A stretch of 64,000 nt of DNA from Thermoplasmatota archaeon (GCA_029259115.1 JAPDJO010000002.1:1-64000); one strand, 5' to 3'. Shown: positions 1 to 64,000, numbered from the stretch's first letter. The notes: a model not told the origin generated them from the letters alone. Made by a program: numbers and translations.

Positions 1-1
1 T

Positions 2-379
2 CCTGCCTGGGAAAGAGAATCAGAAAAATGCCTTGGTTGCGGATTATGCACGCTGGTATGCCCCACATGCAGATGCTACGATGTCAGAGATATACCGGAA
101 CTGGACGGAAAAACAGGAGTGAGAATCAGAAGATGGGATTCCTGCCAGTACTGGAGTCATGGTCTCGTTGCGGGAGGACACAACTTCAGGGAGAGCAAGA
201 TAGAGAGATTCAAAAACAGATATCTCTGCAAAAATGCTTATTGTGCTCCTGTAACCACAGCATACTGCGTTGGTTGCGGAAGATGCACCTACTTCTGTCC
301 GGCGGGTATAGATTTCAAAAAGGTTCTTATGGAGATAAGGGGTGAGATTGAGGATGGAAAACGTGTACAACACACATAG
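2..379 (+). CDS. hydB: Sulfhydrogenase/NADP-reducing [NiFe] hydrogenase beta subunit, 3' part (5'-truncated by window)
   Basis: Frame 2 is open from position 2: [19 protein letters not shown]...RRWDSCQ...[12 protein letters not shown], two 4Fe-4S motifs typical of HydB/AsrA. First gene of the hydBGDA order. Confidence 0.9.
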
Positions 380-1205
380 ATGCATGCTGCTGAGAGTGTA
401 TGATCTCACAAGCAAGGATAAGTTATTCCTGTTCAGGTTTGTCGAGCCAGAGATCGCTGAGAAATGGACTTTCAAGCCCGGTCAGTTTGTTCAGCTCTCC
501 TTACCCGGTCTTGGAGAAGTCCCAATATCTATATGCTCATCGCCAACAAGAAGAGCATTCTTTGAACTGTGTATAAGAAAAGTTGGAAGAGTGACCGCAA
601 GAATACACGAGTTGAAACCTGGAGATATAGTTGGCATAAGAGGACCATATGGAAACGGCTTCCCGGTCGAGAAATTTGAAGGACTTGATTTACTCATCGT
701 GGCAGCCGGCATAGGCATGGCGCCCCTTAGGTCGGTTTTTCTCTACGCCATGGACAACAGGTGGAAGTTTGGAAATATAACCGTGATACATTCTGCTAAG
801 TATGGAAACGAACTCGTCTTTGCAAAGGAACTCGAAGCCATGAAGGATATTGCTGAGGCGGAAAATGTGAAAATCATACTGACCACCACGCGTGACCCTG
901 AATGGAAAGGACTCAAAGGAAGGGCGAGCGAGCATCTTGATAAGGTGAATGTTGAACCATCCAGATGTGCTGTCGTGATATGTGGACCACCCAAGATGTA
1001 TAGATCGATGTTCGAAAGGTTGATGAAAGAGGGGTACGACCCAAGAAGAATTTTCGTTACTCTTGAGAGAAGAATGAAATGCGGTGTTGGAAAATGCGGA
1101 CACTGCGTTGCAGGAACCTCTACCTCCTGGAAATATGTATGCAAGGATGGACCCGTCTTCGATTACTATGATATTATATCCACACCCGGTCTACTCGAAG
1201 ATTAG
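354..1205 (+). CDS. hydG: Sulfhydrogenase gamma subunit (FAD/NAD-binding, 2Fe-2S)
   Basis: [57 protein letters not shown] motifs. ATG at 354. Confidence 0.93.
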
Positions 1206-1219
1206 GAGGATGGAATATC

Positions 1220-2023
1220 ATGAAGAAGATATTGGTTCACGCCCTCACTTCCTGCTACGGCTGCCAGCTCCAACTGGCTGCTCTGGAAGAGTTTGACGTG
1301 ATATCCAAGAATTTCGAGATTCTGCATTTCCCCATGATCTCATCTAGGGAAGTTGAGGATAAAGTTGATATCGCTTTCGTAGAAGGTTCCGTGAGTACAG
1401 AAAAGGATCTTGCTGAATTGAAGAAAATCAGGGAAAGATCAAATCTCCTTGTCGCCCTGGGAACATGTGCCTCCTTTGGTGGAGTCCAATCCTGGGATGA
1501 TAGAAGTTACGAGGAACTCTACAGAGACGTGTATGGAACGACAACAATAAAATTTGCAGGACGGAAGGCGGAGCCCCTCTCAAAGCATGTCCATGTAGAT
1601 TACATACTTCCAGGTTGTCCACCCGAAAAATGGGAGATAAAGTACTTTCTTGCATGTTTTCTGATAAATTCATGGCCTGAGGTTATAGATTATCCGGTCT
1701 GCCAGGAATGCAGAGCAAAGGGAAATCCCTGTGTACTGATGGAGAAGGGAGAGATGTGTCTGGGACCAGTAACAAGAGGTGGGTGTGATGCCAGATGCCC
1801 ATCGCATGGTATTGCATGCACGGGTTGTAGAGGCTCGCTACCATTTGGAGTTGCATGGTTCGATTCGCTAGCAAAAATATTTTTGAAAAATGGATTCTCT
1901 CCTGAGGATATTCGAAAACGGTTGCGCATCTTCTTTGCCGGAGACAAGGATCTTGAAGAGAAACTGAACAGGGTTTTTTCAAAAAGAGGTGATAATGTTG
2001 AAAAAAGAAGTGAAGATAGTTAG
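1220..2023 (+). CDS. hydD: [NiFe] hydrogenase group 3b small (delta) subunit
   Basis: LTSCYGCQ, FVEGSV, LGTCASFGG, PGCPP, CLGPVTRGGCDARCP motifs. Confidence 0.93.
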   Translation: MKKILVHALTSCYGCQLQLAALEEFDVISKNFEILHFPMISSREVEDKVDIAFVEGSVSTEKDLAELKKIRERSNLLVALGTCASFGGVQSWDDRSYEELYRDVYGTTTIKFAGRKAEPLSKHVHVDYILPGCPPEKWEIKYFLACFLINSWPEVIDYPVCQECRAKGNPCVLMEKGEMCLGPVTRGGCDARCPSHGIACTGCRGSLPFGVAWFDSLAKIFLKNGFSPEDIRKRLRIFFAGDKDLEEKLNRVFSKRGDNVEKRSEDS

Positions 2024-3308
2024 ACCAATAGTCGTGGACCACATAGCAAGAATAGAGGGTAAAGCAGGAATAGAGGTCATAATGAGAGAAGATGGTAAAG
2101 CGGTTGCGAAGGTTAATGTGATAGAAGGACCGCGATTTTTTGAAAGTATAGTGAGAGGGAAACATGTTAACGAAGCCGTTACTGTACTATCCAGAATCTG
2201 CTCCTTCTGCTCTGCAGCCCATAAGCTAACTGCTGTTATGTGTGCAGAGAAAGCCCTTGGTATAGAGGTGAGTGAGCAGGTTGCAAAACTCAGGGAACTT
2301 CTCTATCTTGCAAACCATATAGAGAGTCACTCTCTACATCTCTTCTTTCTGGTATTTCCGGATCTGCTTGGATATCATGATGTAATTGAGATGGGTAAGG
2401 ACTATCCCGATGTGCTTTCTGCTGCCCTGAAACTTAAGGAAGTTTCAGCAAGGGTTCAGGATATCATAGGCTCCAGATTCATACACGCGGAGAATGTGAT
2501 ACCCGGCGGTTTCTCGAAGTTACCAAGCAGGGAAAAACTGAAAGAGATTGCCAAAGAGTATGAAGAAATCGAAAAACTTGCCGAGATTCCGATGGAGATT
2601 TTGATGAGTTTTGAATATCCTGATTATCTCAACAGAGATAGGATTCACATAGCCGTCAAACCTTATGGAGAGGAGTATACGGTCATCGGAAAAGATATAG
2701 AAACAAATGATAACGATACTTTCAATCCAGAGAATTATAAGGATGTGTTAAAAGAGAAGGTGGTTTCACACTCCTTCGCAAAGCATGTTTTCTACAAGGG
2801 AAAAAGGTTCATGACCGGTGCAATCTCCAGATACACGATTTTCAAGAACCTGATGATTGGTAAGGCAAGAGAGAAAGCCGTGCTGAGAAGCTCTTTGCTG
2901 GACCCACGCAACCCATTTTCCAACAACTTTGCACAGGCTGTAGAACTGATGTATTTCATTGATAAATCAAAAAGGCTTGCTGAGGAACTTGCAGAATCCA
3001 TAAAAGATGAAAGACCTGCCACACCAAGCAAAAGGAGTGGAGATGCCACCGTATGCACGGAGGCGCCGCGCGGCACCCTGATTTACAGCATGAAGATAAA
3101 GAACAATACCGTTGTGGATGCAGACATAATAACTCCAACAGCCATGTTTCTGGCTCTCATGGAGGAAGATATAAGAATTGCAGCGGAACACATGTGGAAA
3201 GATGGAGAGAAGAATGTGGAAGAAATCTCCAGAAAACTTCAGATGCTGGTGAGAGCCTATGATCCGTGCATATCATGCAGTGTGCACATCTGCCATGTGC
3301 GCGAATAA
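1995..3308 (+). CDS. hydA: [NiFe] hydrogenase group 3b large (alpha) subunit
   Basis: ARIEG, L1 motif RICSFC, EAPRG, L2 motif DPCISCSVH plus a short cleavable C-terminal tail. Confidence 0.95.
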   Translation: MLKKEVKIVRPIVVDHIARIEGKAGIEVIMREDGKAVAKVNVIEGPRFFESIVRGKHVNEAVTVLSRICSFCSAAHKLTAVMCAEKALGIEVSEQVAKLRELLYLANHIESHSLHLFFLVFPDLLGYHDVIEMGKDYPDVLSAALKLKEVSARVQDIIGSRFIHAENVIPGGFSKLPSREKLKEIAKEYEEIEKLAEIPMEILMSFEYPDYLNRDRIHIAVKPYGEEYTVIGKDIETNDNDTFNPENYKDVLKEKVVSHSFAKHVFYKGKRFMTGAISRYTIFKNLMIGKAREKAVLRSSLLDPRNPFSNNFAQAVELMYFIDKSKRLAEELAESIKDERPATPSKRSGDATVCTEAPRGTLIYSMKIKNNTVVDADIITPTAMFLALMEEDIRIAAEHMWKDGEKNVEEISRKLQMLVRAYDPCISCSVHICHVRE

Positions 3309-3735
3309 GAGAGTGCTCGTAGCATCCATGGGAAATCCGTTGATAGATTATGATAGTATCGCATACAGGGTTGTTGAATCTCTCCCGGATTTATCATTCA
3401 TAAGGAAAGTTCACCTTTTTGCTGACCCTCTTTCATTGGTAGCAGTCTACAGAGATGAAGATGGTATCATTCTGGTTGATGTATGCGATTCAGATAAGAT
3501 TCACGTAATGGATGCAGAAGAGATTTACAGAGTGGAGTCGAAAGGAATATCATCCCATGTTATAGGCATAAGGTCAGCCATGGAGATACTGAACTTGATG
3601 AATCACAGAATATCTCACATTCAAAAGATTTTTGTTTTCTTTCCCTCTGGAAAACATAATTCGGAAAAAATGAAATTTTTCTCATCTATGCTGATGGATA
3701 TAATAAGAGATTTTTCTGCTCGCTGTATCGAGTAA
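3295..3735 (+). CDS. Hydrogenase maturation protease (HycI/HybD family)
   Basis: VLVASMGNPLIDYD, IILVD and SSH motifs. Directly follows and overlaps hydA. Start chosen at ATG 3295. Confidence 0.8.
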   Translation: MCANKRVLVASMGNPLIDYDSIAYRVVESLPDLSFIRKVHLFADPLSLVAVYRDEDGIILVDVCDSDKIHVMDAEEIYRVESKGISSHVIGIRSAMEILNLMNHRISHIQKIFVFFPSGKHNSEKMKFFSSMLMDIIRDFSARCIE

Positions 3736-4052
3736 CAAGAGTGATGTTTTATACCATGGCGAGAAAGTTATGAGATATAATATTCCGAATTAAGTTCTTT
3801 CGAGTGATTCGAGTTTGTCATCAATCACCTTTCCCGATAAGTTTAGAAGTAAACTCTGAAACAAGATCTTGATACCCTAAATGAATTTAGCCCTTCTTCC
3901 GGGATGCATTTTCCCTTATTTCCAGATCGAAGTTGAACCTTGCATCGATCCTTCTAGGAGGGAGTAATTTTGGAATAATACACTCTGAACTTTTCTACGC
4001 AAAATATATAAATTAAAATCACTTTGAAATTACCTGCTAGGAGAGGGATATA

Positions 4053-4952
4053 ATGGGATGCATACTAGATGATGATCTTATTACCAATGTTAAACTCGAT
4101 TATATCCAAGATTTTGAGATGATGTTTGGCAGGATGAAATTGGAGAGACCAAGAGAGGCTGCGGCCTACTATACCATTCTTGTCATGGATAATCCAAAAG
4201 AATTCTCAGATTTCTTAAGAATATCTGAAAAACTCGCAAATATTACGAGACGACCGCTAGAAGCAGGACGTTCATGTCTCTTCAAGAATGGTTTGATAGC
4301 TAAGGTTTTATTTTCCAGTGAGAATAGTGAAGAAGAGTTTGGTAGGGAGAGATATCTTCCTGTGAATCCTAGGGTGATATGGGAAGAGACGAAAGAGAAT
4401 CTCAAGCCAGTTATAAGCGAAGATACTTATCAGAATATAGAGAAACATATCGACGATATGGTATCAGCGTATAACCAAAATTTCAAGGCCTATGGTATAA
4501 AGTTGATGAGGAGTGGAAACGTTACTCTGCAGTACAGTAAAAGATGGATATTCTATGTTATGCTTAGCAACTCCTTAGAGAAAGGAGAAGATCTGAAGAT
4601 CCACATAGGAAGCGAAAATATATCTGAAGAATCTACGATCAGATATTTGAAAAGATTCCTCGAGTTGAGTAAAAAGGTCAGGATGATTGTTGAAAGGGAA
4701 GAAAATCTTCAGCCTGTAATCAAACTAAAGGAGGAATATAGGGACAAGCTCGATGTTAGATATTTCCCAGATGAAATAACCGGTTTGATGAGAAATTTTG
4801 TTTTTGGTAAGGAGTTAGCAGTTACCAGTATGAAAATACTATCTGAAGGAGAAGAAACTTCTTACATTGGTACAGCCTATGTGGATCTAGAAGATATAGA
4901 CGAGTTGAACAGAAAATTCGAGAGTTTATGGAATCTTGCTAAACCTGTCTAA
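4053..4952 (+). CDS. TrmB-like transcriptional regulator (divergent)
   Basis: N-terminal HTH-like region (EAAAYYTIL...LFKNGLI...YLPVNP) and C-terminal KFESLWNLAKP ending typical of TrmB effector domains. Confidence 0.55.
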   Translation: MGCILDDDLITNVKLDYIQDFEMMFGRMKLERPREAAAYYTILVMDNPKEFSDFLRISEKLANITRRPLEAGRSCLFKNGLIAKVLFSSENSEEEFGRERYLPVNPRVIWEETKENLKPVISEDTYQNIEKHIDDMVSAYNQNFKAYGIKLMRSGNVTLQYSKRWIFYVMLSNSLEKGEDLKIHIGSENISEESTIRYLKRFLELSKKVRMIVEREENLQPVIKLKEEYRDKLDVRYFPDEITGLMRNFVFGKELAVTSMKILSEGEETSYIGTAYVDLEDIDELNRKFESLWNLAKPV

Positions 4953-5996
4953 ATTTTCTTGAAGAGAGAAGGATAGAGCCATCATCGCTGACGCTATTGC
5001 TGAATCTGTTGCTATCGTTACGCCAGGGCAGAGATCTATTATCATATCTGCAAATCTGTATATTCCAGTTGGTATCCCCTCTCTCGAGCCTATGAGGAAA
5101 TTCGTCCTTTTTTCCTTTATAACCATTTCAGCGAGATCTTTGGAAACTCTGCTAATAGGTCTTCCTTCTGGCTCGAAGACGATTAATTTTTCATTCTTTC
5201 TCTCCCTAACAGCTTCGTAGAGATTTTGGACATAAACATCTACCTTCCTGGGCGTATGAGAATATACCTTCCTTTGAATCTTGTATCTGCTTTCGATTCC
5301 TTGATATATCCCTTCCAAAAACTCTTTTAGCTCATTGGCCTCACATCTCCCTATTGGAGAGATGATAAGTTCTCCTATTTCAAAGGTTTGAGCCTCTCTC
5401 CCTATCCTTATGCCCATCTCCTTTGAAGCCTGGACATTTCCCAGATAGGGCATTTGAAAAATACTAACCTTTCTAAAGAAATTTCTTATTTCTATCTTCT
5501 CCTTGCTTTTTTTCTTTGGAAATTCCTTCCCATCAATTACTCCGATATAGGCATAATCTCCTAAGATTTCAACAAAGACCACCTTTTCTGGAAAATCCAG
5601 ATTAACCTCTTTGTTGGTCTTTTTCCTTATAATATCTCCAACCAAAACATTGACATCTATACTAGAGAAACTATGTTTACCTCTCCTCGTTGTTCTTACC
5701 GCAAAACAACCATCTATCTCTCCAATTAATGAATCCAAACTTTCAGATATAGATTTTAGATCTGCCTTGCTCACAATCTTAACTGGAAAAACCTTCTCTG
5801 CTTCTGGTAAGCTATCTTTTATAATGTTTGCAGCATCTCTCTTACTCGAGGATACTAAAACCAATCCAGAATAATTCAGAGGTTTTGGAAGAACCTTTGA
5901 ATCTGGGATTAGATCCTCTATAAGACTAGCGACAATATTTTCATATCCCCTCTTTGTTTTGACTATAACCTTGACTTCTTTGAAATCAAACATCAT
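4926..5996 (-). CDS. THUMP domain plus SPOUT RNA methyltransferase (AF2226-like)
   Basis: THUMP (FAVRTTRRGKHSFSS...VNLDFPEKVVFVEI) followed by SPOUT knot (VFEPEG, FLIGSREGIP, DLCPGVTIATD). Start taken at ATG 5996. Confidence 0.8.
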   Translation of the reverse strand: MMFDFKEVKVIVKTKRGYENIVASLIEDLIPDSKVLPKPLNYSGLVLVSSSKRDAANIIKDSLPEAEKVFPVKIVSKADLKSISESLDSLIGEIDGCFAVRTTRRGKHSFSSIDVNVLVGDIIRKKTNKEVNLDFPEKVVFVEILGDYAYIGVIDGKEFPKKKSKEKIEIRNFFRKVSIFQMPYLGNVQASKEMGIRIGREAQTFEIGELIISPIGRCEANELKEFLEGIYQGIESRYKIQRKVYSHTPRKVDVYVQNLYEAVRERKNEKLIVFEPEGRPISRVSKDLAEMVIKEKRTNFLIGSREGIPTGIYRFADMIIDLCPGVTIATDSAIASAMMALSFSLQENLDRFSKIP

Positions 5997-6282
5997 ATCA
6001 GATTTAGAATAAACTGGAGAAAGATAAAAAATTCGTAAAGACATTAATATGATACAAACAAATAGCAAGACGCAATCGCTTACAGCTTTTTATCTAATCA
6101 TAAATCAACTGAAAGAATCTAGAATAGAAAGATGTAAAAATCTGAAGTTTGTCGAGACAGAAATCAAGAAGTTTTTAATTTAACAGAGAAAGAAAATAGG
6201 AAAATTACTTGACGAGATGGAAAATCCTTGCACCCCCAAATCTATTTAAATTTTTAAGGGATAAAGAAGAAGGGGAAGGAAA

Positions 6283-7170
6283 GTGAATAAAGATATCACC
6301 CTCGTATTGGGGCTGGTGATCATATTTCTAATAGCCCTAACAGGATGTACAGAAACACAAACTGAAAATGCACTGCCACAGACACCATCAGGAGAACAAC
6401 AAGAGGAAACACAGAATCTTAAACCCGTAGCTATCATAAATGTAGATAAAACAAGTGGTGATGCACCATTAACCGTTACTTTTGATGGCTCTCAGAGTTA
6501 TGATCCAGATGGAGAGATAGTGAACTATACATGGTATTTCCCAGCAGAATTGGATAAAAGACAGAAAATAGAGAATAGCACAAGATATGGAAAAACAGTA
6601 TCCCATACATTTTTTGAAAGTGGAAAGAAGATTGTGGAATTAAGAGTTATAGATAACAACGGATCTTCTGCATGGGCTGAAATCAATATCACAGTCAATG
6701 AAGCACCACAATTAGGATCAAGAATGAATCCAGCACCAATAGGAACATCTTTGATATATAATGTAACAGATAGTTGGCTCTATGGAGATTATTCTGTTAA
6801 AATAACAGTTTTGCAAGTCATAAGGGGATCTCAAGCATGGCAGATGATACATGATGCAAATATGTTTAATGATCCGCCAGAACAGGGATATGAGTATATT
6901 CTTGCAAAAATTAGATTTGAATATCTCTGGAACTCAGATCCAAATCAAGATATAGATATATCGCAATATTCCTTCGATGTCTTTTCAGAGGATGGTGTAA
7001 AATATGATGAGCCGATAATTGTTGCACCAGATCCACAACTATCTACAACTCTCTATCCCGGTGGAATCAAAGAAGGATGGGGAGCATATCAGGTTGCCAT
7101 AGATGATGAGCATCCATTACTCGTATATGATCAAATACATGGTGGTGTATGGTTCAAACTATACTATTAA
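6283..7170 (+). CDS. Secreted lipoprotein with PKD domain and C-terminal DUF4352-like Ig domain
   Basis: Signal with lipobox ALTGC. PKD motif APLTVTFDGSQSYDPDGEIVNYTWYF. GSRMNPAPIG and LYPGGIKEGW in the C-domain. Confidence 0.75.
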   Translation: MNKDITLVLGLVIIFLIALTGCTETQTENALPQTPSGEQQEETQNLKPVAIINVDKTSGDAPLTVTFDGSQSYDPDGEIVNYTWYFPAELDKRQKIENSTRYGKTVSHTFFESGKKIVELRVIDNNGSSAWAEINITVNEAPQLGSRMNPAPIGTSLIYNVTDSWLYGDYSVKITVLQVIRGSQAWQMIHDANMFNDPPEQGYEYILAKIRFEYLWNSDPNQDIDISQYSFDVFSEDGVKYDEPIIVAPDPQLSTTLYPGGIKEGWGAYQVAIDDEHPLLVYDQIHGGVWFKLYY

Positions 7171-7251
7171 ATGGAAGGGAGGAAAATAGCTCGTGATCAA
7201 AAAAGTGGCAAAAATAGGCTCTTTTAATCAAAATCTAAGATGGAAAAGAGA

Positions 7252-7326
7252 TGCTCCCGCCGGGATTTGAACCCGGGTCTACGGCTCGAGAGGCCGTTAT
7301 GATTGGCCGGGCTACACCACGGGAGC
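7252..7326 (-). tRNA. tRNA-Glu (CTC), no intron, CCA not encoded
   Basis: Reverse complement folds as a cloverleaf: acceptor GCTCCCG/CGGGAGC, anticodon arm ACGGC-CTCTCGA-GCCGT, T-loop TTCAAAT. Confidence 0.96.
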
Positions 7327-7327
7327 A

Positions 7328-7522
7328 TCATCCTCCAGAAGATACTCTTATCAAGGTTATCTCTTCTTCATTCCCTATGTACTCGTCTATGGGTATGGGT
7401 TTCTTTCCCTTGAGAACTATTACTTCGTCTGGTCTGAGATTCAAGGATCTTACTAGATCTTCTGCTTTCCCATCAAAGTCCTTTCTGATTCTCTTGTTCT
7501 CTGGTAACAGCTTTATCTCCAT
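7328..7522 (-). CDS. ThiS/MoaD/SAMP-family ubiquitin-like sulfur carrier
   Basis: 64 aa, beta-grasp size, ends in di-glycine (RVSSGG). Confidence 0.85.
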   Translation of the reverse strand: MEIKLLPENKRIRKDFDGKAEDLVRSLNLRPDEVIVLKGKKPIPIDEYIGNEEEITLIRVSSGG

Positions 7523-7567
7523 GAACCGATAGGGTAATATAAAACCCTTAGATTAAATTTTTGTAGA

Positions 7568-7654
7568 GCTGGGGTAGCCTAGCCAGGCCAAGGCGGCGGC
7601 CTCGAGAGCCGCTGGTGCAAGGGCACCACAAGGGTTCAAATCCCTTCCCCAGCG
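7568..7654 (+). tRNA. tRNA-Ser (CGA), long variable arm, CCA not encoded
   Basis: Acceptor GCTGGGG/CCCCAGC, anticodon arm GCGGC-CTCGAGA-GCCGC, variable arm GGTGC-AAGG-GCACC, discriminator G. Confidence 0.95.
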
Positions 7655-7701
7655 CTTGTTACAGCACATTTATTAATAACCTATACTCTACTGAAAACAA
7701 G

Positions 7702-9384
7702 ATGGAGGGTGAGGAGAGAGCGAGAGTCATCAGTAGTTTACCCTTTAATCCGAAAATAGCCTATTTTTCAATGGAGATATTTGTTGATAGTAAGATTCCA
7801 ACATACAGTGGTGGTTTGGGTGTTTTGGCTGGAGATATGATAAGAACATTTGCTGATCTTAACATCCCAGCAGTTGCTGTAACTCTATTGTCTGAAAAAG
7901 GTTATTTTTATCAGGAAATAACAGAAGATGGCAGACAGATAGAAAAACCAGAAGTCTTCGATCCCAAAGAGCATCTTGTACTTATAGCAAAAGATGTAAC
8001 TGTTAAGATAGCTGGAACCGATGTTAAGGTGAGACCTTGGTGTTACTTTGTGAGAGGAATATCTGGTTACAAGGTTCCTGTTATTTTTTTGGATACGAAT
8101 CTGGAAGAGAATGGTAAATGGGAAAGGAAGCTAACAAGTTATCTTTATGGTGGTAACTCAGATTACAGGCTCGGACAGGAGATCATCCTGGGCATAGGAG
8201 GGATGAAGGTACTGAAAGCTCTAGGATTTTACTCCATCTATCGCTTTCATATGAATGAAGGGCATGCCAGTTTTTTAGCTCTCGAACTGTACAAAAGAAC
8301 AAAGAATGTCGATTTTGTTAGGAAACAGTGCGTATTTACAACCCATACACCTGTCAGAGCGGGACATGATCTATTCGACTTGGATAAGGTTCTGCACTTC
8401 CTCGAAGATTTTCCCGATGAGATTATTCCCAACGTTACGACAGATGGAAAGCTAAATATGACAAAGCTAGGTATGTTCTTCAGCCATTACATAAATGGAG
8501 TTGCGAAGAAGCACAGGGAAACTTCCATGGGCATGTTTCCCCACTATTCTATTGATTCTATAACGAATGGAGTACATTCCTTAACATGGGTATCAGAACC
8601 TTTTCATGAGATATTTGATAAATACATGCCCGGCTGGCGTATGGATCCTTACATACTAAGGTCTGCTTCAGGAATACCAAATGACGTGATATGGAAAGCT
8701 CATCTTAGAGCTAAAGAAAAACTGATCAAGTTCGTGAATGAGAGATTTGAACAAAACTTTGATATGGATAAATTCACTATAGGTTTTGCTAGGAGGATGA
8801 CAGCCTATAAGAGACCTTATCTCCTTTTTTATGATCCAGAAAGGCTAAGAAAACTGGGTGAGAAGTTCGGTGGTCTACAGATTGTATATTCTGGAAAGGC
8901 ACATCCCAAAGATGTTGAGGGAAAGGAAATCATAACGAGAGTCATAAAGATCGGAAAAAGCTTGAAGCCTGAAATCAAGTTCGTATTTATCCCAAATTAC
9001 AACCCAGATATAGCTAAGCTATTGGTGAGTGGCGTAGATCTCTGGTTGAATACTCCAAGAATACCAATGGAAGCATCTGGTACATCAGGTATGAAGGCTG
9101 CTCATAATGGAGTTCCTCAACTCAGCACTCTCGATGGATGGTGGAAAGAAGGATATATAGAGGGTGTTACCGGATGGGCGATAGGTAGAGAGGATCAAGA
9201 ATCCGATGATGCGAGAGATAGTAGAGATATGTACGATAAGCTCGAGTATAGAATATTGCCCGTATTTTACAAGTATAGGGAAAGGTGGACAGAGATAATG
9301 AAAAATTGTATAGCCTTAAACGCTTCTTTCTTCAACACGCAGAGGATGGTTGAGCAATATGTATTGAACGCTTATTTCCTATAA
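7702..9384 (+). CDS. glgP: Alpha-glucan (glycogen/maltodextrin) phosphorylase, GT35
   Basis: AYFSME, YSGGLGVLAGD, HMNEGH, FTTHTP, GFARRMTAYKR and the PLP motif EASGTSGMKA. Real start is ATG 7702, downstream of the tRNA. Confidence 0.93.
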   Translation: MEGEERARVISSLPFNPKIAYFSMEIFVDSKIPTYSGGLGVLAGDMIRTFADLNIPAVAVTLLSEKGYFYQEITEDGRQIEKPEVFDPKEHLVLIAKDVTVKIAGTDVKVRPWCYFVRGISGYKVPVIFLDTNLEENGKWERKLTSYLYGGNSDYRLGQEIILGIGGMKVLKALGFYSIYRFHMNEGHASFLALELYKRTKNVDFVRKQCVFTTHTPVRAGHDLFDLDKVLHFLEDFPDEIIPNVTTDGKLNMTKLGMFFSHYINGVAKKHRETSMGMFPHYSIDSITNGVHSLTWVSEPFHEIFDKYMPGWRMDPYILRSASGIPNDVIWKAHLRAKEKLIKFVNERFEQNFDMDKFTIGFARRMTAYKRPYLLFYDPERLRKLGEKFGGLQIVYSGKAHPKDVEGKEIITRVIKIGKSLKPEIKFVFIPNYNPDIAKLLVSGVDLWLNTPRIPMEASGTSGMKAAHNGVPQLSTLDGWWKEGYIEGVTGWAIGREDQESDDARDSRDMYDKLEYRILPVFYKYRERWTEIMKNCIALNASFFNTQRMVEQYVLNAYFL

Positions 9385-9449
9385 CGATAGAGATATATAT
9401 TTGATAAGAAATTTGGGTTTTGTAATTTTTAATTTGTGTGGAGGTAGGA

Positions 9450-9833
9450 ATGAGTGTAACAAAGATGTTTGGTGAGAGTGCAGGTAAGATATGGAGATTC
9501 TTGGAAGAGAAAGGGAGATGTTCCGAATCTAAAATCAAAAGGAAAACAAAGCTTAGCAATGAGGAATTCTATGGCGCTATTGGCTGGCTCGCGAGAGAGG
9601 ACAAGATAAGAAAGTTTGGTAGATTTTATGAGCTTGGCAATACCAATCTTGTCTGGGATATAGGCAGCAGAGCAGGGAAGGTCTGGAGAACTCTCAACAT
9701 ATGGGGAGAACTCACAGAGGATGAACTCGCAGAGCTTCTGGATATGGATAAAAAAGAAGTGCTGTCTGCTCTCGGCTGGCTTGCGAGAGAAGATAAGGTT
9801 GAGTTTGTTAACGGAAAATGGATGTTAAAGTGA
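9450..9833 (+). CDS. Tandem DUF2582-like winged helix-turn-helix protein
   Basis: Two internal repeats: AGKIWRFL...AIGWLAREDKI and AGKVWRTL...ALGWLAREDKV. Confidence 0.75.
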   Translation: MSVTKMFGESAGKIWRFLEEKGRCSESKIKRKTKLSNEEFYGAIGWLAREDKIRKFGRFYELGNTNLVWDIGSRAGKVWRTLNIWGELTEDELAELLDMDKKEVLSALGWLAREDKVEFVNGKWMLK

Positions 9834-9846
9834 AGGAGAAAAAGGA

Positions 9847-10961
9847 ATGAAAATCGCCATGATAGGATGGGAATACCCGCCTTTCAAGGTGGGTGGTCTC
9901 GGTACACATTGTTACTATTTAACACGCTCTCTCGCCAAACTTGGTGTCAAAATTGATTTTTTGCTCCAAAAGTTAGCAAGGAGAATAGAAAGAGCGATTT
10001 GGAGAATCTGAGGATAATTGATGTGGGAGAAACAGTCATCTATCCTTACGGAACAGAGACCAAGACTATAGATGGAGATTTCTTCACAGCAGTGGAAAAA
10101 TTCAATAAACTATGCTATGAAAAGGTGAACGGAAATTATGACCTCATACACTGTCATGACTGGTTAACAGCAAATGCAGGAATAATGCTTAAGGAAAAAC
10201 TGGGAATACCTCTCGTTCTGACGGTACATTCAACAGAATATGATAGAAGTGCCAACCTCAATCCGAATCCATGGTTCATAGATATAGAGAGGAATGCCAT
10301 GGAAAAGGCTGACAGAATCATAGCAGTGAGTCATTACACAAAGAGAATCATTGTTGAGAGATACGGGATAGATGAGAACAAAATCAGAGTCGTACACAAT
10401 GGTGTGAAACCGATAGGTGAACATGGAGAAAAGAAAAAGATTGTTCTTTACCTTGGCAGGCTAACCATGCAAAAGGGTGTGGAATTTTTCCTGAGGGCAG
10501 CGAAGAAGGTTCTTGAAAAAGAGGATTGCTCTTTTGTTGTTGCTGGAACCGGTGATATGCTCCCCCAGCTGATACATCTCTCTATAGCCCTCGGTATAGC
10601 AGATAAGGTGATGTTTACCGGCCCTCTAACAGAGGATGAGGTGAAGCACATCTACAGAATATCATCTGTATATGTGCTTCCATCTGTGAGTGAACCATTT
10701 GGTATAACCGCTCTTGAAGCCATATCTGCAGGCACTCCTGTAATAATATCAAAAAGCTCCGGTGTGGCAGAGGCTCTGAGAAACTGTTTAACCGCCGATT
10801 TCTGGGACGTTAATGAGATGGCAAACAAAATCGTCGCTCTTCTAAGATATGATGCTCTCAGGAAGACTCTAAAGGAGAATGCCAAAAAAGAATTGAGATT
10901 TCTCACATGGGATAGGGCAGCGAGAAAAACCTTAGAAGTCTACCAGGAGGTGGTTAGTTAA
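9847..10961 (+). pseudogene. GT4 glycosyltransferase (glycogen synthase-like), frameshifted at T6 run 9957-9962
   Basis: MKIAMIGWEYPPFKVGGLG from ATG 9847 runs out of frame. Adding one T at 9957-9962 gives IDFFAPKVSKENRKSDLENL, joining the 9999..10961 ORF (HCHDW, HSTE, EPFGITALEA). Confidence 0.8.
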
Positions 10962-12142
10962 TGCCCTGCGTGTGTTTCTATTTTGAGGTGCATCAGCCGT
11001 TCAGGCTGAACAGATTTTCTGTTTTCCATATCGGAGAGCAGATAGATCCATTTGAGACATATTTCAACCATAAACTGAACAGAGAAATATTCGAAAGGGC
11101 AGCAAGAAAATGTTATCTCCCAGCAACCCAGCTATTTCTTGATATCTCAGATGAACTTGGTAGAGATTTCAAGGTTTCTTTCAGCTTAACCGGCACATTC
11201 ATGGAGCACTGTGATGCATTTGCTCCTCAGGTTCTCGATAATTTTAAAGAACTCTTCAGAAGGGGTAATGCTGATCTCATTGGAGAGACCTATTATCATT
11301 CTCTCTGCAGTTTATTCGATGACCTCAGCGAATTCAGGGACCAGGTTAATCTCCATATCAAAACGTTGATGGAGAGATTTGGGTGTAGACCAAAGGTCTT
11401 CAGAAATACAGAGGCGATATTTGACAACAGGATAGCAAAAGAAGTTGAAAAGATGGGATTCAAAGGAATAATAACAGAAGGTACTGAAAGGGTTCTCGGC
11501 TGGCGCTCGCCCAATTATCTTTATCGAGCGAAAGATACAAATCTCAAAGTTCTTCTCAGAAACTACAGGTTGAGCGATGATATAGCATTCAGATTCTCAG
11601 CAAAAGACTGGGTCGGCTTTCCATTAACCGCGGATAAATTTGCAAGCTGGATAGCGAGTTGTGAGGGTCAGGTGGTTAACATCTTCATGGACTTTGAGAC
11701 GTTTGGTGAGCATCAGTGGCCAGAGACGGGGATATTCGAATTCCTGAGACATCTTCCTGCAGAGATACTCAGATTCGAGAACAACAGATTCGTAACCGTT
11801 AGCGAAGTCGTGGATATGTTTGAGCCCGTTGGTGAAATAGACGTTCCATTTGCCATATCCTGGGCTGATACAGAGAGAGATGTATCTACATGGCTTGGCA
11901 ATGACATGCAGATAGCCTGTTTTAATGAACTGAAAGAACTTGGCAGAAAGATAAAAGAGAAGAGAGATGAGAGATTACTCAAGATATGGCGACTTCTGCA
12001 AACATCGGACCATCTCTACTATCTATCAACGAAAGGGTTTGCAGATGGGGATGTCCATAAATACTTCAACCCCTATTCGACGCCTTACGAGGGATTCATT
12101 AACTATATGAATATCCTGCAGGATTTGAAACAGAGGGTATAA
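10961..12142 (+). CDS. GH57 alpha-amylase
   Basis: FEVHQP, ETYYHSL, FRNTE nucleophile region, FMDFETFGEHQW, LQTSDH motifs. Confidence 0.9.
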   Translation: MPCVCFYFEVHQPFRLNRFSVFHIGEQIDPFETYFNHKLNREIFERAARKCYLPATQLFLDISDELGRDFKVSFSLTGTFMEHCDAFAPQVLDNFKELFRRGNADLIGETYYHSLCSLFDDLSEFRDQVNLHIKTLMERFGCRPKVFRNTEAIFDNRIAKEVEKMGFKGIITEGTERVLGWRSPNYLYRAKDTNLKVLLRNYRLSDDIAFRFSAKDWVGFPLTADKFASWIASCEGQVVNIFMDFETFGEHQWPETGIFEFLRHLPAEILRFENNRFVTVSEVVDMFEPVGEIDVPFAISWADTERDVSTWLGNDMQIACFNELKELGRKIKEKRDERLLKIWRLLQTSDHLYYLSTKGFADGDVHKYFNPYSTPYEGFINYMNILQDLKQRV

Positions 12143-12155
12143 TTAAGGTGAGGAG

Positions 12156-13403
12156 ATGAAGATTGTACATTTCTCATGGGAGTTTCCTCCAACGATAGTT
12201 GGTGGACTCGGAACTGTAGCGATGGAACTATCAAGTATGCAGGTTAAGATGGGCAACGAGGTTGTGGTTTTCACTCTAAACAAGGATAACAAACTGATAA
12301 CCACAGATAACTTTAAGGGTGTAGAAGTTCACAGACCGATGATTTCAGATTTTTCATCAACCTTTTTTCTATTTGCTGATGATGAGTTAAGAAAGTGGGG
12401 TGAAGGTTTCAGATTCTTTGCAGACGTTGTTACATATAATATTCTGTCGGCATCAAAACTTGTAAATCTACTTGTTAGAAAGTATGGTAGGGCTTTCGAT
12501 ATAATACATGCCCACGACTGGCTTGTAATAATGGCAGGAATAAGCGCATAAAAGGAACTTGGAATTCCGCTGATATTTCATATTCATTCCACAGAGAAAG
12601 GCAGAACCATGGGAAGGGGCTCCAAGATTATAGAAGAAATGGAATATGCTGGTGGCGAGGAAGCGGATTGCGTGATAACTGTATCGGAAGCGATGAGAGA
12701 TGAGCTTTACAGCATGGGATTCTCTCCAAGGAAGATAAGGGTGTGCTGGAACGGCGTTGATCCTGAGAAGTACAATCCAGCGAGAGTGAGTGAAGAAGAA
12801 AGATTGACGTTACGAGAGCTCTACGGGATCAAAAATGATGAAAAGATGATATTATTTATAGGCAGGCTGGTTGGCGTAAAAGGCGCTGATAATTTGGTAA
12901 AGAGTATGCCAATGGTTCTGGAGGAATTTCCGAAGACGAAGCTCGTTATACTTGGTACAGGAGATATGGCTGAGTACATCAGGTTGCTGATAAAAAGTAT
13001 AGGTCTTCAGGATGAGGTCATACTGAGGGAGGAGTTTGTGTCAGAGGATGAAAGGATTAGACATTATGCAGCAGCAGACCTTGTAGCTTTACCATCTCTG
13101 TATGAGCCCTTTGGAATAGTTTGCACAGAGGCGATGGCAATGGAGAAACCCGTGGTGGTTGGAGCAAGGGGTACATCCGGAATGAGAGAGCAGGTCATAC
13201 CTTCTGGAGAAGAGCAGTGTGGTATCCATATAAATCCCTATGATCCAAACGATATAGCGTGGGGAATAAAGGAGATTCTGGGTAGAGAGGATTGCGGTGC
13301 ATGGATGGGTAAGAATGGAAGAAGGAGAGTTTTAAAATACTTCAGGTGGGATCAGGTTGCAGAGAGGATACTCCAGATATACCAAGAGGTTCTTTCAAGA
13401 TGA
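12156..13403 (+). pseudogene. GT4 glycosyltransferase (glycogen synthase-like) with in-frame TAA at 12549-12551
   Basis: WEFPPTIVGGLG...HAHDW then ISA*KELGIPLIFHIHSTE continues in the same frame into 12609..13403 (EPFGIVCTEAM). Confidence 0.82.
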
Positions 13404-15306
13404 TTTGCTGAAAGAGATTGGTACCAGAGTATCTCCTTTATTTGGAGAGATAGTACCATCTAACGACAGAGAGTGGTTGCTCACGAATGGTCTTGGTGGT
13501 TATGCATCGACAACCTTAACGGGCAATCTAAGAAGAAAGTTTCATGGATTGCTGATAGCAAGCCTATCTGCGCCGGTGAAAAGATGGGTTTTTGTTTCCA
13601 ATATAGAAGATGAGATTTACATCGATGGCATTCCTCAGAGATTTGAGAACCAGATGTTCGAACTTTTGCCTCTCCCTAAATTTACATGTGATTTTGGAAA
13701 GATCATTATAGAGAAGAGCTTTGTGATGCCCTATCGAGAGAATACACTGATAATAAGATACAGGTCTCTGGATGGATCCGACTTCAAGATGAGGATAAAA
13801 CCTGTTGTGAATTCAAGGCATTTTTACGACCTCAATGGCGGCGGCGTGAAATTTAGTGCTTATATTGAGGATAGAAGGATTTCGGTGAAACCTGACAACA
13901 TAGATAAGCGTTTGAATATAATCTGCAACTTTGCGGAGTTTAAAAGAAATTTTGTGTGGAGAGAGCTCAGATACGATATTGACAAAGAAAGGGGTGAAGG
14001 CTGGATAGATCACGGGCTGGAGATTGGAGAAATTGAATTGGAAAGTGAGAAAGGGGAAGCTTATGTTGTATTCACTGTAGAAGATAAGAGCTACAATCCA
14101 GAACTGGAAATGAAGAGAGAGATTGAGAGGAGGAAAGGTATCATCGACAAATCTGGTTTACCTCGTGAGATGCTTCCTCTGCTTTTAGTTGCGGATAGTT
14201 TTACTGTTGAAAGAGCTGGTTACACTACCATCATAGCCGGTTATCACTGGTTCGCAGACTGGGGGAGAGACTCTCTCATTTCTTTACCAGGTCTTTTGCT
14301 TGTGACAGGGAGATTTGGAGATGCGAGGTCCTTGCTTTTGAATCTTTCAAGATACATGCATAAAGGGCTTGTACCGAATGCATTTACGGAGAGGGAGAAT
14401 GCTCCAATATACAATTCTGTGGATGCATCTCTGTGGTTTGTGGATAGAGTTTACCAGTATCTGAAATACACAAACGATATGGAACTCCTGAAGGACATCT
14501 GGCCTAAACTTGTTTCAATGGTGGAATATTTTGAAAAAGGTACGCTCTTTGACATAAAGGTCGACGAGTATGGTCTACTTTATCATGGACCCGGTTTAAC
14601 ATGGATGGACGTGAAGATCGGAGACGAATACATCACTCCCAGGGCTGGAAAGGCGGTGGAGATACAAGCTCTCTGGTACAATGCTCTCAGGATAATGGAA
14701 AAACTTTCCTTCCTCCTTGGTGATGAAAGGAATGAACATTACCATGACCTGGCGGAGAGCGCAAGGAGATCTTTCCATGAGAAGTACAGAGAGTTCTGTG
14801 ATGTCCTTGATGGTGATTTCTCGCTGAGGCCAAACATGATATTCCTGCCTTCTCTTGACTTTATCATGATAGGTCATGATCTTTCGCGCAGGATAGTTGA
14901 GGTCATTGAAAAGGAACTTTTAACCCCATATGGGCTCAGGACGCTGAGTAGAAATGACCCCAGATACAAGCCAAGCCTGATAGGGGATTACAACAAGGAT
15001 ATCGCATATCACAACGGCTGCGTCTGGCCGTGGCTTCTGGGATTTTTTGTGAGAGCGTATTTGAAGGTAAAGGGATACAGCAAGGAGAACAGGCTGTCTG
15101 CGTTGAGGAGGTTTGTGCTACCGTTGATGGGCAATCTCATTGAAGGATGTGTAGGAAGCATAAATGAGATTTTTGATGGGGATTATCCACATCTCCCTCG
15201 AGGCTGTATATCTCAAGCATGGAGTGTTGGGGAACTGCTGAGATGCATTGTTGAGGATATCTTTTACATAAGACCAAAATATGAGGAACTTTTCAGATCC
15301 TGCTGA
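13357..15306 (+). CDS. Amylo-alpha-1,6-glucosidase (glycogen debranching enzyme)
   Basis: REWLLTNGLGGYAS, IAGYHWFADWGRD, YNSVDASLWF, TWMD, YHNGCVWPWL, QAWSVGE. True start may be TTG 13405. Confidence 0.92.
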   Translation: MQRGYSRYTKRFFQDDLLKEIGTRVSPLFGEIVPSNDREWLLTNGLGGYASTTLTGNLRRKFHGLLIASLSAPVKRWVFVSNIEDEIYIDGIPQRFENQMFELLPLPKFTCDFGKIIIEKSFVMPYRENTLIIRYRSLDGSDFKMRIKPVVNSRHFYDLNGGGVKFSAYIEDRRISVKPDNIDKRLNIICNFAEFKRNFVWRELRYDIDKERGEGWIDHGLEIGEIELESEKGEAYVVFTVEDKSYNPELEMKREIERRKGIIDKSGLPREMLPLLLVADSFTVERAGYTTIIAGYHWFADWGRDSLISLPGLLLVTGRFGDARSLLLNLSRYMHKGLVPNAFTERENAPIYNSVDASLWFVDRVYQYLKYTNDMELLKDIWPKLVSMVEYFEKGTLFDIKVDEYGLLYHGPGLTWMDVKIGDEYITPRAGKAVEIQALWYNALRIMEKLSFLLGDERNEHYHDLAESARRSFHEKYREFCDVLDGDFSLRPNMIFLPSLDFIMIGHDLSRRIVEVIEKELLTPYGLRTLSRNDPRYKPSLIGDYNKDIAYHNGCVWPWLLGFFVRAYLKVKGYSKENRLSALRRFVLPLMGNLIEGCVGSINEIFDGDYPHLPRGCISQAWSVGELLRCIVEDIFYIRPKYEELFRSC

Positions 15307-15323
15307 CCTTGTAATGTTATTCC

Positions 15324-15905
15324 TCAAAATACTCTACTTGGACTTTCTTTTCTCCTTTTTATCAAAAGTTCGATTAAACCAGGCGTTATAATCGCTTTGT
15401 TATTTAGGATTATATATCCAAAAGGAAGAATAGTAGACTCACCGTCTCCGTATTTGATTTCAACACTGTCTGCAACTTCTATATTCTCTATCTTTTCTCC
15501 AGAATAGACAAGCATGATCATCAAAACCGCACCATCTATGCTGAGTTGTTTCTTTCCCAAATTTCTTCTCTCTGCTTGAGGCAGGCGAGATGATATCAAT
15601 TCTTTCGTTCTACCCTTCGGTGGATAATCGCCGCAGATACCACCCACAACAAAGTATCTGTATTTATCAAAATCTTCAGTCCTTAAAGGTGTATCTGCAG
15701 AAGGATCCAAAATTATAGTTTCTTCGGGCTTAACTAAATCGACAAAAGACCCGGGATAAATTTTTCCAAACTGTTCCAATCTTCTATCGTTGATATTTGT
15801 GAAAATAATATTCCCCATCGCTATCTTGGAAGCATGTTTGTATTCTAATAAAACCCACTCAGTAATGGGTTCGCAGTTTTCTATGATTATAATGGGCAAT
15901 TCCAT
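15324..15905 (-). CDS. Sfm1-like SPOUT SAM-dependent methyltransferase (DUF431/COG2428 type)
   Basis: IIEN.E..EWVLLEY, ILDP.A..PL, VVGGICGDYPPKGRT, RNLGKKQLSIDGA. Confidence 0.8.
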   Translation of the reverse strand: MELPIIIIENCEPITEWVLLEYKHASKIAMGNIIFTNINDRRLEQFGKIYPGSFVDLVKPEETIILDPSADTPLRTEDFDKYRYFVVGGICGDYPPKGRTKELISSRLPQAERRNLGKKQLSIDGAVLMIMLVYSGEKIENIEVADSVEIKYGDGESTILPFGYIILNNKAIITPGLIELLIKRRKESPSRVF

Positions 15906-15924
15906 ACTTCCACTTTAAGGAAAT

Positions 15925-15985
15925 AAATGTGCCTCTACGTCGTCAAGGCGGATCATTGCTCACCGCCTCTCCCTGCGTAGAGGCA
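15925..15985 (-). ncRNA. Probable archaeal box H/ACA guide sRNA (single hairpin, K-loop)
   Basis: Minus strand reads GCCTCTACG-CAGGGAG-AGGCGG-TGAGCAATGAT-CCGCCT-TGACGA-CGTAGAGGC-ACA-TTT: 9-bp lower stem, internal pocket, 6-bp upper stem, K-loop, ACA box. TTTAAATA lies about 26 nt upstream. Confidence 0.75.
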
Positions 15986-16034
15986 ATATAATTATGATTT
16001 AATATTTAAAAATGATTTTGCATTCCAAAACCAG

Positions 16035-16700
16035 ATGGGAGAAGAATTATCTTATGTTGATGAGATAATGGAGATTTTGAAGAAAGAGCTTAGAGATTAT
16101 GAGGATTTTCAGAATCAGAAGTGGAAAAAGATAGAGAAAACTCCTTTCACGGTTTTGATATCATGTTTACTCAGTTTGAGAACAAAGGATGAAGTAACGA
16201 TAGAATCTTCAATAAGATTGCTGAGCAAGTATAGAACACCGAAAGATATGGCTAAGGCTGATGTAAAAGAAATAGAGAAACTCATATATCCAGTTGGATT
16301 CTATAAAACAAAGGCAAGAAGGATAAAAGAGATATCAAAACTCTTAGTTGAGAATTACAACGGAAAGGTTCCGGATAGTTTCGACGAGTTAATCAAGATA
16401 AAAGGTATAGGCAGAAAGACAGCAAACATAGTTATGATGTATGGATATGATAGGGAAGATTATCTAGCCATAGATACTCATTGTCACAGAATACCAAACA
16501 GAATAGGTTGGATAAAAACGAAGACTCCAGAGGAAACCGAAAGAGAACTAAAGAAGAAACTGCCAAAGAAATACTGGAAAGATTTCAATCATTTATTTGT
16601 AAGATTTGGGCAGAGGATATGCCTACCAATATCGCCAAAATGTAGCGAATGCCCTATAGAGAAATTTTGTAAAAAGATTGGTGTGGATAGACATAGATAA
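16035..16700 (+). CDS. nth: Endonuclease III
   Basis: LLSLRTKDE, HhH motif KGIGRKTAN, IDTHCHR, 4Fe-4S motif CLPISPKCSECPIEKFC. Confidence 0.93.
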   Translation: MGEELSYVDEIMEILKKELRDYEDFQNQKWKKIEKTPFTVLISCLLSLRTKDEVTIESSIRLLSKYRTPKDMAKADVKEIEKLIYPVGFYKTKARRIKEISKLLVENYNGKVPDSFDELIKIKGIGRKTANIVMMYGYDREDYLAIDTHCHRIPNRIGWIKTKTPEETERELKKKLPKKYWKDFNHLFVRFGQRICLPISPKCSECPIEKFCKKIGVDRHR

Positions 16701-18122
16701 TTAATCCTTTTTGGTGAGCAGACTAACAAAGATAACCAAGAAAAATGAAATCAGAAATGCAGGAAGCATTCCAGGGATAGGAGGATACAAGAGGTATTTT
16801 CCTCCAAGTTTATCCCAAGCTATGACTGTTATGGTCCCAGATATCATACCTGCAAGGGCGCCTTCTCTGGTTGTTTTTCGCCACCATAGAGACAGAAGAA
16901 TCACAGGTCCTAGAGAGGCAGCAAGACCACCCCATGCAAACGCTACCAGAAGATAAATAACTCCACCCTCTATTGCTAGAATAAACGCTATTACAGCTAA
17001 CACCAGAACAACTATTCTACTCATCATCAGTAATCTCTTCTGATCAGCATCTTTCCTGATTAGCTTATGGTAGACATCTTCAACAATAGCTGATGCTGCA
17101 ACAAGAAGTTGAGAGTCTGCAGTGGACATTATTGCAGCTGTTATAGCAGCTATAACAATACCTGCAAACCATCTTGGTAATAACTCTAATGCTAATGCTG
17201 GCATCACTCTTTCTGGATCTGCTAGACTTCCAAAATACGCTAATCCAGCCAGTCCTACAATTACAGCTCCCCACAAGCTTACCAATGCCCATGTTACGCC
17301 TATTGCAGTGCTTTCTCTCAACTTCTTCCTATCTCTTATAGCCATGTATCTAGTCAAAATATGGGGCTGACCAGTGTATCCTAGCATCCAAGATAAACTT
17401 CCAGCTATGAAAATCAGAGATGCAAAACCAGAAAAGCTAAAGGTTATCGAAGAGAAAGAAGGATTCATAGACCCTATTGTTGAAAATAGCTTACCTAATC
17501 CCCCAATCTTCATTATCGCAACTACTGGAAGAATAAGCAATATCGCAACCATTAGCAAACCTTGGAAAACATCCGTCCAAGCAACCGCAAAGAAGCCACC
17601 TGTCATAGTATAGAATGTCAGTATCACAGCCCCTAAGATTAAAGATGAGCTGTAATCCCATCCGAAAGTTTCACTTATTATCTTTCCCCCTGCAACAAAT
17701 TGGGCAGATACGTATGAAACCATGAACAGTGCTATTATAGAGGTTGATACTGCCCTTATCAAATGGCTTTTGTCAGCAAACCTATCTTCAAGATAGTCTG
17801 GTATGGTTATTGATCTGAGTTTTTCAGTATAGTATCTAAGCTTGTCAGAGATTCCTATCCATCCCAATAATGTTCCCAATGCACAACCTATGGCTACCCA
17901 CAGAGAGGAAATGCCATACATAAATGCTCTTCCAGGTAAACCCAGAACGAGCCATCCACTCATATCCGAAGCTTCCGCACTTATAGCTACAGGTAAAACT
18001 CCTAACTTTCTACCTGCTATCAAAAAATCATCCAAACTCTTGCTTAATCTAGCTGTGTATATCCCTATGACTATCAGGACTATAAGATAAAGGATAAAGG
18101 CTAGGGTTAGAGTATCGATCAT
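16701..18122 (-). CDS. putP: Sodium/proline symporter (SSS family)
   Basis: FLIAGRKLG, ASDMSGWLVLGLPG, GGFFAVAWTD, GQPHILTRYM, AAIMSTADSQLL; many TM helices. Confidence 0.88.
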   Translation of the reverse strand: MIDTLTLAFILYLIVLIVIGIYTARLSKSLDDFLIAGRKLGVLPVAISAEASDMSGWLVLGLPGRAFMYGISSLWVAIGCALGTLLGWIGISDKLRYYTEKLRSITIPDYLEDRFADKSHLIRAVSTSIIALFMVSYVSAQFVAGGKIISETFGWDYSSSLILGAVILTFYTMTGGFFAVAWTDVFQGLLMVAILLILPVVAIMKIGGLGKLFSTIGSMNPSFSSITFSFSGFASLIFIAGSLSWMLGYTGQPHILTRYMAIRDRKKLRESTAIGVTWALVSLWGAVIVGLAGLAYFGSLADPERVMPALALELLPRWFAGIVIAAITAAIMSTADSQLLVAASAIVEDVYHKLIRKDADQKRLLMMSRIVVLVLAVIAFILAIEGGVIYLLVAFAWGGLAASLGPVILLSLWWRKTTREGALAGMISGTITVIAWDKLGGKYLLYPPIPGMLPAFLISFFLVIFVSLLTKKD

Positions 18123-20824
18123 GATCTTGTTTTGTAGAGATAAATACCTAGGAGGAGGATTATGAGTAGAGCAGATATCACCAGAAAGAGAATAGATGCT
18201 TGATAGTTTACCTTGGCAGCAATTATTTCTGTTTGAATCTTTTCCTCGGTCAGGGGATCTAAGGCAAAAACTCTCCCTGCAAACCCTATGAACAGCTTGT
18301 TGTCTGTCACAATGGGCGAGGATGTTACAGGGGTTGTCAAGAAGTTCATGGTGTTATCATCTATCGAGTATCTTGCTGAGAAGAACCATTCACATATTCC
18401 AGTTGTTTTATTTACAGCATATAACCTACCATCATCTGATCCAAAGAACACATAGTCTCCATATACAAATGGCGAGGACCTTATTGCTCCATTAGTTGAA
18501 AAGTTCCATATCAGAGAACCATCTTCTGCAGATATTGCATACAAGTTGTTATCCATCGAACCTATGTATATGATACCATCCTTTAAGTAGGGTCTCGTAT
18601 CTATGCCCCATCCACATCTGAATTTCCATTCTATGGCTCCATCTTTGATGTCTACAGCGTAGAGATTCCCATCCCAGCACGGGATGAATACTTTATCATC
18701 ATATATAAGAGGTTTCTCGGTTACAACACCATCGAGAGATAGGATCCATATCGCATTTCCATCCTTGTCTATAAAGTCACAATCTCTACCATCCGCTACG
18801 AATATCTTATCGCCATATATCTCTACATATGCTGGATAGTCTCCAGCATCCAATTCTTCTATAAGATTCCCTGCAGAATCAAAGATGTATATTTCGCCAT
18901 CATAACATCCAACAGCGATTAGATCTTTGCTCATATCAACTGAAGATACCCTCTTGTTATCTACTAGATCTACCAATTTCTTACCCTCGCTATCAAGAAT
19001 CAAACTTCCATTCTCGTATCCAACTATTACCTTCCCGTCCAGATAATCCAGATCCTCAGCTTCTCTGAACTCCTTTCTCCATTCGATTAACCCTATATCT
19101 TTATCCAAAGCTAGCAACTCATTTCTTGTTAAAGCGTATATGTACTTGTCTCCATTGACAATCTTCGGAGAAACATCGTTTCTCTCATCCTTATCCACAA
19201 CCATACTCCACGCAACTCTCGGAGAAAGCATCTTTTCTTCTAATCTCATAGATCTTGGTAATCTTTCTATCATATCTTTTTCAGACAACCCAAATATCCT
19301 GACCCATCCGGCTGGCTCAACGTTTGGCGGCGCCTCAAGATAATTATCTATACGTAGCTCAGTTGCATTCCAAGTTTTCCCTTCAGTATTTCCCCAGAAT
19401 GCCCATAACCCATTTTCCTTAACCAGATAAGAGTCTGTAACCTTACAATCAGATGCATAATCTCCAATTGGAGGCGTTGACATTATCCTTTTTACAACCT
19501 CGACATCTATCTTTCCGTAGTATTTTTTGCCAAGTTCCTCAAACTTGAGATCTCTGTCGCATGGGTAATACTTTCTAGTATAGTATTGATATCCCTCTGT
19601 TTTGAATATTATATGGAAAAGCTGGAATAATCTGCCTTGATATATTGCCGCTAGTCTTAACTGCTCTGCCCTAACCTTTTCGTCCATCAGATTGTTTGCA
19701 GACCAGTAAAATCCATCCCGAGTTCTCCAGACCTTATATCTGTAAAGTCCGAGATCCAGTCTAGCTATCTCTCCTGTTTTGGTATCTCCAATTAGCCATA
19801 CTGCTGGCCATACTCCGTTGCTGTTATGTCTAAGAGTATAGATAACGTCATCAATGCTGTTGCTATATTGTATAGCCTTTCTAGTTCTAACAGCTAGAGA
19901 GAGACCACTCTTGAACCATGGTCCCTGAGATGCGTATGTGGTATCGATAAATACTATACCATTCTCATTCTGGTAGAAGTTTTCATCACTCCAAATGTAT
20001 CCCGGAGCGGTACTCATCTGGAATCTGTAACCACTACTCGGATTTACGTCCAGTATAACATTCCATCTCTGCGCTATGTAATATGGGAACCACCAGCTTA
20101 CGGCACCAAAGAAGGTTGACTGAGCAATAACAATCTGACCATTTGTTGTTGCATTTCCTGTTGCTATAAAACCACTACATAAATCTACTGGAGGTTGAGA
20201 GAGCATTTCTTTGACAAATTCCATCTCATACTTTTCATTTAACTTTGGCACCACTCTTCTTAACGATTCAAACAGAGTTTTTAGAGGATGTATCCCTTTT
20301 TGGGGATTTGTTAATTGTTGCATGGTTTCGTACATCTCGTTGAGATTCAAGATATCCTCATAGGTTACATCTCTCCCAAATATCTTTACTCCTCTCGCTT
20401 TGACACCATCAGCTATTCCTCTTATCTCTTCCTTGTACTCAGGAGGAAAATCGGGCCAGAATACCTTCATTGCCCTTCTCTTGCAGAAGTTCCACCAAAG
20501 CTCGGAGGTTTTGTTGTATAGGCTTGTGCTTGGCTGACCCGTAAACATCCCTACTATCGGCATTTTGTGAACAATGTTACTCCATCTGGTTATCATATCG
20601 GCTATCTCATGAGCCAAAAGATATCCATGCTGAAAACCCCTCTCATAGGGATCTCCTTCTATGTATACATAGATCCACCCTCCGACGTTGTATCTATAGC
20701 CTCTGTTTATTGAGAGAGCACTTTCTGTAAAGGAAATTTTTGCATCTGTTTCTTCGTGTCCCAAGGAGATAGTTATTGGGGAGAGAATGAAAGCAGACAA
20801 GATTATAACAACTGCCTTATACAT
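18119..20824 (-). CDS. Secreted membrane-anchored Ntn-hydrolase (C45/phospholipase B-like) with PQQ-like beta-propeller repeats
   Basis: Signal peptide, GDPYERGFQHGYLLA, nucleophile region DLCSGFIATG, repeats such as GSMDNNLYAISAEDGSLIW and GSDDGRLYAVNKTTG, C-terminal TM helix. Confidence 0.75.
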   Translation of the reverse strand: MYKAVVIILSAFILSPITISLGHEETDAKISFTESALSINRGYRYNVGGWIYVYIEGDPYERGFQHGYLLAHEIADMITRWSNIVHKMPIVGMFTGQPSTSLYNKTSELWWNFCKRRAMKVFWPDFPPEYKEEIRGIADGVKARGVKIFGRDVTYEDILNLNEMYETMQQLTNPQKGIHPLKTLFESLRRVVPKLNEKYEMEFVKEMLSQPPVDLCSGFIATGNATTNGQIVIAQSTFFGAVSWWFPYYIAQRWNVILDVNPSSGYRFQMSTAPGYIWSDENFYQNENGIVFIDTTYASQGPWFKSGLSLAVRTRKAIQYSNSIDDVIYTLRHNSNGVWPAVWLIGDTKTGEIARLDLGLYRYKVWRTRDGFYWSANNLMDEKVRAEQLRLAAIYQGRLFQLFHIIFKTEGYQYYTRKYYPCDRDLKFEELGKKYYGKIDVEVVKRIMSTPPIGDYASDCKVTDSYLVKENGLWAFWGNTEGKTWNATELRIDNYLEAPPNVEPAGWVRIFGLSEKDMIERLPRSMRLEEKMLSPRVAWSMVVDKDERNDVSPKIVNGDKYIYALTRNELLALDKDIGLIEWRKEFREAEDLDYLDGKVIVGYENGSLILDSEGKKLVDLVDNKRVSSVDMSKDLIAVGCYDGEIYIFDSAGNLIEELDAGDYPAYVEIYGDKIFVADGRDCDFIDKDGNAIWILSLDGVVTEKPLIYDDKVFIPCWDGNLYAVDIKDGAIEWKFRCGWGIDTRPYLKDGIIYIGSMDNNLYAISAEDGSLIWNFSTNGAIRSSPFVYGDYVFFGSDDGRLYAVNKTTGICEWFFSARYSIDDNTMNFLTTPVTSSPIVTDNKLFIGFAGRVFALDPLTEEKIQTEIIAAKVNYQASILFLVISALLIILLLGIYLYKTRS

Positions 20825-20907
20825 CCTATACCACCGATCCTCCCAATTTATAAATGCATACTGTTCTTTTCTATCAACTAGCTTATATATTAAATTTTCC
20901 TTAAAAA

Positions 20908-21291
20908 TTAGTGCCTCTTGAAATAAAAAACATACTTTGTTGGTATCCTTCTCTTAATCCCTGACCTATATCCACATTTCCTACATATAAATTCTGTTTT
21001 TGTAATCTCTCCCCAAATGTCCTTCCTACCTATTACCTCTATCCTATTGTCGCAAACAGGACATCTATCCAGATTGAATATATCCCTACTTTCCCTCGTA
21101 AGTATTTTTAGATTTACAATCCCGCTATCTATTGCAATCTTTCTCAATCTTCTCTCACCTACCGATTTTCCTCTCAAAAGCTTGGATAACAATTCCTTTA
21201 ATCTCCTCTGGGACGATATCACTTTATGTTCCTTTGATATACTAGATAATGCTTCGACTATCTCTTGCTGAGAAGCAAAATTTCTTTTCAT
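20908..21291 (-). CDS. Basic hypothetical protein with C-terminal Zn ribbon
   Basis: CPVC...CRKC. Lys/Arg-rich. Follows the CBS genes on the same strand. Confidence 0.65.
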   Translation of the reverse strand: MKRNFASQQEIVEALSSISKEHKVISSQRRLKELLSKLLRGKSVGERRLRKIAIDSGIVNLKILTRESRDIFNLDRCPVCDNRIEVIGRKDIWGEITKTEFICRKCGYRSGIKRRIPTKYVFYFKRH

Positions 21292-21314
21292 TCAAATTAC
21301 TAAAGTTTAATTAC

Positions 21315-22097
21315 CTACTTCAAGGTTTTGATAAGATCTGTTCTTGTTACGATTCCATGTAGTTTTTCCTCGACTATGGGTAAACAGCCTATATTTTTCT
21401 CGAGCATACGCTTTGCAGCATCCTTAATTTTAATATCTGGCTTCGCAGTTATGGCTGGTGAGTTCATTGCATTCTCTACACTAAGTTCCTCTATCTGATG
21501 TTTTTGATGCCTATAAGGAATACTTCTCTTCAAATTAGCGAAAGCTCTTGCTATATCCATTTCTGCTATTATCCCTAAGACCTTACTCTCTCGCACAACA
21601 GGCAATCTTGCTATGTTGTTTTCAATCAATAACCTCCTAGCGTGTATAACCCTATCACTTGGCTCGACCGTTATCACATTCCTGGTCATTATTTCCTTTA
21701 CTAACCCCTCACTTTTGACAAGAGGTAGCAGATCCGCTTTTGTGACAACGCCTACAAGTTTATCATTTTCCAAGACAGGAAGCATGGTCAAGCCGGGAAG
21801 ACCAACAGTTCTTATTATCTCTTTAACCGGCGTATCAGGACTAACGGTATCAAAATCTCTAACCATCACAGAAGAAGCATGTAGATGGGCAGGGTTTACG
21901 TCTCTTTTTCTAAGAGAACCCAACTTATAGGCTATTTCCCCATCTGTGACAATCCCCACAAGTTTTCCATCTTCTAGTACAGGGATTTTTGTTATATCAT
22001 GCTTTTCCATTAGATATAATATGTGCTCCAAATCCGCGTTTTTATCTACATATATCACATCCTCTGTCATTATATCTCTAACTTCCAACTCCTCCAT
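21315..22097 (-). CDS. CBS-domain protein (4 CBS repeats)
   Basis: Repeated VRDIMT...IPVLEDGKLVGIVT-type motifs, four copies. Confidence 0.9.
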   Translation of the reverse strand: MEELEVRDIMTEDVIYVDKNADLEHILYLMEKHDITKIPVLEDGKLVGIVTDGEIAYKLGSLRKRDVNPAHLHASSVMVRDFDTVSPDTPVKEIIRTVGLPGLTMLPVLENDKLVGVVTKADLLPLVKSEGLVKEIMTRNVITVEPSDRVIHARRLLIENNIARLPVVRESKVLGIIAEMDIARAFANLKRSIPYRHQKHQIEELSVENAMNSPAITAKPDIKIKDAAKRMLEKNIGCLPIVEEKLHGIVTRTDLIKTLK

Positions 22098-22110
22098 CTA
22101 AAAACCTCCT

Positions 22111-22653
22111 CTATCCCTCCCTACAATCCTCACACAAAAACTTACCATCTATCTCAACTAGGTCTGCCGATAATTTTCCACACCCCTCGCATTTCCCGAA
22201 TATCGATATCTGAGAGGAGACAGTAGGTAAAGCCCCCTCGATTAAGCTCCACTCCTTGCTTATCTCCAGAAGCGCTGGAGAAATCCTAAAAAGGTCTTTC
22301 TCAGTCACGATGCCTGTAAGCTTACCCTTCTCAACAACAGGCAATCTTCTTATGTTATGTTTACTCATTATTTTCATCGCATCTTCTATTGTTACATAGG
22401 GATCTATGGTTATCAAAGGTGTACTCATAACTTCTTCTACCTTGACCTTATTGGCATCCCTTCCCTCAGCAACTACTTTTCCAAGTATGTCGCTCTCAGT
22501 TATTATTCCTATGGGCTTCCTTTTACTTATGACGATACTGCTTCCCACCTTATTTTTCCTCATGGATTTGGCTACTTTTTTCACAGTATCTGATGGAGAG
22601 CATGTTAAAATCTTTGTCCTCATTGCTTCCTTCACTAGCAAATCTCTTTTCAT
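22111..22653 (-). CDS. CBS-pair protein with C-terminal Zn finger
   Basis: Two CBS motifs (PIGIITESD, RRLPVVEKGKLTGIVT) plus CEGC...LCEDC. Confidence 0.88.
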   Translation of the reverse strand: MKRDLLVKEAMRTKILTCSPSDTVKKVAKSMRKNKVGSSIVISKRKPIGIITESDILGKVVAEGRDANKVKVEEVMSTPLITIDPYVTIEDAMKIMSKHNIRRLPVVEKGKLTGIVTEKDLFRISPALLEISKEWSLIEGALPTVSSQISIFGKCEGCGKLSADLVEIDGKFLCEDCREG

Positions 22654-22707
22654 CTTATCTCAATATCTGGAAAACCATTAAAATACTTTTTTTATTAAGT
22701 AAAATAG

Positions 22708-23220
22708 ATGTCTGCTAGCAATTATGAGAGAGAATTGAGATCGATACTCAGGGGCGATAAAGAAACTATAGAGATTGTAACAAAAACATGTTCTGAAGAC
22801 GAGAGGAAGAAATATTCCAAGATACTAGAAAGACCCTTCGCTACAGTAAGGGCGGCAGGCTCTTATGGAGTGGATTTAGTTGCAGTGAGGGGCGATATCT
22901 CCATGTTAATAGAGATTAAATCAAGCATATCTGACAAGATACATTTCAGTAGTGTGAAAGGAAAACTTCAAAAGCAAGCCCAGAAAATGAGAGAAGAATG
23001 TGAGAGGGCCAAAGTTTTGCCAGTATATGCGTTTAGATTGAAGAAACAGAGAGGAGATGCATGGAGATTGTTCACTCTTGATATGGAGGGTCTTGAGGGT
23101 AAGGCGAAAGAAATACATGATAAATTACCAAAACTCAAACTCACAAAAGATCGAAATCTCATTATGAAATGGAGTGAAGGTTTACCTCTCTCAGAATTTA
23201 TAGACATGCTAGCAAAATAA
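22708..23220 (+). CDS. hjc: Holliday junction resolvase (Hjc family)
   Basis: YEREL, VRAAGS, GVDLVA and IEIKS: PD-(D/E)xK motifs. Confidence 0.82.
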   Translation: MSASNYERELRSILRGDKETIEIVTKTCSEDERKKYSKILERPFATVRAAGSYGVDLVAVRGDISMLIEIKSSISDKIHFSSVKGKLQKQAQKMREECERAKVLPVYAFRLKKQRGDAWRLFTLDMEGLEGKAKEIHDKLPKLKLTKDRNLIMKWSEGLPLSEFIDMLAK

Positions 23221-23255
23221 CAAAGTATTTAGATTCCTATTCTATTTCTCTGAAC

Positions 23256-23693
23256 ATGAAAATATTGATAGCGTATGATGGCTCAGATTCTTCAAAGAAG
23301 GCCGTAGAGCTTGTCGGGAAGATAGCAAAGGAAGATGATGAAGTCATTCTACTAACCGTCATACCTGCAGAGCTATTGTCATCGACATTCACAAAGATGC
23401 TTCTGCCAACCATAGATTTAAGTTCCGTAGCAAAGGATAGCTCTTTCAAGGAAAGGGCAGAGGAAACGCTAAGAGAGGCTGCCAAAAAGATAGAGAATAA
23501 GGTTGCAAAAATTGAAACAATAGTTGAGACGGGAGATCCTGCTGACGAGATACTGGTTACAGCCAAGAGCAAGGCATGCGATCTCATAGTAGTTGGTTAT
23601 AAAGGCTATGGAAGAGAAGGAAGATTTCTCATCGGAAGTGTAACAGATAAAGTAGTCAGGCATGCATACTGTTCTGTAATGGTAGTGAGATAG
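23256..23693 (+). CDS. uspA: Universal stress protein
   Basis: KILIAYDGS, GDPADEI, DLIVVG, IGSVTDKVVRHA. Confidence 0.92.
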   Translation: MKILIAYDGSDSSKKAVELVGKIAKEDDEVILLTVIPAELLSSTFTKMLLPTIDLSSVAKDSSFKERAEETLREAAKKIENKVAKIETIVETGDPADEILVTAKSKACDLIVVGYKGYGREGRFLIGSVTDKVVRHAYCSVMVVR

Positions 23694-23697
23694 AGAT

Positions 23698-24870
23698 ATG
23701 CACCCGTCTGAAGAAATAAAATTCGAGAAGAGTACAAGCCTCAAGAACAAAAGAATTTGCCTCTGTTTAACTGGTAGTGTAGCCTGTGTAGAATCCTTCT
23801 ATCTTTGTAGAGATCTGATAAGGCACGGTGCAGAGGTAAATGTTTTCATGACAGAATCTACAACAAGGCTGATACATCCAGATCTTATGGAGTTCGCATC
23901 TGGTAAAAAACCAATTTTAGAATTGACAGGAAGGACAGAGCATATCACTTTATGTAGCGATTGTGATCTGGTGATTGTTTCTCCATGCACAGCGAATACA
24001 ATATCAAAGATTGCCCTCGGAATAGCGGATAATCCTGTTACTACATGCGTAACTACGGCTCTCGGTTATGGAATACCCGTAATTATAGTACCTGCTATGC
24101 ATCTCTCTCTGATGAAAAACAAAGCTGTGGAAAGAAATATTAAGAAACTCGAGAGGTTAGGCTGTAAGGTCTTGAAACCTAGAATTGAGAAAGAAAGAGC
24201 AAAAATAGCAGATAGAGAAATGATAATCGCGAATGCTATAAGATTGGTTGGCAAGAGAGATCTAGAGGATAAAAATATTCTTATTATAGGCGGAGCAAGT
24301 GCGGAAAGGATAGACGATATAAGAGTCATAACAAACAGAAGCTCTGGAAAATTTTCTATAGAGCTTGCGAGAGAGGCATTCGAGAGAGGAGCAAACGTTG
24401 AGCTATGGTATGGCTGGATGAAAGAAAAGATACCATCCTACATTAGAACGAAAGAGTTCGAGAGCGTTAAAGATCTTTCAGATATGGTAAAATACACCAA
24501 AAAATTTGATTTTATAATAGTCTGTGCAGCCCTCTCTAATTACATTCCTAGAGCTTTGGATGGGAAGATACCATCAGGAATAAAAGGTTTAACACTGGAT
24601 TTGGAAACAGCCCCTACGATTATAGACGAGATCAGAAAGATCTGCAAGAAGGGAAAAATTATAGTATTTAAAGCTGAAGAAAGAGAGGATAAGTTGATAG
24701 AAAAATGCAAAGATCTCTCTAATAACTTCTATATGGTGGTGGGAAATCTAATCACATCCTTTGGTAAGGAAGATACGACTATTTGGATATTCAAGAAAGG
24801 AAAGATGAAAAAGGTAAGCGGAAATAAAAAGGACTTGGCGAGGCATATAATAGATATCATGGTGAGTTAG
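23698..24870 (+). CDS. coaBC: Bifunctional phosphopantothenoylcysteine decarboxylase/synthetase
   Basis: LTGSVA, PCTANTISKIALGIADN, PAMH, ERIDDIRVITNRSSG. Confidence 0.92.
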   Translation: MHPSEEIKFEKSTSLKNKRICLCLTGSVACVESFYLCRDLIRHGAEVNVFMTESTTRLIHPDLMEFASGKKPILELTGRTEHITLCSDCDLVIVSPCTANTISKIALGIADNPVTTCVTTALGYGIPVIIVPAMHLSLMKNKAVERNIKKLERLGCKVLKPRIEKERAKIADREMIIANAIRLVGKRDLEDKNILIIGGASAERIDDIRVITNRSSGKFSIELAREAFERGANVELWYGWMKEKIPSYIRTKEFESVKDLSDMVKYTKKFDFIIVCAALSNYIPRALDGKIPSGIKGLTLDLETAPTIIDEIRKICKKGKIIVFKAEEREDKLIEKCKDLSNNFYMVVGNLITSFGKEDTTIWIFKKGKMKKVSGNKKDLARHIIDIMVS

Positions 24871-24872
24871 AT

Positions 24873-25742
24873 ATGGAAGAAAGTCCAACCGTTTTCGTAC
24901 CAGCTCACATAACAGCATTCTTTGAACCCCACTATGATAAAAATCCTCTCAAATCTGGATCAAGAGGTGCTGGTTTTTGCATAAATTTAGGATCAAGAGT
25001 CAAAGCATATGTATCAAGATCAAGATTTCAAAGCATAGAGATTTTTATAAATGGGAAAAAGAGCGATGCTATCACAACGTTAACCGCTGTTAAAAACATT
25101 ATAGGAAAAGAACCTTTCAAAGTCAAGATAGACATAAAGCAAGACCTTCCCACCTCACAAGGATTCGGAATGAGCGGCGCTGGCGCCTTAGGCGCAAGTT
25201 TAGCCTTATCTAGCATTTTTGGTATAGATAGGATAACTGCTATTAAGGTAGCTCATATAGCCGAAGTCATGTGCAGAACTGGCTTGGGAGATGTTATAGC
25301 TCAGGCATTTGGTGGAATAGAAGTGAGGAAAAGTCCAGGCCTTCCTCCTTGGGGAATGGTTGAGCATATACCTGGGGATTTTGAAATAGTCTTATGCGTG
25401 ATTGGCAGCAGATTGAAGACAGCTGATATACTGAGGAGAGAGGATATTTTAAAGAAAATAATCATGAAAGGAAAGTATTGTGTGAATTCTCTTCTAGAGA
25501 ATCCATCTATAGAGAATCTTCTATCTTTGTCTCAGGAATTTATGAAATCTACAGGCATAGCAACCGAAAGAATCGAGAAAGCTGTTGATATAGCTAGCAA
25601 TTATGGCAGAGCATCTATGTGTATGATAGGCAATTCTGTATTTGCGGTTGGAGAGACACAAATGCTAGAGAATATACTCTCAAACTTTGGTAAAATTTAC
25701 AAAGCCAGGATAGATCCTTATGGGGCTAGAATTATAGACTAA
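24873..25742 (+). CDS. Pantoate kinase (GHMP family)
   Basis: FVPAHITAFF, GSRGAG, PTSQGFGMSGA, AHIAEV..TGLGDV. Adjacent to coaBC. Confidence 0.88.
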   Translation: MEESPTVFVPAHITAFFEPHYDKNPLKSGSRGAGFCINLGSRVKAYVSRSRFQSIEIFINGKKSDAITTLTAVKNIIGKEPFKVKIDIKQDLPTSQGFGMSGAGALGASLALSSIFGIDRITAIKVAHIAEVMCRTGLGDVIAQAFGGIEVRKSPGLPPWGMVEHIPGDFEIVLCVIGSRLKTADILRREDILKKIIMKGKYCVNSLLENPSIENLLSLSQEFMKSTGIATERIEKAVDIASNYGRASMCMIGNSVFAVGETQMLENILSNFGKIYKARIDPYGARIID

Positions 25743-26326
25743 ATCTCTCTTTTCTTGCCAGAAGCTATTTCGAGAAGTTCTTTTTCTCCATCGGCCGGAC
25801 CTTTAGCGAAGAGAATATCTCCAGCCAGTATCTTTGTATCACCATTAGGCCCATATTTCCATTTGTTTCCTCTCCTTATTGCTATCACTGTCATGCCAGT
25901 TTCGCTTGCCAATCTTATTTCCCCCAATGTTTTGTTGCATAGTATGGAATTTTCGGATACCTCAACTCTGGTAAAAACGGTATCAGATTCCTTTATGCTC
26001 TCTTTTATGATGGGATGAAGCTCAACATCTCTCAGTTCAACATCAGCTATCTCTTGAGCAGCATCAGCTATCTGTTCTCCAGAATCTACTAGTCTTAGTA
26101 GAACAAGAGATTCGTCCACATCTATCTCTCCTTCCTTTAATTTATTGAGTATTATCCTGTAAATAGTTTGATGTAGAGAATCGACATAATCTTCGAGATC
26201 ATATACCTCCTGGGCTATCCTTCTATTATCATAGAGTAGAGAGGAGTAAGCCAAATCTATCATTAATTCCGATTTATCCTTCACTTCCAGTATCAGATCC
26301 TCAAGGTCTACCTCTTTCTCTTTCAA
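25739..26326 (-). CDS. PhoU-like plus TrkA_C domain protein
   Basis: KDKSELMIDLAYSSLLY, EQIADAA, TGMTVIAIRRG, ILAGDILF. Confidence 0.82.
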   Translation of the reverse strand: MKEKEVDLEDLILEVKDKSELMIDLAYSSLLYDNRRIAQEVYDLEDYVDSLHQTIYRIILNKLKEGEIDVDESLVLLRLVDSGEQIADAAQEIADVELRDVELHPIIKESIKESDTVFTRVEVSENSILCNKTLGEIRLASETGMTVIAIRRGNKWKYGPNGDTKILAGDILFAKGPADGEKELLEIASGKKREI

Positions 26327-26982
26327 TCCAGATCCCTCCTCTTACCCTTTATGAAATCTCTTAAATTCTTGTACCCATCTTCATCTCCTCTGAGTATCAG
26401 AGTATCACCCTCTTTTAATACAGTGTGACTACCTGGATCGTAGATCCAATAATCCTTCCTTCTTATAGCTATGATCTTGATTCCGGTTTCAGTCTCTACT
26501 TTCAAATCTCCTATACTCCTATTTTTAGCTGGAGAATCTTTCGGTATCTTTATTTTGAATATCTTCTCTTCAGCCTCTTTTAGTATCTTAGACAAAAACT
26601 TTATCTTATCCTTACCAAGAGAAAGAATCTTGACTATATCCCCAGCAGCATTTGATAAAGATTCAGCAGCTTCGGCAACCTGTAATATTCCTGATAGTTT
26701 CTCGGCGTCTTCTTTGGTCCTTGCAGCCATCATCGCTATTAACCTTATCTCATAGTTAAGATGATCCATCCTAGCCTCTAGATACTTTACTTCTTCAGCA
26801 ATCTCTTCATCCTGAAAAATGAGAGAAGAATATGCTAGATCTATTATCAATTCGGAAATATTCTTCATCTCTGTAAGAATATCCTTTATTGAAAGGGCTT
26901 TGTATTCAACTTCCTCGAACTCGACCTGTCTCCATTTTGGGGTTTTTTGCAGTCTTCCTAATATACCTAGACGCTTTTTCAT
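26323..26982 (-). CDS. PhoU-like plus TrkA_C domain protein (paralog)
   Basis: MKNISELIIDLAYSSL, AESLSNAAGDI, TGIKIIAIRR, LKEGDTLILRG. Confidence 0.82.
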   Translation of the reverse strand: MKKRLGILGRLQKTPKWRQVEFEEVEYKALSIKDILTEMKNISELIIDLAYSSLIFQDEEIAEEVKYLEARMDHLNYEIRLIAMMAARTKEDAEKLSGILQVAEAAESLSNAAGDIVKILSLGKDKIKFLSKILKEAEEKIFKIKIPKDSPAKNRSIGDLKVETETGIKIIAIRRKDYWIYDPGSHTVLKEGDTLILRGDEDGYKNLRDFIKGKRRDLD

Positions 26983-27022
26983 CTCAGTACCTCTCTAATA
27001 ACCTAATATCTTTTCTACTTTT

Positions 27023-28264
27023 TTATATCATCTTCAGCATTACAAGAACGCTAACGAGACATACAGATCCCACGAGATCTATTACGCTTGTTATTATAGG
27101 AATTGTAACGTTATCGGGATCTATCCCTTTCTTGAATGAAAGTATAGCTGTATAGTATGTGACGAAATTTACAATGATTGTTAGAATTTCTCCAGCTAGG
27201 ATAGATACAATCAAAATGTCTGCAAAGGGAAGAGTCTGAATATCTAGAAGATGAGCTGATAAGTATCCAAATACCGCCACCATAGAGAATACAAATATTG
27301 ATAGAGTATGAGAAAGCAGAAACAACCTCAGAACACCTCTTGAAAATAGTTTCTCGTATTCAAGCGTACCCAAATGCAATGCAGATGATAATCTAGAAGC
27401 GAGAATACCTCCTATTGCGCCGCCATCCTCGAGAAATGGAGGTATCAAAATCAAAAGACCAGGTATTGCAATGAAACCTTCTATTCTAGATGTAAGAGCA
27501 GATCCTGAGAACACACCCAATACTCCACATATCAAAAGTATTGGTAAACTTTCCTTGACTATCCTCGAATAAATCTCCCTGCTCTTATCGAACTTGATGT
27601 AAGGTAAAACGAAAATCAAAATGATTAGTATAATGACTAAGATATCTTTTACAGTCTCATCCATACTCATCACAGGTAGCATTGATAGAAACATGAATGG
27701 AAGGGTGACCATATCACCTATAAGCGTTATTATAGGGGCAGTGGTATTGTCTGGATCCCAACCTTTTTTGAAAGAGAGAAAGGCTATCAAAAAAGTCAGA
27801 AAGAGCATTATGAATGCTGATAATACGCCTGCTATTACGGATATTAAGATCAAATCTTGGAAGGTTGCGGATATTCCCATGATATTGGCGACTATTGCAG
27901 AGAGGAAACCAAGGAAAATGCTAGTGAATCCTGTGAGAGCGAGAGATGAGCTTACATTTTGAGATAGAACGGGATTCATCTTGAAGCTGGGCTCTATCTC
28001 TCCAGTATGCAGATATGTACCCAATCTAGATCCTAGAGATGCGAATATATTTCCTCTCATTCCTATGGTTGGAGGAATGAGTATCAATAAAGCAGGAAGC
28101 ATCTTCAAGTGGCCTGTAAAAGTACCTATCACAATCCCAGTAATCAGATCTCCAACGGTGCATAAAAATAATGAGAATAAACTTTCAAAAAAATCTCTAC
28201 CAAATATACTTCGGGCTATGGAGATGGCTGGAATAGAGATCGAAATCTTCTTTACCATCTCCAT
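27023..28264 (-). CDS. MgtE-like divalent cation transporter (duplicated membrane domain)
   Basis: PPTIGMRGNIFASLGSRLGTYLHTG and two DPDN..P..T...D motifs. Confidence 0.85.
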   Translation of the reverse strand: MEMVKKISISIPAISIARSIFGRDFFESLFSLFLCTVGDLITGIVIGTFTGHLKMLPALLILIPPTIGMRGNIFASLGSRLGTYLHTGEIEPSFKMNPVLSQNVSSSLALTGFTSIFLGFLSAIVANIMGISATFQDLILISVIAGVLSAFIMLFLTFLIAFLSFKKGWDPDNTTAPIITLIGDMVTLPFMFLSMLPVMSMDETVKDILVIILIILIFVLPYIKFDKSREIYSRIVKESLPILLICGVLGVFSGSALTSRIEGFIAIPGLLILIPPFLEDGGAIGGILASRLSSALHLGTLEYEKLFSRGVLRLFLLSHTLSIFVFSMVAVFGYLSAHLLDIQTLPFADILIVSILAGEILTIIVNFVTYYTAILSFKKGIDPDNVTIPIITSVIDLVGSVCLVSVLVMLKMI

Positions 28265-28391
28265 AGCATCCCTGCCTTGGATTATCTGCGATTAGCATTC
28301 TATTAGGCGGTCTATCACTATCTCCTTTCATAGGCCTTTAACCGCTCCTTTTTAAAAGTAAGAAATAAAGCCTTTATATAGGTTTTTAAAT

Positions 28392-29297
28392 TTAAGAGAA
28401 CTCTTTCCTAAACTTCTCCCACATCTCATCTACATGCCTTTGAAACTTCTTTATCCTCTCTTCATCTTTTTTCGGTTTGAAAAGATGAGCAAATCTCCCC
28501 TGAAGTTTGAGCCATTCTTCTACGGGTTTCCTCTTAAATTTCCCCTCAAATATTGCCTTGCTTATGCCATTAAATGTCATTTTTCCATTTTCATATTCGT
28601 ATAGAGGCCATACTCCGGTCTCTACTGCTAATCTTCCCATCTCTATTGTTCTATCCATGCTAAATCTCCATCCAGGAGGACAAGGAGCTAGAATCTCTAT
28701 GTATTTAGATCCTCTGATCTCTTTTGCCTTACTCACTTTTCTATAAAGATCTTCAGGGTAGCTAATACACGCTGTTGCTACATAGGGGATATTATGAGCC
28801 CTGACTATCGCTCCCATATCCTTTTGAAATTCTCTTTTCCCTCCGACTGTTGTTGTTGTCCATGCACCATAAGGAGTGGCCCCACTTCTCTGTATGCCTG
28901 TATTTGAGTATATCTGGTTGTTGTAGCATATGTATATAAAGTCTGTTTCTCTTTCAAAAGCACCAGACATTGCCTGTATACCTATGTCATAAGTTCCTCC
29001 ATCTCCAGCCCAGACAACAACATTAATATTTTTCTTGCCTTGTTTTTTCAAAGCAGAGGTTATACCACTGGCTGCGGCAGCAGAAGCTGCGAATGCTATG
29101 TTTAGGAGAGGCACATTAAAAGAACTACTTGGATACCAGCTTTCTATGACTGCTGTACAGCATGCAGGAACAACAAGTATCGTATCTTTCCCGAGAGCCT
29201 TTAAAACTATTCTTAATCCAATGGTAGCGGGACATCCGGGACATGCTGCACTACCTGGTAAAACATACTCCTCTTTTGGTAAATCCTTTAAAGCCAT
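28392..29297 (-). CDS. porB: 2-oxoacid:ferredoxin oxidoreductase beta subunit
   Basis: ACPGC, TPP motif GDGGTYDIG..YNNQIYSNTG, PCPPGW. Substrate (POR vs VOR) not resolved. Confidence 0.9.
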   Translation of the reverse strand: MALKDLPKEEYVLPGSAACPGCPATIGLRIVLKALGKDTILVVPACCTAVIESWYPSSSFNVPLLNIAFAASAAAASGITSALKKQGKKNINVVVWAGDGGTYDIGIQAMSGAFERETDFIYICYNNQIYSNTGIQRSGATPYGAWTTTTVGGKREFQKDMGAIVRAHNIPYVATACISYPEDLYRKVSKAKEIRGSKYIEILAPCPPGWRFSMDRTIEMGRLAVETGVWPLYEYENGKMTFNGISKAIFEGKFKRKPVEEWLKLQGRFAHLFKPKKDEERIKKFQRHVDEMWEKFRKEFS

Positions 29298-29298
29298 A

Positions 29299-30453
29299 TT
29301 ATCCCTCTATTCCATACCATTCATACCCTTCATATCTATCCTCAACAACCTTCTTACACATCTTTTCTATATCTTTGAAAGTTACATCCTTTCCCCCAAG
29401 ACCTGCTATAAATCCATAAACTTTTGCATCGCTAATCCGATATAGACTAGCTTTAACCTCTGTAAAAACAGGTCCTTCCATTCCAAGAGATATGCTCCTG
29501 TCTATTACTATAAGATCACTTTCCTTTGCAAGAGAGGCAATATCTTCTACAGGGAAAGGTCTAAAAGATCTCAGTCTGGCTAATCCAATTTTTATTCCTT
29601 CCTTTCTCATCTTATCTATAGCAACCTTACTTTCAGCTCCTAGGGCTGCATAGGATATCAAGATATAATCTGCATCTTCACATCTGTATTTTTCTATTAA
29701 ACCTCCATGATAGGTTCCAAATCTTTCCTTCCATTCCTCTGCTATCTTTGGTATGAGCTCTTTTGCTTTTTCTTGAGCCTCCTGCATAGCTTTTCTTATT
29801 TTTGGATAGTCTTTGGGCATTATGATATTTCCATGGGTAACCGGATTATCAACATCTAACAACCATTGTGGTTCTCTCTTTGGGAGGAATTCATCAATAT
29901 CCTTCTCATCTGGAACCTTTACTGGCATAGAGGTGTGAGATAGAATAAAACCATCATAGCAAACCATGACAGGTAATTGAACATCTTTATGTTCAGCTAA
30001 CTTGAATGCTTGTATTGTGGTATCAAAAATCTCTTGGTTGCTGGAGCAGAATATCTGTATCCAACCGGTATCTCTCTGAGCTATGGAATCATTTTGATCG
30101 CTCCATATGTTCCAGCCTGGACCTACGGCTCTATTTACGTTCACCATAACTATTGGTAATCTAGCAAGAGCAGCCCAATGTAACATTTCATGCATGAGTA
30201 AAAGACCATGGGATGAGGTAGCTGTGAATGTTCTTGCTCCTGCCGCGCTTGCTCCTATGCATGCACTCATTGCTGAGTGTTCACTTTCTACGCATATGTA
30301 ATCTCCATAAAACTCTCCCTTCTCCACGTACTCTGCAATCTTCTCCACAACTGTCGTTTGAGGTGTTATTGGATATGCTGCGACTACATCAGGTTTTGCT
30401 AACTTTGCAGCTAATGCAGCGATATGGTTACCAGTATCTATTACAACCTTCAC
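29299..30453 (-). CDS. porA: 2-oxoacid:ferredoxin oxidoreductase alpha subunit
   Basis: AAYPITPQT, VESEHSAM, TATSSHGL, DGFILSH, FRPFP. Confidence 0.92.
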   Translation of the reverse strand: MKVVIDTGNHIAALAAKLAKPDVVAAYPITPQTTVVEKIAEYVEKGEFYGDYICVESEHSAMSACIGASAAGARTFTATSSHGLLLMHEMLHWAALARLPIVMVNVNRAVGPGWNIWSDQNDSIAQRDTGWIQIFCSSNQEIFDTTIQAFKLAEHKDVQLPVMVCYDGFILSHTSMPVKVPDEKDIDEFLPKREPQWLLDVDNPVTHGNIIMPKDYPKIRKAMQEAQEKAKELIPKIAEEWKERFGTYHGGLIEKYRCEDADYILISYAALGAESKVAIDKMRKEGIKIGLARLRSFRPFPVEDIASLAKESDLIVIDRSISLGMEGPVFTEVKASLYRISDAKVYGFIAGLGGKDVTFKDIEKMCKKVVEDRYEGYEWYGIEG

Positions 30454-30719
30454 CTTCGCCCCTCCCTTTCCATAGTTATTGCATTAACCTTACACTCTCT
30501 AGCACATATCCCACAACCTTTACAGTAATCATAGTCTATTTCTATGGAATCGTCATCTAATCTTACTACAGCCCCCTCTGGACAAAATATCCAACACCTT
30601 AGACATTTAACACATCTATCTTTATCTAATACAGGTCTGAAAACTCTCCAACTTCCTGTCTTTCCCATTGCTCCTTTCTTTGGATAGGATAAAGTGGTAA
30701 TCACTTCATACTTTTTCAT
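30450..30719 (-). CDS. porD: 2-oxoacid:ferredoxin oxidoreductase delta subunit
   Basis: KTGSWRVFRP and two 4Fe-4S motifs (CVKCLRCWIFCP, YCKGCGICARECK). Confidence 0.92.
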   Translation of the reverse strand: MKKYEVITTLSYPKKGAMGKTGSWRVFRPVLDKDRCVKCLRCWIFCPEGAVVRLDDDSIEIDYDYCKGCGICARECKVNAITMEREGRR

Positions 30720-31294
30720 TCACTCACCTCTGTCCTTTTGAACGCCTCCTCAGTAGCTTTTGCATTCCTCTCTCCCAAATCACCGCTCCATCTTTCCTTT
30801 ATCGCCTGCTTTATAGAATCTAGAGTAACTCTATCTAAAACTCTTGGTATGGAACCCAGTATAGGTGTATTAACCACCGGTATACCTCCAACGAGAAGGT
30901 CATTTTCTATTGCTATAGCAGTGGCATCAACAGTAGCAACCTTAAACCTCTTTGAAAAATCAAAATCATCCGGTCTTTTTGTCGTGTTTATAACTATAGC
31001 TCCATTTTCTTTCAAACCGCCAATAACATCTACCAGCCCTATTATGCTCTCATCCAGAACAACAACTATGTCTGGATTGTATATTTCGCTACGAAGGTTT
31101 ATCTCTCTGTCAGAAATCCTCGCAAAAGCTCTTACTGGTGCCCCCCTCCTTTCGGCTCCGAAGAAAGGAAAAGCTTGTACACCAATATTACCATCTTTAA
31201 GGGCAGCAGAAGCAAGGATGTTTGCAGCAGTTACAGCTCCTTGTCCTCCTCTACCATGAAAACAGATTTCAATCAAAGATGGTTCCTCTCCCAT
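30716..31294 (-). CDS. porC: 2-oxoacid:ferredoxin oxidoreductase gamma subunit
   Basis: HGRGGQGAVTA, FPFFGAERRGAPV, VDATAIA, VNTPILG. Confidence 0.92.
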   Translation of the reverse strand: MGEEPSLIEICFHGRGGQGAVTAANILASAALKDGNIGVQAFPFFGAERRGAPVRAFARISDREINLRSEIYNPDIVVVLDESIIGLVDVIGGLKENGAIVINTTKRPDDFDFSKRFKVATVDATAIAIENDLLVGGIPVVNTPILGSIPRVLDRVTLDSIKQAIKERWSGDLGERNAKATEEAFKRTEVSE

Positions 31295-31341
31295 AATAAC
31301 TACCGCCGTGAGAGGTATAGTAAAGAGGATTATAACTGTTT

Positions 31342-31632
31342 TTATTTCTCGATGCTTTCAACCTTTGATCTCATGGTAGCATCTTTGTCTCTCCTGTCAT
31401 CTATTTTTATCTCGGTGATAACCCTCTTTGCACCTTTACTCAAAACAGCGTTATGAGCTTTCTTGATAACATCAAATAGTTCATCCAAACTTTTTGTCTC
31501 TACCACGGTAGCCATCGCATTAAGTTCATAATTTAGTCCACTTCTTTTGATCTCATCTAAGGCAGCTTTGACATAATCATGCACACTCACTCCAACACCT
31601 ATCGGAGTGATTGAAATCTGAGCTATAATCAT
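31342..31632 (-). CDS. MTH1187/thiamine-binding family protein
   Basis: AQISITPIG..SV..YV, AMATVVE, RVITEIKIDDRRDK. Confidence 0.85.
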   Translation of the reverse strand: MIIAQISITPIGVGVSVHDYVKAALDEIKRSGLNYELNAMATVVETKSLDELFDVIKKAHNAVLSKGAKRVITEIKIDDRRDKDATMRSKVESIEK

Positions 31633-31633
31633 T

Positions 31634-32686
31634 TTATCCCTTCAAAACAAAAGAGTTTACGGGGTTATTTGATTTTCCCTCAATTATATCTTTTTCTTTC
31701 TTAGTAACGACAACATCTAAAAATAGTGCTCTCTCTAAACCTTCTACAGAATCTAAATTTTTCAAGCCAGTGAGATCCGTTCTGCAGAAGAAAGCCCCTT
31801 TTATTCTGGCGTTTTTAAAATTAACGCCTTTGAGATCTGCATCAGTAAAATCTACAAATTCAAGTTCACAATCTGTAAAATCAGATTTGCTCAAATTTGC
31901 ATTCTCGAAAGATATATGTTTGAGGTAAGCTTCCCTGAAGGAAGACTTTTCAATATCTGCATCTGTAAAATCAATCTTATAGAGAGAGGACTTGTCAAAC
32001 CTTGCACCTTTCACACTACATCTTCCAAATATCGAATGTGTAAATTCTACTTCCTCTAAAATTGATCCATCGAGTATTGCTTCCGAGAAGTCACTGTCTC
32101 CACACGAACATGCTAGATTGGCTTCGCTGAGATCAGCCCCTCGGAAGTCTGTTTTGAAAAATTCAACTCCCTTAAGATTTGCTTTATGAAGATTAGAATT
32201 TGCGAAGATCGTTCCGCAAAGAAAAGATTCGCTTAAATCTGCTTCTTCCAGATCTGCTCCGCTAAAATCAGCGTTTTCCAAATTTGCTTTTATGATTTTA
32301 GCCTTGTTCAGAACAGTTTTTACAAATTTAGTTTCTTCCAAATTTGCTCTATTTAGATTTGAAAACGAGAGATCAGATTTACTAAAATCAGCACCTTTAA
32401 GATTAGCTCTGCAAAAATTTGAATTTTTCAAAGAACAATCTAAAAAATACAGGATCTTTTCACTTTCCCATATAGAGTTGAGAGATTCAAGGTAGATATC
32501 ATCTGCTTTGATTCTTTGAAATTTGCAACCATCTATTATTAGTGGATTCGCATCTTTGACAGAACTTCTTAACACTCTATTTATTCTAGCTACATAAGGG
32601 TTTAGATCTGAATCGTCTGGAAATTCTAGGTCTAGAAAATATCGTTCTCCATCCTCCAGCCTTTTAACAAATTCGTCGATATCCAT
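31634..32686 (-). CDS. Pentapeptide repeat protein
   Basis: Long run of A(N/D)Lxx repeats (ANLKG ADFSK SDLSF SNLNR ANLEE...). Confidence 0.9.
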   Translation of the reverse strand: MDIDEFVKRLEDGERYFLDLEFPDDSDLNPYVARINRVLRSSVKDANPLIIDGCKFQRIKADDIYLESLNSIWESEKILYFLDCSLKNSNFCRANLKGADFSKSDLSFSNLNRANLEETKFVKTVLNKAKIIKANLENADFSGADLEEADLSESFLCGTIFANSNLHKANLKGVEFFKTDFRGADLSEANLACSCGDSDFSEAILDGSILEEVEFTHSIFGRCSVKGARFDKSSLYKIDFTDADIEKSSFREAYLKHISFENANLSKSDFTDCELEFVDFTDADLKGVNFKNARIKGAFFCRTDLTGLKNLDSVEGLERALFLDVVVTKKEKDIIEGKSNNPVNSFVLKG

Positions 32687-32773
32687 CTCTATCAGAAAAC
32701 CCAGAGCAATCTAAAAAACTTTCCAGTCCAGACCGATCAATTTATTAATTTTTACTTTATTTCCCTATAGGAG

Positions 32774-33112
32774 GTGGATGGGGTGGAGAGTGAAACACTT
32801 TCGATTCTAGAAAAAAGACCTCTAGTCGTTCATTCCTTCAGGAGGAGTAGTTTGAGAAGAAGAATCGCCGAATACCTCTACGAGATAAGTCCAAGTCCGA
32901 GTTATCCTTCTGAAATAGCTTATCATGTTAAATCTAATCCTACCAATGTTATAGGCGCCTTGCGAGGCATGGAACCCAGGTATAGGACAGAAGAGTCTCT
33001 ACTTCATTTAAACATTGTTGAGATTTGCAAAAATGATGGTAATCTCACTTTGTACAGGCTAACAGATTTTGGGAAGAAGATAGTGTCAACTCTTAAGGAA
33101 AAGAAGATTTAG
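32774..33112 (+). CDS. earA: Archaellum operon transcriptional activator, EarA family (wHTH)
   Basis: SF..S.LRR.I..YLY.I.P..SY.SEIA..V.S.P.NV.G.L.GM..RY....SL..L..VE...YRLTDFGKK pattern recalled from methanococcal EarA. Located just before the archaellin genes. Confidence 0.8.
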   Translation: MDGVESETLSILEKRPLVVHSFRRSSLRRRIAEYLYEISPSPSYPSEIAYHVKSNPTNVIGALRGMEPRYRTEESLLHLNIVEICKNDGNLTLYRLTDFGKKIVSTLKEKKI

Positions 33113-33546
33113 GTAGTTATCTCTTTGACTTTTATCACGACATGATCTATCTTTTCAACATCTTCTCCTGTGTATATTACAATATTTGCCATAGGTCTAT
33201 CTATATCCTCTTCAGCTAAGGGTATATCTGTGTGGCCTGCCGGATACTGGAAATATCTGTAAGTCTTGTATATCGAGACGTTATTCTCATCAAAGAATTC
33301 TACACTCACATTTGCGTTTACAGTTCTGTTTACCACGTTTTTGAACCACATCGACACTCGTGCTTTAACAATCTTCCCTTTGTTTTCAATAAGATCTAAT
33401 TTTCCCTTGACAAGCTGAAAAACACCACCTCCATCAAAGATAACATTGCCTGATGTGATTTTCACCTCTTCCTTTTCTTGACAGCCTGCTATTAGGGTAA
33501 GCACTAACAAAGCGCCACATGTCGTGATGATAAATTCTCTCCTCAT
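33109..33546 (-). CDS. Hypothetical lipoprotein (Ig-like)
   Basis: Signal with lipobox LIAGC; beta-rich remainder. Confidence 0.65.
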   Translation of the reverse strand: MRREFIITTCGALLVLTLIAGCQEKEEVKITSGNVIFDGGGVFQLVKGKLDLIENKGKIVKARVSMWFKNVVNRTVNANVSVEFFDENNVSIYKTYRYFQYPAGHTDIPLAEEDIDRPMANIVIYTGEDVEKIDHVVIKVKEITT

Positions 33547-33606
33547 CCAGTTTTGGAATGTAGAGATTCATATAAGTAGTTTATCAAATATCCTAACCAA
33601 CTCACA

Positions 33607-33650
33607 TGCATATGCAGATGCATATTCATCTACAGAAAAACTATTTAAAA
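33607..33650 (+). promoter_or_regulatory. Archaellin promoter: five tandem hexamers plus BRE/TATA
   Basis: TGCATA TGCAGA TGCATA TTCATC TACAGA (33607-33636) directly before AAAAC-TATTTAAAA. Resembles the EarA site TACATA. Confidence 0.6.
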
Positions 33651-33699
33651 AGACACTTTCTAATAACCTTGCACTCAAACTAGGAGGGATGAGTGAGAG

Positions 33700-34341
33700 A
33701 TGGTAGGGAAAAGGAAGAGATATGGAGCAATAGGTATCGGCGCAATGATTGTCTTCATTGCAATGGTCCTAGTTGCAGGAATAGCTGCAAGCGTATTGAT
33801 ACAAACCAGCTCCAGATTAGAGAGCCAGGCCATGGCAACTGGGCAACAAACTACTGCAGAGGTCGCTACTGGTATATCTGTAGCAGGAATCCAAGGACAT
33901 GTAAATGGAGATATCGACTATCTAGTAATAGAAGTTAGACCAAGAGCAGGTTCCAAATCCATAGATCTCTCGCAGGCTTTCATAGAGCTCTCCGATTCTA
34001 GCAAGAAACTTATACTAAAGTATGACAGCACAGAATATCATGCAAAGAGTGAGATAAATGGAGACGTTTTCCAGGCTGGTTTCTTCGATGGCCTCGGTGC
34101 TGAGGAATTTGGAATAATAGTTATGGAAGACGCAGACGGCTCATGTACGGCATCAACACCAGTGATAAACAGAGGAGACAGAGTATTCTTAACAGTGAAT
34201 GTTGGCAATTCTACGGGATTCAACAAATTGGGAGAGAGAACAGATGTTTGGGGAATGGTTGTACCTGAAGAAGGAGCACCAGGAGTGATCTCATTCAGAA
34301 CACCAGCGGCTTACACTGAGACAGTGTATGAGTTACAATAA
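33700..34341 (+). CDS. flaB: Archaellin 1
   Basis: Class III signal KRKRYG|[21 protein letters not shown]; [19 protein letters not shown]. Confidence 0.95.
33724..33842 (+). repeat. About 120-bp near-identical direct repeat, second copy at 34383-34501 (5' ends of archaellins 1 and 2)
   Basis: GGAGCAATAGGTATCGGCGCAATG...GCCATGGCAACTGG occurs in both genes with only about 3 substitutions. Confidence 0.85.
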
Positions 34342-34355
34342 GGAGGTGAGAAAGA

Positions 34356-34991
34356 ATGAAGATAATGAATAGAAAAAATGTTGGAGCAATAGGTATCGGC
34401 GCAATGATTGTCTTCATTGCAATGGTCTTGGTTGCAGGAATAGCTGCAAGCGTATTGATACAAACCAGCTCCAGATTAGAGAGCCAAGCCATGGCAACTG
34501 GAGAACAAACCACCGCAGAAGTAGCTACCGGTATCGCGGTAGCTAATGTAGAGGGTCATGTTTCTAGTGGAAGCATAGACAAATTAGCAATATCTGTCAG
34601 ACCAAGAGCAGGCTCAAAGGATATCGATCTCAGTACAGTTGTATTAGAACTCTCGAATTCAACAACAAAATGTGTTCTCACCTATGATAGCACCCAATTC
34701 GCGAGCACGCCTGCTGCTGCAGGCTTATTCTCGACAAGTGCATTTGGATTGACGGCTGGTGAGTTTGGAATAATAGTTCTAGAAGATGCCGATAACTCTT
34801 GTACATCATCTACACCAGTAATAAACAGAGGAGATAAAGTAGTACTAACCGTCAATGCCACCTCTACATTCAGCGGTATAGGTGTAAGAACGGATATATG
34901 GGGAAGGGTTGTACCTGAAGAAGGAGCACCTGGAATAATATCATTCAGAACACCACCATCACTAACAGATACAGTCTACATGCTGCAATAA
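34356..34991 (+). CDS. flaB: Archaellin 2
   Basis: RKNVG|[21 protein letters not shown]; same C-terminal motifs; GGAGGTGA SD. Confidence 0.95.
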   Translation: MKIMNRKNVGAIGIGAMIVFIAMVLVAGIAASVLIQTSSRLESQAMATGEQTTAEVATGIAVANVEGHVSSGSIDKLAISVRPRAGSKDIDLSTVVLELSNSTTKCVLTYDSTQFASTPAAAGLFSTSAFGLTAGEFGIIVLEDADNSCTSSTPVINRGDKVVLTVNATSTFSGIGVRTDIWGRVVPEEGAPGIISFRTPPSLTDTVYMLQ

Positions 34992-35000
34992 TCTAGATAA

Positions 35001-35042
35001 ACCCTTTCTTTCCAATATTTTTTTATTCTTTTTATCTTTTTA
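35001..35042 (+). terminator. Oligo-T terminator after archaellin 2
   Basis: CCCTTTCTTTCCAATATTTTTTATTCTTTTTATCTTTTT directly after the stop codon. Confidence 0.55.
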
Positions 35043-35075
35043 CTAATTGGAAAACGGAGGTGGAAGAGGAACTAA

Positions 35076-35717
35076 ATGTTTAGACTAGATTCCAGAGCTA
35101 ATTCGGGTGCGATAGGTATAGGTGCTTTGATTATTTTTATAGCTATGATACTCGTGGCAGGAATAGCTGCTAGTGTTATTATACAAACAATGAATAATCT
35201 TCAGAACAGGGCTATGAGCACAGGGAGGGAAACTATAAGAGATATTTCTGCTGGAATAGAAGTACGACAAGTTTCGGGGTATGTTGTAAATTCAAAGGTA
35301 GATCAATTAGCTATCTTTGTATCTCCAATTGTTGCCTCAGAGGATATCGATCTCTCACACACTTTTATATCTCTCTCAGATACTAACAAGAAAATCATAC
35401 TATCCTATGATAGTAATATGTTCAGCAGTTCAGTAAATAATGGAGTTTTTCAGGCACTAAACTCTAGTAACTTAACATCCTCAACTTATGGAATTGTTGT
35501 CATAAGAGATCTAGATGGTTCTTGCACAGCAACATCACCCGTGATTAATGAAAATGATATTGTCGCTCTCATTGTAAACACAACAAAGTGCTTTTCCGGT
35601 ATATCTCCAAGAACAGAAGTATCTGGAAATGTTGTTCCAGAGTATGGAGTCAGTGGAGTGATAAGTTTTGTTACCCCGCCTGCACTAATAGACAAGATCG
35701 TTGATCTTCAACCTTAG
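35076..35717 (+). CDS. flaB: Archaellin 3
   Basis: ANSG|AIGIGALIIFIAMILVAGIAA; VINEND, VVPEYGVSG. Confidence 0.93.
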   Translation: MFRLDSRANSGAIGIGALIIFIAMILVAGIAASVIIQTMNNLQNRAMSTGRETIRDISAGIEVRQVSGYVVNSKVDQLAIFVSPIVASEDIDLSHTFISLSDTNKKIILSYDSNMFSSSVNNGVFQALNSSNLTSSTYGIVVIRDLDGSCTATSPVINENDIVALIVNTTKCFSGISPRTEVSGNVVPEYGVSGVISFVTPPALIDKIVDLQP

Positions 35718-37489
35718 ATGTAACTACCAAGGAATGTCGTCACAACAAAGCTTGTTATGCTGACTATCCAGACCATTGGAACAAAGTATAGAAGCGTTAT
35801 TAATAGGTGACTCCCCCTCAGTTCTTTAATTGTTAAGGACAAAATCAAACAATGGATAACCAAGACGAGAAACACGACATAGAATATATTAGAAAATATC
35901 TGTGGAGGAACCGTAGTTAAGATCGCCCCTATATTTATCTGCTGTAGATTTTTAAAGGGCTCTCCTGCCTCAAGCCATATCTCGTTGAGATGCTGCGCAA
36001 TAACTAGAGATACGTATATAGAGAAAGCAATCCCAAAGGTTATTCCTAGGAAAAGGGAGACAGTAGTTTTTATTATTGATAACTTTTTCAATCTTAAATC
36101 CCTTATCTTTCTTATATTCTCTGTTATCATCCTAGCCACATCTCTTGGATTAGCGGCGGCATAGGTTGCTTCTCTGAACATCTCACTACCCCTTTGTATG
36201 TAATTGCTACACGTATCTACGCCAAACCATTCCCATGCTGCATCATCATCTATTCTTGTGCTCAATCTTTTGTAAAGATTTCTTATGTGCGGAGTTAATA
36301 TTCCATAATCCTTTTCGCTCAGATATTTCACGGATTCGTTTATCTTTCCTCCCTTCATTGCAGAGATAGAACCGAGTGCGGGTAAGAATCCAAGGAAGTT
36401 TCTCTCCCTTCTGAATATATTCTGTTCTTCGATGAATGTTTTTATCCCAGGTATAATCAACGGAGTCAAAGCTATTGAAACAAGTATCTCATTTGGTATC
36501 AAGCTGAAAATTTGATAACCAGAAAATTTCAGATAAAATAGAAAAATGCCCAAGACTACAGATACCATGATAGATAAGAAAAATAGTCTGTAAAGATTCT
36601 TTTCAGTTTCACTTTTCTCTCCGGTCTGGGGCCATATCTCATCAGCGGGCATCATGGATTTGAGCAAATAAAGAAGCAATCCTTCGGTTGCTATTAATGC
36701 AAACGCTGAACCATAAACAAAAGTGTTCATGTCTGCTGTACCCATTATCATTGGTAGAACCAATCCGAAAGACATTACGAAAACAATAGATATTAATAGA
36801 CTAACATAGACCTCATTCAGTATAGTTAGATTTTCATTTGCAGACTCATACATGGTCTTGTATTCTTCCATGACTGCGCCCTGCTCCTGCTCTATAAATT
36901 CTCTGTGACTAACTCCACTAACTAAACTTTGAGAAAACCTATCTAGAAAATCCCTGAGCATTTTGCTAGGCGTTCTCTCTGATATGAATCTAAAGGCTCT
37001 AGCTAGGGGAACCTTCCACTGGGTAGAGAGGATACTTATCTTTCTTATCTCATCCCCTAGACTCTTGTAAACCTTTCTTTTTTCACCGATTGTATTGATG
37101 ATATCCTTCAGGGATAGATCAGATATAGCAAGAACCCTTAGATGGGTTATAAAGAAATGCATCTTTCCGTTAATCTCGTTTTCTCTGTTCTTCCAGCTAA
37201 TGTAGGGATATAGTATACTCAAGACAATGATTATAAGCCCGACACTTGGAAAGGCAATAGGATTTAGAGTTATTGAGAGGTATTTGTTTAGAGTAAACGG
37301 AAATATAATTAAAAATATCCCAAAGGCTAAGGAGGGTAGAAGATTCTTTTTGATAAATCCTTCAAAATCTTCTAAATTTCTATAGGCTATCCTTAGATCT
37401 TTGATAAAGCCACTCTTTTCTCCTCCTTCCTCTAACTTTTTTTCCTTTTTGATTAGTAGTTTTCTCCTCTTATTTCCCTCCTCAACCAT
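35714..37489 (-). CDS. flaJ: Archaellum membrane platform protein
   Basis: Multi-TM protein with T2SS-F-like cytoplasmic domains (HFFITHLRVLA, RDFLDRFSQSL). Last gene of the fla accessory operon. Confidence 0.9.
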   Translation of the reverse strand: MVEEGNKRRKLLIKKEKKLEEGGEKSGFIKDLRIAYRNLEDFEGFIKKNLLPSLAFGIFLIIFPFTLNKYLSITLNPIAFPSVGLIIIVLSILYPYISWKNRENEINGKMHFFITHLRVLAISDLSLKDIINTIGEKRKVYKSLGDEIRKISILSTQWKVPLARAFRFISERTPSKMLRDFLDRFSQSLVSGVSHREFIEQEQGAVMEEYKTMYESANENLTILNEVYVSLLISIVFVMSFGLVLPMIMGTADMNTFVYGSAFALIATEGLLLYLLKSMMPADEIWPQTGEKSETEKNLYRLFFLSIMVSVVLGIFLFYLKFSGYQIFSLIPNEILVSIALTPLIIPGIKTFIEEQNIFRRERNFLGFLPALGSISAMKGGKINESVKYLSEKDYGILTPHIRNLYKRLSTRIDDDAAWEWFGVDTCSNYIQRGSEMFREATYAAANPRDVARMITENIRKIRDLRLKKLSIIKTTVSLFLGITFGIAFSIYVSLVIAQHLNEIWLEAGEPFKNLQQINIGAILTTVPPQIFSNIFYVVFLVLVIHCLILSLTIKELRGSHLLITLLYFVPMVWIVSITSFVVTTFLGSYI

Positions 37490-37498
37490 ATTTCAAAC

Positions 37499-39154
37499 CT
37501 ATACATCTATTGGAAGACCATCTACACCTTCCCTGTAATATGTCCATATAACCTTGACAACTTCGTAATAATCTAAGATATCTTCCTCGACCATCCTTTC
37601 TAATATTTTTTGCCTAAGATCAAATTCTTCGTATATTTCTGTTGGATCTGCATATCCTGCGTTCCTCGCTATCTTTTCTTCTAAAATGTAACTATTCTTG
37701 TAAGCCACAAATCTATGGACATCCTCTAAAGGATCCCATTCGAAAGCCTTTCTAGCCATAATTCCGTCTGCTTCTCTGTTATATCCCTCTATCTCATCTA
37801 CAGATATGCATCTTCTAACTTTCTTTCCTTTCCTCTCAACGGCAGACTGTATGAGAACAACATCCAGATTATCCATAAATGTCTTCGGAACGTTTATGGG
37901 ATCGCTCGTAAACCTCTGTATAACCTTCGTTACACTGCCAGCATGAAATGTAGTCATAACAGGATGTCCAGTCTGCATCGCTTGGAATACTATGTTGCCT
38001 TCTGCACCTCTAACTTCACCAGGTATTATATAGTCAGGTCTTGATCTTAAAGCAGCTACTAATAGATCAAATAAATCTACTCTACTTTCTTCTGGCCCTG
38101 TTGTTTTTGTTAGTAGCCTTTGCCACACCTCATGAGGAACTTTCAGCTCTGGGGTTGTCTCTGCTGTGTATATCTTTTTCTCTGGCGGTATAAAAGGAAT
38201 AAAAGCATTCATGGTAGTGGTTTTTCCGCATGCTGTCTCTCCGCATAGAAAGATATTTCTACCATACTGTAGGCATATCCAGAAATAGGCAGCTATTCCT
38301 GCGGATATCGTCTTCCATTTAATAAGCTGGGTTACGCTTATTGGTACTTCCGTGAACTTTCTTATGCTCATGCTTGGTCCTTTTATGCTCACAGCTGAGC
38401 TATATATTATATTAGCCCTGCTACCATCTGGAAGGATACCATCGGATATGGGTTTAGCTTCGCTGACAGGATTACCCATTTTTTCACTTAAAGCTCTCGA
38501 AAATTTTGGAGCTTCATCTTTGGGTATCAGAATATTTGTTTTGATCATCCCAAATACTTTGTGAATAAGATGAACATATTCTCCAGTTATGACGTGTATA
38601 TCTTCTATATACGGATCCCTCATAAAAGGTTCAAGAGGCCCTCCTCCAACTAAGGTCTTGTATATATCATATTCTATCTTTTCTTTCTCCAGTGGTGTAA
38701 GATATACTTTGCTCTCGTTTTTTCCGAACAGCTTAAGAAGACTTTTCTGGGATTTCAGTTTTATATTGCTCTCTGTTGTTACAACAATCTCATCTAACAA
38801 TTCTTTCAATATCTTTTTCAGATCCTCATCATTATCTGCTGCATTCTTCCTTACGACCTCCTTTAACATAAGCTTCATTATCTTTTCTTTCTTTTCTTTC
38901 TCCTCATCATTCAAAGAAGGCTCTATCGCATGATACTCTATCTCTTCCATCCCAGGCAGTCTATAGATGTGAACAAAAACATTTCCTTTGGTTGGGTATA
39001 TTATGTTTGGATACTTCTCTTCGCTTAGTTCCATTGGAGGAGCTTTAAGAAATTTTGGTGTATCCATTTTTTCCTTTATCTTGTCGAGATATTCCTTCAA
39101 GTGGGGATTCTGTTGGATTATCTTTTCGATTTCCTCCCTCTCCATTTCATACAT
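37499..39154 (-). CDS. flaI: Archaellum motor ATPase, copy 2
   Basis: DPYIEDI, LPDGSR, Walker A GETACGKTT, ALRSRPDYIIPGEVRG, QAMQTGH..TTFHA. Confidence 0.93.
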   Translation of the reverse strand: MYEMEREEIEKIIQQNPHLKEYLDKIKEKMDTPKFLKAPPMELSEEKYPNIIYPTKGNVFVHIYRLPGMEEIEYHAIEPSLNDEEKEKKEKIMKLMLKEVVRKNAADNDEDLKKILKELLDEIVVTTESNIKLKSQKSLLKLFGKNESKVYLTPLEKEKIEYDIYKTLVGGGPLEPFMRDPYIEDIHVITGEYVHLIHKVFGMIKTNILIPKDEAPKFSRALSEKMGNPVSEAKPISDGILPDGSRANIIYSSAVSIKGPSMSIRKFTEVPISVTQLIKWKTISAGIAAYFWICLQYGRNIFLCGETACGKTTTMNAFIPFIPPEKKIYTAETTPELKVPHEVWQRLLTKTTGPEESRVDLFDLLVAALRSRPDYIIPGEVRGAEGNIVFQAMQTGHPVMTTFHAGSVTKVIQRFTSDPINVPKTFMDNLDVVLIQSAVERKGKKVRRCISVDEIEGYNREADGIMARKAFEWDPLEDVHRFVAYKNSYILEEKIARNAGYADPTEIYEEFDLRQKILERMVEEDILDYYEVVKVIWTYYREGVDGLPIDV

Positions 39155-39169
39155 GTTTCTTTCACTTTC

Positions 39170-40816
39170 TCATATCGAGAAAGGTAGACCATCTATCCCC
39201 TCTCTATAATAACTCCAGACTATCTTCACAACCTCATAGTAATCCATTATCCCCTCTTCCACCATTCTTTCAAGTATTTTCTTCCTTAGATCAAACTCTT
39301 CGTAGATCTGCATCCTGTCTTCGAAGCCCGCATTCTTTGCGATTTTTTCCTCTAGGATATAGCTATTTCTGTTAGCCCTAAATAGATGAGTATCATCTAC
39401 GGGATTCCACTCAAATGCTCTTCTTGACATGATCGCATCTACTTCCTTGTTATATCCCTCTATCTCTTCTACAGATAATACTCTTCTTATCCTTTTCCCT
39501 TTCCTGTCTACCGCCATCTGTATCAGTATAACATCCAGATTATCCATGAAAGGCTTCGGTATATTTATTGGATGTCCGGTAAACCTCTGTATAACCTTCG
39601 TTACACTGCCAGCGTGAAATGTTGTTATAACAGGATGTCCAGTCTGCATCGCTTGGAAGACAACCCTTGCTTCTATACCTCTCACCTCACCAGGTATTAT
39701 ATAGTCAGGTCTCGATCTGAGGGCTGCATCCAGAAGATCTATAAGCTCAACATGACTCTCCTTTGGGCCTGTTGACCTAGTCAAAAGCTGTTGCCAGACT
39801 GGATGAGGAACATGAACTTCTGGTGTGTTTTCTGCTGTATAGATCTTCTTCTCTGGAGGTATAAATGGAATTATTGCATTGGTAGTGGTAGTCTTTCCAG
39901 AAGCTGTTTCGCCGCATACAAAAACACTCCTACCATATTGTAAGCACAGCCACAAGTATGCAGCTATTCCTGCACTCATCGTTCCCCATTTAATAAGTTG
40001 GGTTACACTTATTGGTGTCTCGCTGAACTTTCTTATGGTCATTGTTGGACCTTTTAGGCTTACATCTTTGCTGTGAATTATATTAACTCTACTGCCATCT
40101 GGTAATGTACCATCTGCTATGGGTTGTCCTTCGCTGACCGGACTACCTATCTTTTCACTAAACTCTTGGGAAAAGGTAGGTGCCCACTCCTCATCTATGA
40201 ATATATTTGTCTTTACCATCTCAAACACTTTATGTACAAGATGAACATGTTGTCCAGTTATGACATGAACATCTTCTATATATGGATCTCTCATAAAAGG
40301 TTCAAGAGGCCCTCCCCCTATGATACTCTTAACTATATCATATTCTATCTTTTCTCTTTCAATAGGTGTAAGAACGATCTTTTCTCCTTTGAACTTGCCA
40401 AATAATCCTTTCTTTTCCTCTATATCTCCTTTCTTTTCAGAAACTACAACTATCTTATCCATCATCTTTTTTATGAGTTCTCTTATTTCCTCATTCGTCC
40501 TCATTTCTTTCTTTTTTATCGCTTCTTCATAAAGCCTTTCCATAATCATATCTCTTTTCTTCTTCTCCTCATCATTCAAAGAAGGTTCTATCGCATGATA
40601 CTCTATCTCTTCCATCCCAGGTAGTCTATAGATATGGATAAAGACCGTGCCTTTGGTTGGATATATCAAGTTAGGGTACTTTTCATCTCTCAGTTCTCTA
40701 GGAACCTGACTGTAGAATCTTGGAAAATCCATCTTGTCCTTTATGCTTTCTAGATATTCTTTTAAATGAGGATTCTGCTGAATCAATTTCTTAACCTCTT
40801 CTTCGTTCATTATCAT
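39170..40816 (-). CDS. flaI: Archaellum motor ATPase, copy 1
   Basis: DPYIEDV, LPDGSR, Walker A GETASGKTT, ALRSRPDYIIPGEVRG, QAMQTGH..TTFHA. Confidence 0.93.
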   Translation of the reverse strand: MIMNEEEVKKLIQQNPHLKEYLESIKDKMDFPRFYSQVPRELRDEKYPNLIYPTKGTVFIHIYRLPGMEEIEYHAIEPSLNDEEKKKRDMIMERLYEEAIKKKEMRTNEEIRELIKKMMDKIVVVSEKKGDIEEKKGLFGKFKGEKIVLTPIEREKIEYDIVKSIIGGGPLEPFMRDPYIEDVHVITGQHVHLVHKVFEMVKTNIFIDEEWAPTFSQEFSEKIGSPVSEGQPIADGTLPDGSRVNIIHSKDVSLKGPTMTIRKFSETPISVTQLIKWGTMSAGIAAYLWLCLQYGRSVFVCGETASGKTTTTNAIIPFIPPEKKIYTAENTPEVHVPHPVWQQLLTRSTGPKESHVELIDLLDAALRSRPDYIIPGEVRGIEARVVFQAMQTGHPVITTFHAGSVTKVIQRFTGHPINIPKPFMDNLDVILIQMAVDRKGKRIRRVLSVEEIEGYNKEVDAIMSRRAFEWNPVDDTHLFRANRNSYILEEKIAKNAGFEDRMQIYEEFDLRKKILERMVEEGIMDYYEVVKIVWSYYREGIDGLPFSI

Positions 40817-40825
40817 TTTATCACC

Positions 40826-41539
40826 TCAGAATGCAACCGCTGAAGTTTCTATTGTTAAACCTATACCTGGTCTTACTGAGAAGGTTGTTACTGGCTCATA
40901 CCTATGCCTTGCACCATTGAACTTTTTGAGATAGATATTATGCACAATTCCCAAACCTGGCTTAGTTTCTCTAGTTACTAAGAAGTGAAGATCTGATATC
41001 ATCCTAAACTCGTGATTTATCTCTTCATCCCACTCCTTCGGATTCATAGTAATAAATATGATCTTTCCAGATCCCGTTAATCTGTTAAAGAAGCTGATCA
41101 ACTCTACAAGATTCTCTTTGTTTAAACTCTCCTTGAGCAGGGTAGATAGTGAATCTATGAAAATTATCTCTGGCTCAAAGAGTTTTTTAGCTGTTATAAG
41201 AGATTTAAAAAAGGTATTTCTTGGTAAAGTTTCAGCTAGCATAACCTCCGTTGAAATGAAAAACAGCTTGCCGGACATCAGATATTCTTTCATATCATAT
41301 CCAACAGAAGCGACCTGGCGAAGAAAACCCTTAACAGTATATTGCGTTGATACATAGGAGCAAGTATGTCCATTTTTAAGAAAACTGTAACAGAATCTCT
41401 GGCAAAATATGCTTTTTCCTGTGCCTTCTTCACCCTCTATCAAAACTAAAGAACCATCTGGTATAGCCTGACCAAATCTCTGCTCAAATCCATCCTTCTC
41501 TCCTCCTCTTTCGAGTACTATGGATTTATAGGTCGGCAT
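40826..41539 (-). CDS. flaH: Archaellum KaiC/RecA-like ATP-binding protein
   Basis: IPDGSLVLIEGEEGTGKSIFCQ, IFIDSLS, FSVRPGIGL. Confidence 0.92.
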   Translation of the reverse strand: MPTYKSIVLERGGEKDGFEQRFGQAIPDGSLVLIEGEEGTGKSIFCQRFCYSFLKNGHTCSYVSTQYTVKGFLRQVASVGYDMKEYLMSGKLFFISTEVMLAETLPRNTFFKSLITAKKLFEPEIIFIDSLSTLLKESLNKENLVELISFFNRLTGSGKIIFITMNPKEWDEEINHEFRMISDLHFLVTRETKPGLGIVHNIYLKKFNGARHRYEPVTTFSVRPGIGLTIETSAVAF

Positions 41540-41548
41540 CCCATCACC

Positions 41549-42001
41549 TCATATCTCAAAGTTAAACTCATCATAGACCCCTCTTGGACCAACAAGCTTT
41601 AGTTTATGGTTTCCAGAAGTTATTTCCGTGGATGATATGTATAGAGTTACCACATCTGACTGTAAAACATAGTTAGAAGAGAAGTAATAGTTGCTTTTTC
41701 CAATGATATTTCCATCTACGAAGACCTGAAATGTATCATTTGTTGTTTCTATCTTCTTATCACCTATATTTTTAACATAGAAAAGATAATATCCAGCTGA
41801 TATCGGTATATTTTCTGGATCATTTATGATCTCAAAGTCTGTGTCTAGCTTATCTTTGAGCCTATCACATTTCTCTGTCAGACTTTTACTTATGTCCATG
41901 GTTACAGCGGTGAATATTCCAGATACTGCTCCAGCTACGATTACAGCTGCGATGAAGAAAACTATGTGAGTTCCCGTCAAACTGAAACCCATCCTAATCA
42001 C
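41549..42001 (-). CDS. flaG: Archaellum stator protein G
   Basis: THIVFFIAAVIVAG N-terminal helix, DFEIINDP, YVKNIG, VFVDG. Confidence 0.88.
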   Translation of the reverse strand: MIRMGFSLTGTHIVFFIAAVIVAGAVSGIFTAVTMDISKSLTEKCDRLKDKLDTDFEIINDPENIPISAGYYLFYVKNIGDKKIETTNDTFQVFVDGNIIGKSNYYFSSNYVLQSDVVTLYISSTEITSGNHKLKLVGPRGVYDEFNFEI

Positions 42002-42424
42002 CTATGCACTATACGTCTCATAATCGCTAATCCCATTTCCAGTGACAACTTTTACTCTTACTAAACCAGTATAGGTAAGATTTGTTATGTTGAGAATAAC
42101 TGTATTTTCAGGATAGAGATAGGGAAGGTTATAATCGAAGTCCTCGATAGTTCCATTTACTATAACCGTGAAATCCTTAACCTCCAAGCTTACACTACCT
42201 GTATTTTCCACTTTTATAGAAATATTATAAGGTTTGCCCGGGCTTTTAGTTACATTTGTTATCTCTATATCCGTATTTGCTCTCTCTACGATTCTATCTT
42301 CCAATTTTTTGTAAGATCTTTCCAACTCAGATGCAGCCGGAAGAACACTACTCGAGAATATATCTATACATACAACTAGGCATACACCTAGTATTGCGAA
42401 TGCCGCTGATGTTGAGAATCCCAT
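42002..42424 (-). CDS. flaF: Archaellum stator protein F
   Basis: MGFSTSAAFAIL, VENTGSVSL, VIVNG, YLYPEN, RVKVVTGNGI. Confidence 0.88.
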   Translation of the reverse strand: MGFSTSAAFAILGVCLVVCIDIFSSSVLPAASELERSYKKLEDRIVERANTDIEITNVTKSPGKPYNISIKVENTGSVSLEVKDFTVIVNGTIEDFDYNLPYLYPENTVILNITNLTYTGLVRVKVVTGNGISDYETYSA

Positions 42425-42453
42425 CCGTACCCCCCAAAGTTTGAGGCTTTTAT

Positions 42454-43221
42454 CTATTGAAAGGAAAGATTCTCAAGATTCTTGCTAAGTTTACTCAAAT
42501 CTCTCTCTATTTTTCCTATGAAGTGCTCATCTATCTCGTTACCTTTCAACTTCTGTATGTAAAGGAATGATTGAATGTGATCCTTTGCTACAAGATTTCT
42601 TCTCTCGCTGGTTTCTTCTGTTATCCCTTCACAGTACTCAAGTAACTTTACCTTTACATCATCTGTTATCCATCCAATATCGACGTAGTAATCTAAAACC
42701 TTGGAAATGTTATCTTTTCCTACTCTATCCACGAGGTATTGTAGCCACTTCATTACTATTACAACACCTTCTGGATCATTTGGTAGGGAATCCAAAGTAG
42801 ATGCTCTGAACTCTATCTTTTCTTCTCCAGGAATCCTTATATCTTCTGGCTTGCTTTCCTTGATTTTTACATCCACATTTTTCATCCACTCGTCCTGCAT
42901 CCTTTCTAGTCTCTCCACTCTTTGATGAAGATTCTCTAAAGTCTGAAGGAATTTGTTCATCTCTTCAGCAGGCTGAAATGATGTTGTGCTTGGAGGAGTT
43001 GATGGCTGAGATGTAGATGAAGTTTGTGTGGACTTCTCTCTCAGATATGAATTTATCTTATCAACTAATTTATAAAGTTGATCCTTGGTTAAAGTTAAAT
43101 TTTTCTCTTTCACCTTCTCTTTTATCTTTTCAGCTATTGATGGCGTTATTCTACCCTGAGCAACGAGGGCAGAGAGTTCTGCGCCTAGCTCAAATTTTTC
43201 AACCAAATCCTTATCACTCAT
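42454..43221 (-). CDS. flaD: Archaellum FlaD/E family protein
   Basis: LPNDPEGVVIVMKWLQYLVDRVG, VLDYYVDIGWI, DHIQSFLYIQKL. Confidence 0.87.
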   Translation of the reverse strand: MSDKDLVEKFELGAELSALVAQGRITPSIAEKIKEKVKEKNLTLTKDQLYKLVDKINSYLREKSTQTSSTSQPSTPPSTTSFQPAEEMNKFLQTLENLHQRVERLERMQDEWMKNVDVKIKESKPEDIRIPGEEKIEFRASTLDSLPNDPEGVVIVMKWLQYLVDRVGKDNISKVLDYYVDIGWITDDVKVKLLEYCEGITEETSERRNLVAKDHIQSFLYIQKLKGNEIDEHFIGKIERDLSKLSKNLENLSFQ

Positions 43222-43960
43222 TTTTTACCTCCTCCAAAAACCTATCAATCACATCATCTATACTATCTTCCAACATTAACGTTGATATTGCTTTTTCTAC
43301 AACATCATCGAGTTTCATAGAACTACCCGATAATGTAGGAGTAACCTCTGTAGCCATCCCTGTAGTCTCAGTAGATCTATCTGTCGGTATTTTACCAACA
43401 AGTATTTCCAAATCTTCTAGCCTGCTTTTTATCTTCTCAAACTCTTCTGTGAATTTCTCTAGAGCTTCTAGCCTCTGCTTTGTTACTTTTGATAAACCAA
43501 CAAATGGATTCATTTGTTCAGAGACTATTTCGTATAGGCTTACCAAATCATCTAAATCCTTGTTGAGATTCTCTATTCGATTCTCGAGATCCTTTATCAT
43601 GTCCCTATTTTTTGATATTTCGACTTCCAACTTAGACAATTGTTTATCTAAGTTTGGTAAGATGTTGGTAGCTGGTACTTGTGGTTGCGATTGTTTATCT
43701 TCCTCCTTGACTGGGGCAGGAGTTATCTCCTTTTCCTTGGTTTCTAAGGTTACATCTTGTTGCTCTTCCTGCTCCTTCCTGCTCTCGGTTTCTTCTGAAG
43801 AACTTTCCTTCTTCTCGAATTTCAACATTTTCCTAGTTCCGTCTCCAAGATCAACCTCTTTTACCATAACTTCTTCCTTGTTTTCTTTTATCTCCCCCTC
43901 CTCTTTCCCTTTCCTAAACTTTAACTTTATACTAACCCCTCCACCTCCGTTTTTAAACAA
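43214..43960 (-). CDS. flaC: Archaellum FlaC family protein
   Basis: Coiled coil with DLVSLYEIVSEQMNPFV. Start codon uncertain. Confidence 0.82.
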   Translation of the reverse strand: MFKNGGGGVSIKLKFRKGKEEGEIKENKEEVMVKEVDLGDGTRKMLKFEKKESSSEETESRKEQEEQQDVTLETKEKEITPAPVKEEDKQSQPQVPATNILPNLDKQLSKLEVEISKNRDMIKDLENRIENLNKDLDDLVSLYEIVSEQMNPFVGLSKVTKQRLEALEKFTEEFEKIKSRLEDLEILVGKIPTDRSTETTGMATEVTPTLSGSSMKLDDVVEKAISTLMLEDSIDDVIDRFLEEVKNE

Positions 43961-44083
43961 TTAGGTAATATCTATATCAGATATTTATATTTTTACCTCA
44001 TCTCTCTGTTTGCAGGAAAAATCTTTTAAAATCTAATAGCCTAACTGAATTGGAGGAGGAGTTTAACACGGAGGTTAAAATAG

Positions 44084-45919
44084 ATGTCACAAGATAGTAG
44101 ATCCAATAATTATATGGATTTTTTTATACTTGGTATAGATAGCAATGCTAGACTTATTGCATTCAACAGAAAGTGCGAAGAGTTAACTGGTTACAGGAGG
44201 GATGAGATTCTCCATAGAAAGATATGGGGCACCATTTTTCCTAAAGAATATAGAAGGAATTGGAATAGTATATTTTTGGATAGGGTAGAAAGAATCGAGT
44301 TACCTCTCCTAGATAAAAATAGAAAGAGGCTAGATCTAGTCTGGAGTCCTATGGAAGTAGGTATCAAAGATAAAGAAATTTGGCTCATTGGAGTAGAGAG
44401 ATCGGAAGAAAATAAACTCTGGGATTTTTTAGAAATAGAAAAAGTTGGAAACCCTGTTGATAAGAAAAATAATAACGAGAATCTGAAGAAAAAGATCGAT
44501 GAATTGTTAAAAGTCAAGAATTCAATAGAAATTGCAACAAATCTTATAGAAAGACAATGGAAGAAGATAAGTGATTATGCAAAACAACTAAGCAATATGG
44601 AAAAGATTTTGGAGAAAGAAAAAAGAAAACTTGAGAAAGAGAAGAAAGAGATGGAGAAACATAGGGAAAGAGTGGAAAACCTAATGGAGAGAAAACTTTT
44701 CTATTTTGAGAGAAAACTCAGGGAAAAAACAAATAAAATTTCCAAACTAAGTGAGAGAGGATCTGTTTTAAAGAATTTGAATGAAAGATTGAGAGAGATA
44801 GAGTATATGAGCAGGGAACTAGAAGTAATGTTGAATGGAGTGATGGAAAAAGAGGCAGAGATCAAAGATCTAGAAAAGAGAATTAACCTAGAGAAGGAAA
44901 ACTTGGAGAAAGACAAAAGAGAAATCAGAATGAAGCTGAAAACCATTGAGACCAAGGAAAAGGAACTGGTAAGAAAAGAGAACGAGCTGAGAAAAAGAAT
45001 CAGAGAGGTAGAGAATAAGGAGAGAGATATACAAAATATGAAAATCAAACTGGAAAATGAAAGGAGAATATTGGAAGAAAGGATGAAAGATATTGAAAAG
45101 AGACTGGAATTAGAGAAAAATATATTCATGGAGCAACTAGAGAGTAAATATAAAGCTGTATTTGAAAGAAAAATAAATGATCTCAAAAGAAAACTCGAAG
45201 ATTATAAAACAAGAGAAAAAGAACTTAAATTAGATATAACTCTCCTTAAAAAAAGAGAGAAGGAATTGGAGAAGGAGATAGAGAAATACAGATCTAAGGA
45301 AAAGGAGCTACTTGAGCTAGAGGAGAAGATAAATAAAGAAAGAGAAGAAATCGCTAAACTCGAAGAAGAAATCAATGCAAGGAGTAAACTGCTAGAAGAG
45401 ATGGAAAACAGGGAAAGAGAAATCATATACAGGGAAAACGAACTCAGGAAGAAGGAGAAACAACTCAGGGAGAAAGAGAGAGAGCTGATAGATAGAGAGA
45501 GAGAACTCCGAGACATGCTTATAAGATCATCATTACAAGAAACGACATTGCCTATAGTGAAAGAAACCAAAAAATTGGAACAAGAGACCGAAGAATCAAA
45601 AGATCTCTCTGAGATGGAGATCCCTGCCGCACTTGTAAGGAAAGGAATGATCCTCAAAGCAAATGAACAGTTCCTTTCTCTCACAGGACTTAGTGAAAGA
45701 GATATTACCAACAAAAGCTTCTTTTCGTTGATAGCTCCAGAAGAACTCCCAAACCTGCAGAGATATTACTTATCTAGATTAAAAGGAGCAGATATAGATT
45801 CAATCGATACTATTATAGTGAACAGCAAAAATGAAAAAATACCAGTGAAAATAAAATTAAATCAAATAAAATTAAGAGACGGTATCTTTGATTTAGCGCT
45901 TATAGAGTCGTTAGACTAG
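44084..45919 (+). CDS. PAS - long coiled coil - PAS protein
   Basis: N-terminal PAS (GIDSNARLIAFNRKCEELTGYRRDEIL), about 350 aa K/E/R coiled coil, C-terminal PAS (ILKANEQFLSLTGLSERDI). No kinase or TM segment. Confidence 0.8.
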   Translation: MSQDSRSNNYMDFFILGIDSNARLIAFNRKCEELTGYRRDEILHRKIWGTIFPKEYRRNWNSIFLDRVERIELPLLDKNRKRLDLVWSPMEVGIKDKEIWLIGVERSEENKLWDFLEIEKVGNPVDKKNNNENLKKKIDELLKVKNSIEIATNLIERQWKKISDYAKQLSNMEKILEKEKRKLEKEKKEMEKHRERVENLMERKLFYFERKLREKTNKISKLSERGSVLKNLNERLREIEYMSRELEVMLNGVMEKEAEIKDLEKRINLEKENLEKDKREIRMKLKTIETKEKELVRKENELRKRIREVENKERDIQNMKIKLENERRILEERMKDIEKRLELEKNIFMEQLESKYKAVFERKINDLKRKLEDYKTREKELKLDITLLKKREKELEKEIEKYRSKEKELLELEEKINKEREEIAKLEEEINARSKLLEEMENREREIIYRENELRKKEKQLREKERELIDRERELRDMLIRSSLQETTLPIVKETKKLEQETEESKDLSEMEIPAALVRKGMILKANEQFLSLTGLSERDITNKSFFSLIAPEELPNLQRYYLSRLKGADIDSIDTIIVNSKNEKIPVKIKLNQIKLRDGIFDLALIESLD

Positions 45920-46768
45920 CTCTACTATTCTGTTTGTGAACACACATGGTGCAGCAGCATCAAATGTACCAGGCGCTCCTACCTCCGGAACGAAGCTGCC
46001 AGATATTGATGCTCTTGGTGGTAATCCGGTTGAGTTGAATGCAGCAGAGAGATTGACTATTATTATTGCTTTGTCTCCGACATTCATACCATAGTTCCTG
46101 TATATTGAACCATCTGCATCGTGTAAGGCTATTATTCCAAAGGTTGTTGCATTCAGAGATACGCTCAGCGTATGGAAAACTCCATCTGGACTAACCTTGG
46201 ATGCAACATATCCGTCTTGGTCAGAGTATGTTAATGTAATTAGCCTATCATATTTCAGATATAATATAGTATTCTTGAGATCTATATCTTGAGAACCAGA
46301 TCTTGGTCTCACAGTCAGAGCCAGATGGGTTATGTATGTCTTATTCTCGTTTGTATAACCTACTACATCTATAACAGCTAAGCCACTCGAAATCTCTCTA
46401 GTTGTCTGCAAACCAACCTTGTTCGCTCTTTGTTGCAGAGTTTCTCCAGTTTTTATAAGAACGCTTGCTGCGACCGCAGATACCAGAATCATAGCTATAA
46501 ACACTATCAGTGTACCTATACCAACGAAAGCCATTTGATCTCCTTTAAAACTCTTTTTGATTTTCCTCATTGATCTAGGCTTTATTGCCACTATTGACTT
46601 CAGATTCAAACAACCTAGCCCTTGATCAGAATCTACGATCACAAAACCTGCATCATAATCTATTTCTTCCAAAATCCCAGAGATGACACTAGCTCTTTCC
46701 TTACCCGGCTCCTTTAATACTATCTTACAGTATCTTCCCACCAGCCTATCCATATACCTCTTCTCCAC
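45911..46768 (-). CDS. flaB: Archaellin 4 with about 70-aa N-terminal extra (Sm/Hfq-like) domain
   Basis: Archaellin core FVGIGTLIVFIAMILVSAVAASVL starts near residue 81; PRSGS, MNVGD, FVPEVGAPG. GGAGGTGG SD precedes GTG 46768. Confidence 0.85.
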   Translation of the reverse strand: MEKRYMDRLVGRYCKIVLKEPGKERASVISGILEEIDYDAGFVIVDSDQGLGCLNLKSIVAIKPRSMRKIKKSFKGDQMAFVGIGTLIVFIAMILVSAVAASVLIKTGETLQQRANKVGLQTTREISSGLAVIDVVGYTNENKTYITHLALTVRPRSGSQDIDLKNTILYLKYDRLITLTYSDQDGYVASKVSPDGVFHTLSVSLNATTFGIIALHDADGSIYRNYGMNVGDKAIIIVNLSAAFNSTGLPPRASISGSFVPEVGAPGTFDAAAPCVFTNRIVELV

Positions 46769-46791
46769 TTCTCACCACCTCCTTTACGTTC

Positions 46792-46824
46792 CATTTCCCA
46801 TGCCACTTGATTGCATGGGAAATG
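46792..46824 (-). promoter_or_regulatory. Perfect 12-bp hairpin in the predicted 5' UTR of archaellin 4
   Basis: CATTTCCCATGC-9nt-GCATGGGAAATG, between a TTTAAATA box (46854-46861, minus strand) and the SD. Confidence 0.6.
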
Positions 46825-46872
46825 TTGTCATGTATTATGTCTTCAAGTAACAATATTTAAACCTTACTTGGA

Positions 46873-46893
46873 AAATTATCAAATTGATAATTT
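46873..46893. promoter_or_regulatory. 10-1-10 palindrome, candidate transcription-factor site between divergent archaellin-like genes
   Basis: AAATTATCAA-A-TTGATAATTT, a perfect inverted repeat. Confidence 0.5.
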
Positions 46894-46973
46894 GTCACAT
46901 GTTCTCATGCTTCATAATATCTCGACAACATTTGTACAATAACTCGTTTATAAGCAAAGTTCCAAAGTTTTAA

Positions 46974-47558
46974 ATGATGAGAGAAGCAGGGAGTACAGGA
47001 ATTGCATCGGCTATCCTTCTGATAGCGATACTACTCATGGGCAGTAGTGCAATCTATACAACAATAAGTCAGGATAGCATATCTTCAGGTGATTTCGAAA
47101 ATAAGGTAAATGAAATACTAGATGACATAACCTCATATTTCCTAGTAAAAGAAGGCTATGCCAAAACAGACGGGAACGAAATCAAAATACTCTTACTGGT
47201 TAAACCTATCTTTGATGATCCCATCTCAATATCAAATCTCACTCTTCAGGTAATTGATGATGATTCTATTCATGTGTTGAAACTTCACGACATATATGAA
47301 ACAGGGAAAGATTTGTTTGATAGCGACCTCTGGAGCGAGATTAATCAGAGCTTTTGTATAATCCCTGTTGTTGATAGAGATGAATCCATTTCCAAAGAAA
47401 AGACGGTGAATGGAGATTTGTTTTATGTGGCCTTGTGCCTAAGAGGGATAGAAATAGGCGAAGATATTGAGATTTCTATTCTATCGGAGACAGGGTCAAT
47501 TTCTGTATTAACCATCGATATACCCTTCTCCACGTCTGATGTTTTCAAGATATACTAA
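46974..47558 (+). CDS. Divergent archaellin-like / type IV pilin-like protein
   Basis: REAG|STGIASAILLIAILLMG signal; C-terminus VNGDLFYVAL...ISILSETGS....IDIP resembles archaellin C-termini. Confidence 0.65.
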   Translation: MMREAGSTGIASAILLIAILLMGSSAIYTTISQDSISSGDFENKVNEILDDITSYFLVKEGYAKTDGNEIKILLLVKPIFDDPISISNLTLQVIDDDSIHVLKLHDIYETGKDLFDSDLWSEINQSFCIIPVVDRDESISKEKTVNGDLFYVALCLRGIEIGEDIEISILSETGSISVLTIDIPFSTSDVFKIY

Positions 47559-49093
47559 TGCCTAAAATATCTCTGTCCAGTAAATACCATTATTAGCCCA
47601 TGCTCATCCGCCGCCTTTATAACTTCTTCATCCCTTATTGATCCTCCTGGCTGAACTATGGCTTTTACTCCAGCCTCCGCAGCAAGATCGACAGCATCTC
47701 TAAATGGAAAGAACGCATCACTCGCCATTATAGAACCTTTTATCCTGTCTTTCCCTTTATGGGTAGCGATAAATGTTGCATCAACTCTAGCTGTTTGTCC
47801 TCCTCCTATAGCTACCGTATGAGTATCTTTTACAAAGACTACAGCATTTGATTTCACATGTTTTACACATTTCACTGCAAATACCATGGATCTTATATCC
47901 TCAGCCGAAGGCTTCCTCTTTGTAACGACTTTCCAATCCTTTGGATCTATTTCTTTAACGTCTCTATCCTGAATCAACATACCTCCAGTCACACTCCTAA
48001 AACAGATATCTTCGGACTTATCATCGATATCTGGTACTTCTAAGAGACGAAGCCTTTTCTTTTTACCGAGAATCTGAAGAGCCCTTTCTGTAAACTTAGG
48101 GGCAACTATAACTTCTAAGAAGTATTTGGATAGATCTTCTGCTAGCTTAGAATCAACTTCTCTATTAAATGCTACAACTCCGCCAAATGGAGAGTATGTA
48201 TCTGTTTCATAGGCTTTTATCCAAGCATCAAAAATGTTATCTGATGAGGCTATCCCGCAAGGAGTAGCATGTTTGATAATAACGGCTGTTGGTTCATCAA
48301 ACTCTTTTACACATTCTAGAGCAGCATCAGCATCTAGTATGTTGTTGTAGGATAGCTCCTTTCCCTGAAGTTTTCTAGCATTTGCTATACATCCTTCTGC
48401 TCTCTCTGGTAGGATTTTGTAGAATGCACCTTCCTGATGCGGATTCTCTCCGTATCTAGTCTTTTGTATCAATTCAAATGTTAGAGTTAAATTCTTTGGA
48501 AATTTCTCGTTAAGCAACCTTTTTCTTAGATAATTTGATATTATCGCATCATATCTTGCAACATGTTCAAAAGCCTCGACAGCTAGCTTTTTTCTGAACT
48601 CTTCATCTATCCCTATCTTAAGCTTTTCTATTAGCTCATCGTATCTGGATGGATTTACAACAATAAGTACATCCTCAAAATTCTTTGCTGCAGATCTTAT
48701 GAGCGTAGGTCCACCGATATCTATGTTCTCTATAACTTCATGCAAATCCACATTTTCCTTCTTTATGATCTCTTCAAAAGGATAGAGATTACATACCACT
48801 AGATCTATGGGTTTCATTGATAAATTCCTTAGAATGTTCAGATGTTCTTCTTTCTCTCTCTTTGCAAGGATGCCTGCATGAATCTTGGGGTGCAAAGTTT
48901 TTACCCTTCCATCTAATATCTCTGGAAAGCCGGTAAAATCTGATAATTCTGTGACATCTATTCCCTTTTCTTTCAAGAATCTATACGTTCCTCCGGTAGA
49001 TATTATGTCAAAGTTGAGTTTCTGAAGCTCCTTGGCTAAAAAATCTACCCCTCTTTTATCATAGACACTTATCAGTGCTAATCTCTTTCCCAT
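47555..49093 (-). CDS. purH: Bifunctional AICAR transformylase/IMP cyclohydrolase
   Basis: ALISVYDK, GRVKTLHP, IDIGGPT, RYGENPHQ, SYNNILD, MASDAFFPF, RYFRH. Confidence 0.96.
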   Translation of the reverse strand: MGKRLALISVYDKRGVDFLAKELQKLNFDIISTGGTYRFLKEKGIDVTELSDFTGFPEILDGRVKTLHPKIHAGILAKREKEEHLNILRNLSMKPIDLVVCNLYPFEEIIKKENVDLHEVIENIDIGGPTLIRSAAKNFEDVLIVVNPSRYDELIEKLKIGIDEEFRKKLAVEAFEHVARYDAIISNYLRKRLLNEKFPKNLTLTFELIQKTRYGENPHQEGAFYKILPERAEGCIANARKLQGKELSYNNILDADAALECVKEFDEPTAVIIKHATPCGIASSDNIFDAWIKAYETDTYSPFGGVVAFNREVDSKLAEDLSKYFLEVIVAPKFTERALQILGKKKRLRLLEVPDIDDKSEDICFRSVTGGMLIQDRDVKEIDPKDWKVVTKRKPSAEDIRSMVFAVKCVKHVKSNAVVFVKDTHTVAIGGGQTARVDATFIATHKGKDRIKGSIMASDAFFPFRDAVDLAAEAGVKAIVQPGGSIRDEEVIKAADEHGLIMVFTGQRYFRH

Positions 49094-49140
49094 GAATCTT
49101 ACCCAAAGGCAATAAGAAAAGGGGAAATAAATCTTTGGAT

Positions 49141-49896
49141 TTAATTAGAAGACTTGCTGAATTTGATAGCCTCTTCCATTTCGATTTCTCCTTTGAGAAC
49201 TTTAAGTGCTAATTCTCTGGATATAGTTATTCTACCACCGCTTAGGATCCTACTTTTTCTCTGCACTTCCTTTATTTCTCCATCGGTAAATCTTCTGTCT
49301 CCATTTCCTCTTACCGATCTACCTCTTGATTTTGCTATCCTTATAGCAGCTACCTCGTTTCTTTCCATTCTTGAGTATCCAGTTCTCTGACTCGTTTTTG
49401 TTTCATCTACTATTTCAATTCTGATATCAACATCTCTTAAACCGTCTATGATTCTATCCCTGTAAATTCTGGCATCATGGCCTATCCTTACTATCCTCTC
49501 CTTGTCTGAAAAGTCACTCAGAATTTTTCTTACTATTCCTAAAGCCTCATCTGTGGATGATGCACACCAGGTTCTTAGAACAGTTTCACCAGAGAGGAGG
49601 GCTATACCAGGGTACTCCCCTGGATCTATTCCTATCACGATCTCGTCACTATTTCCATGTAAAATTTGCATAGCCCTATCCAATGCAGAATCTATGTCTC
49701 TAAAACAGTCAGCATATACGACCTTCCTTCCGCCTATATCTTTACCCTCAGCTGAAGATGTTATAATGACACCAACCTTATGCGGTATTCTATCTATGGA
49801 GTGTAAATGAATATAATCTATGCCTCTTTCATTCATCTTATTCATTATGTCATGTGCTAGCGAGAAATCCTTTGTGTATATCCCCACTATCTTCAT
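49141..49896 (-). CDS. Putative YqgF/RuvC-like (RNase H fold) nuclease
   Basis: IGIDPG..PGIA, VRIG, IEIVDETKTS and NEVAAIRIA align with YqgF-type motifs. ATGA overlap with the cca stop codon. Confidence 0.55.
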   Translation of the reverse strand: MKIVGIYTKDFSLAHDIMNKMNERGIDYIHLHSIDRIPHKVGVIITSSAEGKDIGGRKVVYADCFRDIDSALDRAMQILHGNSDEIVIGIDPGEYPGIALLSGETVLRTWCASSTDEALGIVRKILSDFSDKERIVRIGHDARIYRDRIIDGLRDVDIRIEIVDETKTSQRTGYSRMERNEVAAIRIAKSRGRSVRGNGDRRFTDGEIKEVQRKSRILSGGRITISRELALKVLKGEIEMEEAIKFSKSSN

Positions 49897-51980
49897 CTTT
49901 CCCACGGCATCTTGTTTTCTATATACTCTGTCCAGAATAATTTCAAATCATCCCTTAATAAATCTTTCGATGTAAGGATGCTAAATTTACCATCTTTTAC
50001 AACTTCCTCTATATCTTTTCCGAGGCTTAATTTTCTCAGATTTTTAGCGAGAAAATCATCCAATCTATTATATTTCCTTTTTACCTCTACATACCACCTT
50101 CCATCTTTGAGATAAGGTCCTTTAACTACTTCTTTGCTGTTTCTCCATTTTTCCAAGAAAGCTTCAACATGCCTTTTTTCTTTTTCTGGAGGTCCCCTAT
50201 GTATGTATGTTTCTGGTAGTTCTATCTCTTTTGGCTTGAGAAGAATGTATATCTTGTCTTCAGTGACCACAAACCTTCCATCCTCTATCTCGAAATCATT
50301 TTCTTCACACGATTTAACTATCCTTCTCAAAGTCTTCTTTGCCTGTGGGTACAGATTATCTGGAATTATATCCGGCTTTTCTATTTCTACCCCGATAAAA
50401 CCATCTAGATGTTTTTTTATTTCCTCATCAGGTAGAGGTTTTATGGTTTGAGGGAAAAAGAATCTCTCGCTCGGCTTTTCCAGATATTCTTTGCATGCTC
50501 TTTTGAATATCTCTAGTTTCTCCTCGGATACGGCTGATGCAACATTTCTGTTTGGATCTACCGGATCTATAAAAACTAAAGGATCATTAAAAGCTGGCGA
50601 AGGAACTTCCTTGAGTTTTATCACCTCCCCCTTTTTCCAGTCTTTTGCATTCCTAAGAACATTTTCAAAGGATCCATATTTTAGTATCAGGAGTTCACAT
50701 AGATAACCCGAAAAACCTTCTACCTCTGCCTCTGCACCATAACAACCTATACCTTTTAGAAATCTTTTTAACAATCTTACATCCTTTCTTTTTCTGAAAG
50801 GTAGATTTTCTCTTATGAAATCTGTATGAAAGGGAGTTCTATCAACCGCAGATATCTTTTCAGATGCTTTTTTCACTCTATAGCAAGGAACAATCTCGAC
50901 ATCATATCCCTTGTACTTTCCCCTTATATAGGGATGCTCCGCATATCTTTCTTCATGCTTTTCCAGTATTTTTCTGCCTATCAAAAGTCCCTTTCTTTCC
51001 ATTTCCTTTCTCGGTGTGTTTGGAGGGAACAGTAAAAATATGTCTATATCTACGGAATCTCTAAGATAAGTATCTTTAGCAACTGATCCAACCAATTTTG
51101 GTACAGCTTTTATGTTCTCTTTCTTGATTTCCTTTTCTATTTTGTCTAAGAGCTCTAAAACTATCCTGTTCAGTTTCCTTCTCTCAGCAAAACTCGGTGT
51201 AATCTTTCTCAAAACCTCTTTTTCTATGCTGTTCTCGTAATTCACTACTCCGCAAGCTATCAAAAATATAGATATCCCTCCAATAACATCTGTTATCCAG
51301 TGTATGGATAGATATAGCACTGAGAATATCACACCTAGAGCAGATATCAAAGTGATGTAGAAATATCTTCTATCTCTCATAAAACTCGATGACTTTACTA
51401 GGAGAAGTGCCATTGCAACATGTAAGGATGGAAAACAGTTATTTTTCGTTGTTACTGCATAAAAGAACTTCTCAATCCCTGGTATGATCTTACCCAAATG
51501 GAAATCTATGCCTAAATATGTGTACACATTTGTTACAGGTAGAAATAGATAAAAGGGCAGGGCGCAGAGATAGATTATAACCAAACCATATGATAAACTC
51601 CTCATGGCTTTTTCCTCGTTGCCAATCAAGAATAGGAGTGGAGAAAACCATAGGGTAAATGGGTAGAGGATCATATAGAAGAATACTGAGATAATGGAGA
51701 TCAAGTTAGAAGTATTTTGAGATAGATATTCGAAAAAACCTTTCTCATAAGAATAGAAGACCGGAGCAAAATCTTTCCCTATTAGATTGGTGGTAAATCT
51801 ATCTATGAAGTTCACTTCAAACAAGTGGAAAAGTACAACCAGAATTAATATAATCAGATGTAATCTGAGATTGAAAAATCCTTCCATGTAATTTTTCTTA
51901 TCTCTCGGAAAGAAGATTGTAAGGAATATGAGAAAAAGGACAAGATTTGCTGTACCCATGTAGAGAATCCAAGATTCCAT
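49893..51980 (-). CDS. cca: Fusion: PAP2/IPC-synthase-like membrane domain plus archaeal class I CCA-adding enzyme
   Basis: Residues 1-247 have about 6 TM helices with NCFPSLH and SVLYLSIHWITD. The remainder has LVGSVAKDTYL..DIDIF, RYAEHPY, DIVP-like EIVPC, SAVDRTPFH, GFSGYLCELL, DPVDPNRNVA. Confidence 0.9.
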   Translation of the reverse strand: MESWILYMGTANLVLFLIFLTIFFPRDKKNYMEGFFNLRLHLIILILVVLFHLFEVNFIDRFTTNLIGKDFAPVFYSYEKGFFEYLSQNTSNLISIISVFFYMILYPFTLWFSPLLFLIGNEEKAMRSLSYGLVIIYLCALPFYLFLPVTNVYTYLGIDFHLGKIIPGIEKFFYAVTTKNNCFPSLHVAMALLLVKSSSFMRDRRYFYITLISALGVIFSVLYLSIHWITDVIGGISIFLIACGVVNYENSIEKEVLRKITPSFAERRKLNRIVLELLDKIEKEIKKENIKAVPKLVGSVAKDTYLRDSVDIDIFLLFPPNTPRKEMERKGLLIGRKILEKHEERYAEHPYIRGKYKGYDVEIVPCYRVKKASEKISAVDRTPFHTDFIRENLPFRKRKDVRLLKRFLKGIGCYGAEAEVEGFSGYLCELLILKYGSFENVLRNAKDWKKGEVIKLKEVPSPAFNDPLVFIDPVDPNRNVASAVSEEKLEIFKRACKEYLEKPSERFFFPQTIKPLPDEEIKKHLDGFIGVEIEKPDIIPDNLYPQAKKTLRRIVKSCEENDFEIEDGRFVVTEDKIYILLKPKEIELPETYIHRGPPEKEKRHVEAFLEKWRNSKEVVKGPYLKDGRWYVEVKRKYNRLDDFLAKNLRKLSLGKDIEEVVKDGKFSILTSKDLLRDDLKLFWTEYIENKMPWER

Positions 51981-52540
51981 TATTTCTCCTCCAATTTTAC
52001 CTCCCTGATAGTGGAATATATGGGTCCTTTTTCAGTAAGAACACTCTTTTTCAATTTTATCGATTCAACAATCTGCTCTCCAAAATACTCTGTTGAGTAC
52101 TCTCCTAGGAGGGATGTAAGTTTGTTCTTGTCTCCCACACTTTTTACTCTTGCTATCGTGAGATGGGGAGAGAAATCTCTTTTTTCTTTACTATAACCTA
52201 ATTTTTCTAGTCCCTCCTCTAGTCTTCTAAATATCACTTCCATTTCTCTTCCTTCGGTTCCTATCCATATCACATTTATCCTCCTCAGATTAGGAAAGGC
52301 GCCGACGCCCTGTAGCTTTATTTTGAAAGGCTTTACATCTTTTACTGCATCTCGCATGTATCTCTCTATCTCATCTATGATTTCTTCTTCAGTTTCTCCT
52401 AGAAACTTCAAGGTTACATGAAGATTTTCAAGCTCAACCATTTTTAGCTTAGCATTTATTTTCTTCAAATTCTCCGAGAACTCCTTTATCCTCTCTGTAG
52501 GATCTATATCTATAGCTATGAATCCCCTGAAGGTTGGCAT
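51980..52540 (-). CDS. thpR: RNA 2',3'-cyclic phosphodiesterase (2H family, LigT)
   Basis: RGFIAID, two HxT motifs (LHVTLKFLG, PHLTIARV), SVLTEKGPIY. Confidence 0.92.
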   Translation of the reverse strand: MPTFRGFIAIDIDPTERIKEFSENLKKINAKLKMVELENLHVTLKFLGETEEEIIDEIERYMRDAVKDVKPFKIKLQGVGAFPNLRRINVIWIGTEGREMEVIFRRLEEGLEKLGYSKEKRDFSPHLTIARVKSVGDKNKLTSLLGEYSTEYFGEQIVESIKLKKSVLTEKGPIYSTIREVKLEEK

Positions 52541-52627
52541 TCGGATTTAGAAATAAGTAGAGATTTATATTATTTGGCAACAATCAGGCAAGAAGAGAAA
52601 ATTTTATATAATCCATAATCTATATAC

Positions 52628-52645
52628 TTCCCACAAAATTCCCAC
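52628..52645 (+). promoter_or_regulatory. TTCCCAC direct repeat (11-bp period), candidate operator
   Basis: TTCCCAC-AAAA-TTCCCAC lies between the TATA-like TTTTATATA and the ATG of the AbrB-ACT gene. Confidence 0.45.
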
Positions 52646-52655
52646 CCGTAATGGT

Positions 52656-53078
52656 ATGGACACGATAGTACAGGTTGACGCAAAGGGAAGGATTCTAATA
52701 CCAAGTGAATTCAGAGAAGTTCTCGATATAAAAGGAGGAGATGAGATCTTGCTCACGCTCGACGCTAAAACAAAAACGCTGATCGTGAGCCCTATTTACA
52801 GCAAAGAAGGCAGATTCGTGAAAATTGAAATAGAATTTGATGATACAATCGGAGCTCTAGCAAAAATAGCGGATTATATTGCCAGAAAAAGGATAGATCT
52901 TGTCATGACGGAATCAAAAAGTTTTCAGAGATGGAAAAGAGCCAGATGGATTATCATAGCTGATATCTCCAGAAGTAATTCTAACATTAAGGAGTTACAG
53001 GAGGGTCTTCTTGGTATGGATTTTGTGAAAAATGTCAGTATAGAAGAGATAGAGAGGGATTTAGTTCATCGTGGCTAG
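52656..53078 (+). CDS. AbrB/MazE/SpoVT-type DNA-binding domain plus ACT domain regulator
   Basis: VQVDAKGRILIPSEFRE..DIKGGD, then ACT motif DTIGALAKIADYIA..IDL. Confidence 0.85.
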   Translation: MDTIVQVDAKGRILIPSEFREVLDIKGGDEILLTLDAKTKTLIVSPIYSKEGRFVKIEIEFDDTIGALAKIADYIARKRIDLVMTESKSFQRWKRARWIIIADISRSNSNIKELQEGLLGMDFVKNVSIEEIERDLVHRG

Positions 53079-53138
53079 ATCTATTTCAATCTCCTCTAAA
53101 TTTTTCCCAAGAAAATTAGGCTTAGAGGAGGTGATAGA

Positions 53139-53912
53139 ATGAGGAAGATATCTGCAGTTTTGGTTGTTGGTATGTTGGGGCTAGTGACAGTTTCAGGGAT
53201 TGTAGCCTGTGCCAAAGAAAACATACCTAAGGAAAATGAGGCCCAACCCAGAGATATCAAACCACCTATACTCGAGATCTGTATGAGAAAATACTACAAC
53301 ATCAATTCCCCAGCTATATTGACTAGGATCGTGCTGAGAAATCCAAATCCATTCACTATATGGGTCAGCCAGATGGATCCTAGGAAAAACTCTCTTGATA
53401 TCAGAATAACTTTACCAAATGGAACCGTAATATACTGTTTGGCAGAAAGTACGCACATGATTCCAATACCAGTACCTATTCTACCATACTCAACATACTT
53501 CCTAGTCATAAACCTTAAGGCTCCAGTATTCGGATGGTGGGTTGATCAGCCTGGTGGAAAGGAATGGATTTATGACTGGTCACTCAAGGGAAAATACACT
53601 ATTTGGGTGTGGTATCGGTCCTTTGGCACCTCTGAATTCGAAACAGGCTGGAGAGGAGAACTGGAAGCAGAAAGAGAATTCTTCATCTGGGGAAACAAAA
53701 CAGAGAAGGAGGAATCTTTCCAAGAAAAAGAAGGAAAGACGAACAAGATAGAGAAATCTCCTGAAACAACCAAACAGTCTTTGTCTACCTTCACCAAGGT
53801 TCTCCAGAAACTTTTCCGGTCTACAAATAGGAACAGGTTTGCTTTCCCACCTACAGCGAAGTTATTTTCAAGAATCCTTGGATATCAACTAAAGAAACTC
53901 CTCTATTCCTAG
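53139..53912 (+). CDS. Secreted hypothetical protein (Ig-like)
   Basis: N-terminal signal, beta-rich core, charged linker and amphipathic C-terminal tail; GGAGGTGA SD. Confidence 0.65.
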   Translation: MRKISAVLVVGMLGLVTVSGIVACAKENIPKENEAQPRDIKPPILEICMRKYYNINSPAILTRIVLRNPNPFTIWVSQMDPRKNSLDIRITLPNGTVIYCLAESTHMIPIPVPILPYSTYFLVINLKAPVFGWWVDQPGGKEWIYDWSLKGKYTIWVWYRSFGTSEFETGWRGELEAEREFFIWGNKTEKEESFQEKEGKTNKIEKSPETTKQSLSTFTKVLQKLFRSTNRNRFAFPPTAKLFSRILGYQLKKLLYS

Positions 53913-55721
53913 AGCTTCGAGCTTCTCTCTTGGGATCTCTCCTTCCTTGGTCCATCCCCTAGCTTTAAAGTAATCATCCAGCATCTCTTTTTCTTCTTCC
54001 TCAGATATATAGCTACCTTTTGATGCTCCTTCTGGTATTGGTATTCTTATCTTGGGAGGAAGTTTAACTTGCTCTCTCTTCCAACCGCATTTCAAGTTGA
54101 AGAGATGTTTAAGGTTGCATATCCTTTCCCCTATTTCTAGGAATTTCTCTTCATTATAATCCAATCCAGCAGTAGCTTTGAGAATCTCTCTAAATCCTTC
54201 CAAGAGGAAGAAACCTCTCGAGAACTTGCAAACTCCCAAAGCATCGTATATAGCCATAAAGTTCTCCATGTCAGCGATCTCTCTACCCTTGTTCTTTGCA
54301 CTCAGTCTATCTACACCTTCGTATTTCCAGAATTTGCCCAAGAGCTCCAATGCATATGCTCCAGATCTAAGATGGCATGCCCCTCTTGGGGATGTTAGAA
54401 ATGCTAAACCCATTCCTTTTATTCCTCTCACATCATAGGCTGGTGGCTCCATACCGCGGACATGTACAGCATATTTATCTGCGCCTTTTCCTATCTTCTC
54501 TGCAGCTCTTTTTACTCCTTCAGCGAGAATATTTCCGAGACCTTCTCTTTTTGCAATCTTTTCAACCATATCTACAACAGCCTCAGAGTTACCGAATCTA
54601 AGGTCAATACCCTCAGTGTCATCTTTGGTGAGAATCCCATTTTCATACAGGTCCATCGCAAAACCTATGCATCCTCCCGCAGAGATAGTATCGATACCGT
54701 AGAGATCGCACAGTTCATTTGCCTTCGCTACAGATTCTATATCTGGATTTCCACAGTTCCCTCCCAAGGAAAAGAGGGTTTCGTACTCGACTCCATCGAG
54801 TTTTGTTCCCTTATACTTCCCCTCCTTAATCACGAACATTTTACCACATGGCTTCACGCACTGAATGCATGCTTTGTTCTTTATAGAATATCTGGGCGCC
54901 CAGTAATATGGGTCTATCTTCTGTCTCTGGTCAAAGACTCCCTCTCTCCAGTTCCTCGTTGGAAATGTTCCCCTTTCTTTATTCATCCATTCTAAAAACT
55001 CTCCAGATCCATAGAGACCATCATCTTTGAATGCTTGACTATTTACCATCTTCTCATACCATTCAAAAGTTAATTCCAGAACCTTACTCGGATCCTTCAA
55101 ATTTACATCTTTACTTCCTCTCACAGCTATGGCCTTGAGTTTTTTTGATCCCATCACAGCTCCAAGACCACCTCTACCTGCCTGTCTGTCATCTGAGGAT
55201 ATTATTGCGTATCTAACAAGATTCTCTCCTCCAATCCCTATACATGCAACAGAACAATTTTTTTCTTCTTTCTTTATCTCTTCTTCAGTCTCTCTCGTTG
55301 TTTTTCCCCATAGATGCTGTGCATCCCTTATCTCAACGTTATCATCATCTATGAAAAGATAGCATGGTTTCTCACTTTTGCCCTTAATGATTAAGACATC
55401 ATAACCAGCTTGTTTTAGAGCTAATCCTATACTCCCGCCGCATGCGCCTTCGCCCCATCCATCTGTTAAAGGGGATTTTGCAAAGAACTCCGATTTGCCT
55501 GCGGTTGGTATGGGGGTACCAACAAGTAACCCAGGAGCAAGGATGAGGGCATTATCTCCGCTAAGTGGATCAGTATCTCCGCTTACAAACTTATTCATAT
55601 AGTAGGAACCAAAGCCATCTCCACCGAGATATTTCTTGTAGAGATCTTCTTTAATTTCTTCTTTTTTGATTTCACCTTTTGAAAGATCCACATAAAGCAA
55701 TCTTCCAGACCAGCACACCAT
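53889..55721 (-). CDS. aor: Tungsten-dependent aldehyde:ferredoxin oxidoreductase family
   Basis: GRLLYVDLS, KSPLT, AGRGGLGAVMGSKKLKAI, CIQCVKPC, EYET, DLYGIDTIS, PRGACH. Start taken at ATG 55721. Confidence 0.93.
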   Translation of the reverse strand: MVCWSGRLLYVDLSKGEIKKEEIKEDLYKKYLGGDGFGSYYMNKFVSGDTDPLSGDNALILAPGLLVGTPIPTAGKSEFFAKSPLTDGWGEGACGGSIGLALKQAGYDVLIIKGKSEKPCYLFIDDDNVEIRDAQHLWGKTTRETEEEIKKEEKNCSVACIGIGGENLVRYAIISSDDRQAGRGGLGAVMGSKKLKAIAVRGSKDVNLKDPSKVLELTFEWYEKMVNSQAFKDDGLYGSGEFLEWMNKERGTFPTRNWREGVFDQRQKIDPYYWAPRYSIKNKACIQCVKPCGKMFVIKEGKYKGTKLDGVEYETLFSLGGNCGNPDIESVAKANELCDLYGIDTISAGGCIGFAMDLYENGILTKDDTEGIDLRFGNSEAVVDMVEKIAKREGLGNILAEGVKRAAEKIGKGADKYAVHVRGMEPPAYDVRGIKGMGLAFLTSPRGACHLRSGAYALELLGKFWKYEGVDRLSAKNKGREIADMENFMAIYDALGVCKFSRGFFLLEGFREILKATAGLDYNEEKFLEIGERICNLKHLFNLKCGWKREQVKLPPKIRIPIPEGASKGSYISEEEEKEMLDDYFKARGWTKEGEIPREKLEALGIEEFL

Positions 55722-55722
55722 G

Positions 55723-56118
55723 TTATGCACCCCCTATCTCGAGAGCTCCTTGGGAGCATACTTTAACACATCTAGGCTCTCCTTGACAGAGATCACATTT
55801 GTAGGCTTTTTTCTCAAAGATCCAGACAGCATTAATTGGACAAGCTCTTTCGCATGCTCCACATCCAACACACTTATCATAGTCAACATAGACTATGCCA
55901 TCTTTCTTCTTCATTGCATCGAACTTACAGGCATCTATGCACTCGAAATTACAATCTTTGCCATGGGTGCATACATGAGGAATATCATCTGTCAATCCCT
56001 TTTTCTCTATCCTTATCCCACTCCTGTTTGGGTTTGAGACATTGAAATGATACGTTGAGCAAACAAATTCACACTCTCTACAACCAGAACATTTATCCGC
56101 ATTAACCTTCACATACAT
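55723..56118 (-). CDS. 4Fe-4S dicluster protein (AOR small subunit type)
   Basis: CSGCRECEFVC, CVGCGACERACP, KCDLCQGEPRCVKVC. Confidence 0.9.
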   Translation of the reverse strand: MYVKVNADKCSGCRECEFVCSTYHFNVSNPNRSGIRIEKKGLTDDIPHVCTHGKDCNFECIDACKFDAMKKKDGIVYVDYDKCVGCGACERACPINAVWIFEKKAYKCDLCQGEPRCVKVCSQGALEIGGA

Positions 56119-56122
56119 TGGA

Positions 56123-56764
56123 TCACCCCACCAGTAAGGAGTTTGCAATTGTTAGTATCCAGCATACTACAGCTAGGCTTATGGTTACAGGGTAATAAAA
56201 TCTTGATTTCAGTTTACTTATGTCATAGCTTCTCACGCGATCTATGGCTAGAATCGAAAATATCCCTAGTATTCCTGCAGGCAATCCTCTTGCCAATATT
56301 TGTGGAAGGAAGGCAACTAGATCGTTGGGATTGAAAGCTACCGAGGATACGATAGGAGTCAACACCTGTGTTACAATAAATCCACCGACATAGCACAGAT
56401 ACGAGGTTATCATTCCCATACTAGCTATTGTTGCAGGTCTTCTAAACTCTTTCAAATCAAATAGCTTGTACCATATAGCTTCAAATATTATACCTTCAGA
56501 TACTATCGATATAGCTGAGCATATCAAACAACCTGTGAAAGGATTGGTCAATCTCAAGAGTCCAGCAATCATGGCCATACCAAGTTGCATACCCCTTTTT
56601 CTGAAGATAATCCGTGTATAGCTCATCATGGCTACTGCAACCAATCCGGTCATTATGGCGCCTGCCGGAAGGTTTTGATCCCTAAGAAAATCTCCAAGTA
56701 TACACTCTAGCATCCCCCACAGAGAACCAAATAACAAAATTCCAGCCAACTCTCTTCTGTTCAT
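56123..56764 (-). CDS. Membrane protein, ECF S-component-like
   Basis: About 200 aa with 5-6 TM helices; GSLWGMLE..LG and EG..FE patterns; size and topology of S-components. Confidence 0.5.
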   Translation of the reverse strand: MNRRELAGILLFGSLWGMLECILGDFLRDQNLPAGAIMTGLVAVAMMSYTRIIFRKRGMQLGMAMIAGLLRLTNPFTGCLICSAISIVSEGIIFEAIWYKLFDLKEFRRPATIASMGMITSYLCYVGGFIVTQVLTPIVSSVAFNPNDLVAFLPQILARGLPAGILGIFSILAIDRVRSYDISKLKSRFYYPVTISLAVVCWILTIANSLLVG

Positions 56765-57201
56765 TTAACCACCTCTATCTTCACAACATTCCTAACCATA
56801 TACGCCTTAGGAAGATTCTCAAAAACAACTCTCAGATTTTTTGTCAAGATTCCGCTCTTCATATCTTCCCACTTTACAGTTTTTCTGTATCCATCTGAGC
56901 CAATAATAGTGTATGAATACGTTTCAGGATTTTTGATCCCTGCAAGCTTTATGATATCCTCAAGAGATATACCAGTGTAGTTTTCTTTTGTTATAACATT
57001 CTGTATTGTTTTGGACTCGTATGCACTAAATATCTCATTTACAGACAACTTCTTCCCATCTATCTCTATGAAGTCACTCGATGCTACGCTTTTTGTAGCG
57101 TGCACGTAGATGTTTGAGATGATGCCAATCAGAAGTAAAAGCATAGCAATTGAGATTATGGTATTTTCCTTCCCCCATTTCATCATCTTTACGAAATTCA
57201 T
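56761..57201 (-). CDS. Membrane-anchored protein with molybdopterin-binding (sulfite oxidase-like) fold
   Basis: N-terminal TM helix; YTGISLEDII, IIGSDGY and MVRNVVKIEV resemble the Oxidored_molyb core; contains no Cys. Confidence 0.55.
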   Translation of the reverse strand: MNFVKMMKWGKENTIISIAMLLLLIGIISNIYVHATKSVASSDFIEIDGKKLSVNEIFSAYESKTIQNVITKENYTGISLEDIIKLAGIKNPETYSYTIIGSDGYRKTVKWEDMKSGILTKNLRVVFENLPKAYMVRNVVKIEVVK

Positions 57202-57210
57202 GAACTGTAT

Positions 57211-57891
57211 TTAAACTACACTGTTTATCATACCGTACTCTTGTAGTTTTATTAGACCTATCTTTCTCAAATTCCTATCATTCCTCCTCTCTGAGAACCT
57301 TATCAAAGCACGATAGATTTCCCTGTTGAGATAATTCAAGTTCAGATTAGCTCTTGATTCGTAGCTTTCAAGGAGGAACTTGCATAGACGAAATTTTTCA
57401 TCTGTGAACTTTTCATCAGTTGTTAGTATCGATATACACATCTCAGCAAGATCTTCTTCAACTCTTCCGATCCTACTCTCCTCAAAATCTAAACCATACA
57501 GTTTTTCTTTATCCACGATAAAATTTCTAAGTATAGAGTCCCCTCTTATTATGTGCTTATCTTTGAAGAATGAATGAAAATCTGAAAGCCAGTCAGCTAA
57601 TCTATCCATAACTCTAATCTTTTCTCTGTTTTTGAGGTTTACAAAGTCACATAGATTTTCTCCAGGTAAAAATTCCATAATGATAAACCTATCTTTTCTG
57701 TTGATCTCATATATACTCGGAACACTTAAATTATCTTGCAGTAACCTTAAAACACTATACTCTCTATCCAATCTTCTCATAGATGAAAATATCTTCAGTA
57801 CTCTATCCTCTCCGTCTACTTCTATCCTAAAGACCCTATTCTTCTTACTTTTGAACCTCTCTTTTATTCTGAATTTCTTGATACTATTCAT
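57211..57891 (-). CDS. APH/RIO/Kdo-like small-molecule or protein kinase
   Basis: KNRVF, VLKIF, IIMEFLPG, RGDSILRNF, LDFEE. ATG 57891 overlaps the upstream stop (ATGA). Confidence 0.7.
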   Translation of the reverse strand: MNSIKKFRIKERFKSKKNRVFRIEVDGEDRVLKIFSSMRRLDREYSVLRLLQDNLSVPSIYEINRKDRFIIMEFLPGENLCDFVNLKNREKIRVMDRLADWLSDFHSFFKDKHIIRGDSILRNFIVDKEKLYGLDFEESRIGRVEEDLAEMCISILTTDEKFTDEKFRLCKFLLESYESRANLNLNYLNREIYRALIRFSERRNDRNLRKIGLIKLQEYGMINSVV

Positions 57892-58475
57892 TTTTCTACT
57901 ATCTCTATAGAAACTACATTTCTGACCCACAGATTTGATGGAGTTAGATATCCCTCTTCGCTCACAAATGCAACTCTGAGAGGTCCTTCATCCTCGCCAA
58001 GAGTACTTCCATCTTTTTCATATGCCAATATCATAGTCAAGTTTCCCACTCCAATAGGATTTCCACTCTCGTTGTAGATGTCTACTTTGCCTTTTATCAT
58101 GTCCATGGAATAGTCTTTCTCGTAACCATCGCTGGCAATAACAGTTATAGAGTAATTCTCTGGAAGAGAAAACTCTTGGAGAATGTATTCAAATGAGACA
58201 CCCTTGTAGAGATTTGGCCCAACAGTTACGTTATTCTTTTTAACATATCCTCCATATCCTGATATGCTAGGCATAGATTTTAAGTCATCTAGAGTGTAAT
58301 TCTTGACCTCGTCTCCATATCTTGCTGTCAAAACATAGCTTATTCCTTGCTCTTCCTCTTGAGTTATCTCCTTCTCAGATTTTGGTAAGCTTACATAGAT
58401 GTATGCACCTATGGCTGCGATTAGAATAATTATGAAAGTTACTGTCACAATCTTGTCGTTCTTCTCCCCCACCAT
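57888..58475 (-). CDS. Membrane-anchored protein with molybdopterin-binding (sulfite oxidase-like) fold
   Basis: N-terminal TM helix; YTLDDLKSMP, YKGVSF, VIASDGY, MILAYEKDG, GPLRV, WVRNVVSIEI. No Mo-ligand Cys. Confidence 0.65.
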   Translation of the reverse strand: MVGEKNDKIVTVTFIIILIAAIGAYIYVSLPKSEKEITQEEEQGISYVLTARYGDEVKNYTLDDLKSMPSISGYGGYVKKNNVTVGPNLYKGVSFEYILQEFSLPENYSITVIASDGYEKDYSMDMIKGKVDIYNESGNPIGVGNLTMILAYEKDGSTLGEDEGPLRVAFVSEEGYLTPSNLWVRNVVSIEIVEK

Positions 58476-58520
58476 GTTACACCAAAAAGAAAATTAACTT
58501 TTAAGCTTTGTTAATTTTGG

Positions 58521-59270
58521 ATGATCAAAATTGGATGTTGTGGATTCGCTAAAGGGAAAAAAGAGTATTTTAAACATTTCAAACTCGTTGAGATCCAGCA
58601 GACGTTTTACAAGATAATTCCAGAAGATACCCTGGAGAGATGGCGTCGCGATGCTCCAAACGATTTCGAATTCACTGTTAAGGCATTTCAAGGTATTACC
58701 CATCCTATAAATAGCCCAACTTGGAGAAGAAGTGGAATTAACTTGAAGGGAAATGAGAGATATGGTAATCTTCAATCTAGCGAAGAGGTGTTCGAATCCT
58801 GGGAAATTACCAAAAGGGCATGCGAGATATTAAATGCAAAGATATGCCTCATACAACTTCCAAAGAGATTCAAAGATAGCAGGGAGAACATAGAAAATGC
58901 AAGAAATTTCTTTTCTAGCATAGATAGAGATAGTATAGATATAGCTGTCGAGCTGAGAGGCTGGTCAGATGAAAATATAGAGAAACTATGCAGAGATTAC
59001 AATCTGATAGATTGTAGAGATCCATTCGCATCTAAGCCAGCTTATCTGAATGAAATAGCATATCTTAGACTGCACGGCTCTCCGCCTGGTGACAAGATGT
59101 ACAGGTATCAATATACAGAGGAAGACTTACACAAATTGGAAGACTATATCAAGAATCTGGATGTTGGAGAGATATATGTACTTTTCAACAATATCTACAT
59201 GTTTGAAGATGCCAAAAGATTTCAAGAGATTTTGAAAAAGGAGGAAGGCGGGGAGGGATGGGACAGGTGA
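58521..59270 (+). CDS. DUF72 family protein
   Basis: IKIGCCGF, VEIQQTFY, FEFTVKAFQGITH, YLRLHG, YVLFNN. Confidence 0.9.
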   Translation: MIKIGCCGFAKGKKEYFKHFKLVEIQQTFYKIIPEDTLERWRRDAPNDFEFTVKAFQGITHPINSPTWRRSGINLKGNERYGNLQSSEEVFESWEITKRACEILNAKICLIQLPKRFKDSRENIENARNFFSSIDRDSIDIAVELRGWSDENIEKLCRDYNLIDCRDPFASKPAYLNEIAYLRLHGSPPGDKMYRYQYTEEDLHKLEDYIKNLDVGEIYVLFNNIYMFEDAKRFQEILKKEEGGEGWDR

Positions 59271-59281
59271 GGAGAGAGACC

Positions 59282-59330
59282 GCCTGCATGTGCCCGTCTT
59301 AGGGCCCTTTACTATACATGCAGGCTTTTT
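59282..59330 (+). terminator. Stem-loop plus T5 after the DUF72 gene
   Basis: GCCTGCATGT...ACATGCAGGC 10-bp stem with inner GCCC/GGGC, followed by TTTTT. Confidence 0.4.
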
Positions 59331-59447
59331 GATCCTCAATCTCTAGACCTAAAACACGTACAGGGTTTATAAATGAGAGGAGGGGGTAAAAAGTGTTTAA
59401 AAACTTTTCGATTCAATATAATACATGGAGCCATTTTTCATATTGAT

Positions 59448-60476
59448 ATGCCTATCCTCAGAAGTAGACAGAAACTAGACATATCTTATATACCTTCTAA
59501 GGTGCTATGCAGAGATAGGGAGATACAGATTTTGAAAACACTCGTAGAGAGTGGCGGAAAAGCTCTCATATCAGGAGAAATAGGAACAGGTAAAACCTTG
59601 CTCGCCAGGTATCTCTTTAAAGAATCAATCTACATAAATTGTTTTGTAAACAGATCAGAGCATGCAATATTAGAGAGTATCCTATCAAAAGTCAGACCAA
59701 GTTTCAATCCTGCCGGTTTACCTACGAGGAAATTATGGGAGCAAATACCTGATAACACTGTGATTATACTGGATGAAATCGAGGGCATCTCCTTGGATGA
59801 CTTGAACCATTTTCTGTATACACTATCGAGAAGATCCGAATGTGGTAGGAGGTTGAAGTATATCGCTATAACTAGAGATGCAAATATTTTGAGACAAATG
59901 ATAGGAGATGATGCAACTTGGAGTACATTTGCAGAAAAAGCAGTGATCCAGCTTCAACCTTATAACCACAATCAAATGGTCGAAATACTTAATTATAGGG
60001 CGCAAGAAGCTCTGTATGAGGGAACCTTCGATGAGGATATACTCTCGCTTATAGCGGATATAGCTATGGAAAGCAGAGGTCATATGAGGACAGCGATCGA
60101 TATATTGAGAAACTCAGCCATACTAGCTGAGCAGAAAGGCAAGACAAAAATTGAGCCGGAAGATGTAAGAGAGACCAATCTTGATACCTGGATCGGAAAC
60201 CTAGACTCGCTTGATAAGAATCATCTTTTGGTGTTGCTCTCTATAGCTAAAGCGTGCTCAAATAAGGCTTATACAACTTTAGAGGATTTAAAGGAGCACT
60301 ACTTCATAGAATGCGAAAATCATAACATAGAGCCTACAGACATAGAACATCTAATCCCGAGACTGGAAGCAGAGGGGTTTATTAGTAGAAGAGAGAGCGA
60401 TGGTAAATGTGCTTTACTGATACCTTCTAAGATAATAACAAAAGAAATCGAGGAGAACCTCGAGAAAATCTTATAA
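59448..60476 (+). CDS. cdc6: Cdc6/Orc1-like AAA+ ATPase with C-terminal wHTH
   Basis: LDISYIP..LCRDREI, Walker A GEIGTGKT, YINC, Walker B ILDEIE, PYN..Q..EIL..R, GHMRTAIDILR. Confidence 0.8.
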   Translation: MPILRSRQKLDISYIPSKVLCRDREIQILKTLVESGGKALISGEIGTGKTLLARYLFKESIYINCFVNRSEHAILESILSKVRPSFNPAGLPTRKLWEQIPDNTVIILDEIEGISLDDLNHFLYTLSRRSECGRRLKYIAITRDANILRQMIGDDATWSTFAEKAVIQLQPYNHNQMVEILNYRAQEALYEGTFDEDILSLIADIAMESRGHMRTAIDILRNSAILAEQKGKTKIEPEDVRETNLDTWIGNLDSLDKNHLLVLLSIAKACSNKAYTTLEDLKEHYFIECENHNIEPTDIEHLIPRLEAEGFISRRESDGKCALLIPSKIITKEIEENLEKIL

Positions 60477-61034
60477 CTTCTTTAATCCCTGCCACCATTC
60501 ATTGCAAGTAGTCTTTGTAAGAGCATCCATCAACTGTTTTGCAGACCTCGTTTTCAACCTCTGAGAGATTCTTACAATCCAATCCTTTGCAGATTCAAAT
60601 CCAATCTCAATGTATTCCTTAGCAGTAAATGCCATTTCCAAAAGATCTGCATCTTTAGCAATAATCCCAGCTCTTCCTTTGAGACTTTCAAATTCTCTCC
60701 ATATTTTAAATATACCCTCCCCGATCTCTCCGAGGGATTTGCTTTGTTCCTCTATAATTTTTTCTTCATTTGCATCAACATATCTTTTAGCAACTTTGTG
60801 CAGATCCCCGATTCTACATTCCGCTATATCATGAAATACTAGCATCGTGCAGACTTCTTCAGGCTTTTCATACTCCTCCATTTTAGCCAATATATATCCA
60901 ATCTGTGCCGCTCTCAGTGAATGCTCAGCTACACTTTCTGGATCTTTAACTCCACACAATTTCCAACCCTCATGCTTAATTTTTCTTAACTGTCCTAGTT
61001 CACATATGAATTTGCAGATCCCAATCTCTTCCAT
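60471..61034 (-). CDS. HD-domain phosphohydrolase (YfbR/HD_3 type)
   Basis: GW..GV..PESVAEHS, FHDIAE..GD, KDADLLE. Confidence 0.88.
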   Translation of the reverse strand: MEEIGICKFICELGQLRKIKHEGWKLCGVKDPESVAEHSLRAAQIGYILAKMEEYEKPEEVCTMLVFHDIAECRIGDLHKVAKRYVDANEEKIIEEQSKSLGEIGEGIFKIWREFESLKGRAGIIAKDADLLEMAFTAKEYIEIGFESAKDWIVRISQRLKTRSAKQLMDALTKTTCNEWWQGLKKL

Positions 61035-61090
61035 GGTTTAGAAAACAAAATTTATCTTATAAATCTTGAATACAGTCTTGTTCGAAAAAA

Positions 61091-61163
61091 TGGGCCCGCT
61101 GGGATTCGAACCCAAGTCTATGGCTCCCGAAGCCACAAGGATACCAAGCTACCCCACGGGCCC
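61091..61163 (-). tRNA. tRNA-Pro (CGG), no intron, CCA not encoded
   Basis: Acceptor GGGCCCG/CGGGCCC, anticodon arm GTGGC-TTCGGGA-GCCAT, T-loop TTCGAAT. Confidence 0.96.
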
Positions 61164-61198
61164 CCGAAAAGAAGAAATCCCATATAAATTAAAATAAC

Positions 61199-61993
61199 TT
61201 ACTTGATGAGTTTTGCAAACTCCTTGTATTTCTCCTCTAAGATCCTGGAAGCCTCTATCAGTATAGTTTTTGCATCCAGAGATCCATCTGTTTCGAACTT
61301 GAATATGTATTTACTCTCATCACCCTTTACCTCCATCGCTCCATCTTCTGTAACTTCCATGCAAGATTTGCAAAGAGAGCATTCCTCGACATTTTTGACA
61401 ACTAGCTTTCCATCTTTTTCTTCCAAGATTTTCTTTGGGCAAGCCTCTATAGCTCTCTTTCTAGATTCTTCATCAAGTTTATCCTGATTTATCTTGATTA
61501 TCGGGTAATATTTGTATCCCGGAGCTACAACAGCCTGCCATTTTGCATGGTCTTTACCTCTTCCAAGCACGGCTTCGGCTTCCAAAATTAGTCTTTGCCC
61601 TTCAAACAATTCAACTATAGGTATGTTTGGATCTACGACCTTCCACTTCTCATTTTCAGGTTGCAAGTCTCCAGAATATATTACTCCGGGTTCTTCTCTA
61701 CTTAAAGTATATCTAACTGTACAGTTTGGGCAACCTTCACCTTTACATGAGCATTTATCTCGTGGAACTAGAAGTTTAAGATCGGTTGGAAGAGGAATCA
61801 TACCCAATCTGTGAGCAATGATCTCATCAAACAGAGGCGAGGTATTGTCATAGAAGATTACATCTTCTATAGCTAATTTTGGAACTTCCCTTAACATAGC
61901 TCTCCTTAAAGCATTCACAAAGTAATGTGATGTATCTGATACTACTAACTTTGCATATCTCTCCTTTAATTCAACAACCTCAACCTTTACCAA
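61199..61993 (-). CDS. rpoD: DNA-directed RNA polymerase subunit D (Rpo3) with Fe-S domain
   Basis: NALRR, NTSPLFDEIIAHRLGMIP, G.GKDHAKWQ, CP..CSLCKSC, ETDGSL. Confidence 0.96.
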   Translation of the reverse strand: MVKVEVVELKERYAKLVVSDTSHYFVNALRRAMLREVPKLAIEDVIFYDNTSPLFDEIIAHRLGMIPLPTDLKLLVPRDKCSCKGEGCPNCTVRYTLSREEPGVIYSGDLQPENEKWKVVDPNIPIVELFEGQRLILEAEAVLGRGKDHAKWQAVVAPGYKYYPIIKINQDKLDEESRKRAIEACPKKILEEKDGKLVVKNVEECSLCKSCMEVTEDGAMEVKGDESKYIFKFETDGSLDAKTILIEASRILEEKYKEFAKLIK

Positions 61994-62004
61994 ATCAGAT
62001 CACC

Positions 62005-62388
62005 CTAAACTCTTCTTCCTCTCTTTCCACCTTTCTTTCTGCCACCATCATGAGGTATAGGCGTTACATCTTCTATCCTTCCAACCTTCAGTCCTGCTCT
62101 AACTAAAGCTCTTATTGCAGCTTGAGCTCCTGGACCTGGGACTTTACTTTTTGTCCCTCCCGGTCCTCTTACCTTTATGTGTATCTTGTCTATCCCTTTC
62201 TCCTTCGCCATCTCTGCAACTCTCTGAGCTACAAGCATCGCTGAATAGGGAGAACCTTCATCCTTTGCAGATTTTGTTACCATCCCACCAGAGCATCTTG
62301 CTATTGTTTCAGCTCCTGTTAAGTCTGTTATTGTGATTATGACATTATTGAAGGAAGCGTATATGTGGGCAACTCCCCATCTTCCCAT
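62005..62388 (-). CDS. rps11: 30S ribosomal protein uS11
   Basis: [38 protein letters not shown]. Confidence 0.97.
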
Positions 62389-62389
62389 C

Positions 62390-62956
62390 CTATTCCTCCT
62401 TTACCTCAACCATTTTAGGTTTAGGAATAGTGTCAACAGAAGGCCTAGCCGGATGAGATGGATCATATAAAGGAGAGTCGGGTGCATAATCTATATCTTT
62501 TTCCTCATCTGCTCTGACCATATAGCTTGGTACAGTTACTCTTCTTCCTCTTATGGCTATATGACCATGCACTACGAGTTGCCTTGCCTGCTTTGGAGTG
62601 GCTGCAAGACCTTTGAGATAAACCAACGTCTGTAACCTTCTTTTAAGTATATCTTCAACAGTCAAAGCTAGACAATCATCAAGCGTTGCATCAGGTTTTA
62701 CTAAATTCATTCTTATAAGGTGATTCATCAGCTGTTCGACTTGTCTTTTGTAAACAGGATCTTCGGATCCTACCTTAGCTAGTAGTTTTCTTGCTTGTGT
62801 TCTATATTTTCTCAAAATGGTTTCTGCCTTCCATATCTCTCTCTTATTCTTTAACCCATACTTTTTCATCAGTTCGTTTTCTCTCTTTATCCTCTCCTCT
62901 TCCCATGGATGCGAAGGAGTTTCATATTTTTTCCTCAATCTCCTAGGATCCCCCAT
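62390..62956 (-). CDS. rps4: 30S ribosomal protein uS4
   Basis: [44 protein letters not shown]. Confidence 0.97.
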
Positions 62957-62966
62957 AAAAATCCCT

Positions 62967-63419
62967 TTACTTTCTCTTTCTAGATACTCCCAATGCGAGA
63001 CCTTTTCTTCCGTTTGATCTTGTCCTCTGCCCTCTAACCGGTAAGCCTAGCTCATGTCTTATTCCTCTGTAAGCCCTTATCTTCTTTAATCTGTTGATAT
63101 CTTCTCTCTTCGTTAGATCAATATCTGCACCTATAAGATGAAGATCTTTACCTGTGTAGTAGTCTTTTCTTCTGTTCATTAACCAACCCGGAGCGAACTT
63201 GTTGAGGTTTGATATGATCTCTTGGATTTTTTCTATCTTCTCGTCAGGCAGGTTTCCTATCTTTTCAAATCTATTGACCCCTGCAGCATCAGCTATTATC
63301 GTGCTGAGATGAAAACCTATACCTTTTATCCTTGTTAGAGCGTGAACTACGCTTTTTTCTCCATTGAGATCAGTATCTGCAATTCTAACTATGTACTTGA
63401 AGTCCTGATTTTCTTGCAT
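62967..63419 (-). CDS. rps13: 30S ribosomal protein uS13
   Basis: [44 protein letters not shown]. Start is ATG 63419 or a nearby alternative codon, not 63554. Confidence 0.95.
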
Positions 63420-63595
63420 TTCCTGCTCAGCCAGTTCTATCACCTCTTTCAGTATAACAGAGAGTAAGCCTAATAATAATAAAACTGGTATATAAGGATT
63501 TAGGAAAGAGAGATTTTTTGTATCACTTACCAAGTTGACATTGCTAAATCGCAAGATTTAAAAGATAAAATATTATATAAATACATGGGAGAAAA

Positions 63596-64000
63596 GTGAC
63601 CGGGTGGAAGAGTAAACTATTCGTTCTGGCAATTTCTATCCTAATTATATCCGCTATACTCTCTCTGGCTATTACTTTCACTTTTACCGAGATAAAAGAA
63701 AGCACGGAGGAATTGTTAATTAAAATCGATACAGATAGGGCACCCATAGGGATTGAACCCCTCGCTCTTAATCTTTCTGCAAGGATACTTAACGCTAAAG
63801 GAAAAGTTACCTACGAGTGGGATCTTGGGAATGGAGAAAAATCAAATAAAGAAAAAGTCACGATAACCTATGACGAGCCCGGTACATATAATTGCACTCT
63901 TACAGTTACCGATGAAATCGGCAGAAAAGCAGTAGATAGTATAAAATAATCGTGGAAAGGAATAGACCACCTATAGTTACACTCAACATAAATAAAAAGA
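63596..64000 (+). CDS. Membrane-anchored PKD-domain protein, apparent frameshift near 63943-63946, runs off window
   Basis: TM/signal then PKD (YEWDLGNG...PGTYNCTLTVTD). One extra A in the A4 run gives SIKIIVERNRPPIVTLNINK, the typical start of a next PKD repeat. Confidence 0.65.

What the first reader, a model, noticed from the sequence alone, without database searches (positions are those of the whole stretch)
49141..52540. PAP2 membrane domain fused to the CCA-adding enzyme inside a thpR - cca - YqgF-like operon: candidate tRNA 3'-end repair module
Seen: one uninterrupted 695-aa ORF joins a 6-TM PAP2-type domain (PSLH, S..YL..HW..D; no obvious KxxxxxxRP motif) to a complete class I CCA enzyme. 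It is coupled to thpR upstream (TAATG overlap) and to an RNase H-fold protein downstream (ATGA overlap). All three tRNAs in the window lack encoded CCA, so the activity should be essential. Known: archaeal CCA enzymes are soluble and often lie next to thpR. ThpR opens 2',3'-cyclic phosphates, and E. coli CCA carries an HD phosphatase for end healing. Inference: cyclic phosphodiesterase, phosphatase and CCA addition could form a repair chain, or CCA addition is membrane-tethered here. Caveat: PAP2 active sites usually face outward and act on lipids.
Basis: partly seen in the sequence, partly recalled or inferred. Interest (0 to 1): 0.75.

Follow-up and report, generated by a model that had tools for sequence, protein, structure and literature searches.

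The report
Membrane-anchored CCA-adding enzyme in archaea
In this uncultured sediment and vent archaeon the only enzyme that puts the CCA end on tRNAs is built into the cell membrane through a lipid-enzyme-like domain, an arrangement conserved across its phylum that I did not find described in print.

Summary
One 695-aa ORF (51980..49893, minus strand) joins a PAP2_3 membrane domain to a complete archaeal class I CCA-adding enzyme. It is the only cca gene found in a 98.7%-complete genome. Contigs from four public runs cross the junction without an indel. The fusion is not an oddity of this genome. thpR-PAP2-cca is a conserved cluster in Thermoplasmatota. Of 80 species loci found with the PAP2 domain, 6 are fused and 71 have PAP2 and cca as separate genes whose stop and start lie -37 to +7 nt apart. 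The fused form was found in seven GTDB families, with DNA from 39% to 72% G+C.

The repair-chain reading is not supported. The PAP2 domain has seven predicted helices and resembles IPC synthases (Aur1, Z 16). Its His-His-Asp site lies one membrane helix away from the cytoplasmic CCA domain, so it faces outward. The positive-inside rule agrees. Part of the high-GC fused clade has lost triad residues. A soluble Tpt1 homologue could remove 2'-phosphates instead.

Best reading: a membrane-anchored CCA enzyme joined to an outward-facing lipid enzyme, with the purpose of the link unknown. The downstream "RNase H-fold" gene remains an unnamed family. Binding of the split proteins could not be tested.

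The parts
51980..52540 (-). thpR, RNA 2',3'-cyclic phosphodiesterase (186 aa). It carries both extended motifs, HVTLKF and HLTIAR. Its stop overlaps the start of the next gene (TAATG).
   Evidence: (TIGR02258, 152.7 bits against cut-off 65.7). Directly upstream of PAP2 in 77 of 80 related loci.
49893..51980 (-). Single 695-aa ORF: PAP2_3 membrane domain fused to the class I CCA-adding enzyme. It is the only cca gene found in the genome.
   Evidence: one TIGR03671 match in G000, 98.7% complete. AF2 model pLDDT 93.1, pTM 0.87. Contigs of 4 runs bridge the junction without an indel.
51231..51980 (-). PAP2_3 domain, residues 1-250. Seven predicted membrane helices (3-23, 31-67, 92-119, 123-146, 186-198, 204-223, 229-249), N-terminus outside and C-terminus inside.
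   Evidence: VIA-align: IPC synthase 9vj4_A, Z 16.8; Aur1 9ivc_A, Z 16.2. Positive-inside count.
51288..51431 (-). PAP2 C2 and C3 motifs: P184-S-L-H187 at the outer start of helix 5, and H227-W-I-T-D231 at the outer start of helix 7. No C1 KxxxxxxRP motif.
   Evidence: H187, H227 and D231 invariant in 42 of 42 rows of A3. (H187 in 37 of 52, H227 in 49 of 52, D231 in 48 of 52 fused proteins).
49893..51230 (-). Class I CCA-adding enzyme domain, residues 251-695. It starts within a few residues of the end of helix 7.
   Evidence: Foldseek best match A. fulgidus CCA enzyme 1r89: E 1.9e-34, 34% identity, TM-score on the target 0.88.
51042..51089 (-). Nucleotidyltransferase signature G298-S299 ... 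D311-x-D313 of the CCA domain.
   Evidence: Invariant columns G298, S299, D311 and D313 in 22 fused proteins. The meaning of the motif is recalled, not tested.
49141..49896 (-). Downstream 251-aa gene (d254 in this report) of an unnamed Thermoplasmatota family. Its start overlaps the cca stop (ATGA). It has a conserved IGIDPG motif and acidic residues. An RNase H-like fold is possible but unproven.
   Evidence: Follows cca in 34 of 80 related loci and in the family f1 loci that extend past cca (L005-L011). DUF460 below cut-off in 14 of 32 members. 1157 homologues found, and the 120 listed have no Pfam family.

Best explanation
The gene encodes an integral membrane protein with two separate active sites on opposite faces of the membrane.

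Residues 251-695 are an ordinary archaeal class I CCA-adding enzyme. It sits in the cytoplasm and must serve all tRNAs, because it is the only cca gene found and the tRNA genes lack an encoded CCA. Residues 1-250 are a seven-helix PAP2_3 domain of the IPC-synthase/sphingomyelin-synthase type. Its His187/His227/Asp231 site faces the outside and most likely acts on a phospholipid or polyprenyl phosphate head group, not on RNA.

The CCA enzyme is therefore held at the inner membrane surface. This happens by covalent fusion here, and probably by association in relatives where the two genes are separate but translationally coupled.

thpR-cca is the older tRNA 3'-end pair, and the PAP2 gene sits between the two. 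ThpR opens 2',3'-cyclic ends to 2'-phosphates. Their removal is more plausibly done by the genome's soluble Tpt1 homologue than by the PAP2 domain.

Shown: the architecture, its conservation, that it is the only cca gene found, and the fold.
Inferred: the side of the PAP2 site, the lipid substrate, complex formation in the split forms, and that anchoring itself is selected.
Unknown: the benefit of anchoring.
For: Architecture and sole copy.

tRNA genes: by a naive end test 31 of 41 lack CCA. Six of the 10 flagged are acceptor-stem CC plus discriminator A followed by a T run. The other four lie on small contigs.

Conservation:
- Of the 7 family f1 genomes, 6 are fused and the seventh is broken over two contigs.
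- Of 80 loci found with the PAP2 profile, 6 are fused, 71 are adjacent and split, 1 is masked by N, 1 ends at the contig end, and 1 has cca 1.5 kb away.
- In all 71 split loci the PAP2 stop and the cca start lie -37 to +7 nt apart. In 30 the stop is followed directly by an in-frame ATG.
- Fused forms also occur in families f4 and f10 and in f15 (8 of 8), f22, f32 and f36. thpR is upstream in 6 of 6 f15 loci, at 66-72% G+C against 39% in the window.

Topology:
- One helix (229-249) lies between H227/D231 and the CCA domain.
- Mean Lys+Arg is 7.1 in the 23 columns of loops 1, 3 and 5, against 1.0 in about 70 columns of the N-terminus and loops 2, 4 and 6, over 42 sequences.
- By my own tally of the list against the helices, about 31 of 39 invariant positions lie in outer loops or outer helix ends, and one lies in a cytoplasmic loop.

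Fold: IPC synthase Z 16.8 and Aur1 Z 16.2 over residues about 29-255, above LpxE (13.7) and PgpB types. In Aur1 both termini are cytosolic and the triad lies near the luminal surface (PMC12122681, passages).

Lipid context: in families f8 and f9 the homologous PAP2_3 gene lies elsewhere in the genome (4 of 5 genomes). In 3 of those 4 it overlaps a GT4 glycosyltransferase gene.

Soluble 2'-phosphate candidate: Tpt1 family PF01885, 114 bits against a cut-off of 26. Archaeal A. pernix Tpt1 removes terminal 2'-PO4 (PMC6573784, abstract).

The ThpR product is a 2'-phosphomonoester (PMC4201822, abstract and passages).
Against: - No experiment and no model coordinates were available. The side of the triad is inferred from helix count, charge bias and homology, not measured.
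- The link is not obligatory. Families f8 and f9 have thpR abutting cca without PAP2 (9 of 9 loci) and keep the PAP2 homologue at another locus. CCA enzymes in this class therefore work without it.
- Whether the separate proteins of family f2 bind each other was not tested, because the complex job never ran.
- In the high-GC clade 18 of 35 fused proteins have lost at least one triad residue. The lipid activity is therefore not universally kept, and the domain may there be only an anchor or may be decaying.
- The contig from the RNA library does not prove transcription.
- No substrate can be named for the PAP2 domain. Ceramide-based lipids, the substrates of the nearest solved folds, are not expected in archaea (recalled).
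Confidence: 0.65

Rival explanations
1. Frozen accident. A lipid-enzyme gene landed between thpR and cca and became translationally coupled to, and then fused with, an essential gene. It is kept only because it can no longer be removed cheaply. The two halves work independently, and anchoring brings no benefit.
For: - Families f8 and f9 manage with thpR-cca alone and keep the PAP2 gene elsewhere, next to a glycosyltransferase gene.
- Triad residues are lost in 18 of 35 proteins of the high-GC fused clade.
- Split and fused forms differ by a single stop codon in 30 of 71 split loci.
Against: - The linkage is kept across families and classes, with G+C from 39% to 72%.
- In all 71 split loci the genes stay within -37 to +7 nt of each other, although separation would be possible.
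- Between families f1 and f2 the PAP2 part is about as conserved as the essential CCA part: 46-52% against 49-51% identity in L012-L015.
- The domain fold stays conserved even where the triad is lost: D60 in 51 of 52 and E79, P184 and W228 in 52 of 52 fused proteins.
Confidence: 0.2
2. Transmembrane coupling. The state of the outward-facing PAP2 site (substrate bound, or phosphorylated) is passed through helix 7 to the directly attached CCA head domain. Envelope or lipid status would then tune the supply of tRNAs with an intact CCA end.
For: - There is no flexible linker. The CCA N-terminal helix starts 2-3 residues after helix 7.
- pTM is 0.87 for the whole two-domain model, which suggests a fixed mutual orientation (inference).
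- The link is long conserved.
Against: - No precedent known to me.
- Split forms lack the covalent connection.
- Loss of triad residues in many fused proteins.
- Nothing in the data speaks directly for regulation.
Confidence: 0.1
3. The PAP2 domain is the phosphomonoesterase that removes the 2'- or 3'-phosphate left by ThpR, so that the fused CCA domain can rebuild the tRNA end.
For: [quoted passage not shown]
- The PAP2 gene sits exactly between thpR and cca.
- The triad is intact in 17 of 17 proteins of the window's clade.
Against: - The active-site residues are on the far side of the membrane from the CCA domain.
- The nearest folds are lipid phosphotransferases with an exoplasmic site.
- The C1 motif used by PAP2 phosphatases is absent, while the genome has a canonical PAP2 elsewhere.
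- The same PAP2 family is paired with a glycosyltransferase gene in families f8 and f9.
- A Tpt1 homologue is available in the genome.
Confidence: 0.05

Closest known systems
Archaeal class I CCA-adding enzyme (Archaeoglobus fulgidus, PDB 1R89 and complexes)
   Same: Residues 251-695 match over the full length: TIGR03671 above cut-off, Foldseek E 1.9e-34, 34% identity, TM-score on the target 0.88. Same nucleotidyltransferase signature.
   Different: The solved chains are 437-443 residues long and have no membrane part. Here a seven-helix membrane domain precedes the enzyme without a linker.
IPC synthase Aur1 and sphingomyelin-synthase-related protein SMSr (PAP2_3-type lipid phosphotransferases; PDB 9VJ4, 9IVC, 8IJQ)
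   Same: Six-helix catalytic core with a His-His-Asp triad and no C1 motif. These are the best structural matches: Z 16.8, 16.2 and 12.8. The C-terminus is cytosolic and the triad lies near the exoplasmic surface (PMC12122681).
   Different: Only 12% identity. There is one extra N-terminal helix instead of Aur1's two. The substrate is unknown, and ceramide is not expected in archaea (recalled). No Kei1-like partner was looked for. Fused to an RNA enzyme.
Canonical membrane PAP2 phosphatases (PgpB, B. subtilis PgpB, LpxE)
   Same: Shared PAP2 fold (Z 9.3-13.7) and the C2/C3 motifs.
   Different: The C1 KxxxxxxRP motif is absent. The genome's other PAP2 gene has it.
Bacterial class II CCA enzyme with an HD domain (E. 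coli Cca).
   Same: One polypeptide that combines CCA addition with a phosphohydrolase-type domain.
   Different: The HD domain is soluble and shares the cytoplasm with tRNA. Here the second domain is membrane-embedded with an outward-facing site, and end healing is left to the separate ThpR (and possibly Tpt1).
The archaeal thpR-cca gene pair
   Same: thpR directly precedes cca in families f5, f7, f8 and f9 (11 of 11 loci). It precedes PAP2-cca here and in 77 of 80 loci.
   Different: Here, and in the fused or split families, a PAP2_3 gene is inserted between the two.

Membership tests
Archaeal class I CCA-adding enzyme (TIGR03671) | Equivalog model matched over its full length above the curated cut-off | tested here: met
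   464.6 bits against 281.3; residues 252-654 on model positions 1-408 of 410
Archaeal class I CCA-adding enzyme (TIGR03671) | Head, neck, body and tail fold of the solved archaeal enzyme | tested here: met
   Foldseek 1r89: E 1.9e-34, rmsd 2.9, TM-score on the target 0.88
Archaeal class I CCA-adding enzyme (TIGR03671) | Nucleotidyltransferase signature GS...DxD | tested here: met
   G298, S299, D311 and D313 invariant in 22 fused proteins. The definition of the motif is recalled.
Archaeal class I CCA-adding enzyme (TIGR03671) | CCA addition to tRNA lacking CCA | not testable with these tools
   Inferred from being the only TIGR03671 match in the genome and from tRNA genes without an encoded CCA
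PAP2_3 (PF14378) / PAP2 superfamily | Family model above the gathering score | tested here: met
   42 bits against 27, residues 92-243. PF01569 (PAP2) is just below its cut-off: 26.5 against 27.2.
PAP2_3 (PF14378) / PAP2 superfamily | C2 (PSxH) and C3 (HxxxD) catalytic motifs | tested here: met
   P184-S-L-H187 and H227-x-x-x-D231, invariant in 42 of 42 rows of A3
Canonical PAP2 lipid phosphate phosphatases (PgpB type) | C1 motif KxxxxxxRP | tested here: not met
   No such motif in the alignments. It is present in the genome's other PAP2 gene.
IPC synthase / sphingomyelin synthase type phosphotransferases | Six-helix core with a His-His-Asp triad, best structural neighbours | tested here: met
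   9vj4_A: Z 16.8, 215 residues aligned, rmsd 3.7. 9ivc_A: Z 16.2, 223 residues aligned.
IPC synthase / sphingomyelin synthase type phosphotransferases | Transfer of a phospho-head group from a phospholipid to ceramide | not testable with these tools
   No assay possible. Substrate unknown.
ThpR / LigT 2H phosphoesterase (TIGR02258) | Equivalog model above cut-off, and two HxT motifs (HxTxxF and HxTxxR) | tested here: met
   152.7 bits against 65.7. HVTLKF and HLTIAR are in the translation. Motif definition from the PMC4201822 abstract.
DUF460 (PF04312) / RNase H-fold nuclease, for the downstream gene | Family model above the gathering score | tested here: not met
   14.4 bits against 28, E 0.032. 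14 of 32 family members match, all weakly, best E 0.0026.
DUF460 (PF04312) / RNase H-fold nuclease, for the downstream gene | RNase H-like fold | not tested
A PDB profile search found nothing (best E 0.58). Nearest named Atlas cluster is DUF460 at 0.77, a lead only.

The most novel reading that the evidence does not exclude
The PAP2-like protein and the CCA-adding enzyme form an obligate transmembrane unit, fused or as two coupled subunits. An outward-facing lipid-phosphate reaction would control, or be controlled by, tRNA 3'-end synthesis inside the cell. This would be a direct line from the state of the cell envelope to the pool of tRNAs with an intact CCA end, in a wall-less archaeal lineage.
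Probability: 0.1. Interest if true: 0.85.

Novelty: new variant of a known kind. Interest (0 to 1): 0.62.

Why it matters
As far as I recall, CCA-adding enzymes are treated as soluble enzymes in all domains of life. Here the only cca gene found in the genome encodes an integral membrane protein. The same arrangement, fused or as tightly coupled neighbouring genes, runs through several families and classes of Thermoplasmatota.

If the protein is not cleaved, every tRNA of these cells would have to visit the membrane to be completed or repaired. That bears on how translation and RNA repair are organised in space in archaea.

It also gives a clean natural experiment. The sampled loci show fused forms (f1, f4, f10, f15, f22, f32, f36), split forms (f2) and unlinked forms (f8, f9) of the same two proteins.

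For annotation, public records name these 700-aa proteins simply 'CCA tRNA nucleotidyltransferase', which hides the membrane half.

Tried and rejected
1. Complex prediction on the split pair of locus L013 (CCA alignment A5, PAP2 alignment A4). The job never ran. Binding of the separate proteins is therefore untested.

2. Foldseek with the full-length model listed only CCA and poly(A) polymerase type enzymes. The PAP2 domain had to be folded alone.

3. Locus L047 first counted as a fusion. It has a run of 100 N at the junction and is undetermined. It was still labelled 'fused' in the tree.

4. The 1045-aa open frame over cca in L106 is an artefact of high G+C. Pfam finds no PAP2 domain in that frame.

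5. CCA-domain tree (quick search, rooted on f6, compositional heterogeneity flagged, several supports of 82-93). Fused f15, f10 and f4 branch as a grade, followed by (f8+f9 without PAP2) beside (f1 fused + f2 split). This fits an old fusion with a later split and a later loss, but equally fits several independent fusions. I draw no order of events from it.

6. Downstream gene: Pfam, NCBIfam, PDB sequence and profile searches, the ESM Atlas and a profile search of 5.8 billion proteins gave no named relative.

7. The naive test for encoded CCA over-calls. Six of its 10 positives are stem CC plus discriminator A.

8. Literature. Searches for 'CCA-adding enzyme'+'PAP2', 'tRNA nucleotidyltransferase'+'transmembrane'+'Thermoplasmatota' and 'CCA-adding'+'transmembrane'+'archaeal'+'fused' returned no paper whose title or abstract start concerns this architecture; I read listings only. 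A search for a paper on the thpR/ligT-cca neighbourhood found none in the held library. My recollection that the pair is common in other archaeal phyla is untested.

9. P0360 and P0381 (about 700 aa) looked like fusions by length, but their C-terminal parts are not CCA enzymes.


Full report
WHAT IS THERE

On the minus strand lie thpR (52540..51980, 186 aa), a 695-aa ORF (51980..49893) and a 251-aa ORF (49896..49141). After a 47-nt gap comes purH (49093..47555). The thpR stop overlaps the next start as TAATG. The stop of the 695-aa ORF overlaps the next start as ATGA.

Pfam places PAP2_3 at residues 92-243 (42 bits, cut-off 27) and the three domains of the archaeal CCA enzyme at 278-668. NCBIfam's equivalog model TIGR03671 matches residues 252-654 at 464.6 bits (cut-off 281.3). 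thpR matches TIGR02258 at 152.7 bits (cut-off 65.7).

The models show seven helices, not six. The fold of the third gene is unproven (see below).

IS THE FUSION REAL?

Contigs of four public runs from four studies each bridge the junction near 51230 without an insertion or deletion. Three are DNA runs and one is an RNA library, all labelled vent, sediment or marine metagenomes. One of them may be the source sample.

More telling is that the same uninterrupted ORF is present in relatives:
- 6 of the 7 other genomes of the family; the seventh is broken over two contigs.
- 51 further proteins of 640 aa or more among the 120 best database hits, down to 36% identity.

In the window's family the order thpR, PAP2-CCA, 251-aa gene, purH is kept in all loci as far as the contigs reach.

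IT IS THE ONLY CCA ENZYME FOUND

The genome (1.40 Mb, 98.7% complete, 5.5% contamination) has one TIGR03671 match, which is this gene.

Of 41 predicted tRNA genes, 31 lack a CCA end by a naive test. Six of the 10 flagged are acceptor-stem CC plus discriminator A followed by a T run. The four remaining ones sit on small contigs and duplicate tRNAs found elsewhere in the genome, so they may be contamination. The three tRNA genes of the window lack an encoded CCA.

HOW WIDE IS THE LINKAGE?

A scan of one genome per species with the PAP2-domain profile gave 80 loci, all from Thermoplasmata or Thermoplasmatota MAGs. They break down as follows:
- 6 carry the fusion.
- 71 carry a separate PAP2 gene directly followed by cca.
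- 1 is masked by N at the junction.
- 1 ends at the contig end.
- 1 has cca 1.5 kb further on.

In all 71 split loci the PAP2 stop and the cca start lie between -37 and +7 nt apart. In 30 the stop codon (TAA, TAG or TGA) is followed at once by an in-frame ATG, so split and fused forms differ by one codon.

thpR lies directly upstream in 77 of the 80 loci. Two have no room for it and one has none within 4 kb. A homologue of the 251-aa gene follows cca in 34 of 80, which is a lower bound because some loci are cut short.

Elsewhere in the class, families f4 and f10 have the fusion with thpR upstream. Families f8 (5 of 5 loci), f9 (4 of 4), f5 and f7 (1 each) have thpR abutting cca with no PAP2 gene between them. 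In other classes of the phylum the fusion is present in f15 (8 of 8 genomes), f22, f32 and f36. In f15, thpR is upstream in 6 of 6 loci, at 66-72% G+C against 39% here.

Among the 150 best cluster representatives (50% identity) of a 1.84-billion-protein library, five are PAP2-CCA fusions.

thpR-cca is therefore the older pair. The PAP2 gene is an insert between them that has been kept, fused or tightly coupled, over a deep divergence. A quick CCA-domain tree is compatible with one old fusion followed by a split in f2 and a loss in f8/f9. It does not exclude several fusions, and I leave the order of events open (one row, L047, was mislabelled as fused in that run).

WHAT IS THE PAP2 DOMAIN?

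Folded alone with 41 stand-alone homologues, it gives a confident model (pLDDT 93.4, pTM 0.91).

Its best solved neighbours are lipid phosphotransferases:
- An inositol phosphorylceramide synthase, 9vj4_A: Z 16.8, 215 residues aligned, rmsd 3.7.
- Yeast Aur1, 9ivc_A: Z 16.2, 223 residues aligned.

These rank ahead of LpxE (13.7), SMSr (12.8), B. subtilis PgpB (11.9) and E. coli PgpB (9.3-11.2). Like IPC and sphingomyelin synthases, the domain has the C2 and C3 motifs but no C1.

The genome holds a second PAP2 gene with all three canonical motifs on contig C10. The classical lipid-phosphate phosphatase role is therefore probably covered elsewhere.

In families f8 and f9 a homologue of the cca-linked PAP2 (profile E 1e-50 to 6e-27) lies at another locus in 4 of 5 genomes. 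In 3 of those 4 its end overlaps the start of a GT4 glycosyltransferase gene. That points to membrane glycolipid or phospholipid head-group chemistry.

WHICH SIDE DOES THE SITE FACE?

The CCA domain needs tRNA, ATP and CTP, so it must be cytoplasmic. Three lines of evidence place the PAP2 site on the other face.

- Helix count. In both models the helices are 3-23, 31-67, 92-119, 123-146, 186-198, 204-223 and 229-249. H227 and D231 sit at the start of the last helix and H187 at the start of the fifth. Exactly one membrane crossing separates the triad from residue 250.
- Charge bias. Over 42 sequences, mean Lys+Arg is 7.1 in the 23 columns of loops 1, 3 and 5, against 1.0 in about 70 columns of the N-terminus and loops 2, 4 and 6. 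This is the positive-inside pattern for N-terminus outside and C-terminus inside.
- Homology. [quoted passage not shown] Residues 29-255 of the model span Aur1 residues 16-340, which takes in that core.

By my own tally of the invariant positions of the stand-alone alignment against the model's helices, about 31 of 39 lie in outer loops or outer helix ends, and one lies in a cytoplasmic loop. I could not read model coordinates, so the side is inferred, not measured.

CONSEQUENCE FOR THE REPAIR-CHAIN IDEA

However, an outward-facing site cannot reach tRNA. In addition, H187 is replaced (Q, T, K, N, P or D) in 15 of 52 fused proteins, H227 in 3 and D231 in 4. All of these replacements lie in the high-GC clade, where 18 of 35 proteins have lost at least one triad residue. 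The 17 proteins of the window's clade keep all three.

The genome also has a Tpt1/KptA homologue (PF01885, 114 bits, cut-off 26). The archaeal Aeropyrum pernix Tpt1 removes terminal 2'- and 3'-phosphates from RNA (PMC6573784, abstract). Tpt1 is a soluble candidate for that step.

MOST LIKELY MECHANISM

The protein is a membrane-integral enzyme with two independent sites: an outward-facing lipid phosphotransferase or phosphatase site, and a cytoplasmic CCA-adding enzyme held at the membrane surface. There are only two or three residues between helix 7 and the first CCA helix. The pTM of 0.87 for the whole model suggests a fixed mutual orientation; this is my inference.

thpR and cca form the tRNA 3'-end pair. 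The 251-aa gene may add a nuclease.

Evidence that the link is selected and not accidental:
- It persists across classes and base compositions.
- All 71 split loci show tight translational coupling.
- The PAP2 part is conserved about as well as the essential CCA part between families f1 and f2: 46-52% against 49-51% identity.

Evidence against an obligatory link:
- Families f8 and f9 do without it.
- The triad has decayed in part of the high-GC clade.

What anchoring is for is unknown. I rate the anchored, two-faced enzyme at 0.65, a frozen accident at 0.2, transmembrane regulation at 0.1 and the tRNA-phosphatase chain at 0.05.

THE THIRD GENE

The 251-aa protein belongs to a family of at least 1157 database proteins. 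The 120 listed are 251-273 aa long, carry no Pfam family, and are named 'hypothetical' where a name is given. It has invariant G89, D91-P92-G93, E161, E165 and other acidic positions.

Its only link to a named family is DUF460:
- 14.4 bits against a cut-off of 28 for this protein.
- 14 of 32 members match, best E 0.0026.
- It is the only such signal in the genome.
- The nearest named Atlas cluster scores 0.77.

PDB sequence and profile searches found nothing. An RNase H-like nuclease is a fair guess, but it has not been shown.

NOVELTY

The proteins are in public databases under the name 'CCA tRNA nucleotidyltransferase'. Three full-text searches returned no paper whose title or abstract start concerns a membrane-bound or PAP2-fused CCA enzyme (listings only). 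Supplements and subscription journals were not covered.

The record titles I saw say Thermoplasmata, Thermoplasmatales or Thermoplasmatota archaeon. No earlier finding on this architecture was returned.

I class it as a new variant of a known kind: a known enzyme in an undescribed, conserved membrane-bound form.

WHAT REMAINS OPEN

- Whether the split proteins bind each other. The complex job never ran.
- The side of the triad by direct measurement.
- The lipid substrate.
- The order of fusion and split events.
- The fold of the third gene.

Noticed in passing
window 52656-53078 (+): Divergently transcribed 140-aa gene with an AbrB/MazE-type DNA-binding domain (PF04014, E 1.4e-7) and a weak ACT domain match. 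It is possibly a small-molecule-responsive regulator beside the thpR promoter region.
   Followed up: no
G000:C10:42388-42579; L003:1447-2241 (-): Second PAP2 gene of the genome (264 aa) with all three canonical motifs: KVLIHRPRP, PSGH and SRIYLNVHWLSD. It is likely the ordinary lipid or polyprenyl phosphate phosphatase.
   Followed up: partly
G000:C5:56386-56880 (-); L125: Tpt1/KptA RNA 2'-phosphotransferase homologue (PF01885, 114 bits). It lies about 120 nt from a tRNA-Lys gene at C5:56189-56262.
   Followed up: partly
L121:3996-5923, L122:2823-4764, L123:3905-5940: In families f8 and f9 the stand-alone homologue of the cca-linked PAP2 gene overlaps the start of a GT4 glycosyltransferase gene (PF00534 + PF13439) in 3 of 4 loci. 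An aminoacyl-tRNA synthetase or CTP synthase gene follows.
   Followed up: partly
L113:5558-6484 and L106 about 5939-6460: In high-GC family f6, 2 of 5 loci have a PAP2-like gene about 0.9-1.1 kb upstream of cca on the same strand, and L113 has an unnamed 231-aa ORF between them. No thpR was detected beside cca in any of the 5. A DUF2797 gene follows cca in L105 and L107.
   Followed up: partly
P0360, P0381: Two PAP2_3 proteins of about 700 aa have a C-terminal part of about 440 aa that is not a CCA enzyme and has no Pfam family. This is another, unexplained fusion of this membrane domain.
   Followed up: partly
G000 contigs C29, C46, C48, C88: Four tRNA genes with a seemingly encoded CCA end sit on small contigs and duplicate anticodons found elsewhere in the genome (Arg-gcg, Val-tac, Gln-ctg, Thr-cgt). 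They may belong to the 5.5% contamination.
   Followed up: no
L063:3794-5295: One relative has about 1.5 kb inserted between the PAP2 gene and cca. The content was not examined.
   Followed up: no
window 53139-53912 (+): 257-aa ORF with a hydrophobic N-terminus and no Pfam family.
   Followed up: no
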